Assembly: GCA_044220955.1 (NCBI GenBank)
Contig: JBGAQA010000017.1
Coordinates: 1 to 53,726 of the forward strand
DNA length: 53,726 nt
Direction of reading: 5' to 3'
Source: Sandaracinaceae bacterium
GTDB taxonomy: Bacteria > Myxococcota_A > Polyangia > Polyangiales > Sandaracinaceae
A program made the translations under genes and the position numbers. Under the pieces are notes generated by a model. That model ran no database searches and was not told the origin of the DNA. It saw nothing but the letters and a program-made list of their open reading frames with translations. Shown one piece after another: positions 1 through 53,726 of this stretch. How positions within the stretch are numbered: the stretch's first letter is position 1; every line of letters begins with the position of its first letter.

Positions 1-1560
1 CGCCTCGATCGCCGGCGCGCCCTCGGACAGCGCGCGCGCCCAGCCGCGGGCGAGGGCGTTCTCGAGCTCGCGCACGTTGCCCGGCCACTCGGCCTCCTCG
101 AGCGCCACGCGCGCGGCGCGCGCGAGCGAGCCGACCGGCGGCGCCGTCGTGCCCTGCAGGAAGGCCTGGTGCCGCGCGAGCGCGCTGACCACGGCGTCCG
201 GGCCGGTGCTGCGGGTGGCCAGCGCTTCACAAGCGCTGGTGTGCACGCTCGCGGGCACCGTCCGGTCGTCGCAGAGCGCGACGAGGTTGCCGGTCACCGC
301 CGGGTCTTCGAGCGCTCCGAGGAGGCGGACCGCGAACTCGCGCGCCGGGACGAGGCGCGCGTCGGTGCTCTGCGCCGCCGAGAGCAGCTGATCACGCAGC
401 GGCAGCGCGTCGCCCTGCGGCGTGCCCGTGGGGGCGAACGCGCCCGGGTCGATCGCGGCGTAGGTGGCCGTCTCGCCGATCGAGGCGGTCCAGATCGGAC
501 GGCCGTCGGAGCGCGAGAGCAGGCTCGCCTCGCCGTGATCGTCGACGACGAAGATCCCCGCCTCGCGCACGCTCACGCCGACCACGTCGTGGGGCATCTC
601 CTGCACCCACGCCGCGCGGGCGCCGAGGTCGCTCAGGCCGAACACGAGCCGATAGAACACCAGCACCACGAGGTCGTCGACGAGCGCGACCGACGTGCCC
701 TGCGCGCGCGGCGCGAACGCCAGGCGCACGCGGTGCGTGGCGCTGCCCGGCGCAGGGGGTGGGGTGTACGCGTCGCGCATGAGCGGCGGGTTGCCGGGTC
801 GCGGCGTGCTCGCGATCTCCAGCCACGGCACGTCGGACGCCGAGTCGAGATCGGCGCTGAGGAGCCCGATCCCCGCCTGGCCCACGAAGATGCTCGAGCC
901 CTCGACGAAGGCGTGGCCGAGAACGCCGCGCGTCACGCGGACGCGCGCGATCTCGCCGCCGTCCTCCTCGATCACCGACAGGTTCTGGTTGCCCCAGGGC
1001 TGGAAGATCATGTCGCCACGCACGGCCGGGACGCCGAGCGCCTGGTCGACCTCGGCGCGGAAGCTCGGCGAGCCGCTCGAGAGCCCGACGAGGACCGATC
1101 GGGCGCCCACCGCACCCCCCGTGGAGAGCGCGATGGCGCCGGAGTCGCGGTCGCCGTCCGCGCCGACGAGCCCCATCTGGTCGTCGGAGATCCGCGCCGT
1201 CTCCCGCCCGCCGTCGAGCGCGCGCACGACGACGCCGCCGGCCTCCTGGGTGACGACGTAGTGGCCGGCGACGTAGGGGATCGTGCGCAGGGTCGCGGGG
1301 ACCTCCCAGAGGCGCTGCTGCGCGGCCAGGTCGTACGCCACGAGGCGGTCGGGGCTCGTCGCCGCGAGAAGGACGATCGAGCGGTCGTGCTCGGGCGGGG
1401 CCGTCCGGAGGCGCGCGACGACCGCCTCGACGTGGTCGACGCGGTCGTCGGGGAACCGCTGCGAGAAGGCGGCCGACCCGAGGCCGCCGGAGCCACCGCA
1501 CGCGGGGACCAGCGCGAGGCCGAGCAAGGCGAGGGTGACGATCCGGGTGGGAGTGCTCAC
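1..1560 (-). CDS. PQQ-like beta-propeller + HEAT-repeat lipoprotein (runs off the left edge; last ~40 visible codons look like a sigma-54 activator fragment)
   Basis: Not in the ORF track because there is no stop in the window. GTG at 1560 overlaps the upstream TGA (GTGA). Hand translation gives the signal/lipobox MSTPTRIVTLALLGLALVPAC, propeller-like repeats (LVAYDLAAQQRLWEV, LLSRSDGRPIWT), a helical HEAT-like region, then in-frame EWPGNVRELENAL. Confidence 0.7.
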   Translation of the reverse strand, partial: MSTPTRIVTLALLGLALVPACGGSGGLGSAAFSQRFPDDRVDHVEAVVARLRTAPPEHDRSIVLLAATSPDRLVAYDLAAQQRLWEVPATLRTIPYVAGHYVVTQEAGGVVVRALDGGRETARISDDQMGLVGADGDRDSGAIALSTGGAVGARSVLVGLSSGSPSFRAEVDQALGVPAVRGDMIFQPWGNQNLSVIEEDGGEIARVRVTRGVLGHAFVEGSSIFVGQAGIGLLSADLDSASDVPWLEIASTPRPGNPPLMRDAYTPPPAPGSATHRVRLAFAPRAQGTSVALVDDLVVLVFYRLVFGLSDLGARAAWVQEMPHDVVGVSVREAGIFVVDDHGEASLLSRSDGRPIWTASIGETATYAAIDPGAFAPTGTPQGDALPLRDQLLSAAQSTDARLVPAREFAVRLLGALEDPAVTGNLVALCDDRTVPASVHTSACEALATRSTGPDAVVSALARHQAFLQGTTAPPVGSLARAARVALEEAEWPGNVRELENALARGWARALSEGAPAIEA

Positions 1561-2324
1561 TGTGCGATCCTCGCGGCGGCGGCCTCGGCTGCGCGCGTGA
1601 CCGGGTCGGTGCCCGGGTGCGCCTGGACGTACTGCTCGAGCAGGCCGCGCGCCTCGGCGCTCGCGAGCTCGCCGATCGCGGCCACGATCTCGAGGCGGCT
1701 GCGCTGCGGCACGGTGTCGCGCCCGAGCATGTCGGCGAGGATCGGGCTCATCTGCGTGAAGGGGACGTGCCCGACGAGCCCGAGCAGGCGCGTGACGTCG
1801 GCCGGTCGCGCGAGGCGCGCGATGGCCATCCCGGCCTCGGGCACACCGCGGTCGAGCGCGAGGAAGAGCTGATCCATCGCCGAGACGCCGCCGACGTCCC
1901 CGAGCGCGGTGGCGGCCGCGGCGCGGACGTCGGGGGACGAGTCGCTCAGTGCGCCCGCGAGCGCGCGGTCGGCGCCGCTCGGGTGGCAGGTCGCGAGCGC
2001 CTGGACCGCGCGCAGGCGCACCGAGGCACGGCGATGCGAGAGCAGCTCGATGAGGAGGGGGCCGGCCTCGACGTGTCCGAGCACCGCCAGCGTGTCGAGC
2101 GCCGACTCGAGCAGCTCGGGAGGCAGGCCGCGGCGCACGCGCGCGACGATCAGCGGCACGCCCCGCACGTCGCCGGTCAGGCCGATGGTCTCGATCCCCG
2201 TCTGGATGCGGGCCGCGTCGGAGGAGTCGATGGCCGCCTGGGCCTCTTCGAAGGACAACTGGGCCGACGCCGGGACGGCGACGGTCGCGAGCGCTGCGCC
2301 CACGAAAAACGCTACAAGCCTCAT
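1557..2324 (-). CDS. Exported HEAT-repeat protein
   Basis: ATG at 2324 within track ORF 1557..3128. Signal peptide MRLVAFFVGAALATVAVPASA; HEAT repeats LLSHRRASVRLRAVQAL and ALSDSSPDVRAAAATALG. Confidence 0.8.
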   Translation of the reverse strand: MRLVAFFVGAALATVAVPASAQLSFEEAQAAIDSSDAARIQTGIETIGLTGDVRGVPLIVARVRRGLPPELLESALDTLAVLGHVEAGPLLIELLSHRRASVRLRAVQALATCHPSGADRALAGALSDSSPDVRAAAATALGDVGGVSAMDQLFLALDRGVPEAGMAIARLARPADVTRLLGLVGHVPFTQMSPILADMLGRDTVPQRSRLEIVAAIGELASAEARGLLEQYVQAHPGTDPVTRAAEAAAARIAQ

Positions 2325-2381
2325 GGTGGACCCCTGGAGAACCGCTGGAATATCGCTTCTCTGGCCGGACGCCAAGTGCCG

Positions 2382-3695
2382 ATGAGCGCCGCGGCGCTCC
2401 GGCTGGCATTCCTCGCCTCGCTCTACGTCGTCGAGGGACTGCCCTTCGGCTTCCAGGCGACGGCGCTCGGTGTGCTCCTGCGCGATCGCGGGGTGTCGCT
2501 CTCCGGCATCGCGCTCGCGGGACTGCTGGCGCTCCCGTGGTCGCTGAAGGCCCTCTGGTCGCCGCTCGTGGACCGTCACGGGAACGCGCGGATGGGGCGC
2601 CGTAAGTCGTGGATCCTGCCGATGCAGGCCCTGCTCGCGCTCTGCCTGCTCGCGGCGGGCCTGCTGCGCCCCGAGGATGCGCTCGAGCCGCTGCTCGCCC
2701 TCGTGCTGTTCATGAACCTCGTCGCCGCGACGATGGACATCGCGGTCGACGGGCTCGCGGTGCAGATCCTGAGCACGCGCGAGCTGGGCGTCGGCAACGC
2801 CGCGCAGGTCGTCGGCTACAAGGTCGGGATGCTGCTCGCCGGCGGCGTGCTGCTCTGGGCGAGCGCGCGCGTGCCCTGGGGCGCGCTCTTCGCCGCGATG
2901 GCGTGCCTGGTGATCCTGGTGATGATCGCCACCGCGCTCGTCGAGGAGCCGGGCGGGGACGACGGGCCCGGCCATGCGAAGGCGCGCGCGAGCGTGCGCG
3001 ACGTGGTGCGCGCGCTCCGCGATGCTCTGCGCGCGCCGGGGGCGTGGGCGCTGGTCTTCGCCATCGTGGCCTACAAGTCGGGCGAGGCGCTGATCGAGCC
3101 GATCTGGTCGCCGCTCCTGCGCGATCACGGATTCTCACGGGAGACGATCGGCCTCTACGTCGGCACGTTCGGAATGGTGGCGTCGATCCTGGGGTCGCTC
3201 TCGGGCGGCCTGCTCGCGACGCTGGTCGCGCTGCCGCGTGCGCTCGTGCTGGCCTCGGCGCTGCGCGTGGTGGCGCTCGCCGGGCAGGCCAGCGTGGCGT
3301 GGCAGGAGGCGCCCTCGCACGCGCTCGTCGCCGCCTCGACGTGCGCGGAGCACTTCTTCTCCGGCGTGCTCACGACGGTGATGTTCGCGCTGATGATGTC
3401 GCGCACCGACCGCCGCATCGGCGCGTCGCACTACACGCTGCTCGCGACGCTCGAGGTGATCGGCAAGGCGCCGCTCTCCCTCGCCTCGGGCGCGATCGCC
3501 GACGGGCTCGGGGTCCGCGTGGCGTTCGGGATCGGCGTGGGGCTCTCGCTCGCGTACGTGCTCCTGCTGCTCAGCGCGCCGGTGCAGCGCGGCCTCGCGC
3601 TCACGGAGCGTGCCCGACGCGCTCGGGCAGTCCGAGATCGGGCCAGCCGGCGTCGGGGGCGGCGCGGTAGCGGTAGTGGGCGAGGCTCGCCGTGA
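2382..3695 (+). CDS. MFS transporter, AmpG-like (muropeptide/acetyl-CoA transporter family)
   Basis: ATG at 2382. AmpG-family motifs LYVVEGLPFGF, PWSLKALWSPLVD, GRRKSWI and ATMDIAVDG; about 12 hydrophobic segments. Confidence 0.85.
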   Translation: MSAAALRLAFLASLYVVEGLPFGFQATALGVLLRDRGVSLSGIALAGLLALPWSLKALWSPLVDRHGNARMGRRKSWILPMQALLALCLLAAGLLRPEDALEPLLALVLFMNLVAATMDIAVDGLAVQILSTRELGVGNAAQVVGYKVGMLLAGGVLLWASARVPWGALFAAMACLVILVMIATALVEEPGGDDGPGHAKARASVRDVVRALRDALRAPGAWALVFAIVAYKSGEALIEPIWSPLLRDHGFSRETIGLYVGTFGMVASILGSLSGGLLATLVALPRALVLASALRVVALAGQASVAWQEAPSHALVAASTCAEHFFSGVLTTVMFALMMSRTDRRIGASHYTLLATLEVIGKAPLSLASGAIADGLGVRVAFGIGVGLSLAYVLLLLSAPVQRGLALTERARRARAVRDRASRRRGRRGSGSGRGSP

Positions 3696-5730
3696 CACCC
3701 CGGGTGTAGTTGCGCGTCTGCGCGAAGGGGATGTCCTCGACGAAGCGGTCGAGGTCCCGCTCACCCCGGGCGAGCCACTCCTCGACACGGTGCTCACCCG
3801 CGTTGTACGCGGCGAAGCAGAGCGGGACGCCATAGGCCCTGTGCAGCTCGGCGAGGTACGCGGCGCCGAGGCGGACGTTCGTGGTGGGATCATAGAGCAC
3901 GTTGCGTGCGTAGGGCGTGCCCGTGCGGCGCGCGACCGCGGCGGCGGTCGCGGGCATCAGCTGCATCAAGCCGATCGCGTCGGCGTAGCTCACGACCTCG
4001 GGCGCGAACGCGCTCTCCTGCCGCATCACGGACCAGATCAGCTCCGCGTCGACGTCGGTGATGCGCGACGCCTCGGTCACGGCGGGCTCGAACGCGCGTG
4101 GATAGGCGGCGTCCCAGGCCCACGATGCGGCGCCGCTCGGCGGATGTGTGAGCAGCGGACTGCTCGACGTGACGCGATACGCGTCGTGAAAGTCGGAGAG
4201 CGAGAGGTACGCCGTGGAGAGCGCGCGGGGGCCGTCGCTGCGATGCAGGCTGGTCGAAGCGCGCCGCAGTGCCTCTGCGGCGTCGCGATCGAGACCGAGC
4301 GCGGCGAAGAAGGCGGCCTCCTCCGGCAGCGCGAAGATCGGTTCGGGCTCGTCGGGCAGCGCGGCACCGTCGAGCGGCGGTGGGTCGGGCTCGCCGGCGC
4401 GCACGAGCCGCGTGCGCGCGAGCTGCGCATACCACCCGAGCGGCTGCGCCGAGACGAGCGCGCGGTACGCGTCGTATGCCGGGCGCGTGCGCCCCGCGCT
4501 CTCGAGCGCCCGCGCCCGCCAGTAGTCGGCGCGGTGGTGATCGAGCGCCCGCGCGACGGCGCGGCCGTAGTCCTCGAAGCGGCGCGCGGCGTCGGCGGGG
4601 TCGTGCGCGTCGAGGGCGACGAGCGCGAGCGTGAAGCGCGCCTCCCTCACGAAGTCCGACGCGCGACGGCCGCGAGGGCCGTCGACGAATCGCTGCATGG
4701 CGCGGCTCGCGTGCGCCCCGCCTGCCGCGAGCTCGCTCTGCGCCGCGACGTACTCGGCCTCGACGGCGAGGGGATCGTCGCGGTGCGCGCGCACGAAGGC
4801 GCGCAGCGCGCGGCGGCCTCGAACGCCGTCGCCGGCGCGGAGCAGGGCGCGCGCCGCGTGGAACGCGTCCGCCGGGACGGTGGTGCTGCCGCGGACCGAC
4901 GCCGCCGCGTCGAGCTCGGTGGCCGCCTCCGCGTAGCGGCGCGCCTCGTAGAGCGCCATGCCACGGACGTGGAGCACGCGTGCGCGCAGCGCCGCGGGCG
5001 GGTCGATGCCCTCGAGCTCGAGGACGGCCGCCGGCGCCTGGTGGGCCGCGGTCAGCCGCTCGGCGCGATCGACGCGCTCTTCGATCGTCAGCGAGACGGC
5101 TGGATCGAGCACGACGAGCGCGGCCATCGCCTGCGCCGCGTCGGGATGCTCGGGCCGGCCCACGACGAGCGAGCGGAGCGTCCGGAGCGCGGCGTCGCGG
5201 TCGCTTTCGGTCAGCGCGGCCTCCGCGAGCTGCATGCGCGCGGCGAACGTGTCGACCTCACGACCCGCGTCCGCGACCACGCGCTCGAGCAGCGGGCGCG
5301 CGCGCGCGGCGTCCCCCTGCGCCAGCACGGCCTCCGCCACCAGCGCGCGAAGCGCCGCGCTCTCCGGCGTGATCGCCGCGAGCACCGCCTCGGCGCCCGT
5401 GGGATCGCCCGCGTGCAAGAGCGCGCGCCCGCGTCGCGTCGCAGCGTCACGCAGGACCGGAACGGGGAGATCGCGCGCCCCGTCGTACGCAAGCGCGGCC
5501 TCCGAGAAGCGCCCGAGCCGCTCGAGCACGCGGCCGCGCAGGTAGCGGGCGGGTCCGGCCTCGCGCGCCGCCTCTTCGAGAGCGTCGAGCGCCGCGAGCG
5601 CGTCGACGTCCCGCCCATCGCGAACGGCGTGCGCGATGGCCTCCGGGACCGGCGGCGTCTGCGCGCGCGCGTACCCGGGCAGCGCGCAGACCGCGAGCGC
5701 GAGGGCCAGAGCATGGATACGGAAGCACAT
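3601..5730 (-). CDS. slt: Soluble lytic murein transglycosylase (Slt70-like, TPR superhelix + SLT domain)
   Basis: ATG at 5730 with a signal peptide ending ARA. SLT motifs MRQESAF, AIGLMQLMPATA, AAYNAG and EDIPFAQTRNY. Confidence 0.9.
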   Translation of the reverse strand: MCFRIHALALALAVCALPGYARAQTPPVPEAIAHAVRDGRDVDALAALDALEEAAREAGPARYLRGRVLERLGRFSEAALAYDGARDLPVPVLRDAATRRGRALLHAGDPTGAEAVLAAITPESAALRALVAEAVLAQGDAARARPLLERVVADAGREVDTFAARMQLAEAALTESDRDAALRTLRSLVVGRPEHPDAAQAMAALVVLDPAVSLTIEERVDRAERLTAAHQAPAAVLELEGIDPPAALRARVLHVRGMALYEARRYAEAATELDAAASVRGSTTVPADAFHAARALLRAGDGVRGRRALRAFVRAHRDDPLAVEAEYVAAQSELAAGGAHASRAMQRFVDGPRGRRASDFVREARFTLALVALDAHDPADAARRFEDYGRAVARALDHHRADYWRARALESAGRTRPAYDAYRALVSAQPLGWYAQLARTRLVRAGEPDPPPLDGAALPDEPEPIFALPEEAAFFAALGLDRDAAEALRRASTSLHRSDGPRALSTAYLSLSDFHDAYRVTSSSPLLTHPPSGAASWAWDAAYPRAFEPAVTEASRITDVDAELIWSVMRQESAFAPEVVSYADAIGLMQLMPATAAAVARRTGTPYARNVLYDPTTNVRLGAAYLAELHRAYGVPLCFAAYNAGEHRVEEWLARGERDLDRFVEDIPFAQTRNYTRGVTASLAHYRYRAAPDAGWPDLGLPERVGHAP

Positions 5731-5841
5731 CGTTCGGCTCGACGGTCGCGCGGGCGCCTTTCTTCCCCGGGTCTCGCACCGGACGGCGCGCGGGGGCAAC
5801 ATCGGTGAACAACCTGGCCTGCGCCGCGTCGAAGCAGGGCG

Positions 5842-7086
5842 ATGCGAACTTCCACTCTGCTGGCGCTCGCCGCCGGCACCTTGCTTCTTCCCGGCTCGAC
5901 CGCGCGGGCGCAGGAAGCGCCCGCGAGCGAGGCGGACCGCGCGCTCGCCACCTTCACGCCGGCGGAGCTCGCTCTGCTCCAGCCGCTGCTCGAGACGGGC
6001 GTCGTCTCGCTGGTCGAGTTCGCGTACGGGGAGCAGATCCCGGCCGCGGTCATCGCCTGCGAGATCGAGGCGCCAGCGGACGTCGTCGCCGCGGTCATCG
6101 GCGAGCCCGCCCGCTACCCCGAGTTCATGCCCGCGCTCGACTCCGTCGACGTCACCACGAGCGATGGGGACGCGCAGAGCTACGACTGGGACTGGCACAC
6201 GTCGATCTTCACGCTCCACGGGCAGAACACGATGGTGCGCTACCCGCCGCCCGCCGATCACCCCGATCGTGGCTATCGCTTCGTCGTCCGCTCGGAGGGC
6301 GGTGATCTCGGCACCGGTCGCACGGTGTGGCGCGTGATCCCGCGAGGTAGAGGGCGCTCCCTCGTGATGACCAGCTCGCGCATGGATCTGCGCGACGCGA
6401 ACTACATCGCGCGCCAGCTCGCCGCGGCGAGCTCGACCATGAACCGCTCCATCCACGTCGCGCTCGCCTTCTCGATGATGCTCCGTACGCGCACCGAGGC
6501 GGAGCGGCGCGCCGGGTTCGCGCGGCCGGCGGTGCCCGCGGCCGAGGGCGACCCGATCGAGCCGACGTTTGATCCGACGGTGTACGAGGCGATGCTCAAT
6601 CGCGGCGATCTGATGTGGGTCGAGACCAGCGACGGCAGCGATCAAGGGCGCGTCGTGGGCATCGGACGCATCCACACCGACGAGGCGCGCACGCGGGCGG
6701 CGATCCTCGATCCGGCCGGCTTCACCCAGGGCCTGCTGCAGGGCGCGCACGCGACGATGCTGCCCTCCGAGGACGGTACGCGCTTCGAGTGGGGCATCGA
6801 CCTGCCGCTCGTGGGCACCACGGGGATCATGCACATGCGGGAGCAGCCCGACGGCGTCCTCGCGCTCGACGGGGAGTCGGGGGCGCTCGGCGGCGCCCGC
6901 TGGCGGTTCCGCACCCGCACCCGCGACTACGGGACGCTGCTCGTGGCGTGGGGCCGCTTCGACCTCGGCGACGGCCTCTGGCTCGTCCGAGTCGTACAGG
7001 ACGCCGACCCCGCCTTTCGGCCGGGGCTGTCCTCCTCGGCCGAGCTGATGATGGTACGCGGGCTTCGCACGCGCCTCTCGATGTAG
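5842..7086 (+). CDS. Exported SRPBCC/START-like (polyketide cyclase-like) protein, probably two tandem domains
   Basis: Signal peptide ending TARA; SRPBCC start IEAPADVVAAVIGEPARYPEFMP; a second similar half begins around AILDPAGF. Confidence 0.65.
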   Translation: MRTSTLLALAAGTLLLPGSTARAQEAPASEADRALATFTPAELALLQPLLETGVVSLVEFAYGEQIPAAVIACEIEAPADVVAAVIGEPARYPEFMPALDSVDVTTSDGDAQSYDWDWHTSIFTLHGQNTMVRYPPPADHPDRGYRFVVRSEGGDLGTGRTVWRVIPRGRGRSLVMTSSRMDLRDANYIARQLAAASSTMNRSIHVALAFSMMLRTRTEAERRAGFARPAVPAAEGDPIEPTFDPTVYEAMLNRGDLMWVETSDGSDQGRVVGIGRIHTDEARTRAAILDPAGFTQGLLQGAHATMLPSEDGTRFEWGIDLPLVGTTGIMHMREQPDGVLALDGESGALGGARWRFRTRTRDYGTLLVAWGRFDLGDGLWLVRVVQDADPAFRPGLSSSAELMMVRGLRTRLSM

Positions 7087-7112
7087 ACCGAAAACGTGTC
7101 ATCCTCCCGCGC

Positions 7113-7526
7113 GTGATCGGAGCGGCGCAGCTGCCGTGTGAGGCATTCGTGCTCGCCATCGTGGCCGAGGATCTCGAGCCGGGCGACGGCGATCCCGCGT
7201 TCGCTTCGCAGCTGCTCATCGTGAGCGAGGGCTTCGTCGTCCGCGCCCGCTCGCGTGTCACGCGTCGCGAGGCCAACGAGCTGGGCCGGGACGTCGCCGC
7301 GCTCTGCGCCGGTCGCACCAAGGGCCTGACGTTCAAGTCGTCGAGCGGGGACCTCTACTTCGCGCTCACGCCGATCGAGGGCTCGCGCGGCGCGCCGCAC
7401 GTCGAGATCGCCGGTCACGTGCTCCAGCAACCGGCCGGGGTGCTCTCGGCCTTCGAGTCGCGTACCGATCGCAGCATGCTGCAGAGCTTCGGCGACGATC
7501 TGCGCGTATTCCCGTACGGCGGCTGA
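7113..7526 (+). CDS. Hypothetical protein, WapI-like immunity-protein pattern
   Basis: GTG at 7113 within ORF 6615..7526; globular composition; ends FESRTDRSMLQSFGDDL; fills the gap before dedA. Confidence 0.5.
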   Translation: MIGAAQLPCEAFVLAIVAEDLEPGDGDPAFASQLLIVSEGFVVRARSRVTRREANELGRDVAALCAGRTKGLTFKSSSGDLYFALTPIEGSRGAPHVEIAGHVLQQPAGVLSAFESRTDRSMLQSFGDDLRVFPYGG

Positions 7527-7541
7527 GGGGCGGGAGGTCGC

Positions 7542-8213
7542 ATGCACGGCGCCGTCGACTTCTTCGTCGAGCAGGGGAGCTACGGCCTCATGTTCGCGGC
7601 GCTCGTCGCGGCGGGCATGGGCGTCCCGCTGCCGGAGGACATCGTCTTCATCTCGGGGGCGATCCTCGCGCAGCGCGGCATCACGGATCTGCGCGTCACG
7701 TGCGCGGTGCTGGGTGTGGGGGTGTTCGTCGGCGACACCGTGCTCTACACGATCGCGCGCCGCATCGGCCCGGCCATCTACGAGCGTAAGTTCATCAAGC
7801 GCGTGATGCCGCCGGAGCGCCGCGCCTGGTTCGAGGACAAGATCCACAGGCACGGCAGCATCGTCGTCTTCTGCGCGCGGCACGTGGCCGGGCTGCGCGG
7901 GGCGATCTTCGCGATCTCGGCGATCCACGGCATCTCGTACCCGCGCTTCATCGTCGCCGACATGCTCGCGCTGGCGGTCTCCATGCCGCTCTTCATGCTG
8001 CTCGGCTGGTACTTCTCCACGAGCATCGACACGGCGCTGAACCACGCCGCGACCGCCGAGCACTGGTTGATGATCGCGATCGTGGGCGGCGTCGTGCTGC
8101 TCGCCGTGGTGCATGGCGTGCGCACGTGGCTCAGGCGCAGGGCAGGGGCGCAGGCGGCGAGCCCCGCTGCCCCGGTGCCGGCGCCTGCGACGCGCCCGGA
8201 CCCGCAGCCCTGA
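7542..8213 (+). CDS. dedA: DedA family membrane protein
   Basis: GGAGG SD. Motifs GVPLPEDIVFISG, GDTVLYTIAR, ARHVAGLR and ISYPRF. Confidence 0.9.
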   Translation: MHGAVDFFVEQGSYGLMFAALVAAGMGVPLPEDIVFISGAILAQRGITDLRVTCAVLGVGVFVGDTVLYTIARRIGPAIYERKFIKRVMPPERRAWFEDKIHRHGSIVVFCARHVAGLRGAIFAISAIHGISYPRFIVADMLALAVSMPLFMLLGWYFSTSIDTALNHAATAEHWLMIAIVGGVVLLAVVHGVRTWLRRRAGAQAASPAAPVPAPATRPDPQP

Positions 8214-8255
8214 GCGCTTGACGTTCACGCGTGGTCCCTGCGAGATCACGCGTCC

Positions 8256-8960
8256 ATGCCCGAGACACGCGCCAGCCTCGATGCCCTCTTCGCTGCCGAG
8301 CGCGCGTTGCGCGAGGCCGAGGAGTCCTTCTTCGCTTCGGGCGAGCCCGAGGCGCTCGCGCGTGGGCTCGCGGCAGCGGCACAGGACGCCTTCGCGCTTC
8401 CGCCAGGCGACGAGCGCTCGATCCGCTGCTTCCGCATCGCGACGCTCGCCGCGGAGCTGCCGGGGCCCGAGCCCATCGAGATTCTCCTCTCGATCCTGGA
8501 CGACGATGATCTCTCGGCGCGCGCCGAGGCAGGCGAGGGGCTCCTCGAGCTGGCGTACGACCGCTTCAAGGAGGTCGCGGTGGCGATCGAGGCGCGCCTC
8601 GACCGCAAGCACGACGGTCCGTCGATGGAGGAGCTGCCCTTCGTGCTGACCGAGGTCTTCGACCCGGATCCCGTCCCGCTGGTCGCGCGTTTCCTGCACC
8701 ATGCGCGCGCCGAGGTGGTCGCGGCCGCGATCGAGGCTCTCGCGACCTACGGGGATCCGTCTGCCGTCTCGAAGCTTCGCCCGCTCGCCGGAGACAAGCG
8801 CACCGTCGTGGTCGCGGACCTCGACGCCGAGGCCACGATCGGCGAGCTCGCCCGCGAGGCGATCGCCGCGCTCTCGCCCGATCTGCCGCCCGGCCGGGGA
8901 GGTCGACCGCACCAGGGCCACCCGCCGCAGGGCGGGCCGCGCAAGCCACGGCCCTCCTGA
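8256..8960 (+). CDS. HEAT-repeat domain protein
   Basis: Repeats LSILDDDDLSARAEAGEGL and FLHHARAEVVAAAIEALATYGDP; the stop overlaps the next ATG (TGATG). Confidence 0.75.
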   Translation: MPETRASLDALFAAERALREAEESFFASGEPEALARGLAAAAQDAFALPPGDERSIRCFRIATLAAELPGPEPIEILLSILDDDDLSARAEAGEGLLELAYDRFKEVAVAIEARLDRKHDGPSMEELPFVLTEVFDPDPVPLVARFLHHARAEVVAAAIEALATYGDPSAVSKLRPLAGDKRTVVVADLDAEATIGELAREAIAALSPDLPPGRGGRPHQGHPPQGGPRKPRPS

Positions 8961-9898
8961 TGGACGACGAGACCACGGACATCCGGGCCCACTCGACCCA
9001 CCCGCCGCCGCCGGGCGCCGAGGGCCGCGCGTCGCGGCCAGGGTCGTCGGCCAGCACTCCGCAGGAGGCGGCGTTCTACGACTCGGTGGTCGTTCCGCGC
9101 TACAGCGCGCTGTTCTCTCGACCGCTCCTCGATGCGATCCCCCACGGCACGCGCGGCCAGGTGCTCGATCTGGGCTGCGGGACGGGCCATCCGGCGATCG
9201 ACGTCCTGCGCCGCATGACCGATCACGGGCGCGTGATCGCGGTCGATCGCGACTCGGGTCTCGTCGATCTCGCGCGCCGTCGGGCGCTCGAGTCGCACGG
9301 CAAGCGCATCTTCTTCAAGGTCGAGCCGGCGGCCGAGCTCTCGTTCGGTGACGAGGTCTTCGACATCGTCGTGGGCAACCTCGTGCTCGGCGCGGTGGAC
9401 GCGGAGCTGTCGTGGGGCGGAGCCGGGGCGCCGCCGGGCGAGCGGGCGGTGACCGGAGAGATCCGCCGCGTGCTCGTTCCGGGGGGCCGCGCGCTGCTCT
9501 CCCGTCCCCTCGCAGGCACGTTCGAGGAGGTGCTGGACATGCTGCGCGAGGTGTCGCTGAGGCGGGATCTGGCCGCGGCGCAGCGGCGGGTCGAGCTGCT
9601 CGGCGGGCGCTACCCGACCCGCGAGGCCTGGGCCGAGCAGCTCGTGCACGCGGGGTTCGCCCCGGTGGAGGTGCGCGCGTACGAGCACAGGCTGGCGTTC
9701 AAGAGCGCGCGCGAGCTCTTCGCCGATCCGCTGGTCCGCGCGGTCGCGGTGTCCGAGTGGCGCTGGGTCGCCGGCCTCGAGCCAGGCAGCGAGACCGTCC
9801 TCGAGGAGTGCGAGCGCGCGCTCGAGACCTACTTCGCGGCGGGCCCGGTGTCGCTCACGGTCGTCGCGGGCGCCGCCTTCGCCACCAAGCCCTGCTGA
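8960..9898 (+). CDS. Class I SAM-dependent methyltransferase
   Basis: Motif I VLDLGCGTG, then VIAVD, FDIVVGN and EIRRVLVPGG. Confidence 0.9.
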   Translation: MDDETTDIRAHSTHPPPPGAEGRASRPGSSASTPQEAAFYDSVVVPRYSALFSRPLLDAIPHGTRGQVLDLGCGTGHPAIDVLRRMTDHGRVIAVDRDSGLVDLARRRALESHGKRIFFKVEPAAELSFGDEVFDIVVGNLVLGAVDAELSWGGAGAPPGERAVTGEIRRVLVPGGRALLSRPLAGTFEEVLDMLREVSLRRDLAAAQRRVELLGGRYPTREAWAEQLVHAGFAPVEVRAYEHRLAFKSARELFADPLVRAVAVSEWRWVAGLEPGSETVLEECERALETYFAAGPVSLTVVAGAAFATKPC

Positions 9899-9902
9899 GT
9901 TT

Positions 9903-10066
9903 GCAGGGGCCCTGAGCGGCCTGAGCGGGCCCCTCGCCGCACCGGCGGAGCCGGATGCGTCTCACCCCTCGCTCCGACTCGTCGCTTCGCTCCTCGCGAG
10001 GCACACCGCTCGTCGCGCGCGGCCGCCAGATCGTGCCCGCGGCCGTCGTCGATTATGGGACAGCCT
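9903..10066. repeat. REP/MITE-like palindromic intergenic element between convergent genes
   Basis: Stem AGGGGCCC/GGGCCCCT (9905-9934) enclosing CCTGAGCGG x2; hairpin CCGGC-GGA-GCCGG (9942-9954); GCTTCGC mini-hairpin; IS-end-like TTATGGGACAGCCT (10053-10066). Confidence 0.35.
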
Positions 10067-10092
10067 TTGAGTCTTCGGGGGGCGCGAGCCGC

Positions 10093-10410
10093 TCAAGCAG
10101 GGGTCTTTCCGGGACGAGCGCCGGCCGCGAGCTCCTTGGGCGGCGGCGCGCCCGCCCGGGGCAGCGAGAGCGCGCCCACGTAGTTCACGACGTTCGAGGG
10201 CAGGATGAACAGCGTCGTGAAGAACGAGAAGAGGTGCCACCACCCGAAGAGCAGCGTCACCAGCGTCATGCGCCAGAAGCTGCGACCGATGCACGCGCGG
10301 CAGAGGTTGCCCGAGACCGTCCGCGACGAGCGCACGAAGAGCGCGCCGACGTTCTGCGAGAACGCCACGTTCTTCGTGGGCGCGCTCGCGCCGCAGACCT
10401 GACAGTACAC
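10093..10410 (-). CDS. Small membrane protein with CxxC...CxxC (putative Zn-binding) N-terminus
   Basis: CQVC and CRAC pairs, followed by hydrophobic TLVTLLFGWWHLFSFF. Confidence 0.65.
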   Translation of the reverse strand: MYCQVCGASAPTKNVAFSQNVGALFVRSSRTVSGNLCRACIGRSFWRMTLVTLLFGWWHLFSFFTTLFILPSNVVNYVGALSLPRAGAPPPKELAAGARPGKTPA

Positions 10411-10416
10411 GCCCGC

Positions 10417-10821
10417 TCAGCCTCCCCCGCCGCCGAAGCCCCCGTCCGGCGGGGTGGCGCCGCCTCCGTGCACGAGGTCCCAGTAGCACTGGTAGGTCCC
10501 GGTCGAGTACGGGTGCGTCTGGATGGTGATCCGGCCGCTCGAGGGGCAGTTCGTCTGCACCAGGGGGCAGCGCCCGCTCGCGTCGTCGTTCATCGCGAAC
10601 GAGCTCGCGTCGTTGCACGCGCTCGGGGGGATGGACCCGTCGCAGGCGTCGAGCACCGGATCGCCGTCGCAGGTGCTGCCGACCGCGCCCGTGCACCCGA
10701 TCGAGAGGGACTCGCCCGGCGTGCACGTGAGCGTGTCGCCTGGCCGGTTGTGCCGGTTCTTGCACCCCGGCGCGAGGGCCGTGACGAGGATCAACAGAGC
10801 TCCGAGGATCGATCGCGTCAT
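10417..10821 (-). CDS. Cys-rich lipoprotein, hypothetical
   Basis: Signal + lipobox [20 protein letters not shown]; multiple Cys; NDD motif. Confidence 0.75.
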
Positions 10822-10846
10822 GACGTCATCGTACTACGCTCCCGCG

Positions 10847-11944
10847 ATGACGCTGCCCCCTCTCGGTCGCGAGCCCCTCTCGGGCAGCGCGGCATTCGCC
10901 GCCGTGGAGATCGACCCGCGGACGCTCGACGTGTACCTGCTCGATCAGAGGTTCCTGCCGGGCGAGACGCGCTACGTCCGCTGCACCACGCCCGACGAGG
11001 TCGCCGAGGGCATACGGGCCATGGTCGTGCGGGGTGCGCCGGCGATCGGGATCAGCGCGGCTTACGCGCTCGCGCAGGTGGCGGCGCGCGCCCAGGGCGA
11101 CGCACGCATGTTCCTGGCCTCGATCGGCGCGGCAGGTCGGGTGCTCGGCAGCACACGCCCGACCGCCGTGAACCTCGCTTGGGCGATCGCCAGGATGGCC
11201 CGCCGAGCCGGCGAGCTCGCCCAGCAGCCGCCCGCCCAGCGGGCCGAAGCGATGCGCCTCGAGGCCGAGGCGATCCACCGCGAGGACGTCGCCGCCTGCC
11301 GCGCGATGGGCGAGCTCGGCGCGCGCGACGTGCCGGACGGCGCCACGATCCTCACGCACTGCAACGCCGGCGCGCTCGCGACCGGCGGCTTCGGCACGGC
11401 GCTCGGCGTCATCCGGGCAGCGTTCGCGCAGCGCAAGGTCAAGCGCGTGCTCGCGTCCGAGACGCGGCCGTACCTCCAGGGTGCACGCCTCACCGCGTAC
11501 GAGCTCCACCACGACGGAATCCCCGTCGAGCTGATCACCGACGGCATGAGCGCGCACTTCCTCGCCCGGGGCGAGATCGACTTCGCCGTCGTCGGGGCCG
11601 ACCGGATCGCGGCGAACGGGGACGTGGCGAACAAGATCGGCACCTATGCGCATGCCGTGCTCTGTGCGGCGCACGACGTTCCGTTCACCGTCGCCGCGCC
11701 CTGGAGCACCGTCGACCTGCGTACGCCGACGGGCGCCGAGATCCCGATCGAGGAGCGCTCGCGCGAGGAGGTCGCCCGCATCGGTGAGCGCACGATCGTG
11801 CCGGACGGCGTTCCCTGCCGGCACCCCGCGTTCGACGTGACGCCTGCGCGCCTGGTCCGCGCGATCTTCACGGAGCGTGGCGTGCTCCGGCCGAGCGCTG
11901 GAGAGACGCCGGCCACGTTCGCGACGGCGCGCGAACCGCGCTAA
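10847..11944 (+). CDS. mtnA: S-methyl-5-thioribose-1-phosphate isomerase
   Basis: [66 protein letters not shown] and PAFDVTP. Confidence 0.95.
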
Positions 11945-11952
11945 GCGGTCGC

Positions 11953-13413
11953 ATGTTCTTCGACGACGCCTCTCTTCCGGCGCCCTCGCGCCGGATCTAC
12001 TGCAATCGCACGCTGAACCTGCGCTCGATCCAGGCGATCGGCTTCGACATGGACTACACGCTCGTCCACTACCACGTGGACCAGTGGGAGCGGCGCGCCT
12101 ACGAGCACGCGCGCGGCCGCCTCGCGGCGGACGGACTGCCCGTCGCGGAGCTCGCCTTCGATCCCGAGCTCGCCACGATCGGCCTGATCGTCGACAGCGA
12201 GCTCGGCAACCTCGTGAAGGCCAACCGGTTCGGGTACGTGAAGCGCGCGTGTCACGGCACCGCGATGATGGAGTTCGAGGCGCAGCGCACGGCCTACGAG
12301 CGCACCGTCGTGGATCTCGCCGATCGGCGCTGGGTGTTCGCGAACACCCTCTTCAGCCTCTCGGAGGCTTGCCTCTACATGCAGCTCGTCGATCTCTTCG
12401 ACCAGGGCAAGCTCGCCGGCACCGCGCTCGCCCACGCCTCGTACGCCAAGCTCTACGAGGCCGTGCGGCGGGTGCTCGACGCCTCGCACGTCGAGGGGCA
12501 GCTCAAGGCCGAGATCGCGCTCGATCCGGAGCGCTTCGTCGTCCTCGACCCGGATCTGCCGCTGGCGCTCATGGATCTGCGCGCCGCGGGCAAGAAGCTC
12601 TGCGTCGTCACGAACAGCGAGTGGACGTACACGCGCGCGATGATGAGCCACTGCTTCGACCGCTTCCTCGACGGGCGGGGGTGGCGCTCGCTCTTCGACC
12701 TCGTCATCGTCGGGGCACGAAAGCCTGCGTTCTTCACCGAGCGCATGCCTGCCTTCGAGGTGATCGACGAGGACGGGCGTCTGCTGCCCGCCGCCGGGAA
12801 GCTCGAGGCGAACAAGACGTACCTCGGCGCGCACGCGCGGCTCGTCGAGGAGTCGCTCGGCCTGCGCGGCGAAGACCTGCTCTACATCGGCGATCACATC
12901 TTCGCCGACGTGAACATCAGCAAGAGCTTCAGCCGCTGGCGCACGGCCCTGGTGCTCCGCGAGCTGGAGCGGGAGCTCGAGGCGCTCGAGACGTTCAAGC
13001 CGGCGCAGCGCGAGCTGAGCCAGCGCATGGCGGAGAAGGAGCACCTCGAGCACCGCTACTCGTTGATGCGGCTGGCGGTGCAGCGCATCGAGAAGGGCTA
13101 CGGGCCACGCTCGGAGAAGCTGGACCTCGGCAAGCTCCGCGCCGAGATGCGCGAGCTCCGCGCGCAGCTGGTCGCGCTCGACGAGCGCATCGCGCCCCTG
13201 GCGAAGCAGTCGGGCGAGCTCGGCAACACGCGCTGGGGCCTCATCCTGCGGACGGGCAACGACAAGAGCCACCTGGCGCGCCAGATCGAGCGGCACGCCG
13301 ACGCGTACACCTCGCGCGTGTCGAACCTGCTCGCGTGCACCCCGTTCGTGTACCTACGCTCCCCGCGCGGGAGTCTTCCTCACGACAGTGGCCCGCAGGG
13401 CGGCGTGGAATAG
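11953..13413 (+). CDS. HAD-IG family (cN-II-like) 5'-nucleotidase
   Basis: IYCNRTLNL, motif I GFDMDYTL, VTNS, ARKPAFF, YIGDHIFADV and RHADAYTSRVSNLL. Confidence 0.92.
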   Translation: MFFDDASLPAPSRRIYCNRTLNLRSIQAIGFDMDYTLVHYHVDQWERRAYEHARGRLAADGLPVAELAFDPELATIGLIVDSELGNLVKANRFGYVKRACHGTAMMEFEAQRTAYERTVVDLADRRWVFANTLFSLSEACLYMQLVDLFDQGKLAGTALAHASYAKLYEAVRRVLDASHVEGQLKAEIALDPERFVVLDPDLPLALMDLRAAGKKLCVVTNSEWTYTRAMMSHCFDRFLDGRGWRSLFDLVIVGARKPAFFTERMPAFEVIDEDGRLLPAAGKLEANKTYLGAHARLVEESLGLRGEDLLYIGDHIFADVNISKSFSRWRTALVLRELERELEALETFKPAQRELSQRMAEKEHLEHRYSLMRLAVQRIEKGYGPRSEKLDLGKLRAEMRELRAQLVALDERIAPLAKQSGELGNTRWGLILRTGNDKSHLARQIERHADAYTSRVSNLLACTPFVYLRSPRGSLPHDSGPQGGVE

Positions 13414-13551
13414 GGGGATTCCGCGTCCCAAGCCCTCTGCCCATCGCGTGTCTATGAGTGCGAGAGGCGGTGGCGAGGGGCGCGCACGTGACCGCCGCCC
13501 GGGCTCGCCCCGCCGAGCGCGCACGCCCGTGCGCAGAGGGAGCCCCGCGCC

Positions 13552-14442
13552 ATGCAGATCCAGAAGACGACCTCGACCCCAACGACCGAGAGCTCCGTGC
13601 TCTTCTCGCTCGCGAGCCTCGGGGCGATGGCGTCGCCCCCGCCGCCCAAGAGGTCCGCGCCCGCGGAGGTCGAGGATCTCCTGGGCATCGGCGCGCTGCC
13701 GTCCCCGGTCCTCGCCCCGCCGACGGCCATGCCGGTGGTGGTCGCGAGGCGCCCGCCAACCCGGTCGTCGCGCGGGCTGATCGCCGCGGCCTCGATCCTG
13801 GCCGTGGGGATCCTCGGCGGCTCGTATGCGGCGGCGCGCGCAGTGCAGAGGGCGGCGCCCGTGAGCGGCGCGATGACCTCGCTCGCGGTGGTGAGCGAGG
13901 GCGAGGGCGAGAGCGCTAGCGTGGGCGAGGGCGACGGCGAGAGCGTGAGCGTGAGCGTGAGCGAGAGCGAGAGCGAGAGCGAGAGCGAGAGCGAGAGCGA
14001 GAGCGTGAGCGCTAGCGTGAGCGAGCGCCCACCGGCGGCGCCGGTGCCGGTTCGTCACGCACGGCCGCATCACAGCGACCCGGCGGACCCGGTGGTCGCG
14101 TCGATTGTCCCCGCGCCGCCGCACGAGCCCACCCTCGAGGAGCTGCTCCAGCAGGCCGCGCCCCGCTCGGCGCCCACGCTCGCACCGAGCCCGCCGTCTC
14201 GCGCCGCGGTGCTGTCGGCGATGCGCACGATCACGCCGGCCGTCAGCCAGTGCGGCCCCCAGCACGGAACCGCGACGGTGGAGATCAGCGTCGCCCAGGA
14301 CGGCCACGTCACGAGCGCCGTCGTCACCGGCCCGCTCGCCGGCACACCCACCGGCTCGTGCGTCGCCCGCGCCGTGCGCGCCGCGACGCTGCCCGCCTTC
14401 GGTCAGCCGACGTTCCGCTTCACGTATCCGTTCCGTGTGTGA
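13552..14442 (+). CDS. Single-pass membrane protein with AgmX/GltJ-like (TonB-C-like) C-terminal domain
   Basis: N-terminal ESSVLFSLASL motif, one TM helix, a Ser/Glu/Pro linker, and a C-domain with the Cys pair SQC...GSCVARAVRAATLPAF...FTYPF. Confidence 0.65.
   Translation: MQIQKTTSTPTTESSVLFSLASLGAMASPPPPKRSAPAEVEDLLGIGALPSPVLAPPTAMPVVVARRPPTRSSRGLIAAASILAVGILGGSYAAARAVQRAAPVSGAMTSLAVVSEGEGESASVGEGDGESVSVSVSESESESESESESESVSASVSERPPAAPVPVRHARPHHSDPADPVVASIVPAPPHEPTLEELLQQAAPRSAPTLAPSPPSRAAVLSAMRTITPAVSQCGPQHGTATVEISVAQDGHVTSAVVTGPLAGTPTGSCVARAVRAATLPAFGQPTFRFTYPFRV
13945..14004 (+). repeat. In-frame hexamer microsatellite (GTGAGC)3(GAGAGC)7 encoding VS/ES repeats
   Basis: Counted directly in the sequence; flanked by degenerate copies from about 13895 to 14025. 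Confidence 0.9.
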
Positions 14443-14472
14443 GGCCGGCGGCGGCCCGCCCCTGCTCTCGCG

Positions 14473-14979
14473 TCAGAGCCCCTTGTTCGCGAGGAACGCG
14501 TTCGTGTACTGCGCGGTCTTCTCGTAGCTCTCGCGGGTCGTGTCGGCGATGAACTTCTCGACGACACCGCCGACGCCGAAGACGTTCACCTCGAGGTCGA
14601 CCTCGCAGATGCGCTCGATCTTCTTGTCACCGCGCGGCTCGACCCAGAGCGTGCCACCGATGCGGACCTTGTCGGAGAGCTTGTTGGTCGTGATCTCGTA
14701 GGTCCACTTCTGTGTCTTCGCGTCGAAGCGGCCGCGCTCCGTGTAGTTGAGCCCGCCGCCGATCAGCTTCGTCACCACGGCCGGCGCGTCGTTCTTGGGC
14801 TCCGTGAACATCTTGCGCGTGCGGTCACCGCCCGGCTCGCCCGTCAGCTCGAGCACCTCGAATTGCTTGAAGCCGAGGGTGCCCAGGTAGAGACCGCGGT
14901 TGTACTCGACGTCGAAGAAGACCTTGCTCCAGTAGGTCTCGGCGTCGCAGTTGAAGACGTTCTGACAACGGAATCGCAT
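14473..14979 (-). CDS. DUF2505-like (SRPBCC superfamily) protein
   Basis: ATG at 14979. MRFRCQNVFNCDAETYW, and VNVFGVGGVVEKFI near the C-terminus. Confidence 0.7.
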   Translation of the reverse strand: MRFRCQNVFNCDAETYWSKVFFDVEYNRGLYLGTLGFKQFEVLELTGEPGGDRTRKMFTEPKNDAPAVVTKLIGGGLNYTERGRFDAKTQKWTYEITTNKLSDKVRIGGTLWVEPRGDKKIERICEVDLEVNVFGVGGVVEKFIADTTRESYEKTAQYTNAFLANKGL

Positions 14980-15043
14980 CGGCCACCTCGCGGGGGCCCA
15001 TACATGCTGGATCCGCGTCGCCCGGGCAATGCGCCGGCGCACC

Positions 15044-15871
15044 TCACTCCGAGCTGAAGAGCTCGCGCTCGAGCGCGTCGTAGCGAGCAGGGTTGGCCTC
15101 GATGAGCCGCGTTCCCCCGAGCTCGGCGATGACGCCTGTCATGCGATCGCTCGTCAGTGCCAACCGCACGTCCTCGACCATCAGCGCGTCGGCGGTGCGC
15201 GCCGCGCAGAACGTGTCGCCCGGGATCGCGTCGCTCACGGCCAGCACGGTCAGAGGATCGGTCCACGGGCGTCGCACGATGTTGCCGCTCGTGTCGATCT
15301 GGCAGAACGACGCTCCGACGTCGGCCGCCCCCGTCGCGAGGGCGTCGAAGACGGCGTCGTAGCTGCCCACGAAGCCCTGCGCCTTCAGCGCGTAGTCGGG
15401 GGAGACCCCGTGCTCCCGCATCAGCCGCCGCGGCATCACGTAGCCAGCGGCCGACCAGTTGTCGACCCAGGCCGCGCGCCGGCCCTCGAGGTCGGACCAC
15501 CCGCGCAGCACCCCCGGGCGGGCCAGCAGGGCCGAGGCGTACGCGGGTCGGCCGTCGCGCTCCACCGTCGCGAGGAGCTCCACGCAGGCCTGACGCCGGG
15601 CGCGCACGTACGCGATGGGCGGGAGCCACGCGAGGTCGACGTCGCCGTCGCCGACGGCCTCGACGACGCGCGCGTAGGTCGAGTACGTCCGGAGCACCAC
15701 TCGCCGCGCCAGCACCTGGCTGAGCCGGTCGGCCACCCGGCCAGGGTCGACCATGCGGGACGTCACGACGGCGCCCACCCGGATCTTCGCCTGCGCCCGC
15801 GCGATCCGCCTCGCGTCGCCGACCGTGGGCTCCGCCGGATGCTCGCCCGATGCCACCATCGCGCCGCGCAT
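15044..15871 (-). CDS. PhnD-like phosphate/phosphonate-binding-fold protein
   Basis: YARVVEAVGDGDVDLAWLPPIAYV, AWVDNWSAAGYVMPR, GSYDAVFDALATGAADVGA and SDAIPGD. Confidence 0.8.
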   Translation of the reverse strand: MRGAMVASGEHPAEPTVGDARRIARAQAKIRVGAVVTSRMVDPGRVADRLSQVLARRVVLRTYSTYARVVEAVGDGDVDLAWLPPIAYVRARRQACVELLATVERDGRPAYASALLARPGVLRGWSDLEGRRAAWVDNWSAAGYVMPRRLMREHGVSPDYALKAQGFVGSYDAVFDALATGAADVGASFCQIDTSGNIVRRPWTDPLTVLAVSDAIPGDTFCAARTADALMVEDVRLALTSDRMTGVIAELGGTRLIEANPARYDALERELFSSE

Positions 15872-16052
15872 GAAGCGGCGAGTCTAACAGGCGTCTGGCC
15901 CGCCGGCAGCCGAGAATTACAGATGTTTTCCGGTTCCGCTCCGTGAAAACGGGGGGTAGCTCCCTTGCGGCGGCCGGGGGGGGTCGCTAGCATCGGCCGA
16001 TGGCGGGGGCGCACCAGCGCAATCGCCGCGCTGCGCCTCGCCGAACACCACC

Positions 16053-17429
16053 GTGCCTCCACTCTCCCATGCGCTCCTGCTCCAGGGGGGCTCCAGCTTC
16101 GGCGGGCCTCTGCCGGAGATCGCCCTCATCGTGGTCTCGGCGCTCGTGGGAGCGGTCCTCTCGGGGCTGACGACGGCGCTCGCGGCGTTTCCCCCCGAGC
16201 GCGTCCTGGCCCTGCGCGACGAGGGCGGCGCGGACGGCAAGACGGCGGCGCGGCTCGTCGAGCACCGCAAGACGATCCGCGCCCGCATCCTCGCCGGACG
16301 GGTGCTCTCGGTCGCGTCGGTCTCGGCGTTCACGGCGCACCTCGTCGCGAACGTCCTCGACGACGAGGGCCTCGTGCTCGGTGCGGTCTTCGGCGCCGCC
16401 CTCGCGTACGCGATCCTGGCCGAGGTGGCCCAGACGCTGGCGCGGTCCCGTGCGAACTCGATCACGATGCCGCTGCTGCGGGCATGCTATCCGCTGGAGC
16501 TGCTGCTCGCGCCCTTCGCGCTCCCGATCCAGCTCGTCGCCCGTTTCGCCGAGCGCGCCTTCCCGGAGGACTCGGTCGCCGTCGCGCCCGAGATCGCCGA
16601 GCGCGAGGTGGAGCACCTCATCGAGAAGCGTGAGGAAGAAGGCACGCTCGAGGGTGCGAGCATGCTCCTCAACGTGCTCGAGCTGAAGGACACCCTCGTT
16701 CGCGAGGTCATGGTCCCGCGCACGCGCATGGTCGCGATCGCGAAGGACACTCCGATGGAGGAGGTCGTCCGGCGCGCGATCGCCGAGGGTCACAGCCGCT
16801 ATCCGGTCTACGGTGAGAAGATCGACAAGATCGAGGGCATTCTCTACACCAAGGATCTCTTCGCCGCGTCGCGCAGCGCCGAGCCGCCGACGCTCGCGAG
16901 GCTCGTGCGCGGCAAGGTGCTCTTCGTCCCGGAGACGCAGAAGATCGACGCGCTGCTGCGCGAGATGCAGGCGAAGCGGCAGCACCTCGCGGTCGCCATC
17001 GACGAGTTCGGTGGGACGAGCGGGATCGTGACGCTCGAGGACGTCCTCGAGGAGATCGTCGGCGAGATCCACGACGAGCACGACACCGACGAGGCGCTCG
17101 TCACGGAGGTCGAGCCGGGCCGCTACCTCGCGGACGCGCGCGTCTCGATCCACGACCTCGGCGAGATGCTCTCGGCGTCGCTGGTGAAGGCGGAGGAGAG
17201 CGGGTTCGACTCGCTCGGGGGCCTCGTCATCGATCTCGCGGGCCGCGTGCCCGAGATCGGCGAGCGCGTGCGCCTCGACGGCTTCGACTTCCTCGTCAAG
17301 GACGCCGACGAGCGTCGTGTCCGCCGGGTCGAGATCCAGCGTCGCGACACGGTCCGGCCCCCGCCCGCGAGCGAGACCGAGGCCCCGGAGCCCGCGGTGC
17401 GCACGACGCCCAAGGAGACCACCGCCTGA
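16053..17429 (+). CDS. Hemolysin family / CNNM (DUF21-CBS-CBS-CorC) protein
   Basis: N-terminal TM region; VREVMVPRTRM, GHSRYPV, DEFGGTSGIVTLEDVLEEIVGEIHDEHD and DSLGG. Confidence 0.92.
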   Translation: MPPLSHALLLQGGSSFGGPLPEIALIVVSALVGAVLSGLTTALAAFPPERVLALRDEGGADGKTAARLVEHRKTIRARILAGRVLSVASVSAFTAHLVANVLDDEGLVLGAVFGAALAYAILAEVAQTLARSRANSITMPLLRACYPLELLLAPFALPIQLVARFAERAFPEDSVAVAPEIAEREVEHLIEKREEEGTLEGASMLLNVLELKDTLVREVMVPRTRMVAIAKDTPMEEVVRRAIAEGHSRYPVYGEKIDKIEGILYTKDLFAASRSAEPPTLARLVRGKVLFVPETQKIDALLREMQAKRQHLAVAIDEFGGTSGIVTLEDVLEEIVGEIHDEHDTDEALVTEVEPGRYLADARVSIHDLGEMLSASLVKAEESGFDSLGGLVIDLAGRVPEIGERVRLDGFDFLVKDADERRVRRVEIQRRDTVRPPPASETEAPEPAVRTTPKETTA

Positions 17430-17857
17430 GGCCGCCGGTCGCGACGGCGGCTCCCTCGCTCGCCGCTGCGCTCGCCGACGCGCTCGGTCCCGAGGTCCGG
17501 GACGCGAACGTCGTGCGCGCATCGAGGCTCGCGCTCACGCTTCCGGACGGCGTCGCCGAGGCGGCGGATGGCCAGGCGAGCGGCGCGATCGTCACCGCGC
17601 TCGACGCGGCGAGCCTGGCGGAGGCTTCCGAGCGCCTCGGCCGAGCACGGGCGGGCCAGCGCATCGCCTGGGCGCTCCCCGTCTCACGCCCCGGGCTCGT
17701 GGGCTGGATCGCCTGCCGCGCCAGCGGCCTGAGGCCGATCGTCCTCGAGGACGCGTGCGCGGCGCTGCGGCGCGCGGGAGTCGTCGACGTGCGCGTGAGG
17801 CCCGTCGCGGGCACGCTCCCGCTCGTGGTGGTCTCGGGGCGCGCGAGCGGGCCCTGA
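17426..17857 (+). CDS. Hypothetical protein (start uncertain: CTG at 17426 or GTG at 17513)
   Basis: Track ORF 17513..17857; the frame stays open upstream to CTG 17426, which overlaps the previous TGA and follows AAGGAG. Confidence 0.45.
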   Translation: MRPPVATAAPSLAAALADALGPEVRDANVVRASRLALTLPDGVAEAADGQASGAIVTALDAASLAEASERLGRARAGQRIAWALPVSRPGLVGWIACRASGLRPIVLEDACAALRRAGVVDVRVRPVAGTLPLVVVSGRASGP

Positions 17858-17930
17858 AGGCGCGGAAACGCCCGGCTTCGCCGCGCCCCTGCGTCTCGAC
17901 GCCAGCCGAGCCGAGCGCTAGGAATCCAGG

Positions 17931-19238
17931 GTGCGTGCCGCTCACCTCGCCAGCGCGTTCTCGCTCGCGGCGGCGGTGGCTCTCGCAGGCTGCGGCGCCA
18001 AGACCGGCCTGGACGTCCCGGACACGAACGTCGACGCGGGGCGCCCACGGGACGGGGGCGTGGACGCGGGTCCGCGCGACGCGGGCCGCGATGCTCTCAC
18101 CGACGCCGCAGTCCCGTGCATCGTGCTCGACCCCGACGCGGGCCCCATCGAGCTCCCGCTCGACACGCAAGTGCTCCTCGGTCGCGCCGACGTGGTGTTC
18201 CTGATCGACGTGACCGGCTCGATGAGCCAGGAGATCGGCCACATCCAGGCCGAGCTCCGCGACACGATCGCGCCGGGCGTGCAAGCCGCGATCCCCGACG
18301 CGCAGCTGGGGGTCGCGACCTTCGCAGACTTCCCGGTCAGCGACTGCGGCGAGGCCGAAGACCGTCCCTTCAACCTCGTGCTTCCCGTCACGAGCGACCT
18401 CGCCCGCGTGCAGGCCGCGGTCAACGGCGTCGCCGTGTCGCGCGGCGGCGATCCCCCCGAGGCACAGGTCGAGGCGCTCTATCAGACGACCACGGGCGAG
18501 GGGCTCGGCACGTTCATCCCGGCGAGCTTCGGCTGTCCGGCCGGCGGCTTCGGCTTCGCGTGCTTCCGGAGCGACGCGCTGCCCGTCATCCTGCTGTTCA
18601 CGGACGACTTCTGGCACGACGGCCCCGGCAACTCGGATCCCTTCTCCCTCGCCTGCCCGAACCTGCTCGCCAGCGTCACGCCCCACGACTACGCCGACGC
18701 CGTGAGCGTGCTCCAGGCGCGCGGCGTGCGCGTCATGGGTCTGTTCTCCGGCACCGAGGCCGGGGCGCGAGCGCCGATGGATCAGATCGCGACCGACACC
18801 GGTGCGCTCGACGGGAGCGGCCGACCCCTCGTCTTCGACATCGGTGTCCGCGGTGACGCGCTGTCCGCGAGCGTCGTCGCCGCGCTGACGACGCTGTCCA
18901 ACGTCATCCGCTTCGACATCGACACGGCGCTCGTCGATCCGATTCCCGGGGACGGGGTGGATCCCCGGGCGTTCGTGCAGGCTGTCACGCCCTTGCGAGC
19001 CGACCCGATGGACGGAGTCGAGTCGATCGACGTCGCGGCCGGCGTGTTCCGGCAGGTGCGCACCGGCACGCGCGTCGTGTTCCAGCTGACCCTGCGCAAC
19101 GGCTCGGTCGCGCCGGGCGCGGGCCCGCAGGTGTTCCCCCTCGAGGTGGTCTTCCGCGGGGACCGCCGGACTCGCATCGGGAGCACGACCATCGACCTCG
19201 TGGTCCCCGGCGCCGACGGCTCCGGGTGCCCACGATGA
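17931..19238 (+). CDS. Integrin-beta-like VWA-domain lipoprotein, paralog 1
   Basis: Lipobox LAGC-GAKTGL; MIDAS-type DVVFLIDVTGSM; GGDPPEAQVEALYQ; FRSDALPVILLFTD; ends GSGCPR. Confidence 0.85.
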   Translation: MRAAHLASAFSLAAAVALAGCGAKTGLDVPDTNVDAGRPRDGGVDAGPRDAGRDALTDAAVPCIVLDPDAGPIELPLDTQVLLGRADVVFLIDVTGSMSQEIGHIQAELRDTIAPGVQAAIPDAQLGVATFADFPVSDCGEAEDRPFNLVLPVTSDLARVQAAVNGVAVSRGGDPPEAQVEALYQTTTGEGLGTFIPASFGCPAGGFGFACFRSDALPVILLFTDDFWHDGPGNSDPFSLACPNLLASVTPHDYADAVSVLQARGVRVMGLFSGTEAGARAPMDQIATDTGALDGSGRPLVFDIGVRGDALSASVVAALTTLSNVIRFDIDTALVDPIPGDGVDPRAFVQAVTPLRADPMDGVESIDVAAGVFRQVRTGTRVVFQLTLRNGSVAPGAGPQVFPLEVVFRGDRRTRIGSTTIDLVVPGADGSGCPR

Positions 19239-20512
19239 GCGCCCGACTCCGCGTCACGTGCGCGCTGGCCCTGGCCGCTGCGCTCTGCGCGGCGGGGTGC
19301 GGCGCCAAGACCGGGCTCGACACGCCCGATGCGAACGTCGACGCGGGCCGTGACGCGGGGCGCGACGCGAGCATCGACGGCGGGCGCGATGCTGGCCCGC
19401 CCATCCGGTGCATCGAGGTGCCTCCCGAGGGTGGCCGCGTCACCGCGGACTTCTCGATCCCCGCCACGCTCCAGATCGTCGACGTGATGTTCCTGATCGA
19501 CGCGACGGGCAGCATGCGCGACGAGATCGACAACGTGCGCGCCGGCCTGCGCGACGTCGTGGTGCCCGGCGTGCGCTCGGCGATCCCCGACGCCGCGTTC
19601 GGCCTGGCGTTCTTCGGGGAGTTCCCCGTCCAGCCGCACGCGCGCCCCGGCGCGCGGGTGGGCCCCTACGAGCTGCGCGGGCCGGTCACGACCGACGTCG
19701 AGCGCCTCACCGCCGCATTCGAAGGCATTCCCTCCTGGGGCAACCTCGACGACCCGGAGGCGGACGTCGAGGGACTCTTCCAGGTCGCGACCGGCGCCGG
19801 CCTCTTGCCCTACGTGGATCCCTCGTTCGGTTGTCCGGGCGGCGGGGCGGGCGGGGCGTGCTTCCGCGCGGATGCGTTCCGCGTCGTGCTCCTGGTCACC
19901 GACGCGCCGATGCACAACGGTCCGCCCGGGGTGTCGCCGATCGCCGACTATCGCTTCACCGACCCCTCGCCGCATCAGTACGCCGAGACCGTCGCCGCGC
20001 TTCGCGGGCTGGCGGTCACGGTCATCGGCCTCGGCGCCTCGGATCCCGGCAGGCCTTCGCCTCTGCCGCATCTCACGCAGCTCGTGACCGACGTCGACAC
20101 GCACCACATGCCGCTCGTGTTCGACATCGGCAACGCCGGAGATCGGATCGGGCAGGAGATCGTCTCGGCGCTCGAGACGCTCGCCGACACCGTGCCGCTC
20201 GACGTGTCGGCCGAGGTCGAGGACGTCGCCGGTGACTCCATCGACGCCAGGACCCTCGTGAGCGCGGTGCGCGCCACCTCGGCCGATCCCCCCGGGGGGG
20301 TCCGCGGGATCTCGGGGAACACCTTCGCCGGCGTCACCCCCGGCACGATCCTCACCTTCGAGGTCGACGTCGACGCCTCGTCGCTGCCCCGGAGCCCGAC
20401 GCGCCGCGAGGTGCGCGCACGCGTCGTGTTCCGCGACGCCGGGCGCAGCCGCATCGGGAACGACGACGTGCTCTTCGTCGTCCCGGGCGACGACGGACGC
20501 GGGTGCCGATGA
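19235..20512 (+). CDS. Integrin-beta-like VWA-domain lipoprotein, paralog 2
   Basis: ATGA overlap with paralog 1; AAGC-GAKTGL; DVMFLIDATGSM; GNLDDPEADVEGLFQ; FRADAFRVVLLVTD; ends GRGCR. Confidence 0.85.
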   Translation: MSARLRVTCALALAAALCAAGCGAKTGLDTPDANVDAGRDAGRDASIDGGRDAGPPIRCIEVPPEGGRVTADFSIPATLQIVDVMFLIDATGSMRDEIDNVRAGLRDVVVPGVRSAIPDAAFGLAFFGEFPVQPHARPGARVGPYELRGPVTTDVERLTAAFEGIPSWGNLDDPEADVEGLFQVATGAGLLPYVDPSFGCPGGGAGGACFRADAFRVVLLVTDAPMHNGPPGVSPIADYRFTDPSPHQYAETVAALRGLAVTVIGLGASDPGRPSPLPHLTQLVTDVDTHHMPLVFDIGNAGDRIGQEIVSALETLADTVPLDVSAEVEDVAGDSIDARTLVSAVRATSADPPGGVRGISGNTFAGVTPGTILTFEVDVDASSLPRSPTRREVRARVVFRDAGRSRIGNDDVLFVVPGDDGRGCR

Positions 20513-21759
20513 GACGCCTCGCGCTGACGTCGCTCCTCGTGCTCGGCGCGTGCGGCGCCAAGACCGGCCTTCGCGTGCCGCCGCGGCCCGACGGGGGCCC
20601 GGATGCCGCCAGGGACGCCGGGACCGACGCGCCGAGCGTGGACGCGTACGTTCCGGCGCCCTGGTGCGTCGAGGTCCCCCCCATGGAGCCTCCGCGCGAG
20701 CTGCGCATCGACTACGTGGTGCGCATCGAGGACGCCGACGTGTACTTCCTGGTCGACGTCACGGGCAGCATGGGCGGCGAGATCGCGACGATCCAGGCGC
20801 GCATCGAGGACACGATCGCCCCCGGCATCGCGGCGGCGATCCCCGAGGCGCGGCTGAGCCTCGGCCGCTTCGCCGACTACCCCCTCGGCGAGTATGGCTC
20901 GGGAGGCGACGAGGTGTTCCGTCTCGAGCAAGCGAGCACGTCGGATCTCGCCACCTTCGTCGCCGCCACGCGTCGGCTGACGCTGCAGAGCGGAGCAGAC
21001 CCGCCCGAGGCGTACGTCCCGGCGCTCTATTTCTCCGCGCGAGGGCAGGGCGCGATCGGCTTCGTCCCCCGTCCGGGCTGTCCCGAGGACAGCGTCGGCT
21101 ACCCCTGCTTCGCTCGGCGCGGAGCGCGCATCGTGCTCCTCTTCACCGATGCCGAGGCCCACGGCGGTCCCGGGGCGTCGAACGCCTACGGGGCCGACGT
21201 CTCGCCCACGCCTCCGACCTACAACGAGACCGTCGCCGCGCTGCGCGGGATCGGCGCCAAGGTGATCGGGATCTTCAGCGGCGCGCCGGACGACGGGAAC
21301 GGCCTGAGCGACGTCACGGCGCTCGCGCGCGACACCGGCGCCGTCACCAGCGACGGGACGCCGCTCGTGTTCTCGATCGACGGTGACGGCACCGGGCTCG
21401 ACGCCCGGGTGATCGACGCCGTGCGGCGCCTCGTCACCGACGTGCCCCTCGCCGTCGATCTGATGATCGAGGACGGCGCCGGGGACGCCGTCGACGTGAC
21501 GACCTTCGTGCGCTCCGTCGTCACGGACGGCGCGAGCCCGCCCGAAGGGGCGGTGGATCGGGGCGATCATTTCGAGAACGTGCGGCCGGGCACCGCCGTG
21601 TCGTTCCGCATCCTGCTCGCCAACGATCTGCTCCCGCGCGCCGCCGTCCCGCAGCGCTTCCGCATGCGCGTCACGCTGCGCGGGGACGGGGTCACCGCGC
21701 TCGAGGTGCGGGAGGTCGACGTCGTCGTGCCCTCGATCGGCGGCGACGGCTGCGACTGA
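20509..21759 (+). CDS. Integrin-beta-like VWA-domain lipoprotein, paralog 3
   Basis: ATGA overlap with paralog 2; LGAC-GAKTGL; DVYFLVDVTGSM; GADPPEAYVPALY; RIVLLFTD; ends GDGCD. Confidence 0.85.
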   Translation: MRRLALTSLLVLGACGAKTGLRVPPRPDGGPDAARDAGTDAPSVDAYVPAPWCVEVPPMEPPRELRIDYVVRIEDADVYFLVDVTGSMGGEIATIQARIEDTIAPGIAAAIPEARLSLGRFADYPLGEYGSGGDEVFRLEQASTSDLATFVAATRRLTLQSGADPPEAYVPALYFSARGQGAIGFVPRPGCPEDSVGYPCFARRGARIVLLFTDAEAHGGPGASNAYGADVSPTPPTYNETVAALRGIGAKVIGIFSGAPDDGNGLSDVTALARDTGAVTSDGTPLVFSIDGDGTGLDARVIDAVRRLVTDVPLAVDLMIEDGAGDAVDVTTFVRSVVTDGASPPEGAVDRGDHFENVRPGTAVSFRILLANDLLPRAAVPQRFRMRVTLRGDGVTALEVREVDVVVPSIGGDGCD

Positions 21760-21777
21760 CGCGCTCGGGCTCGTATC

Positions 21778-22989
21778 TCAGCCGGCGAGCAGGCGCTGGA
21801 CGAGCGGCGCGATCGCGGCCCAGACCGAGCGCGACCCGCGGCGCGAGAGGTGGACGCCGTCGACCGTGTCGCGCTCGTGCCGCGTGGACACCGAGCGCGG
21901 GTCGATGACGGTGCCGCAGCGGGACGCGCGTGTCCCGGCCACCTGGGCCTCCTGGACGCGATGGACTCGCTCGGACCACGTATCGCTCGTTCCGTCGTTG
22001 GGCAGGATCACGCCGACGCGGGGCGCACCTGCCGCGCAGAGCCCATCGACGAAGCGCGTGACCCGCTCGGTGTACACCGCGTTCCAGCGCGCCTCGTCCG
22101 CCCAGCGGATCGAGTCGTGGTCCGAGCGGCCGCGCGCATCCGTCGTCACCACGCGCAGAGGCTGCGTGTCGTTGCCGCCGAGCGTGACGAGCACGCCACG
22201 CAGCTCTCGCAGGTCCCCGAGCCGCGGGATCTCCGCTTGCCAGTCGAAGTAGTCGGGGCGCGCGAGGCCCGTCGCGGAGTGGGCGACGCGGCGGACGTGC
22301 ATGCCTGCGCTCTCGAGCTCGCGCTCGATCAGGATCCCGAACGCGCCGTTGACGGACGAGGAGCCCACGAGGAGCACGTCGTCGGGCACGGGCGCCGGTC
22401 GCGCGGCTCGGCGCTGAGCGCCGGCGCTGCTTCCGAGCGCGAACGAGAGCAGGACGGCCGAGAGGGTGACCATCGCCGCGAGGCGCGCGGTCACCCCCGC
22501 GGGTGCCGCCGCCGGATCGGCGTTGGCGTCGCTGACGCCGGCGATCGACACGGGGTGGTGGCTCAGCGCGACCACGGCCCCCTCGGGATCGCGGACGTAG
22601 AGCGTGTACGCGGTCTCGTGCTCGACCGGGAAGCCCTTCTCGGCGAGCCGCTCGCGCCAGGGCTCTCGCGCCTCGAGCGGGATGGCGAGCGCGATGCAGT
22701 GCCAGCCAGGTGCGTCGTCGAAGCGCACCGGCTCCCCGCGCTCGGCCCGCTCGACCGCGAGGAACGTGGGGCCGCCGAGCGCGAACCAGATCGAGCGCGG
22801 ACGCCCACGCTCGTCGTCGTGACGCCGTGTGATGCTCAGCCCGAGCACGCCCGCGTAGAAGGCCTCGGCGCGCTCCAGGTCTCGCACCTTGACGGCGAGG
22901 TGATGAACGGCCCCCGGCGGCGCGAGCGCGGGCCCGGCAGGGTTGCTCCCCGGCTTCGTTCCCTGGCCCCCCGAGGTCTCGTCCGACAT
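21778..22989 (-). CDS. VOC/glyoxalase domain fused through a hydrophobic segment to a DUF459/SGNH-like hydrolase domain
   Basis: VOC part: VHHLAVKVRDLERAEAFYAGVLGL...LYVRDPEG. SGNH part: LLVGSSS, ATGLARPDYFDW, LGGND and DGVHLS. Start could also be 22998. Confidence 0.75.
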   Translation of the reverse strand: MSDETSGGQGTKPGSNPAGPALAPPGAVHHLAVKVRDLERAEAFYAGVLGLSITRRHDDERGRPRSIWFALGGPTFLAVERAERGEPVRFDDAPGWHCIALAIPLEAREPWRERLAEKGFPVEHETAYTLYVRDPEGAVVALSHHPVSIAGVSDANADPAAAPAGVTARLAAMVTLSAVLLSFALGSSAGAQRRAARPAPVPDDVLLVGSSSVNGAFGILIERELESAGMHVRRVAHSATGLARPDYFDWQAEIPRLGDLRELRGVLVTLGGNDTQPLRVVTTDARGRSDHDSIRWADEARWNAVYTERVTRFVDGLCAAGAPRVGVILPNDGTSDTWSERVHRVQEAQVAGTRASRCGTVIDPRSVSTRHERDTVDGVHLSRRGSRSVWAAIAPLVQRLLAG

Positions 22990-23083
22990 CGGCCTCATGC
23001 TGTAGCACGGTGCGGCCCGTGCCGTCCCGAGCGCGGCCGCAGAGCTTGATGCGGGGTCGCCGACCCGGCTAAGGTCGCCGGCC

Positions 23084-24247
23084 ATGCGACCCACCCACTA
23101 CGTGCTCGTCGGTGCTCTCACCCTGGCCTCCGGGCTCGGCGTCGGCGGATGCGTCCCCCGTGGCCACCGCACGGCCGGCGGAGGAGGTGGCGGAGGCGGG
23201 GGCGGCACGTCCATGGCGGGCTGCGGCGGCGATCTCGGCGCGACCAACGCCGCGGCCAAGCTCGAGGAGTTCTTCGCGGCCACGGCGGCCTGGCAGGACG
23301 CCGCGATGGGCATCCAGCGCGACCTCCTCGGCGCGTGTCAGACCACCGGCCGGGCGCTCGGAATGAGCGACGCGGAGATGAGCGTCAACGGCGAAGGCCT
23401 CGAGCCGCTCTGCAGCACCGTCGACACGCGTCTGCGCGCGGAGATCGCGGCGCTCCGCGACTCCGCCCACGCCGAGCTGCAGGTGGACGCGCGACCGCCG
23501 CACTGCGAGGTCTCCGTGAACGCGTATGCCGACTGCATGGCGCAGTGCGAGGCACACGTGGACCCGGGGCAGATCGACCTGCAGTGCGAGGGTGGCGAGC
23601 TTCGCGGCCAGTGCGACGCGCAGTGCACGGGACACTGCGCGGTCCAGCTCGACGCGGCCTGCAGCGGCACGTGCGAGGGTTCCTGCGAGGGCACCTGCGC
23701 GGCGCGCAACGCCGACGGGAGCTGCAGCGGCCACTGCGACGGCACCTGCCACGGCTCGTGCGTCGTCGATGCGAGCGCGAGCTGCCAGGGCGAGTGCCGC
23801 GGCGGCTGCTCGGTGCAGTTCCGCGAGCCTTACTGCACCGGCACCATCCGTCGTCCGTCGGCGAGCGCGCGCTGCACGGCGTCGTGCGATGCGCACGTCG
23901 AGGCGCAGGCGCGCTGCACGCCGGGCGAGACGCACGTGGCGATGAGCGCGGGCCTCGACGCGGAGGGGCAGGCCCGCCTCGCGCGCGTGCAGGCGGCCAT
24001 CCACGACGGGATCAGCCAGATCATCTCCATCCGCACGCGCGTCGAGCGCCTTCGCGCCGCCGGCGCGCAGATCGTCCGCATCGCTCCGGAGATCCCCCAG
24101 TCGGCGGCCGCCGTCGGCATCAACGCGGTGGTCTGCGCCACGGCCGCGGCGGGCGCGATCGCCGAGGCCAGCGCGAGCGTCAGCATCTCGGTGAACGTGT
24201 CGGTGTCGATGTCGGCCAGCGTGTCCGGCTCGGCGTCGGCGCGCTGA
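23084..24247 (+). CDS. Cys-rich repeat lipoprotein, hypothetical
   Basis: Lipobox GVGGC, poly-Gly linker, many CxxxC/CxGxC repeats, a helical C-terminal part and an alternating Ser/Val tail. Confidence 0.8.
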   Translation: MRPTHYVLVGALTLASGLGVGGCVPRGHRTAGGGGGGGGGGTSMAGCGGDLGATNAAAKLEEFFAATAAWQDAAMGIQRDLLGACQTTGRALGMSDAEMSVNGEGLEPLCSTVDTRLRAEIAALRDSAHAELQVDARPPHCEVSVNAYADCMAQCEAHVDPGQIDLQCEGGELRGQCDAQCTGHCAVQLDAACSGTCEGSCEGTCAARNADGSCSGHCDGTCHGSCVVDASASCQGECRGGCSVQFREPYCTGTIRRPSASARCTASCDAHVEAQARCTPGETHVAMSAGLDAEGQARLARVQAAIHDGISQIISIRTRVERLRAAGAQIVRIAPEIPQSAAAVGINAVVCATAAAGAIAEASASVSISVNVSVSMSASVSGSASAR

Positions 24248-24303
24248 TCGGCGCGAGGGCGCCGGGCGAGGGCTGGCCGCGATCCTACGCGCGCATCGAC
24301 GCG

Positions 24304-24747
24304 CTACGCGTGGGCGTGGTGGGCCGCGTGCAGCCGGAGGTTCACGACGTGTGCGCTCGCGACGAACGAGATGCCCACGACGGTGAGCCCCGTCTCGGCC
24401 AGGCCCGGCGCGAAGCGGCTCGCGACGATGAAGCCGATCCCCACCGAGAAGAGGGCGAGGGGCAGCGGCCGCTTGTGCTCGCGGAAGTACGTCGGCAGCA
24501 GCGCGAAGAGCCCCATGCAGAGGGCGCCGAAGAGCAGCGGCAGCTCCAGCCACTCCATCGTCGGGCCGAACGCGCTGACGCCGAGGGTCGGCAGGAGCGA
24601 GATGAGCGCGGTGATCACGCAGTGGACGGCGCAGGTGAGCGACACGCCGATGCCGAGCTTGTCGAAGATGCTCTGGCTCGGGTGCGCGTCGCGCGGATGC
24701 GCGTGGGCGTGGTCGTGCGACGAGTCGTGGGCCAAGAGGGTGCTCAC
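24304..24747 (-). CDS. MerC-domain membrane protein with His-rich termini
   Basis: FDKLGIGVSLTCAVHC motif, about 4 TM segments, C-terminal AHVVNLR; HDSSHDHAHAH and HAAHHAHA tails. Confidence 0.8.
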   Translation of the reverse strand: MSTLLAHDSSHDHAHAHPRDAHPSQSIFDKLGIGVSLTCAVHCVITALISLLPTLGVSAFGPTMEWLELPLLFGALCMGLFALLPTYFREHKRPLPLALFSVGIGFIVASRFAPGLAETGLTVVGISFVASAHVVNLRLHAAHHAHA

Positions 24748-24797
24748 CGGAGGACGCAGTCAGACACGTTCCGGCTGCTCTTGCAACACGACTACAA

Positions 24798-25961
24798 CTA
24801 ACTTCGCGCGCCGGCTGCGACGTCGCGCAGCGCCTCGAGCGCGCGATCGAGCTCGTCGTCGGTGACGTAGGGCGCCGGGCCGAGGCGCAGGATGTCCCCC
24901 CGCGCGTCGGTGAAGATCCCGCGCGCACGCAGCGCCGTCACCACCCCCGCCGCCCCCGCGATGCGGACCGAGACGAAGCCGCCGCGCTGCTCCGGCGCGC
25001 GTGGCGTGAGCACGTCGAAGCCGTCGAGCCCGTCGAGCAGGCGCTCCGTCTGGCGCAGGGAGAGCGCCCGCAAGCGGCCCACGCTCAGCTCGAGCTCGTC
25101 GAAGAGGTCGAGGACCGCGGCCGCGCGGTAGTGGCTCGTCGGGTCGTACGTGCTCCCGGCGAAGCGGTCGGCGGGGCGCTCTCCGTATCCGACGAGGCCG
25201 CCGTCGCGCGGTGCGGAGAGGCGCGCGAAGTCGCTGAACCAGCCGGTGTAGATCGGCCGCAGCGTGCAGCCCGGCGGGACGCGCAGGAAGCAGCAGCCTT
25301 CCCCCCACTGGGCGTACTTGTAGCCACCGGCGACCACGAACGCGTCGATCCCGAGGTCGTGCACGCCGAACGGGACCACGCCGAACGCGTGGTAGGCGTC
25401 GACGAGGAGCTCGGCACCGGCGGTGCGTGCCCTCGCGGCGAGCGCCCGCAGACCCGGGACGATCGACGAGGTCTCGAACAGCACGCTCGACACGAGCACG
25501 GCGGCCGTCTGCGCGTCCACCGCTCGAGCCATGCGCTCGGCGAGGGTCTCGATCGGCGCGACGTCGACCATCACGACGTCGAGCCCCGCCTCCGCGAGCC
25601 GCGTGAGCTGCCGGTGCGCGCTGTGGAACTCGCCGCGCGTGGTGACGAGCCGCGGCCGGGCACGCAGATCGAGCGCCGAGAGGAAGCGTGCGAGCAGCTC
25701 GTGCGTGCTACCACCGAGCGCGATCTCGTCCGGGCTCGCTCCGATCCGGCTCGCGGCGCCCCGGCGCACGCGCTCTGCCATGCCGAGCGCCGCGCCCCAC
25801 TTGTCGTCGACCTCGCGCGCGGCGTCGTCATAGGCCCGGAGCACACCCTCGCGCGCCACGTCCGGCCAGGCCTGATGCGAGTGGCCCGTGAGCAGCACGT
25901 GCCCGCTCCGCAGGAACGCCTGGTAGTGCGGCCTCAGGGCGGCCGGATCGAGCTCGGTCAC
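24798..25961 (-). CDS. Kynureninase-like class V PLP-dependent enzyme
   Basis: LTGHSHQAWP, EFHS, VDAYH, GGYKY (PLP lysine), GWFS, RGGFVS and LRLGPAPY. Confidence 0.8.
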   Translation of the reverse strand: MTELDPAALRPHYQAFLRSGHVLLTGHSHQAWPDVAREGVLRAYDDAAREVDDKWGAALGMAERVRRGAASRIGASPDEIALGGSTHELLARFLSALDLRARPRLVTTRGEFHSAHRQLTRLAEAGLDVVMVDVAPIETLAERMARAVDAQTAAVLVSSVLFETSSIVPGLRALAARARTAGAELLVDAYHAFGVVPFGVHDLGIDAFVVAGGYKYAQWGEGCCFLRVPPGCTLRPIYTGWFSDFARLSAPRDGGLVGYGERPADRFAGSTYDPTSHYRAAAVLDLFDELELSVGRLRALSLRQTERLLDGLDGFDVLTPRAPEQRGGFVSVRIAGAAGVVTALRARGIFTDARGDILRLGPAPYVTDDELDRALEALRDVAAGARS

Positions 25962-26013
25962 GCCCCTTGGCTATCGGACGCGCCGCGCGTCGGCAAGGCG
26001 ATGCAGGGCGACG

Positions 26014-26053
26014 GAAAGGCGACGGCCGCGCCAGGAGGGGGGCGCGGCCGTCG
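26014..26053 (-). terminator. Probable intrinsic terminator after the Cys-rich lipoprotein gene
   Basis: 13-bp stem CGACGGCCGCGCC/GGCGCGGCCGTCG (26020-26053), followed on the minus strand by CCTTTCC (weak U-tract). Confidence 0.5.
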
Positions 26054-26078
26054 GGGCCGAGGACAGTCGGGCGGGGCG

Positions 26079-27179
26079 TCAGCGGCAGTTGCCGTCGACG
26101 CAGTTCTGGCCGGGCATGCAGTCGCCGACGGCGCTGCAGTTGCTCGTCGCTTCGTTCGTCGTCGCGCAGACCATGTCGATGCAGAAGTTGGTCTGCACGT
26201 CGAAGAGCGGGCACTGCGCGTCCTGCGTGCACGGCGAGCGGCACGCGCCGTTGTGGCAGACCGCGCCCGACGCGCAGGGCCGACCGTTGCCGCACGCGGG
26301 GTTGGTCCGGGTGTCGAGACGGCAGACGCCGCCGTCGCAGTAGTCGCCCGCAGGGCAGTCGCTGTCGACCGCGCAGCCCGCGAAGCAGCGCCCGTCGACG
26401 CAGGTCTGGCCCGCGCCGCAGTCCGCGTTCGTGCCGCAGCCCGTGACCGGCGGGATGGTCTCGTGGCAGTAGCCGTCGGCGCCGCAGGTGGCGGTGCCCG
26501 CGCAGGGGTTGCTCGCGCCGCACGCCGTCGTGCACTGCTGGTTCACGCACGCGCGGGCGGCGCCGCACTCGGTGCTGAACTGGCAGATCTCGACGAGGGG
26601 GATGCAGACGCCGGCGACGCACGTCGCGGTCGAGGCGCAGGGCGAGGTCGCGCTGCAGCCGACCTGGTGGGGGTTCTCCACGCAGCCGCCGTTGACGCAC
26701 GAGTAGCCGCTGGAGCACTCGTGTCCGGGGGAGTCGCAGCCGGGGCGGCACTCGCCGTGGCCCATCGCGTCGATGACGCACACGAGCGAGCCGTCGCCGA
26801 CCGTGTCGCACTGCGCGCTCGTGGTGCACGAGCAGTCCGTCGCCGTCGGCATCGGCTCGCGCGGCCCGAGGCAGAAGCCGCTCGTCGACTCGGCGAGCGG
26901 CCGGCACGTCGTCCCGTCGGGGCAACCGACACCGCCGACGGTGCACGTGATCGTGCAGCCGAGGGACGTGCAGGTCGAGCCCGACATGCCGCACTCGTAG
27001 CTGCACCCACAGGTGCTCCGCGTCGGCGGGTTCACTGCGCGGCAGCCGAGCCCATCGCAGAAGTAGCAGCCCGTGTCGTCGCAGTAGCGGCTCTCGTTGC
27101 TACAGCCCACGAGCGAGAACGATGCGAGACCGAGCAGGCTCACGGCCAACAAGACTCGCGGGAAGCGATGAGTGTCCAC
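26079..27179 (-). CDS. Cys-rich repeat (EGF/Dickkopf-like) lipoprotein
   Basis: GTG at 27179 after a GGAGG SD; lipobox LVGC; tandem C-x4-5-C-x4-5-C-x4-C units through to the C-terminus. Confidence 0.8.
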   Translation of the reverse strand: MDTHRFPRVLLAVSLLGLASFSLVGCSNESRYCDDTGCYFCDGLGCRAVNPPTRSTCGCSYECGMSGSTCTSLGCTITCTVGGVGCPDGTTCRPLAESTSGFCLGPREPMPTATDCSCTTSAQCDTVGDGSLVCVIDAMGHGECRPGCDSPGHECSSGYSCVNGGCVENPHQVGCSATSPCASTATCVAGVCIPLVEICQFSTECGAARACVNQQCTTACGASNPCAGTATCGADGYCHETIPPVTGCGTNADCGAGQTCVDGRCFAGCAVDSDCPAGDYCDGGVCRLDTRTNPACGNGRPCASGAVCHNGACRSPCTQDAQCPLFDVQTNFCIDMVCATTNEATSNCSAVGDCMPGQNCVDGNCR

Positions 27180-27228
27180 GTCGCACCTCCCCCGAGGCGG
27201 CGGGCGCCTCGGGCTTCGGCCGGGTCCT

Positions 27229-27244
27229 TCCAAGATCCGGGCCA
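27229..27244 (-). promoter_or_regulatory. Putative sigma-54 (-24/-12) promoter
   Basis: The minus strand reads TGGCCCGGATCTTGGA against consensus TGGCACG-N4-TTGC, about 50 bp upstream of the 27179 start. Confidence 0.55.
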
Positions 27245-27374
27245 GGGGCGAACAGCGCCCCGTCCGCGCCATTGTGAGCGAATCGCGGACGATCCGCGAG
27301 AACCGTGCGGGTGGCGCGAACCCTCGTTCACATGCGCCGACGTGAACGTGCCCGGCGGCGTGTACACTCCGCGG

Positions 27375-27974
27375 GTGTCTCGGGTCGCCTTCGCGTTCGG
27401 CGTCTTGCTGGGCACGGGCTGTGCGCCCGCGGCCGTGACGGGTCCCGGGCCGGCGCGCACCGTCACCGTGCTCGCGGCGGCGCTCCGCGGCGCGGACGTG
27501 GCGGCCATCGCGGGCGCGACCGGTCGCTCGGAGGCGGACGTCGCGGCCAGCGAGGCGACGAATGGGCGCGAGCTGAGCGCCCTCGGCGAGACGCTCGCCC
27601 GTGCGCCCGTCGAGCGCGCGGCGCGGGTCACCTCCGCCGACGGGACCGTCGTCGCCCTGGTCCTGGACGGCGACGCGTGGCGCGTCGATCGGGGCGTGCT
27701 GGGCCGGCCCTGCCTCGATCGCCCGGCCGACGCGGTGGTGGCGCTCCACGACGCGCTCGCCCGCTCACGTCTTCAGGCCGCGCTGCGGCTCCTGGCCCGC
27801 GGGCCGCGCGCGGAGCTCGAGGCCGAGCTCGCCCGCTGGATCGACGGAACGGCCGACCCGGACGCGCTCGAGGTCAGTGTCCAGGGGGAGGCCGCGACGG
27901 TTCGTACGCCCACGGGCGAGCAGCTCGAGCTGGTCCGCGAGTCGGGCCAGTGGCGCGTGGTCGAGATCCGCTAG
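27375..27974 (+). CDS. Hypothetical lipoprotein with two NTF2-like repeats
   Basis: GTG at 27375; lipobox GTGC; repeated LVLDGDAWRV / LVRESGQWRV strands. Confidence 0.6.
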   Translation: MSRVAFAFGVLLGTGCAPAAVTGPGPARTVTVLAAALRGADVAAIAGATGRSEADVAASEATNGRELSALGETLARAPVERAARVTSADGTVVALVLDGDAWRVDRGVLGRPCLDRPADAVVALHDALARSRLQAALRLLARGPRAELEAELARWIDGTADPDALEVSVQGEAATVRTPTGEQLELVRESGQWRVVEIR

Positions 27975-27976
27975 CT

Positions 27977-28621
27977 TCAGTGGAGGTAGAGCGACGCGCC
28001 GGCGCCCTGGAGGAAGTCGCGCATCGTGCTCGGCACGCGGAGCGACCAGTACTGGATGTCCCCGACCAACATCGACACGAGCGGGTTGTCGCCTGGGTCT
28101 GCGAGCACCGCCCAGACGAGCAGCGAGGCGTCCGAGTCGCCGGGCCAGCCGTGCACCTCGAGGAATCCGTGCGCCGCGCGGACGTCGTGCGGGCGGCCCG
28201 GCTCCACCTCGAAGGTCGCGCGCTGCGCCTCGTCGTCGAACTCCACACGGAGCGTGTAGCGCGCGTCGATGGGACCGTAGCTGTGGCGCACGCCGACGAA
28301 CTGGGCATCGCCGTCGGCCTGCTCGGCGCGAGTCTCGGCGGTCTCGGGCAGCATGTCGTGCCAGCGGCCGACGTCGCGCACGCCGCGCCAGACCTCGGCG
28401 CGCGGGCGCGTGACCCGCTGGTAGCTGCTGCCCCCGACCCACTCGTGGTCGCCGCGCGTCTCGCGGCGCGGGCGCGCGACCAGCTCGCCGCGCCCGAGCA
28501 GATCGCGCTCGCGGGTCGTGAACTCGCCCTGCTGGCCCTGCGCGCGCGGGACGCTCAGCGCGACGGCGCAGAGACCGAGCGCGGCGGCGAGGAGCGCGGA
28601 GGTGGGGCGGCGAGCGAGCAC
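27977..28621 (-). CDS. Exported SRPBCC family protein
   Basis: GTG at 28621; signal peptide ending AQG; VTRPRAEVWRGVRDVGRWHDMLP. Confidence 0.65.
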   Translation of the reverse strand: MLARRPTSALLAAALGLCAVALSVPRAQGQQGEFTTRERDLLGRGELVARPRRETRGDHEWVGGSSYQRVTRPRAEVWRGVRDVGRWHDMLPETAETRAEQADGDAQFVGVRHSYGPIDARYTLRVEFDDEAQRATFEVEPGRPHDVRAAHGFLEVHGWPGDSDASLLVWAVLADPGDNPLVSMLVGDIQYWSLRVPSTMRDFLQGAGASLYLH

Positions 28622-28682
28622 GATCGACCTACTCTGGTACGAACCGGGCCCGAGCGGTATTCGTTCCGTCGCCACGGTCGCG

Positions 28683-29519
28683 CTACGTGCCGTCGGGTAG
28701 GGCATCCGTGTCGCTGTGCGGGGCCGGGGGCGCCCCCGGGTACCACGCGTGGAAGGGCTCGCGGTCCTCGCAAGCCGGCCGATCGGCGGGTGGGCAGTAG
28801 ATCCGGACGTGGAAGTGGTTCCGATGGGGGTGCCCGTGCGAGGGCTGCATGAGGACGGTCTCGGCGCGGTGGATGGTGCGCGCGGGCGCGTGGCGGCGTC
28901 GGGCCGTCGCGAGCAGGCGGGCGCGGAGGGTGTCCGCCACGAAGATGTACTGCACCCGCGCGTCCGGATCGGTGACGAGGCGCGCGACCAGCTCCCAGTT
29001 GCGGACGTCGTCGAAGCGCAGCGACTCGTTGGGCGGCAGTCCGTGGCCGTGGCGATCGAAGTTCGCGAACGCGAACGGGTCGTAGGGCTCGCCGGCGGCG
29101 TCGAGCATGTAGAAGGAGAGGTCGACGTCGCGGCCGTTGCGGTGCGAGCGATGCCCGGCGAGCGCGCCGCCGCGCTGCGCGGAGAGCTCACCGATCGAGA
29201 GGCGTCCGCCCGGCGCGCGTCGAGCGACCTGGGCCGCCGCGCGCTGGATCAGGTGCACGAGCTCCTCGGTGCCGTAGAAGTGGCCGCCCGCCGCGTACTC
29301 GCCCGCATAGCGGATCTGCTCGGACTCCGGGAGCAGGACGCCGTGGCGCAGGCTGCCTCGGAAGGGCAGACCGACCGACTGCGAGGGGGGCGTCGCGGGG
29401 CGCGCCCGCCGCGCGCGCGGGCGGGCGCCCGTCTCGCCGGGCGTCGCCGAGGCCGGGCTCAGGGCGGTCGCGAGGACGAGCCCTGCGAGCATCGGCACGA
29501 GCCAGCGAGCGCGCAGCAT
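28683..29519 (-). CDS. mepA: Penicillin-insensitive murein endopeptidase
   Basis: Signal peptide; SVGLPFRGSLRHG, IGELSAQRGG, HRSHRNGRDVD and HRNHFHVRIYCP. Confidence 0.88.
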   Translation of the reverse strand: MLRARWLVPMLAGLVLATALSPASATPGETGARPRARRARPATPPSQSVGLPFRGSLRHGVLLPESEQIRYAGEYAAGGHFYGTEELVHLIQRAAAQVARRAPGGRLSIGELSAQRGGALAGHRSHRNGRDVDLSFYMLDAAGEPYDPFAFANFDRHGHGLPPNESLRFDDVRNWELVARLVTDPDARVQYIFVADTLRARLLATARRRHAPARTIHRAETVLMQPSHGHPHRNHFHVRIYCPPADRPACEDREPFHAWYPGAPPAPHSDTDALPDGT

Positions 29520-29578
29520 GCCCCCGAGAGAGCCCGAGGCCGCAGCGGGCGGCAAGAAAACGGCTACGCTGCGCGCGA

Positions 29579-30661
29579 ATGTGGCTTCGCGCGTCGATCG
29601 TCGTGCTCCTCGTGGCCTGCGGTGGGGCGCAGCACCCGCCCGCCCGCGCGGACGCGGGACCGGAGAGCCCACCGGACGATCCGCCCGCGCTGCCGAGCCA
29701 GCGTGCCCTCGCGGCGGACGCGACGTTCGGCGATCTCGTCGCGGCGGCGGTGCACGAGGACGAGATGCGCGCCTCGGACTCGGACGCCGGGTGCCTCCTG
29801 CGCCCGCGTCCCGACGGGTACGACCTCGCCGCCGATCTCTCCGTCGCGGTCCGCGGACTGCCCCCCGCCGCGACGGGGCTCCGGGCGCGCGTCGCGGGGA
29901 GCGGCGGACGAGCGCGCGTCCTCACGCGCCTCGGCAGCTACGGCACGTCGAGCCCGCTCGTCGCCGTCGCGCTGACGACGCTCGCGGGCGCGCCCACGCG
30001 CACGGGCCTGCTCGTCGTGCTGACGCGCTCGGGGGCGCACGTGCTCCGCACGGACGCGAGCGCCGGCATGCGGGAAGCCCCGAGCCTCGAGGAGGCGTCG
30101 TCGCTCGTCGATGCGGCGGCGCGGGGGTCGAGCGACGTCGTCTTCGTCACGGCCGACGGCGACGTCCCGCTCTCCGACGTCGCCGGGTTCCTGCGAGGCC
30201 TCGATGCCTCGCTCGACGGACGCGTCGCGCTCGCGGCGGTGCTGCCGGAGGACGCCCGCGCGCCAGAGGACGCAGCGCCTGCGATCGACGTCGCGCCCGT
30301 CTGCCAGGGGCTTCCCGCCCTCCCGGACGACGCGCCGACGGGCGAGGTGGATCCCGCGGATCTGCGCGCAGCGCTCTCCTCTTCGCTCGTCCCGGCCGCG
30401 CAGGCGTGCGTGGCGACGAGCGCGAGCGGGCTCGGGGGGCTCTTGCGCGTCGCGTTCCGGATCGGGCCGGACGGCCACGTGATCGACGCGTGCGTGACCG
30501 AGGACGTGACCGGGGACGCGACGCTGCGCGCGTGTCTGCTCGACGCAGTGCGCGCGCTGGCGCTGCCTCGCCCGAGCGGCGGCGCCGTGGACGTGGAGCT
30601 GCCGCTGCGCCTCGAGCTGGCGCAGGATCCGCCACACCACCAGCGCGCTCTCTGCGAGTGA
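29579..30661 (+). CDS. Lipoprotein with AgmX/PglI (TonB-C-like) C-terminal domain
   Basis: Lipobox LVAC; C-domain AQAC...VAFRIGPDGHV...RACLLDAVRALALPRPSGGAVDVELPL. Confidence 0.65.
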   Translation: MWLRASIVVLLVACGGAQHPPARADAGPESPPDDPPALPSQRALAADATFGDLVAAAVHEDEMRASDSDAGCLLRPRPDGYDLAADLSVAVRGLPPAATGLRARVAGSGGRARVLTRLGSYGTSSPLVAVALTTLAGAPTRTGLLVVLTRSGAHVLRTDASAGMREAPSLEEASSLVDAAARGSSDVVFVTADGDVPLSDVAGFLRGLDASLDGRVALAAVLPEDARAPEDAAPAIDVAPVCQGLPALPDDAPTGEVDPADLRAALSSSLVPAAQACVATSASGLGGLLRVAFRIGPDGHVIDACVTEDVTGDATLRACLLDAVRALALPRPSGGAVDVELPLRLELAQDPPHHQRALCE

Positions 30662-30667
30662 CCCCGA

Positions 30668-31993
30668 TCAGCACCCAGGGGGCGCGGCGTCGGGCACGCT
30701 CGCCGGAGGCGTCGCGAACGCGGGCGTGCCGAAGTCGAAGAAGTCGAGCATCGCGTCCGCGTTCGCGTCGCGCCCGGTGAGCGCGGGCAGGCCGAACAGC
30801 GCCTGCACGAAGCGCAGGATGCTGCTGTGGTGGTGCGTCAGGTGCGAGACGTACGCCGGGCGCGCGTAGGGCGACACGACCGCCACCGGCACGCGGGCCC
30901 CGAGCACGTCGAAGTCGCGCTCGGACGGCGCCGCGAGGCATGCGGGCGGTGGGGGCACGTGATCGAAGAAGCCGCCGCCCTCGTCGTACGTGTAGAACAC
31001 GGCGAGATGCGGCCAGAGCGGGCTCGTCATCGCGTGCGTGACGACGTCCCGGACGTCTCGCTCGCCGTCGTGGATGCTCCCCGGGGGGTGCTCGTCGTGC
31101 GGCTCGAGGTCCACGAACGTGACGGGCGGGATGACGCCCGCGTCGAGGTCCGGGAGGAGCTCCGAGTAGAGGTGCACACCGACGTGATCGAGGGCCCAGC
31201 CGAGCGTCCCCGAGAGCACCTCGGTGGTGCTCGCGTTGTACTCGGCCCACGCGACCCCGGCCGTATCGAGCTGGTCGAACACCGTCGGCACGTCCGGATA
31301 GCCGCCCCCGGTGAAGTAGACGCCGTCGCTCGTGCCGGCGTAGAGGTAGTCGCGGTTCGGGTAGGTGCCGCTGAGCACGCTGGCGAAGTAGCGGTCGCTC
31401 GTCGCGAACGTCGTCAGCATCCAGCTGTAGAAGGGGTGGTCGGCGTCCTCGTAGTAGCCGAGCGCGCCGACGCCGTTGACGCCCGCCCATCCATCCATCG
31501 CGCCGTGGTTCCAGCCCGCGTGCATCTCGAGCCACTGGTGGCCGACGTCCGGGACGCAGGGCGTGGTCAGGTGGAAGGGCGCGACGTCGGCTCCCATCCG
31601 CCGGTTCGTATAGCCCGGCGGGATGCCCTCCGTGCCGTGGCCGAGCGTGCCGAACATGTGGTCGAACGAGCGGTTCTCCTGGACCAGGATGATCACGTGG
31701 GTGATCGCCGCGCGCAGGCCGGTGAGATCGCCGAGCGTGTCCTCGGGCCGGGCGCCGGCGGCGAACGCGCACAGCTCGCGCTCGCCCCAGTGTGGGTCGA
31801 CGCCCGGGCCCCCGTCCGGCGGCGTCACGGGGGCGTCGACGGCGGCGTCGGTCCCCGCGTCCCGCGCGCGCGCGGCATCGGGCCCGGCGTCGTCGGTCGC
31901 GGCATCCGTCGTCGCGGCGTCGTCGGGCGGCGCGGGGCTGCCCGGGCAGCCCGAGAGCGCGACCGAGACGAGCGTCAAGAGCAGGGGACGCAT
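30668..31993 (-). CDS. Phosphoesterase (phospholipase C / acid phosphatase family) lipoprotein
   Basis: ATG at 31993; lipobox LSGC; ITHVIILVQENRSFDHMFG, TYPNR, DEHPP, TYDEGGGFFDHV and GARVP. Confidence 0.9.
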   Translation of the reverse strand: MRPLLLTLVSVALSGCPGSPAPPDDAATTDAATDDAGPDAARARDAGTDAAVDAPVTPPDGGPGVDPHWGERELCAFAAGARPEDTLGDLTGLRAAITHVIILVQENRSFDHMFGTLGHGTEGIPPGYTNRRMGADVAPFHLTTPCVPDVGHQWLEMHAGWNHGAMDGWAGVNGVGALGYYEDADHPFYSWMLTTFATSDRYFASVLSGTYPNRDYLYAGTSDGVYFTGGGYPDVPTVFDQLDTAGVAWAEYNASTTEVLSGTLGWALDHVGVHLYSELLPDLDAGVIPPVTFVDLEPHDEHPPGSIHDGERDVRDVVTHAMTSPLWPHLAVFYTYDEGGGFFDHVPPPPACLAAPSERDFDVLGARVPVAVVSPYARPAYVSHLTHHHSSILRFVQALFGLPALTGRDANADAMLDFFDFGTPAFATPPASVPDAAPPGC

Positions 31994-32000
31994 GCCGCCC

Positions 32001-33686
32001 TCACAGCGCGGGAAGGGTGCGCTCGAACACGAGGTAGCGGCGCTCGAGCTCCCACTGCACCTGCGCTCGCTCGCTCGCATCGAGGTAGCTCTGGCAGGTC
32101 GCCGTGGCCGTCTCGGTGATCGGATCACACGCCGCGACCGGCGTGGCGGGCGAGAGGGAGGCCCACAGGCTCGCCCCGGGCAAGAACGCGTGCTCGAGGC
32201 TGGCGCGGGCCATCGCCTTGAGCTGGCGGTAGCCGAGGTGCTGGTCGGTCACGGCGCGCACGTACTCGCCCGCCATGCTCGAGCGCGACACGCCCTGATC
32301 GTCGGTCGCGAGCGCGACGGGCACGCCGTGGGCGAGGTACTGGGCGAGCGGGTGGGACGAGCCGCTGACCTCCAGGATCTGCGTGTTGCTGCTGAGGCAG
32401 ACCTCGACCAGGACGTCCATCGCCGCCATCTCGTCCATGAGCCCGCTCGGGTCCGTCTCGGACAGCACGTCGATGCCGTGTCCGATGCGCTCGGCGTGGC
32501 CGGTCTCGACCGCGCGGCGGATGTGGAACGTGTTGGCCGTGCTCCCGGCCGGCAGGTATGCGGGCGTCAGCTCGCCGGCGTGCAGCGTCACGTGAAGCGG
32601 GCTCGTCCCGCTCGTCGTGTAGTGCGTGTGCAGGAAGTCGAGCATCGCCATGTGCAGGTCGTAGTTGTTGATGGCGCGGCTGTCGTCCTCGGGCGACGAG
32701 AGGTTGGCCGCCACGAGCTCCGGCGCCATCGCCGCCATCTCGTACGCGCTCACCAGCTGCCCGAAGATCTGGTCGTTGCCGCCGGTGCGCGAGACCTGGG
32801 CGATGAAGCGGATCTCGACGTCGCAGGCCGGTGGGGGGCTCGCCCCCGCGCACCCGAGGGCGCTGCGGTAGCCGTCGCGCGCGGCGCGCACCGCCGCGAC
32901 GTCCTGCGCGAGCTCGGAGGCGAACGTCGGTGCCGACGTCAGCATCGCGTGGAAGGTGGGCAGGTCCGTGGGCGTCACGGTGCCCGACCAGAGCGAGCTG
33001 GCGAGCGATCCGACGTTGGTCCCGAGGTTGAGCATCGTCTCGACGTAGACCTGGTTCTCGCTCGCGGCGCGCGCGAGCACGTCCGCGATGTCGTCTGCGC
33101 GGTGCGCGCCGGCGACCGCTCCGAACTTGCCGAAGGTCGCGAAGAAGTGGTCGTGGCCCGTCTCGGCGCCGCCCGGCACGAAGCCCTCCATCGACCACGC
33201 CGCGACGATCTGATCGAAGAATGCGGAGCCGCTCGCGGGGGTCGGCATCGTGCTCGCCGAGCACTGGCTGCGGTACACGGCAGCGAGCGTGCTCGTGTTG
33301 ATGCAGTCGCCGTCCATGCGCGCCCACTCGAGGTACGTCTCGGCATAGACGGCGCCGGTGAGGTGGTTGTGCAGGTCGCCGCCCTTGGGCATCGCGCGCA
33401 CGAACGCAGCGAGGGCCGCGGGATCGGCGGCGACGGCATCGAGCCGGTCCGAGGCCGCCTGCTCGCACGCGGCGGCGGTGGCGCACGCCGTGAGCCCGCC
33501 GTCGTTCCCGGGGCCCGCGTCGTTCCCGGGGCCCGCGTCGTTCCCGGGGCCCGCGTCCCCGCCCACGAACGCGTCGCCCGTCGATCCGTCGGAGCCCGGA
33601 TCGACGCCGCCGTCCAGCGCGGGCCCGGGCGGGGCACACCCGGCGGCCACGAGAAAAAGGTACCCCACGAGCGAGAGCGAGCGCAT
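32001..33686 (-). CDS. Adenosine deaminase family lipoprotein (secreted ADA2/ADGF-like)
   Basis: Lipobox AAGC; MPKGGDLHNHLTG, LHAGE, RIGHG, EVCLSSN and ATDD. Confidence 0.88.
   Translation of the reverse strand: MRSLSLVGYLFLVAAGCAPPGPALDGGVDPGSDGSTGDAFVGGDAGPGNDAGPGNDAGPGNDGGLTACATAAACEQAASDRLDAVAADPAALAAFVRAMPKGGDLHNHLTGAVYAETYLEWARMDGDCINTSTLAAVYRSQCSASTMPTPASGSAFFDQIVAAWSMEGFVPGGAETGHDHFFATFGKFGAVAGAHRADDIADVLARAASENQVYVETMLNLGTNVGSLASSLWSGTVTPTDLPTFHAMLTSAPTFASELAQDVAAVRAARDGYRSALGCAGASPPPACDVEIRFIAQVSRTGGNDQIFGQLVSAYEMAAMAPELVAANLSSPEDDSRAINNYDLHMAMLDFLHTHYTTSGTSPLHVTLHAGELTPAYLPAGSTANTFHIRRAVETGHAERIGHGIDVLSETDPSGLMDEMAAMDVLVEVCLSSNTQILEVSGSSHPLAQYLAHGVPVALATDDQGVSRSSMAGEYVRAVTDQHLGYRQLKAMARASLEHAFLPGASLWASLSPATPVAACDPITETATATCQSYLDASERAQVQWELERRYLVFERTLPAL
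33501..33554 (+). repeat. Perfect 18-bp tandem repeat x3 (GTCGTTCCCGGGGCCCGC) encoding the AGPGND linker of the deaminase
   Basis: Copies at 33501, 33519 and 33537. Confidence 0.9.
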
Positions 33687-33733
33687 CGCCCACCGTATCC
33701 CAAAAAGGGGCGGAGTGTCGTAGAACGGCCGCG

Positions 33734-35239
33734 ATGACCGGAAACAAAGTCACGCACCTGCTCGCGATCGATCAGGGCACCACGGGCTCGACCGTCCTCG
33801 TCGTCGGCGCGGACGCGCGCGTCCTCGGTCGCAAGACGACCGACTTCGCCCAGCACTTCCCGCAGCCCGGCTGGGTCGAGCACGAGCCCGACGAGATCTG
33901 GAAGAGCGTCGTCGACTCGATCGTCGGCGCGTACGCGGCGGCGGGCGTCGATCCCAAGGAGTGCGTCGGCATCGGCATCACGAACCAGCGCGAGACGACG
34001 GTCGTGTGGGAGCGCGCGGGCGGAAAGCCCATCCACCGCGCCATCGTCTGGCAGGACCGTCGAACGGCCGATCGCTGCCGCGCCCTCAAGGCCGCCGGGC
34101 ACGAGGCGCTCTTCCGCGCGCGCACGGGGCTCGTGCTCGACCCCTACTTCAGCGGGACGAAGGTCGAGTGGATCCTCGACCACGTGGACGGCGCGCGCGC
34201 GCGCGCCGAGAGGGGCGAGCTGGCCTTCGGCACCATCGACTCGTTCCTGGTCTCGCGGCTCTCGGGCGGCGCCGCGCACGTCACCGACACGAGCAACGCG
34301 TCGCGCACGCTGCTCTTCGATCTCGCGAGGCTCGCCTGGGACGCCGAGCTGGCGACGATCCTGCGCGTCCCGACGAGCGTGCTGCCCGAGGTGCGGGCCA
34401 GCTCCGAGGTCGTGGCGCGCACCAAGGGCGTGCCCGGCCTGCCGGACGGGATCCCGATCGCGGGCATCGCGGGCGACCAGCAGTCGGCCCTCTTCGGCCA
34501 GACGTGCTTCTCGCCCGGCGACGCGAAGTGCACGTACGGCACCGGCGCGTTCCTGCTCCTCAACACGGGCGACAAGCCCGTCGCGTCGAAGAACGGCCTG
34601 GTGACGACCGTCGGCTGGACGCGAAACGGCAAGACCGACTACGCGCTCGAGGGCAGCTCGTTCATCGCGGGCGCGGCCGTGCAGTGGCTGCGCGACGGGC
34701 TCGGGATCATCCGGCGCTCCGCCGACGTCGAGGAGCTCGCGCGCAAGGTCGAGTCCTCGGACGGCGTGGTGTTCGTGCCCGCCCTCGCCGGACTGGGGGC
34801 CCCCCACTGGGATCCCGACGCGCGCGGCCTGATCTGCGGCATGACGCGCGGCACGACGGCGGCGCACATCGCCCGCGCGACGCTCGAGGGCATCGCGCTC
34901 TCCGTCGCCGACCTCGGGCGCGCCATGGAGGCCGACCTCGGCGCGCGCATCACGCGCCTGCGGGTGGACGGGGGCGCCTCCGAGAACGCGCTCTTGATGC
35001 AGTACCAGGCGGACGTGCTCGACGTCGGGATCGACCGCCCCGCGAACGTGGAGACGACCGCGCTCGGCGCGGCATACCTCGCGGGTCTCGCCGTCGGGAT
35101 CTACGCGGACCTCGACGCCGTGCGACGGGCCCACCGCATCGCGCGCTCGTTCACGCCGGCGATGGACGAGGCGGCGCGCAGCGCACACCTGTCGCGCTGG
35201 AAGAACGCGGTCGCTCGCGCCCGTGGCGCGATCGCTTGA
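33734..35239 (+). CDS. glpK: Glycerol kinase
   Basis: AIDQGTTGS, GWVEH, GITNQRETT, DPYFSGTK, GDQQSALFGQ, KCTYGTGAF and LRVDGGA. Confidence 0.97.
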   Translation: MTGNKVTHLLAIDQGTTGSTVLVVGADARVLGRKTTDFAQHFPQPGWVEHEPDEIWKSVVDSIVGAYAAAGVDPKECVGIGITNQRETTVVWERAGGKPIHRAIVWQDRRTADRCRALKAAGHEALFRARTGLVLDPYFSGTKVEWILDHVDGARARAERGELAFGTIDSFLVSRLSGGAAHVTDTSNASRTLLFDLARLAWDAELATILRVPTSVLPEVRASSEVVARTKGVPGLPDGIPIAGIAGDQQSALFGQTCFSPGDAKCTYGTGAFLLLNTGDKPVASKNGLVTTVGWTRNGKTDYALEGSSFIAGAAVQWLRDGLGIIRRSADVEELARKVESSDGVVFVPALAGLGAPHWDPDARGLICGMTRGTTAAHIARATLEGIALSVADLGRAMEADLGARITRLRVDGGASENALLMQYQADVLDVGIDRPANVETTALGAAYLAGLAVGIYADLDAVRRAHRIARSFTPAMDEAARSAHLSRWKNAVARARGAIA

Positions 35240-35294
35240 CGCTCCGACGCGCCCCACGTTGACCCTCGGCCGCGGCGCGGCCAGCATCGAGCCC

Positions 35295-35405
35295 ATGCGC
35301 TCGCTCTTCGCTTTCGCGCTCGCTTCTGCCGCGATCTCGTGCACGCCCGCGACGGGGCCGTGCAGCGGCCAGATGGCCGTTTCCGGGAACAGCAACGCGT
35401 ACTAG
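35295..35405 (+). CDS. Possible 36-aa mini-lipoprotein or 5' gene remnant
   Basis: MRSLFAFALASAAISCTPATGPCSGQMAVSGNSNAY*: positive N-terminus, hydrophobic core, lipobox-like AISC. Confidence 0.3.
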   Translation: MRSLFAFALASAAISCTPATGPCSGQMAVSGNSNAY

Positions 35406-35424
35406 GATGTAGAAGATTGGGGCG

Positions 35425-36180
35425 ATGACCAAGGTGGACGAAAAGAAGGATCTGCAGGCCGCCGGCAAGCCGCTGCGGGCGGTACCCGTGGCGTGGGAGG
35501 CGCTCGAGGACGCCTTCGAGAACAACGCGCCCGAGGTGCACAGCTACCTGCACCTCGAGAACGGAGAGGTCATCCGCATCGTGGACGGAATCGCCGACCC
35601 GGGGATGCACCAGCGCGTGATGGGCGACACGCAGTACCTGCGCGTGGAGCCGGTGAGCTCGCGCGAGCAGTACCGCTGGATGGAGCGCTTCATCGCCACG
35701 GTCGACGAGGGAGAGCTGCGAGACAAGCTCGTCGCGGCCATCGACGGCAAGGGCGCGTTCCGGCGCTTCAAGGACGTCCTGATGAGCTTCCCCGTCGACC
35801 GGGAGCGGTGGTTCACCTTCCGGAGCGAGCGCCTGCGGGCATGCATGGAGACGTGGCTGGCGACGCACGGCATCGAGGCCGTGGCCCGCGCGGAGTGGCA
35901 CGTCCCGACCGCCGACGAGGTCAGCAAGCCCGAGGTCGCGGTCGAGGCCGTGACGGAGAAGCCCGTGAAGAAGACGCGGGCGCAGATCGCCGAGGTGCTC
36001 CGGCGCCGCGCCGCCGAGCTGGTGGACGCGCTCCCCGCGCGTGAGCTCGACGCGGCGGTCGCGTTCCTCGAGTTCCTCCGCGACCGCAAGCACGTCCCGC
36101 GGGCGAAGGTCCGCGAGGGCGACAGCGAAGCGCCCGAGGTCGGGGTCGTGAGCGAGTCGGCCCTCAAGGCCGACGCCTGA
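35425..36180 (+). CDS. UPF0158 family protein
   Basis: WEALEDAFE, YLHLENGEV, EQYRWMERFI and AIDGKGAFRRFKDVL. Confidence 0.88.
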   Translation: MTKVDEKKDLQAAGKPLRAVPVAWEALEDAFENNAPEVHSYLHLENGEVIRIVDGIADPGMHQRVMGDTQYLRVEPVSSREQYRWMERFIATVDEGELRDKLVAAIDGKGAFRRFKDVLMSFPVDRERWFTFRSERLRACMETWLATHGIEAVARAEWHVPTADEVSKPEVAVEAVTEKPVKKTRAQIAEVLRRRAAELVDALPARELDAAVAFLEFLRDRKHVPRAKVREGDSEAPEVGVVSESALKADA

Positions 36181-36183
36181 CGC

Positions 36184-36954
36184 GTGTCCGCGCCGGAGCC
36201 CGCGAACGAGCTCGTGCCGGGACGACGCTGGCCGTCGTGCTGGGCGTGGCTCGTCGTGCCTTCGCTGCTCGCGCCCGGTGCCTCCGGGGCTCTGGCGCAA
36301 GCGCCTCTGCCGGCGGAGGCGCTCGTCGCGGTCGTCGGCGCCGAGACGCCTCAAGAGGGCGCCGACCTCGTGCTCCTCTCGGACGTCGACCTGCGCGCGC
36401 GCCTGGACCTCGGGCCCCGCAGCGCCAGCGTCGAGCCCACGCGGGCGCTCTATGCCGCCACCCTCGACGAGATCGTCGGGGAGATCCTCATCGCGCGAGA
36501 GGCCGAGCGCCTGCGGGCGACCGAGCCGAGCGAGTCGGACGTGCGCGCCCAGCGGGATCGGCTGGTCGCCGCCATCGGAGGCGAGGGCGCGCTCGACGCG
36601 CTGCTCGCGCACATCGGCGCCGATCGCGAAGAGGTCGAGCGCATCGCGCGACGCCGCGCGGTAGTGGAGGCGTTCTTGCGGGCGAACCTCGAGGGCACCA
36701 CCCGCGTGAGCGACGCACGCGTCGAGGAGGTGTTCGCGTCGGGCGATCATCCCTTCGCCGACATGACCCTGGACCGCGCGCGCGAGCCGCTCCGCGCGTG
36801 GCTCGCGGTGCGCGCGCTCTCGACCGACGTGGCGCGCTGGGTGACGGTGCTGCGCGAGCGCACGATCGTGCGCGTGCTCGTGAGCCTCGACGGGGCGTCG
36901 GTCGATCCGGAGCAGGTCGAGGACGGGAGCCGAGAGCATGTCGACGCCGAGTGA
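36184..36954 (+). CDS. SurA N-terminal-domain-like exported protein
   Basis: EALVAVVG...VLLSDV, LDEIVGEILIAREAERL and WVTVLRERTIVRVL. Confidence 0.6.
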   Translation: MSAPEPANELVPGRRWPSCWAWLVVPSLLAPGASGALAQAPLPAEALVAVVGAETPQEGADLVLLSDVDLRARLDLGPRSASVEPTRALYAATLDEIVGEILIAREAERLRATEPSESDVRAQRDRLVAAIGGEGALDALLAHIGADREEVERIARRRAVVEAFLRANLEGTTRVSDARVEEVFASGDHPFADMTLDRAREPLRAWLAVRALSTDVARWVTVLRERTIVRVLVSLDGASVDPEQVEDGSREHVDAE

Positions 36955-37936
36955 GAGCGGGGAGGCGAGCAGCCTCCGTGTCGTCGTCGCCGCGCTCACC
37001 GGCAACCTGCTCATCGCCGTCTCGAAGCTCGTCGCGGCGATCTTCTCCGGGAGCATCGCCACGATGGCCGAGGCCGTCCACAGCTTCGCCGACTGCGCGA
37101 ACCAGCTCCTGCTCATGGTGGGGATGCGGCGGGCCGAGCGCCCGCCCACCAACCTGCACCCGTTCGGGCACGCGGCCGAGAGCTACTTCTGGCCCTTCCT
37201 CGTGAGCATCCTGCTCTTCGTGCTCGGCAGCTCGTTCGCGATGTACGAGGGCGTGCACGACCTCCTCGGGGTGATCGGCGGTGCGGTCGAGCCCGAGCAT
37301 GGCTCGCCGCTCTGGAGCTACGGCGTGCTCGGCACTTCGTTCGTGTTCGAGTCGGCGTCGTTCACGGTCGCGATGCGCGAGATGAAGAAGACCCGCGGCC
37401 GGCGCTCGCTCTACCAGGCGCTCCTGCACGCCAAGGACCCGACCATCCCCGTCGTCCTCGCCGAGGACACCGCGGCGCTCATCGGCCTCGGCATCGCGCT
37501 CGTCGCCGTCGGCCTCACGGACCTCACGGGGTGGGGCGGGTTCGACGCCATCGGATCGATCCTGATCGGGATGCTCTTGGGCATCGTGGCGTACTTCCTC
37601 TCGGCGCGCACGCACTCGCTCTTGCTGGGCGAGGCAGCGAGCCCGGAGGACCGCGCGACCGTGAAGCGGATCGCGGAGGCCGACGAGGGGATCGTCGCGG
37701 TGCGACAGCTGCTCTCCATGCACCTCGGACCCAAGGCCGTCGTCGTCGCGCTGAAGGTCGAGCTGCAGCGCGACCTCGATCTCTCGGGCGTCGAGAGCAC
37801 GATCGACCGGATCGAGGCGGCCATCCGGAAGGAGCTGCCGCACATGCGCTACATCTTCGTCGAGCCGGACGCGGACTACGTGCAGGATCGCGATCGCGAG
37901 GCGCCCATCGTCACGCCCACGACCGAGGGGCGGTGA
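36938..37936 (+). CDS. Cation diffusion facilitator family transporter
   Basis: AEAVHSFAD, HPFGH, EDTAA, SLLLGE, and a C-terminal dimerisation domain ending IFVEPD. Confidence 0.92.
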   Translation: MSTPSESGEASSLRVVVAALTGNLLIAVSKLVAAIFSGSIATMAEAVHSFADCANQLLLMVGMRRAERPPTNLHPFGHAAESYFWPFLVSILLFVLGSSFAMYEGVHDLLGVIGGAVEPEHGSPLWSYGVLGTSFVFESASFTVAMREMKKTRGRRSLYQALLHAKDPTIPVVLAEDTAALIGLGIALVAVGLTDLTGWGGFDAIGSILIGMLLGIVAYFLSARTHSLLLGEAASPEDRATVKRIAEADEGIVAVRQLLSMHLGPKAVVVALKVELQRDLDLSGVESTIDRIEAAIRKELPHMRYIFVEPDADYVQDRDREAPIVTPTTEGR

Positions 37937-37943
37937 GCGTGCC

Positions 37944-38393
37944 GTGATCCGCGCGATGGACGCGCGAGACCTCCCGCGCGTCGTGGAGATCGCGCGGGCG
38001 TCCCTGCCGGAGGCCTGGACAGAGGCAGGGTTCGCCGCGGAGATCGCGGCGCCCACGTGCCTGGCCCTGGTGCTCGAGAGAGACGACGGCGTCGCCGCGT
38101 TCGGCTTCGGGTCGGTCGCGGCGGACGAGCTGGAGATTCGCGCCCTCGCCGTCGCGACCGGGGTGCGCCGCGGCGGGATCGGCCGCGCGCTCACCGAGGC
38201 GCTGCTGCGGGCCGCCCTCGCGCGGGGCGCGCGGGTCGCGCACCTCGAGGTCCGCGCCGGGAACGCCCCCGCGCTGGCGCTCTACTCCCTGTGCGGCTTC
38301 GCCCCGAGCGGCCGTCGCGCCGCGTACTACGGGAACGGCGAGGACGCGGTGCTGATGAGCCGTGCGCTCACGGCATCGGCGCCGGGGACATGA
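37944..38393 (+). CDS. rimI: Ribosomal protein S18-alanine N-acetyltransferase (GNAT)
   Basis: LAVATGVRRGGIGRAL, LEVRAGNAPALALY and GRRAAYYGNGEDAVLM. Confidence 0.85.
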   Translation: MIRAMDARDLPRVVEIARASLPEAWTEAGFAAEIAAPTCLALVLERDDGVAAFGFGSVAADELEIRALAVATGVRRGGIGRALTEALLRAALARGARVAHLEVRAGNAPALALYSLCGFAPSGRRAAYYGNGEDAVLMSRALTASAPGT

Positions 38394-38700
38394 GCACGGC
38401 CGCGACGAGCGCCAGGAAGAGCGAGAGGAGCACGCCGGCGGCGATGCCGAGCGGGCGGAACATCCTCTCGCCACCGCGGTCCGCCAGCGCCATCCCGCCG
38501 AACGCGCCCGCGACGAAGAGCGCGAACGTGGTCGGGACGACGGGGTAGCCGCCGCCCGTGTCGTCGGAGAACGCCAGGAAGAGCAGGTAGTTCAGCAGCA
38601 TCCCGGCCGAGCCCCCGGCGATCCAGCCGAGCGCGGTCGTCAGGCGTGCGCGCGGCGATGGCGCGGCGGGAGAAGGCGGCGTCGCGGGTTCGTCGCTCAT
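38368..38700 (-). CDS. Small membrane protein (3 TM), hypothetical
   Basis: ATG at 38700 within ORF 38368..38766; three hydrophobic stretches. Confidence 0.6.
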   Translation of the reverse strand: MSDEPATPPSPAAPSPRARLTTALGWIAGGSAGMLLNYLLFLAFSDDTGGGYPVVPTTFALFVAGAFGGMALADRGGERMFRPLGIAAGVLLSLFLALVAAVLMSPAPMP

Positions 38701-38855
38701 CGGCGCGCCGGCCTTAGCACGCTTCGACCGGGGGGCGTTTTTCGCGGATCGTGAAGTGTCATCCAAGGGTGGGCGTGCTCACGGGCTCGAATGGCCGCGG
38801 ATCGCTGCCGTGGTCGGCGTGTTAGGCTGCCGGTTCCCGCGAGAGGTGTTGAGGC

Positions 38856-40118
38856 GTGGCCAAGGACAAGGACAAGAAGAAGGATTCCTCCGGGGACGAC
38901 GAGCTCGATCTCGCGTCTCTCTCCGCGCTCGTGCGCCCCTCCGATCCGGGCGTGCCGGACGAGAAGGATGGCGACGACGCGAAGCTCGATCTGAGGGCGC
39001 TCGTCGCCTCCGTCCCGCCCCCGGCGCCGGTGGATCCAGAGCCCGTCAAGGCCGCGGCTCCGGCGGAGGCCAAGCGTGCGGAGCACGCCCCGAAAGAGGC
39101 CAAGAAGGCTGGCGCCGGCGCAGCGTCTGCCGAGAAGTCCGGCAAGCTCGCCGCGGTGGTCCCGGCGCCGGCCCCCGCGCCCGCCGCCGGTGGCGGCAGC
39201 GGCATGGGCATCGGCATCGGCCTCGGCTTCGGGCTCGCGATCGCCGCGGTGGCCTGGTTCGTGATGAACGGCTCGTCCACCACCGCCACGACGGCCGCGT
39301 CGGACTCCCCGACGACGGTCGCCTTGGCGGACCGCGCGCCCGCGCGCGCCGACCGTCTCCCGGAGGCTGCGCCGGAGATCGAGGCCGCCGACCGCGAGTC
39401 GGAGCCGGCCGCGCCCCCCGTCGCACCACCTCCGGCTGCCGATCAGATCGAGGACAGCGCCGACGACGAGATCGAGGAGGCGGAGCCGGCTCCCGCGGCG
39501 GTCGTAGCGCCCGAGTCCGACGACGACGACGAGGTCGAGGCGGACGACCACGAGGAGGAAGAGGCCCACGAGTCCGAGACGCGTCGCGCGGCCGCGTCAC
39601 GCTCGCGCCGCGGCTCGAGCGCGACGGCGTCCACCGCCTCGACGGCGTCCACCGCGGCCGCCCCCCCGCCTGCCACGCGCGTCGCGTCCGCGGACCCACC
39701 GCCCGCCACGACCGCGCGGCGGGGCGGCGGCCTCGACTCCGTCCTGGACCAGGCGCTCGGCACTTCGCGGACTGCGCCGGCGCCGACGACGACGGCCGCC
39801 CGCACCGCGTCCACGGCCCGGACCGCGCCGTCGGGTGACCTGCCCGATCAGCCCAGCCAGGCCGACGTGCGGCGCGTCCTCGCGAGCGTCATGCCGCAGA
39901 TCCGGTCGTGCGCTGGCGAGCAGGTCGGCCTCGCGGTCGCGACGCTCATGGTCCGGAGCGACGGAACCGTCGCGAGCGCGGCCGTCGCCGGTAGCCCCTT
40001 CGGCGGCACGCCGCAGGGCTCGTGCATGGAGGGCGCGCTCCGGGGCGCGCACTTCCCCGCGTTCCGGCAGACGACGTTCCGGGTCCAGTACCCCATGTCG
40101 ATCCGCCCCGCGTCCTGA
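38856..40118 (+). CDS. Single-pass membrane protein with AgmX/GltJ-like C-terminal domain
   Basis: N-terminal LDLASL / LDLRAL motifs, one TM helix, an acidic/Pro linker, and a C-domain RSC...GSCMEGALRGAHFPAF...VQYP. Confidence 0.65.
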   Translation: MAKDKDKKKDSSGDDELDLASLSALVRPSDPGVPDEKDGDDAKLDLRALVASVPPPAPVDPEPVKAAAPAEAKRAEHAPKEAKKAGAGAASAEKSGKLAAVVPAPAPAPAAGGGSGMGIGIGLGFGLAIAAVAWFVMNGSSTTATTAASDSPTTVALADRAPARADRLPEAAPEIEAADRESEPAAPPVAPPPAADQIEDSADDEIEEAEPAPAAVVAPESDDDDEVEADDHEEEEAHESETRRAAASRSRRGSSATASTASTASTAAAPPPATRVASADPPPATTARRGGGLDSVLDQALGTSRTAPAPTTTAARTASTARTAPSGDLPDQPSQADVRRVLASVMPQIRSCAGEQVGLAVATLMVRSDGTVASAAVAGSPFGGTPQGSCMEGALRGAHFPAFRQTTFRVQYPMSIRPAS

Positions 40119-40142
40119 CCCCGACCGCCGAGCTTCGCGAAG

Positions 40143-40178
40143 AGCGCCGGGCCCGCGAGAGCCCGGCGCTTCTTTTTT
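40143..40178 (+). terminator. Rho-independent terminator
   Basis: AGCGCCGGGC-ccgcgaga-GCCCGGCGCT followed by TCTTTTTT. Confidence 0.85.
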
Positions 40179-40279
40179 GATCCACCACGCCTCGCGGATC
40201 GCATCGGGGCACGCAGCGCGATCACCCAAGATACAGTGGTGGTCACGGACTGAGCCCCACCACCCCTCGACGGAATCCG

Positions 40280-40308
40280 TTGCAAGGGCGATCGCGAGAT
40301 CGTACAAG
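40280..40308 (+). promoter_or_regulatory. Putative sigma-70-type promoter for smc
   Basis: TTGCAA-17 nt-TACAAG, about 75 bp upstream of the ATG. Confidence 0.4.
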
Positions 40309-40381
40309 TGGTCGCTCGTTTCTCGCAGCGCCCAGGGACCTCGGCGCGCGCGAATCCGCCCATGAGAGAGCGTCAAGCGCG

Positions 40382-43990
<3,609 letters not shown>

Positions 43991-43999
43991 CGGAGCGTC

Positions 44000-44548
44000 G
44001 TGTACGCGGGCATCTTCGTCGGCGGGCGCTCGGCGCGCATGGGGCGGACCAAGGCCTTGCTCGAGGCCCCGTCGGGATCGACGCTGGTCGAGCACTGGGT
44101 GGCGCTCGCGCGCGCGTGCGGGGCGACGCCGCTCATCGTGGGCCAGCGCGACGACGTCCCGCCGATCGTCGAGGTCGTGGAGGACGCCGCACACGACGCG
44201 GGCCCGCTCGCCGGGCTCGTCGCCCTGCTCGAGCGGGCGAGGGGAGGGCGCGCGCTCGCCGTCGCGTGCGACATGCCCTTCGTCGAGGGCGCCCTGCTCC
44301 GCCGGCTGATCGACGCGCCCGGGGCCGGCGCGCTCGCTCCGCGGCGTGAGGGCGTGTGGGAGCCGCTCTTCGCCCGCTTCGACGCGGACACCGCGCTCCC
44401 GGTCGCGCGCGAGCGGCTGGCGCGCCGGCAGCTATCGCTGCAAGGGCTCCTCGAGCAGCTGGACGTGACCGAGCTCGTGCTCTCCGCGGCCGAAGCGCGG
44501 CAGCTCGACGACTGGGACCGGCCCGAGGATCTCACCCGCTCGCGCTGA
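44000..44548 (+). CDS. mobA: Molybdenum cofactor guanylyltransferase
   Basis: GGRSARMGRTKALL, GPLAGL, VACDMPF and EPLFA. Confidence 0.85.
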   Translation: MYAGIFVGGRSARMGRTKALLEAPSGSTLVEHWVALARACGATPLIVGQRDDVPPIVEVVEDAAHDAGPLAGLVALLERARGGRALAVACDMPFVEGALLRRLIDAPGAGALAPRREGVWEPLFARFDADTALPVARERLARRQLSLQGLLEQLDVTELVLSAAEARQLDDWDRPEDLTRSR

Positions 44549-46010
44549 GCGAGGGCGGGCTCGGGGTCGCCCCGGGGGCGCTCGGCCTCAGCGCGGGCAT
44601 CCCGCGCGTGATCGCCGAGAACACGGGCGTGGTCGCGAAGGTCGTCACGACCGCCATCAGGACGAACATCGTGAACACGGTGGGGGAGAGCACGCCCATG
44701 TCGAGCCCGACGTTGAGGACGATGAGCTCCATGAGGCCGCGCGTGTTCATCAAGATCCCGAGGGCCGACGACTCCCGCCACCCGAGGCGCGCGAATCGAG
44801 CCGCCACCAGCGTGCCGCCGAACTTGCCGAGGGTCGCGACGCCGATCACGGCCGAGCACGCGAGCCAGTCGTCGGTCGTGACGACGAGGCCGATCTCGGT
44901 CCGCATCCCGGTGAACGCGAAGAACACCGGTAGCAGCAGCACGACCACGACGTCCTCGAGCCTGGCGCGCAGCTGCTGGGCGAGCCGCCCCTCGTGCGGG
45001 AGCACGGCGCCGACCACGAACGCTCCGAAGAGCGCGTGGATGCCGATCGACTCGGTCGCGACCGACGAGAGCAAGAGACACGCGAACACGATCGCGAGCA
45101 CGTCGAGCGACACCGGCCCGCTGCGCTTCTCCTCGCGCGCGGCGAGGCGCGCCAGCAGCGGGCGCGCGACCACCACCATGACGGCCACGTAGAGCACGAC
45201 GAAGCCGAGCGTGAAGAGCGCGCCGTGGATCTGCGACGTGGCGATGCCCGACACGATCGCGAGCAAGCACCACGCGGTCACGTCGTCGACGGCGGCGCAC
45301 GCGATCGCCGTCGCCCCGAGCGGCGTGCCCGAGACCCTTCGGTCGGTGAGGATCCGTGCGAGCACGGGGAACGCCGTCACCGACATCGACACGCCGACGA
45401 AGAGCGCGAACGTGGTGAACGAGACGGCGTCGGTCGCGTAGCGCGGGTAGAGGTACGTCGCGAGGGCCGCCCCGAGGACGAAGGGCACGACGATGCTCGC
45501 GTGCGAGATGGCCACCGTGGCGTGCGTCGTCCCGCGCAGGAGCTTCGTGTCGAGCTCGAGCCCGACGAGGAACATGAACAGCACGACGCCGATCTTGGCC
45601 ACGATGCCCAGGTGCGGCGCGGCGTCCGACGCGAGCACGACCGCCTGCACGCCAGGGGCGATCGCGCCGAGCACCGAGGGCCCGAGCAGGATGCCCGCGA
45701 CGATCTCGCCCATCACCGCGGGCTGTCCGAGCCAGCGCTCGAAGGCCGATCCCGTCGCCCGGGCGACGAGCACGATCACGGCCATGGAGAGCAGGACGTG
45801 CGCGAGCGCAGCCGGATGGGTCGCGGCGCCGCCGGCCGTGGTCACGACCTGCCCGTGGGGCGCCTGTAGGGACTCGCCGACCTCTCGCACGAGCCAGAAC
45901 ACGAGCGCACCGAGTCCCAGCACGCCCCCGTAGAACGCGAGAGAGGCGAGCGGGCGCGCGCTGCCGAGCAGCGACTCCTTCATCGTCTGTGGGCGATGGG
46001 CGGGGCTCAT
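44532..46010 (-). CDS. Cation:proton antiporter (CPA2)
   Basis: GQPAVMGEIVAGILLGPS, FMFLVGLE, TAFPVLARIL, AAVDD, HALFGAF and MNTRGLMELI. Confidence 0.92.
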   Translation of the reverse strand: MSPAHRPQTMKESLLGSARPLASLAFYGGVLGLGALVFWLVREVGESLQAPHGQVVTTAGGAATHPAALAHVLLSMAVIVLVARATGSAFERWLGQPAVMGEIVAGILLGPSVLGAIAPGVQAVVLASDAAPHLGIVAKIGVVLFMFLVGLELDTKLLRGTTHATVAISHASIVVPFVLGAALATYLYPRYATDAVSFTTFALFVGVSMSVTAFPVLARILTDRRVSGTPLGATAIACAAVDDVTAWCLLAIVSGIATSQIHGALFTLGFVVLYVAVMVVVARPLLARLAAREEKRSGPVSLDVLAIVFACLLLSSVATESIGIHALFGAFVVGAVLPHEGRLAQQLRARLEDVVVVLLLPVFFAFTGMRTEIGLVVTTDDWLACSAVIGVATLGKFGGTLVAARFARLGWRESSALGILMNTRGLMELIVLNVGLDMGVLSPTVFTMFVLMAVVTTFATTPVFSAITRGMPALRPSAPGATPSPPSLSASG

Positions 46011-46081
46011 CGACGGGCCCCACGCCTAGCACGACGCGCGGGGAGCGCGACCGGCGGGTCGCCCGCCTCGGGCGGCGCGAC

Positions 46082-49000
46082 TCAGGGGTGGAACGTCTCG
46101 CGGCTCACCGCGCCCGCCACGACGTCGTCGACGGTGTAGCGCAGCGGGATCGCCCGGTTGCCGAGCCAGAGCGGCGCCTGATCCGAGAAGTGCGGCGACA
46201 CGGTGCGACCCGACTGCCCGCCCGGCAAGATGTTCTGCCCCTCGACCATCCCCGCGTGCAGGCGCACGACCATGCGCATGTTGGGGCCGTAGCCGTACGT
46301 GTAGTTCGTGCCCACGGTGAAGCTCGCGTTCGCGGCGTCGACGTTGTCGAAGTCGCCCGGTCGCGGGAACCACTTCAGTCCCGCGCGCGGGTCGCCGGCC
46401 GGAAGGCTCGCGGCGAGCGGGATGCGACGCGTGTCGATCGCGAACGCCGCCGCGAGCAGGTCCACGCCCGGGACGTTGCCCGCGTAGATCGTCAGGATCG
46501 ACTCGAAGCGCACCTGGTGGCGCAGGCCGTAGATCCACGTGTCCTGATCGGTCGAGCCGAAGCCGCCCGAGAGGTCCGCCGCCTGCGGCTGCGCGAGCGC
46601 GTGCAGCGCGTCAGCGAGGGCGCCCACCAGCGCCTCGTCGCTGCGCTCGACGGGCGCGCTGCCCCGGACGTCGAAGAAGATCGACTCGCTCGTCGCGGGG
46701 TTGAACGAGGCGAGGGCCTCGGGGTTGCCGGCCCCGCGTCCGTCGAAGAGCCGCCGCAGCGAGTCGAGGTACTGAGTGCGCGGATCGAACTCGAAGGCCG
46801 CCGCGATGTCCTCGTCGGCCCAGATGCGGTGGAGCAGCTGCCGGAACCACTCCACATGGATCATCGCCGCGACCGCGTCCGTGGCGTGCGTGGCCCCCGC
46901 GTCGTCGTAGCTGGTGTCGACGCCGGAGTAGGCGATCGCGCCCGCGGCGAGCCACGCGTCGAGCCGTCCCGCCGCTTCGTCGAGCGCGCCACGGTCGGCC
47001 GTGTAGAGCGAAACGAGGCGGCTCTGGTCGGCGTCGAGGGTCCCGCCCCCGTCCGCGAGCGTCCGGGCTCGCGCGATCGCGTCGTGCAGCAGCGGAAGGT
47101 ACTCCTGGCCGGTCGGTGAGTGGTGGTCGGCCTGCAGCGAGGCCATCGCGTCGACCGTCGCGCCGTGCGAGGTGACGAGCGCGGCGAGCCGGGTGTGGAT
47201 GGTGTCGGCGCGGTAGCCCGCGGCGTACTGGGTGCCGAGGTAGTACGGGTCGTCGTCGAGGTCGCCGTCGAGCGTGGTCCCCGCGACGTCGTTGTTCGCC
47301 GTGAGCACGAACCCGCGATCCGGATCCTGCGAGCGCGGCCACACGTCGTACGGGACGATGCACCGGCTCGGATCGCTCGCGCCTGCCGTCTCGTCGGGCA
47401 TCCCGGTCGCGTCGAGCGGGATCGTGAAGCCGCCGAACTGCGTTCCGTCGATGACGCGACGCGGGTTGCCGCCCGCCGCCCAGCCCGTCGTGCTGCCGCT
47501 CGGCCGCAGGTAGCCGCGGCATGGGGTCGCGTTGTACGCGGTGTACGCGACGCTGCCGGTGTCGTCGGCGAAGAGGAAGTTCTGCGTGTAGCCGACGTTG
47601 CGACGCGTCGCGTCCTGCATCTGCTCCACCGTCGTCGCGGCGCCGAGCTCGTCGATCATCCGGAGGACGTTGGACACGTCGTAGGCCAGGTAGTCGAGCG
47701 AGAGACCGCTGACGATCCCGTCGTGGTCGGTGTCGCCCGGGATCACCTGCGCGCCGCCGATCCAGAGGATCGACTCGCCCGGGCCCGGGACCTCGCCCGT
47801 CGCCGGCGTCCGGCCTTCGATGCCCATGAGGTGTCGCCCGTCGAACGTCACGAAGCGCGGGTGCATCTCGGTGTGGCCCACCGACATCAGGCCGGGCGCG
47901 TTCGCGATGACGTAGGTCTCGGGCACGGCGGTGAGCGGCCGCTCCGTGCCCTGGAACGTCGCGCTGACCGGGACGCCCGCGGCATCCAGCGTGATCTCCT
48001 CGCGGAACCAGTCGGCCGCGTCGGCGTTCAGGTAGGTCTGGCTCCAGATCACGTGGCCGTTCGTGCCCGGGCCGAGCTGCACGATGCCGGGGATTCCCAT
48101 GCCCATCTGGTGGCGGCCCGTCGCCGCGTCTCCGAACACCGTCGTGTCGAGGCCGAGCTGATAGAAGATCAGCGTCGGCACCGAGAGGGCGAGGTGTCCG
48201 TCCGCGGCGAACACGCTCGAGCCGTCGCTCGTGCCGAGCGCCGAGACGGCCCAGGCGTTCGACCCGAAGTCGGCGCCGCGCTCGGGGTGGATCCCGTGCC
48301 GTTCGATCGACTCGAGCGTGCGCGCCAGCATGGACGCGGGCAGGCCCGGCAGCGGCGGCGAGATCATGGGCCTGTGCACGCGCTCGGCGCGCGACATCAG
48401 CGCGCCCATCTCCAGGCCGTAGCAGGGCGGGCTCGCGCACTCGACGCTCAGGGTCGGGCGCGCGGGATCGGCGCGCGTCAGGACGTCGACGAGCGCGCCG
48501 TCGCGGCGCAGCGCCTCGAAGGGGTCGCCCGTGAAGCGCGCCCGGACCACGTCCTCGGCCTCGCTCGCGGCGACGTCGTTCTGGTCGAAGCCGGTCTGGA
48601 AGACGATCGTCGACGCGACACCGCAGAGCCCGGCGCGATCCATCCGCGGCATGATGTCGGCCGGAGCGCGCGCTCCGAGGATGGCGCGGAACGTCGCGAA
48701 CTCGTCGGGCACGCGCTCGTCGCCGGCTCGCACGGCGTCGATGTACGCGTTGACGCCCTCGGCGTACGCGTCCATCCGCATCTCCTGATCGGAGGTGAGG
48801 TTCGCGCAGATGCGATCGGACACCTCGCGCAGGCCCTGGCTCCGCGTCGTCACGTCCGACGAGAGCCCGCCCTGTCCGACGAGCGAGCCGACCTCGCCCC
48901 GCCCGTTGAGGCGATAGAGCGTCATCTGGAAGAAACGATCGCGGGCGGCGAGATAGCCCTGGACCGTGCTGAGGTCGTGCTCGTTCGCCGCGTAGACGTG

Positions 49001-49228
49001 CGGCACGCCGAGCTCCGTGTACACGACCTCGACGTGATCGGTGAGCGTCGGCAGCGCGACCGAGCCGCTCGACGTGATGCCGAGGATGCGGCCCGGATCG
49101 CCCGGCGGCAGCGGTGCGTCGGCGCCGGCATCGCTCGGCGCGTCGAGATCGGGGGCGGCGTCTTCGGGCGGCGGCGGCGTGGTGCACGAGGCGAGCAGCG
49201 CGATCATCACGACACGACGGAACGACAT
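46082..49228 (-). CDS. Penicillin acylase family (Ntn-hydrolase) lipoprotein
   Basis: ATG at 49228; lipobox LASC; GVPHVYA, QGYLAARDRFFQM, beta-subunit start G|SNAWAV, TANN and PGGQSG...SPHFSDQ. Confidence 0.9.
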   Translation of the reverse strand: MSFRRVVMIALLASCTTPPPPEDAAPDLDAPSDAGADAPLPPGDPGRILGITSSGSVALPTLTDHVEVVYTELGVPHVYAANEHDLSTVQGYLAARDRFFQMTLYRLNGRGEVGSLVGQGGLSSDVTTRSQGLREVSDRICANLTSDQEMRMDAYAEGVNAYIDAVRAGDERVPDEFATFRAILGARAPADIMPRMDRAGLCGVASTIVFQTGFDQNDVAASEAEDVVRARFTGDPFEALRRDGALVDVLTRADPARPTLSVECASPPCYGLEMGALMSRAERVHRPMISPPLPGLPASMLARTLESIERHGIHPERGADFGSNAWAVSALGTSDGSSVFAADGHLALSVPTLIFYQLGLDTTVFGDAATGRHQMGMGIPGIVQLGPGTNGHVIWSQTYLNADAADWFREEITLDAAGVPVSATFQGTERPLTAVPETYVIANAPGLMSVGHTEMHPRFVTFDGRHLMGIEGRTPATGEVPGPGESILWIGGAQVIPGDTDHDGIVSGLSLDYLAYDVSNVLRMIDELGAATTVEQMQDATRRNVGYTQNFLFADDTGSVAYTAYNATPCRGYLRPSGSTTGWAAGGNPRRVIDGTQFGGFTIPLDATGMPDETAGASDPSRCIVPYDVWPRSQDPDRGFVLTANNDVAGTTLDGDLDDDPYYLGTQYAAGYRADTIHTRLAALVTSHGATVDAMASLQADHHSPTGQEYLPLLHDAIARARTLADGGGTLDADQSRLVSLYTADRGALDEAAGRLDAWLAAGAIAYSGVDTSYDDAGATHATDAVAAMIHVEWFRQLLHRIWADEDIAAAFEFDPRTQYLDSLRRLFDGRGAGNPEALASFNPATSESIFFDVRGSAPVERSDEALVGALADALHALAQPQAADLSGGFGSTDQDTWIYGLRHQVRFESILTIYAGNVPGVDLLAAAFAIDTRRIPLAASLPAGDPRAGLKWFPRPGDFDNVDAANASFTVGTNYTYGYGPNMRMVVRLHAGMVEGQNILPGGQSGRTVSPHFSDQAPLWLGNRAIPLRYTVDDVVAGAVSRETFHP

Positions 49229-49259
49229 CGCCGGATCGTACTTGAAAACCGACGCGTAC

Positions 49260-49287
49260 TTGACGCCGATCGAAACCACGCTACTAG
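49260..49287 (+). promoter_or_regulatory. Putative sigma-70-type promoter for the leader ORF/MATE unit
   Basis: TTGACG-16 nt-TACTAG; overlaps a CGTACTTGA direct repeat. Confidence 0.4.
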
Positions 49288-49311
49288 AGAGGGGAGAGAG
49301 GAGGACTGCCT

Positions 49312-49416
49312 ATGAAGACGCAGAACATGGTCGTCGATGCCATCGCCCCGATGAGCACGAACAACCCCACGCGTCCGCCGCAGCTCCTCTGGCTCGATTC
49401 GAAGCGTCGACACTGA
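49312..49416 (+). CDS. Candidate 34-aa leader peptide upstream of the MATE transporter
   Basis: Strong purine-rich SD (GAGGAGG) before ATG 49312; MKTQNMVVDAIAPMSTNNPTRPPQLLWLDSKRRH*; third positions mostly G/C. Confidence 0.5.
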   Translation: MKTQNMVVDAIAPMSTNNPTRPPQLLWLDSKRRH

Positions 49417-49581
49417 CGCTCCCGAGGATCGACCGACGAAGCAGCTGCGGCGGCAAGGCTCCGCGCTCGCCCGCATCCCTGGCCCCTCGTGAAACCGAGG
49501 CGCGGCCGGAAGACGCGCCCGCTCTCTCACGTTCGCCCCAAGACTCCCCTGGCGCCGTGCCCGCTGCACGGCGAGGCTCCC

Positions 49582-50991
49582 ATGACTTCCTCGCATCGTT
49601 CTCTGGCTTGGTCGGAACGACCGCTCCGCGAGCTCTTGCGGCTCGGCTGGCCGATCACGGTCTCGCTCCTCTCGTTCGGCGTGATGACGCTCGTGGACAC
49701 GCTCTTCGTGTCGACGATCGGCACCTCCGCGCTCGCCGGCGTGGGCCTCGCAGGCACCGCCACGTTCGTCCTCTACTGCTTCTCGTTCGGCCTGCTGCGC
49801 GGCACGAAGGTGCTCGTCTCGCAGGCGATCGGCGCGGGGCGACGCGAGGAGCTCGGCGCGCACCTCGGCGCGGCGCTCGCGACCGCGCTCGTGCTCGGCG
49901 TCGCGACCGCGATCGTCGGTCACTTCGTCGCGCACGTCTTGCCCTTCCTCGGGGCCAGCGAGCAGGCTGGACGTGACGCCGAGACCTACCTCGACATCCG
50001 CACGCTCGGCGCGCCGATCGTCCTCTCGTTCGTCGCGCTGCGCGAGTACCGCTACGGCGAGAGCGACACTCGCTCACCGATGGTCGCGGGGGTCCTCGGC
50101 AACCTCGCGAACATCGCGCTCAACGCCTGGCTCGTGCTCGTGCTGCACTGGGGCGTGCGCGGGAGCGCCATCGCGACCCTGCTCGGCCACTCGGTCGAGC
50201 TCTGCGTGGTGGCGCTGGCGCAGTCGCGCCACGGCTTCCCGATCGGCCGCGCGCGCGTGCGGCACGTGACGGCGCTCTTCCAGATCGGCGCGCCCACGGG
50301 CGTGCAGTTCCTGCTGGAGATGGGGAGCTTCGCGCTGCTCACCGCGATCGTCTCCTCGATGGGCGAGACGCAGATGGCGGCGCACCAGATCGCGCTGCAG
50401 GTGATCCACTTCTCGTTCCTGCCCACCGTCGCCATCGCAGAGGCGGCGTCGGTGCTGGCAGGGCAGGCGGTGGGCGCGGACCGCGACGAGCTGGTGATGC
50501 GCGTGGCCAAGTCCGGCCTGCTCGCGGTCACCGTGTACACGGGCCTCTGGACGCTGCTCCTCGCCTTCGCGGGGCCCTTGCTGGTGAGCGGCTTCACCGC
50601 CTTCGCGGAGGTAGGGGAGCCCGAGGTCGCGAGCGCGGCGCTCATGCTCCTCTACGTCGCGGCGTCGTTCCAGCTCGCGGACGGCGCGGCGACGATCGCG
50701 CGCGGGGTGCTCCGTGGCGCCGGCGACGTCCGCGTCCCGGCGCGCCTCGGCGTGCTCTGCGCCTGGCTCACGACCCCTCCCTCGGCCTACCTGCTGGGCC
50801 GGGTGATGGGCCTGGGCGCGCTCGGCGGCTGGATCGGCCTCTCGGTCGAGATCATCGTGCTGGCGGCGCTCTGCTGGCGGCGTCTCGCGCGCGGCGACTG
50901 GCGGCCGCTCGCCGAGAAAGCGCGCACGGAGCTCGAGATGGCCCACGGCGACGGGCTCGAGGGCGTCGCCGCGGACGCCTCGGCCGGGTGA
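49582..50991 (+). CDS. MATE family efflux transporter
   Basis: LLRLGWPI, MTLVDTLFV, VSQAIGA, MAAHQI and QLADG...GVLRGAGD; about 12 TM. Confidence 0.92.
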   Translation: MTSSHRSLAWSERPLRELLRLGWPITVSLLSFGVMTLVDTLFVSTIGTSALAGVGLAGTATFVLYCFSFGLLRGTKVLVSQAIGAGRREELGAHLGAALATALVLGVATAIVGHFVAHVLPFLGASEQAGRDAETYLDIRTLGAPIVLSFVALREYRYGESDTRSPMVAGVLGNLANIALNAWLVLVLHWGVRGSAIATLLGHSVELCVVALAQSRHGFPIGRARVRHVTALFQIGAPTGVQFLLEMGSFALLTAIVSSMGETQMAAHQIALQVIHFSFLPTVAIAEAASVLAGQAVGADRDELVMRVAKSGLLAVTVYTGLWTLLLAFAGPLLVSGFTAFAEVGEPEVASAALMLLYVAASFQLADGAATIARGVLRGAGDVRVPARLGVLCAWLTTPPSAYLLGRVMGLGALGGWIGLSVEIIVLAALCWRRLARGDWRPLAEKARTELEMAHGDGLEGVAADASAG

Positions 50992-51064
50992 GGAGGAGCG
51001 CTCCGGGCGGCGGCGCGGTGCGGGACACTGCGTCGTCGCCCGGGGGCGTGGTATCGTCCCTGCG

Positions 51065-52324
51065 ATGGGGAGGCCCCTCCTTGCTCTTGCTTGGCTGACG
51101 CTCGTCGGCTCGCTCGCGGGCTGCGTCGTCTACGACCCGGCGCTCGTGCGGCGGAGCGACGTCGGCAGCGACACGAACAACGGAACGTGCACGCCGCGTC
51201 ACGCGCCGGCTCGCCCTGCGGGCGACGACACGTCGATGCCGGGGGACGTCTCGTTCGGTCTGCGTGACGTGGTGCTGAACCAGACCGCCGGCGTCGCCCG
51301 CATGACGGGCTACGACCTCGACGATCGCTGCACCGACGACACGAACCGACTGACCGAGTGCAACCCCGGCATGGGCGCGCGCGCCCCGGCGACCGACGGC
51401 ATCGATGGGATCGACAACCAGTTCGGTGCCGCGCTCTATCCGCTGGTCGAGGCAGCCGTCCCCGGCCTCGAGATGCGGGCGCGCGCCGCGCAGATGGCCG
51501 GCAACGGCCTGCCGATCCTGCGCATGCGTGGGTGGAACGGCACGATGAACGATCCGGTGGTGGACATCACCATCACCGCGGCGGTGTTCAGCACGGCCGG
51601 GACGGGAATGACCACTCCGCCTGCGGTCACCATCACGGACGCGACGCACTACACGCTCGCGGACGGCAGCCCGGTGCCAGCGCCCGCCTGGGACGGGCAG
51701 GACTGGGCCTGGGCGCGGGACGACTCGTTCCTCGGCGGCAACCCGGACACGCCCTTCGTGCGCGATCAGCAGGCCTACGTCGTGGACGGGCTGATCGTCG
51801 CGCGCTTGCCGGCGCGGGTCGACATCGTCTTTCCGACCGACACCGTCGGGGTGCTCGTGCGGCTCACCGACGCGATCGCGACGGGGCGCATCTCGGCCGA
51901 CGGCAACATGCTCTCCGACGTCGTCGTCGCCGGCCGGTGGTCCATCACCGACCTGCTGTCGACCGCCGAGAACATCGGCCTCTGCCGTGGCACGGGCGAG
52001 TACAACGTGCTGCAGACGACGCTGTTCCGCACCGCCGACGTGCGCTCGACCCCGACGATGCCTGGCGACCCGGTGATCGACTGCGACGCGCTGAGCATCG
52101 GCGTCTCGTTCACCGGCTACCGGATGCGCATCGCCGGCATCACCGCCGGTCTGGAGATCACGGACCAGTGCCTGAGCGAAGCCGGCGTTCCCGACGCGTC
52201 GACGGCGATGGACGCTGGGATGGACGCCGGCAGCGACGCCGGCAGCGACGGCGGTCACGACGCGGGGCACGACGCCGGCACCGACGCCTTCGTCGCGCCC
52301 GACACGAACGTCGACGGCGGCTGA
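51065..52324 (+). CDS. Hypothetical lipoprotein with C-terminal DAG repeats
   Basis: Lipobox LAGC; GYDLDD and DGIDGIDN (possible Ca-binding); tail of (DAGx)n. Confidence 0.75.
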   Translation: MGRPLLALAWLTLVGSLAGCVVYDPALVRRSDVGSDTNNGTCTPRHAPARPAGDDTSMPGDVSFGLRDVVLNQTAGVARMTGYDLDDRCTDDTNRLTECNPGMGARAPATDGIDGIDNQFGAALYPLVEAAVPGLEMRARAAQMAGNGLPILRMRGWNGTMNDPVVDITITAAVFSTAGTGMTTPPAVTITDATHYTLADGSPVPAPAWDGQDWAWARDDSFLGGNPDTPFVRDQQAYVVDGLIVARLPARVDIVFPTDTVGVLVRLTDAIATGRISADGNMLSDVVVAGRWSITDLLSTAENIGLCRGTGEYNVLQTTLFRTADVRSTPTMPGDPVIDCDALSIGVSFTGYRMRIAGITAGLEITDQCLSEAGVPDASTAMDAGMDAGSDAGSDGGHDAGHDAGTDAFVAPDTNVDGG

Positions 52325-52454
52325 CCCCAACCCGAGCGCTCGCCAGGGAGGCCCCGGACGGGAGCGCGTGTGGCCCGCGGGGGCCTGCGTCAGTCTCGTC
52401 CGTCGTTTCCGTCGCCTGCGTCAGGAGGCGGCGATGCCGTACAATCGACATGCG

Positions 52455-53342
52455 ATGGCGAAGAAGCGCGGAGAGGCGCGGAACCAAGAGGTCTTTCCGG
52501 TGGATGAGCGGCTCGTCATGCCCGAGTCGGGCGTCGAGCTGCTCGAGGGGAAGCTCCTGATCGTGCCGGGGGCCGACACGCCGCACGCGCGGCAGCACGC
52601 ACAGCTCGCGTTCCTGCTATGGGCGCACGCCGCGCCGGGCTTCCAGGCCGTCGTGGACATGCTCACGCGCACGAGCGCCGTGAGCGACTTCGCGCCGGAC
52701 GCGAGCATCTTCCCCGAAGGGCCCGACGTGGTCACCGGCGGCCGGCGCCTCGAGGTGCTCGCGTTCGAGATCGTCTCGAAGCAGCGGCTGGGGATCCCGA
52801 CGAAGAAGGCGCGCGAGCTCTCGCGCCGCGGCGTCGCTCGGGTCTTCGCCGTCGTCGTCGCGCGAGAGCGCGTGCTCGAGTGGGACGCGCGAGGCGATCG
52901 GTTCCGGCCGATGCACCCGGACGAGGAGATCGAGCACGCGTGCCTCGTGGCGCCGCTCCCGGTGCGCGCGCTTCTCGATGCCGCGCGCGCCGATCGAGCG
53001 GTGATGGCGGCGCTCGCGGCTCGGAACCCGGAGATGGTCGAGGAGCACGATCGCGAGGTCGCGGCGAAGGCCGCGGCCGACGCCGAGGCCCGGGCCGCGA
53101 ACGTGGCGGCAGAGGCCGAGGCGCGCGCGGCGAAGGCTGCGGTCGAGGCGGAAGCTCGAGGCGAGGCGCGGGGCGAGGCGCGGGGCGAGGCGCGGGCGCT
53201 CGCGCGGGCCGTCCTCGTTGCCGCCGCTGCGGCCGGGGTCGAGCCGCCGCCGGGCGCCGCCGCCGCGCTCGCGGAGGCCACGCCGGACACGCTCCGGGCG
53301 CTGCTCACGACGGTCGTGCGCGATCGCCGCTGGCCGCGCTGA
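52455..53342 (+). CDS. Uma2 (DUF820) family endonuclease-fold protein with Rpn-like EARG-repeat tail
   Basis: ELLEG, APD, FEIVS and KARE; tail EARGEARGEARGEAR. Confidence 0.75.
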   Translation: MAKKRGEARNQEVFPVDERLVMPESGVELLEGKLLIVPGADTPHARQHAQLAFLLWAHAAPGFQAVVDMLTRTSAVSDFAPDASIFPEGPDVVTGGRRLEVLAFEIVSKQRLGIPTKKARELSRRGVARVFAVVVARERVLEWDARGDRFRPMHPDEEIEHACLVAPLPVRALLDAARADRAVMAALAARNPEMVEEHDREVAAKAAADAEARAANVAAEAEARAAKAAVEAEARGEARGEARGEARALARAVLVAAAAAGVEPPPGAAAALAEATPDTLRALLTTVVRDRRWPR

Positions 53343-53726
53343 TCACGGCGGCGAGCCGCAGTACCCGGCGGGGCCGCACGTGACGCCAAGTGGGCATTGC
53401 AGTGCCGCGCTGCACTCGTAGGTGCAATGACGGCCCACGGTGCCCGAGACGACCTCGCAGAGTGCGTCATCGAGCGATGGATCGCCGCAGTCGGTCGTGG
53501 ACCCGCACGGGTCGAATGCGACCAGATCCCAGATCGCTTCGCAGGTCGTAACGTCTTCCCATATGCCGCAGAACACGACGGGGGGGGCACCAGAAGTGCT
53601 CGCGCGACGTGGTGTCGGAGACCCGTAGGGCTCCATGCACCCTGCGCTCCCCTGCCTCAGGCAGTAGCTCCCGTGGCTCGCGCCCATGAACTGCATGGGC
53701 ACGCAGCGCTCCATGGCGCTGGCGCA
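53343..53726 (-). CDS. C-terminal part of a Cys-rich (probably exported) protein; starts beyond the window
   Basis: Open frame to the right edge; many Cys (FCG...TTCEA...DCG...CTYEC...QCP). Confidence 0.7.
   Translation of the reverse strand, partial: CASAMERCVPMQFMGASHGSYCLRQGSAGCMEPYGSPTPRRASTSGAPPVVFCGIWEDVTTCEAIWDLVAFDPCGSTTDCGDPSLDDALCEVVSGTVGRHCTYECSAALQCPLGVTCGPAGYCGSPP

Follow-up and report, generated by a model that had tools for sequence, protein, structure and literature searches.

Three clustered lipoprotein genes with integrin-β-like heads in a Sandaracinaceae bacterium and their relatives in the Polyangiales

Gene organization of the cluster

The 53,726-nucleotide stretch of Sandaracinaceae DNA analyzed here (the window) harbors three adjacent lipoprotein genes, designated A, B, and C, which lie on the same strand and are joined by two ATGA overlaps (Table 1). 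Identity is 43% for A versus B and A versus C and about 36% for B versus C, and the residues from the lipobox cysteine onward (CGAKTGL) are identical in all three; coordinates and pairwise identities thus bear out the initial, sequence-only reading of the locus as a set of overlapping paralogous reading frames. The products follow a common plan of signal peptide, lipobox Cys, Asp/Ala/Gly/Pro-rich linker, VWA domain, and beta-rich domain. That reading had placed the beta-rich part behind the VWA domain; all the elements are present, but the beta-rich part also extends N-terminally of the VWA domain, with strands that align with the integrin hybrid domain. Its series of five integrin-like motifs likewise stands in the order given, but as a composite, the first motif coming from C, four from A, and GNLDDPEA from B. 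The βI register is supported by HMMER alignments to β6 and β8.

No conserved neighbor genes of the cluster were found across the order, so no pathway is indicated; according to crude gene calls, the gene preceding A encodes a CBS-domain protein at 9 and a phosphatase-like protein at 10 of 35 loci. A promoter scan of the cluster returned no sigma-70 sites, and the one terminator-like site, inside C, was at chance level. One metatranscriptome contained 8% of the words; what it yielded was limited to fragments within A no longer than 210 bases, uninformative on expression or co-transcription.

Table 1. Features of the A–B–C cluster (positions in the window)
Feature	Position	Strand	Description
Gene A	17931-19238	+	435 aa lipoprotein, lipobox Cys21; integrin-beta-like head; clade A 100/95
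Gene B	19235-20512	+	425 aa lipoprotein (ATG at 19235), lipobox Cys22; predicted βI in hybrid-like Ig domain; clade B 100/99
Gene C	20509-21759	+	416 aa lipoprotein, lipobox Cys16; integrin-beta-like head; clade C 100/97
ATGA overlap, A stop / B start	19235-19238	+	
ATGA overlap, B stop / C start	20509-20512	+	
Mature N-terminus C-G-x-[KR]-x-x-L-x-x-P, 10 residues	A 17991-18020, B 19298-19327, C 20551-20580	+	Putative role in sorting or docking
Flexible acidic Asp-Ala-Gly tether of B	19328-19387	+	Least conserved segment
N-terminal strands of B hybrid-like domain	19397-19471	+	Model aligned to β3; invariant Cys, mature 38
BetaI (VWA) domain of B	19472-20191	+	Match to 5ffg_B
C-terminal part of B hybrid-like Ig domain	20192-20506	+	Model; ends in near-invariant Cys
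B-specific SyMBS-position Asn codon AAC	19742-19744	+	
A metal residues			MIDAS D93-T95-S97, E177, D225; Gly172 at SyMBS Asn position; Gln100 at first ADMIDAS position
B metal residues			MIDAS D89-T91-S93, E175, D223; ADMIDAS D96, E97; SyMBS E129, N170, D172, P174
C metal residues			MIDAS D84-T86-S88, E168, D215; Gly163 at SyMBS Asn position; Gly91 at first ADMIDAS position

Clades, gene order, and co-occurrence

In a tree covering the bacterial family, A, B, and C form three clades with a bootstrap support of 100 each, and all 52 rows from multi-gene clusters fall into the clade matching their own gene position. The order in relatives is always A–B–C. The three clades are old; a recent lineage-specific triplication, which had been raised beforehand against the system, is rejected by the clade support together with the fixed order.

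Co-occurrence was counted in genomes of 90–100% completeness, many of them fragmented. A was present in 43 genomes, 10 of which were without B, whereas B (33 genomes) lay directly behind A in every case, with C adjacent in 21, elsewhere in 6, and not found in 6. An obligate A–B–C trimer is unlikely, because A stands without B in 10/43 genomes and C is elsewhere or not found in 12/33. The heteromer of the original reading is weakened in this strict form, A being found alone even in near-complete genomes, and its other branch, a repertoire of ligand specificities, is favored by the clade-specific metal-site and loop residues described below.

A looser assembly, in which A and B form a hetero-oligomer with C as an optional third member, one β-like head takes the part of the α chain, and B is the binding subunit that needs A, seems to us rather unlikely. 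The invariable placement of B behind A, together with the 10 genomes in which A does without B, is what it would predict, although a promoterless second gene would also lie behind A; the nearest possible B start also lies within 30 bases of the A stop at 34 of 43 named loci (a choice of start that favors small gaps), and 13 positions are diagnostic of clade B, among them an invariant Trp next to the SyMBS loop. Against such a pair, A is alone in two genomes of 98% and 100% completeness (G023 and G150), A and C occur without B in G027 and at 3 named loci, 19 of the 20 genomes of one family (f16) carry a single short form, and A and B lie on separate contigs in G013 (75% complete).

Predicted integrin-β-like headpiece architecture

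Searches with single sequences were weak: the Pfam Integrin_beta model matched A with E 6e-4, under the curated cut-off, and PDB matches had E above 1. When a 63-sequence family profile was compared with the PDB, integrin β chains made up 59 of the 60 matches listed, with E 5e-9 for β8. AlphaFold modeling covered B in one conformation, and the fold of A and C is inferred through homology to it. Foldseek with the B model gave integrin β in all 49 matches listed, with a fold match of E 1e-18; in a structure search over 48,161 chains the top 7 were all integrin β, and a second structure search listed 50 matches, again all integrin β. With these profile and fold values the integrin likeness is not chance. 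The βI-like identity proposed initially is upheld, and a generic VWA identity, the outcome named beforehand as refuting, is rejected, as profile and structure searches put integrin β chains first. For the VWA domain of B, the match to the β6 βI domain (5ffg_B) reached Z 23.5 at an rmsd of 2.7 over 211 residues; the best non-integrin VWA against the B model had Z 19.2.

The integrin likeness goes beyond the first claim and extends from βI to a hybrid-like domain. Model residues 34–400 of B align to β3 65–435, and the combined match, with Z 23.6, has an rmsd of 3.7 over about 307 residues. Predicted strands flank the VWA domain on both sides and point to βI being set into an Ig-like hybrid domain, with insertion points that coincide with those of the β3, β6, β8, β7, β1, and β2 headpieces (about 300–310 residues aligned). 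With the C-terminal fragment of B alone, devoid of the N-terminal strands, integrin hybrid segments made up 6 of 50 rows (Z 3.9–4.7), and other Ig-like folds scored at the same level (best Z 5.5). A Foldseek search with this fragment gave no match at the E 0.001 threshold, and none of its rows was an integrin.

Compared with integrin β chains, to which identity is 13–21%, the trio has a lipid anchor and a tether where the remaining parts of the chain would be: A, B, and C stop a few residues past the hybrid-like domain and have no PSI domain, EGF repeats, β tail, transmembrane helix, or cytoplasmic NPxY tail. The specificity loop is short and without a disulfide, and a bacterial Cys–Cys loop precedes strand 4. 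A weak search for fusions to an α-like propeller found none in 6 longer matches, and the 71 FG-GAP repeat matches in the genome include none on the A–B–C contig. The family has no conserved basic residue at the position corresponding to β3 Arg261, which docks in the α propeller.

Metal-site residues

The β-type MIDAS is kept in A, B, and C. In the family alignment, the MIDAS Asp is found in 175/175 sequences, Thr or Ser at the second position in 175/175, and the residues equivalent to Glu220 and Asp251, whose roles in the β3 MIDAS are described in PMC3792891, in 174/175 and 175/175, respectively. The motif anticipated in the sequence-only reading is therefore present, mostly as D-x-T-x-S and not as D-x-S-x-S, with Thr in place of the first MIDAS Ser of integrins.

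The clades differ at the two other sites. Asn occupies the SyMBS position in 43/43 B sequences and Gly in all 132 others, while the first ADMIDAS Asp is found in 43/43 B, 20/69 A, and 7/37 C. Set against the integrin patterns (SyMBS D/E...N-x-D-x-P-E, ADMIDAS S-x-x-D-D), only B (43/43) keeps the SyMBS Asn together with both ADMIDAS acids, the second being Glu. By its residues, then, the complete complement of three integrin-type metal sites is confined to B, where metal binding is predicted, so its calcium dependence should differ. The loop after the SyMBS acid, at the specificity-loop position, also differs by clade. The heads are strongly acidic, with a mean net charge of about −24 to −27, a feature that calls for an explanation if they bind acidic ligands.

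N-terminal peptide and relation to CglB and CglD

The mature N-terminal motif is present in 63/69 A, 39/42 B, 30/36 C, and 10/10 D proteins and may serve in sorting or docking. Behind it, the second Cys lies at mature position 24–59 across the family, and mature residues 1–30 of B have pLDDT under 50. Counted from the lipidated Cys, the peptide shares positions 1, 2, 4, 7, and 10 with LptM, and the trio matches the LptM HMM weakly (E 0.005–0.055). LptM is, however, a tiny protein binding LptD (bioRxiv 10.1101/2025.01.03.631273), whereas the trio peptide heads 400-residue proteins; the Pfam model found no LptD in the genome, which is 88% complete.

Myxobacterial VWA lipoproteins known as surface adhesins include CglB and CglD (PMC9946355; bioRxiv 2023.10.19.562135), to which the trio had at first been likened. 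Kinship with either family is weakened. The CglD HMM (NCBIfam NF033765, cut-off > 400 bits) matched 0/63 trio members at E 0.1 and 0/3 of A, B, and C, and the CglB HMM (NCBIfam NF033757, cut-off > 200 bits) touched 1/63, at E 0.035; orthology to both is rejected, for CglD by comparison with the HMM and not with the CglD sequence. Likewise, the trio is absent from the CglB-like matches of its own genome, and none of 81 genomes had a CglD match over the cut-off, nor was any of the 80 matches listed named CglD.

CglD of M. xanthus resembles the trio as a myxobacterial lipoprotein reported to be β-integrin-like with a MIDAS, but is encoded by a single gene and, at 1130 aa, also contains TSP3 repeats and EGF-like domains (bioRxiv 10.1101/2023.10.19.562135). 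Pfam matched neither TSP3/COMP repeats nor EGF-like domains in A, B, and C; calcium-binding TSP3 repeats, shared with CglD, are confined to longer paralogues, nine in this genome (PF18884 in 9/9). The CglD HMM matches these long paralogues over the repeats only, and the VWA domains of its distant relatives are of another family, the hhalign comparison giving a probability of 12.9 over 23 columns. CglB of M. xanthus shares with the trio its lipoprotein nature, a MIDAS-bearing VWA domain, and a length of about 400 aa; its domain is αI-like with a Thr-completed MIDAS (PMC9946355), whereas that of the trio is βI-like and Glu-completed.

Polyangiales CglB-like proteins often carry the N-terminal motif of the trio (11 of 24 parsed in the order, and the two best in this genome). 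It is conceivable, though in our view improbable, that the trio represents exchangeable adhesin tips of a Glt-type gliding machine, with the shared peptide loading an outer-membrane barrel platform as modeled for CglB, whose residues 4–9 lie between GltA and GltB in an AlphaFold model (PMC11761067). The genome has GltC-, GltG-, and GltE-like genes (271, 413, and 170 bits, below the cut-offs), and its CglB-like proteins are distant only (69 bits, cut-off 200). The A–B–C genes nevertheless sit outside all Glt-like clusters, without a conserved neighbor linked to gliding; moreover, the motif, recorded here for CglB-like proteins of the Polyangiales, also occurs on non-VWA lipoproteins and, as it resembles the N-terminus with which LptM binds LptD, could be a signal for sorting in general.

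Proposed function and wider implications

The predicted architecture, the three clades, their fixed order, and the β-type metal residues with their clade differences are established. With about even confidence, we propose that they reflect a co-expressed repertoire of tethered, α-less integrin-β heads acting as metal-dependent adhesins. A, B, and C would be minimal headpieces, each with βI set into a hybrid-like Ig domain and carried by a flexible tether of 25–40 residues, apparently with no linked α-like partner; they would be co-transcribed, exported as outer-membrane lipoproteins, and displayed at the surface, where each head would engage an acidic ligand via a divalent ion held by its MIDAS. 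The trio would form a repertoire and not a fixed trimer, each member with its own loops round the metal site. More speculatively, the attachment of the tether to the hybrid domain would direct force between the lipid anchor and a bound ligand through the βI–hybrid hinge, which could favor an open, high-affinity state. A repertoire is supported by the retention of C in 6 of 33 B genomes from whose A–B pair it has moved away and by the lone A genes, and an adhesin role is in line with the other myxobacterial VWA lipoproteins that act as surface adhesins. Counting against the proposal are the strict adjacency of B to A, which a repertoire does not require, the modeled C-terminal fragment, which in isolation is no closer to the integrin hybrid than to other Ig-like folds, the lack of a conserved neighbor gene indicating a pathway, and the acidity of the heads.

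Surface display is also where a further alternative, which we hold to be quite unlikely, departs from the repertoire: the heads could face the periplasm or envelope interior, with the MIDAS used not for adhesion but for binding other proteins, in the role of a scaffold, a chaperone adaptor, or a metal-dependent sensor. Outer-membrane lipoproteins mostly face the periplasm (PMC12065857), the tether is short, and one copy is kept even in 3.1–3.3 Mb genomes of the order (G023, G037); yet the nine longer paralogues have the TSP3 arrangement common to surface-exposed CglD, and no conserved ATPase or envelope partner gene lies beside the cluster.

Bacterial β-integrin-like proteins are already known, although no description of the A/B/C family was found in the literature. 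For the origin of the integrin β head and its hinge allostery, the bacterial examples found there are the larger CglD and one isolated protein of a cyanobacterium. The latter, from Trichodesmium erythraeum, is described as homologous to more than 450 β-subunit residues, lacking EGF repeats and a transmembrane segment, and as a single occurrence attributed to gene transfer (PMC3192720; bioRxiv 2020.04.29.069435); against this description, the trio family stands out by its many copies and its age within one bacterial order. A bolder and decidedly tentative view, which we consider rather unlikely, is that the Polyangiales hold an old, expanded family of true integrin-β headpieces, sister to or source of the eukaryotic head, whose hinge works without an α chain as a force- and calcium-regulated catch-bond adhesin, with A–B–C as a specificity set, B keeping the full three-ion site, and the LptM-like peptide as a surface-display signal shared by myxobacterial VWA adhesins.

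The family also supplies outgroups for β-subunit trees, candidate adhesins for a myxobacterial lineage in which the searched genomes gave no CglB or CglD orthologues, and, in the 10-residue N-terminal peptide, a candidate display signal. As a soluble, single-chain family of 370-residue βI-plus-hybrid proteins with numerous members, it makes hinge opening and three-site metal control askable without an α chain, and the contrast of B with A and C amounts to a natural experiment that probes the SyMBS Asn and the ADMIDAS.

The three-gene cluster

The trio is a real feature of the window. Genes A, B and C are joined by ATGA overlaps, as the sequence-only reading had described. Each product carries a signal peptide with a lipobox Cys, an acidic linker, and both a VWA and a beta-rich domain. 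B and C each share 43% identity with A over the whole length, and the first seven mature residues are identical among the three proteins. Named relatives are found in Polyangiales, chiefly Sandaracinaceae. The integrin-like motifs quoted earlier occur in the order given, but were a mixture drawn from all three proteins. The reading that we favour, with about even confidence, is that of three co-expressed, lipid-tethered, alpha-less integrin-beta heads, in which a metal at the integrin-type MIDAS site would bind acidic ligands and each head would have its own specificity and metal control. It builds on architecture, clades, gene order and residues, all shown by the analysis; export and surface display, ligand binding through the MIDAS metal and hinge allostery would be expected by analogy with integrins and with CglB (PMC9946355) and CglD, VWA lipoproteins of Myxococcus gliding.

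Coordinates of the cluster, its surroundings and related genes in the same genome (G000)
Feature	Location	Strand	Remark
Gene A	window 17931-19238	+	ORF
Gene B	window 19235-20512	+	ORF
Gene C	window 20509-21759	+	ORF
ATGA junction A/B	window 19235-19238		
ATGA junction B/C	window 20509-20512		
CBS-domain gene and 114-aa ORF	window 16053-17857	+	upstream of A
Cys-rich lipoprotein	window 23084-24247	+	two genes downstream of C
Second Cys-rich lipoprotein-like ORF	window 26079-27749	-	repeated Cys motifs
Weak GltJ model match	window 38856-40118	+	~17 kb downstream of cluster
Long paralogues (9)	C31, C55, C188, C222, C239, C249, C266, C271		two in tandem on C266
TSP3-type paralogue	L132:5251-9913 (C239)		
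Other lipoproteins starting with C-G-x-[KR]-T-x-L	C256:12348-13724; C238:9074-10246; C269:33636-36236; C294:1955-3277; C99:19348-22260; C257:17288-18097		

Predicted fold

Single-sequence signals were weak; that of A to Pfam Integrin_beta was E 6e-4, under the cut-off. A family profile of 63 cluster members gave 63 matches to PDB sequences at E 1; integrin beta chains made up 59 of the 60 listed (best, beta8, E 5e-9), and no non-integrin VWA protein was among these 60. The AlphaFold model of mature B (mean pLDDT 88.8; residues 1-30 disordered) retrieved integrin entries in all 49 listed Foldseek rows, over ~400 aligned columns (best E 1.2e-18). Against 48,161 representative chains, its top seven matches, at Z 21.9-23.6, were all to Pactolus or an integrin beta head, and the best non-integrin VWA reached Z 19.2. 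The proposed integrin beta I-like identity is thus borne out, for the B model, over that of a generic VWA domain. Model residues 34-400 aligned with beta3 (9lt3_B) residues 65-435 over 307 residues at rmsd 3.7; because this alignment spans the hybrid and betaI domains, an Ig-like domain is predicted to host the VWA domain of B, with both insertion points matching those of integrins. Integrins are not alone in having a VWA domain set into a beta domain, since alignments of Plasmodium TRAP (PDB 4hql_A; Z 15.2) and of a Catenulispora VWA protein (4fx5_A; Z 18.3, 275 aligned, rmsd 12.5) with the B model also extend past the VWA domain.

In a further comparison of 50 rows, 12 fitted at rmsd 3.9-5.3, 34 at 7.7-9.6 and four over betaI only. 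Both entries titled closed headpiece fall among the 34. From these fits the modelled hinge angle is open-like, which describes one predicted state and is no evidence of motion. Results for the C-terminal fragment of B count against the integrin-hybrid reading of this model: folded alone, it gave no Foldseek match at E 0.001, and integrin hybrid segments, 6 of its top 50 rows (Z 3.9-4.7), tie with other Ig-like folds (best Z 5.5). A and C probably share the fold of B, judging from sequence. The boldest reading, in which a family near the origin of the beta heads of eukaryotes has a working alpha-less integrin hinge, is unlikely.

Metal sites and loops

Metal sites were numbered after beta3 and compared with consensus motifs (PMC3792891 and bioRxiv 2020.04.29.069435, respectively), the register being set by beta6 and beta8 alignments. 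The 175 aligned proteins comprise 69 A, 43 B, 37 C, 10 D (a fourth clade), 7 C-like outliers and 9 TSP3-bearing long paralogues, with groups assigned in part from the FastTree tree. The MIDAS Asp, the MIDAS Thr or Ser and the Asp251 equivalent are present in 175/175 and the Glu220 equivalent in 174/175; the Glu-completed MIDAS is of the beta type. At the SyMBS position all 43 B proteins, and these only, carry Asn, and the other 132 carry Gly. B alone also has Glu as the first SyMBS acid, an adjoining invariant Trp and both ADMIDAS acids; the first ADMIDAS Asp occurs in 43/43 B, 20/69 A and 7/37 C. With the long paralogues as outgroup, in a tree without eukaryotic rows, the SyMBS Asn looks like a gain within the family and not a relic. 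Clade-specific consensus is seen in two loops, at the specificity-loop position and after strand 5. The family alignment holds no conserved basic residue equivalent to beta3 Arg261, which docks in the alpha propeller. Besides the lipobox Cys, four near-invariant Cys occur in A, B, C and D, of which the first and the fourth presumably form a pair that spans the hybrid domain.

Order and distribution

IQ-TREE analysis of 72 rows recovered single clades for A (100/95), B (100/99) and C (100/97). Clade matched gene position in 52/52 multi-gene-cluster rows, which form the independent test, the 11 stand-alone rows having been labelled from an earlier quick tree; the two L025 labels were swapped by a sorting artefact. 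FastTree (175 rows) agrees on A, B and C and adds clade D. Gene order is conserved: the 72 named loci (25 ABC, 19 AB, 19 A, 6 C and 3 AC, with the locus end at most 1.5 kb from the last gene in 7 AB and 6 A loci) include no permuted order. Clade D (L158-L161, L170-L175) groups the single-copy short-form genes of family f16, where 19/20 genomes have one; FastTree places this clade as the sister of B (support 90), yet it has Gly at the SyMBS position.

Among 151 sampled genomes of the order (the unpublished G112 left out of counts), A was present in 43, of which 41 scored at least 480 bits, G037 was assigned by tree and G035 is partial. B was present in 33 (above 500 bits; next score 423). B lay directly behind A in 33/33; in these genomes C was adjacent in 21 (split in one, G064), lay elsewhere in 6 and was not detected in the remaining 6. 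In 10 genomes A had no B; G023 (98% complete) and G150 (100%) are among these, as is G104, truncated at a contig end. Four families of the sample have adjacent trios. In this sample of non-independent kin and many fragmented assemblies, the distribution is not all-or-none but nested in the order A, B, C. Between the two forms suggested earlier, a ligand-specificity repertoire is favoured, its chances roughly balanced, and an A-B(-C) heteromer, assessed from gene distribution, is unlikely.

Relation to known systems

The trio would work like an integrin beta head but without stalk, membrane helix and tail, and because these are absent the proteins are not integrin subunits. The link to CglB and CglD is weakened at family level: the CglB and CglD HMMs both place the trio outside their families, the CglD comparison being by HMM. 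The CglD HMM matches the long paralogues over their repeats only, and distant CglD-like VWA domains share just the first motif with the trio. TSP3 and VWA lipoproteins of 850-890 aa at L151, L153 and L154 match CglD HMM positions 439-972, and their VWA domains belong to a family other than the trio's. It is quite unlikely that the trio serves a Glt-type gliding machine as a set of exchangeable tips, and equally so that it is a periplasmic interaction module. The genome has GltC-, GltG- and GltE-like genes, on contigs other than that of the window.

Bacterial beta-integrin-like proteins are already on record. For CglD, bioRxiv 10.1101/2023.10.19.562135 reports a beta-sandwich and an HHpred match to beta3; diverse delta-proteobacteria are said to have homologues, which may include the trio family. 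A Trichodesmium protein homologous to >450 residues of the beta subunit is cited in PMC3192720. No description of the trio family or three-gene cluster was found in the open-licence literature, against which the minimal betaI-plus-hybrid lipoprotein family, the old ordered three-gene set and its one full three-site member are apparently new.

N-terminal peptide

Behind the lipobox, 63/69 A, 39/42 B, 30/36 C and 10/10 D carry C-G-x-[KR]-x-x-L-x-x-P, and the linker that comes next is variable. Among 1,428 crude lipobox candidates of the genome, 9 have the shorter pattern, versus 1.2 expected. The two CglB-like proteins that score best in this genome are carriers, and the peptide is found in 11/24 parsed CglB-like proteins (25 best loci of the order; one loose match). 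As precedents, the essential LptM N-terminus binds LptD (bioRxiv 2025.01.03.631273), with LptD implicated in surface display of lipoproteins (PMC12065857), and a published model places CglB residues 4-9 between GltA and GltB (PMC11761067). By analogy, we hypothesize that the peptide could be a sorting, display or docking signal, shared with other lipoproteins of the genome; the Pfam model detected no LptD in this 88% complete genome.

Wider family and surroundings

The genome encodes nine further full-length paralogues, in all of which TSP3 repeats precede the same betaI-plus-hybrid head, and incomplete ones on C4 (frameshifted) and C104 (contig-cut). At E 1e-30 the family profile retrieved 910 representative proteins among 1.84 billion; looking beyond the order, in a sample from the phylum and order, it matched 27/81 genomes at 1e-8, the distant ones mostly with long forms. 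Across the order, the cluster has no conserved neighbour gene. The genome is rich in FG-GAP repeat proteins (71 matches), but the window's contig has none. The CBS-domain gene (TlyC/CorC-like by eye) and 114-aa ORF share the strand of A and pair with it in close relatives only. The downstream Cys-rich lipoprotein is retained beside the cluster in five loci of the same genus. The GltJ model match scored 56 bits (cut-off 450). The L132 paralogue lies two genes from a nucleoside-phosphorylase-like and phosphatase-like pair; in several further genomes of the family, this gene pair is found flanking A-B.
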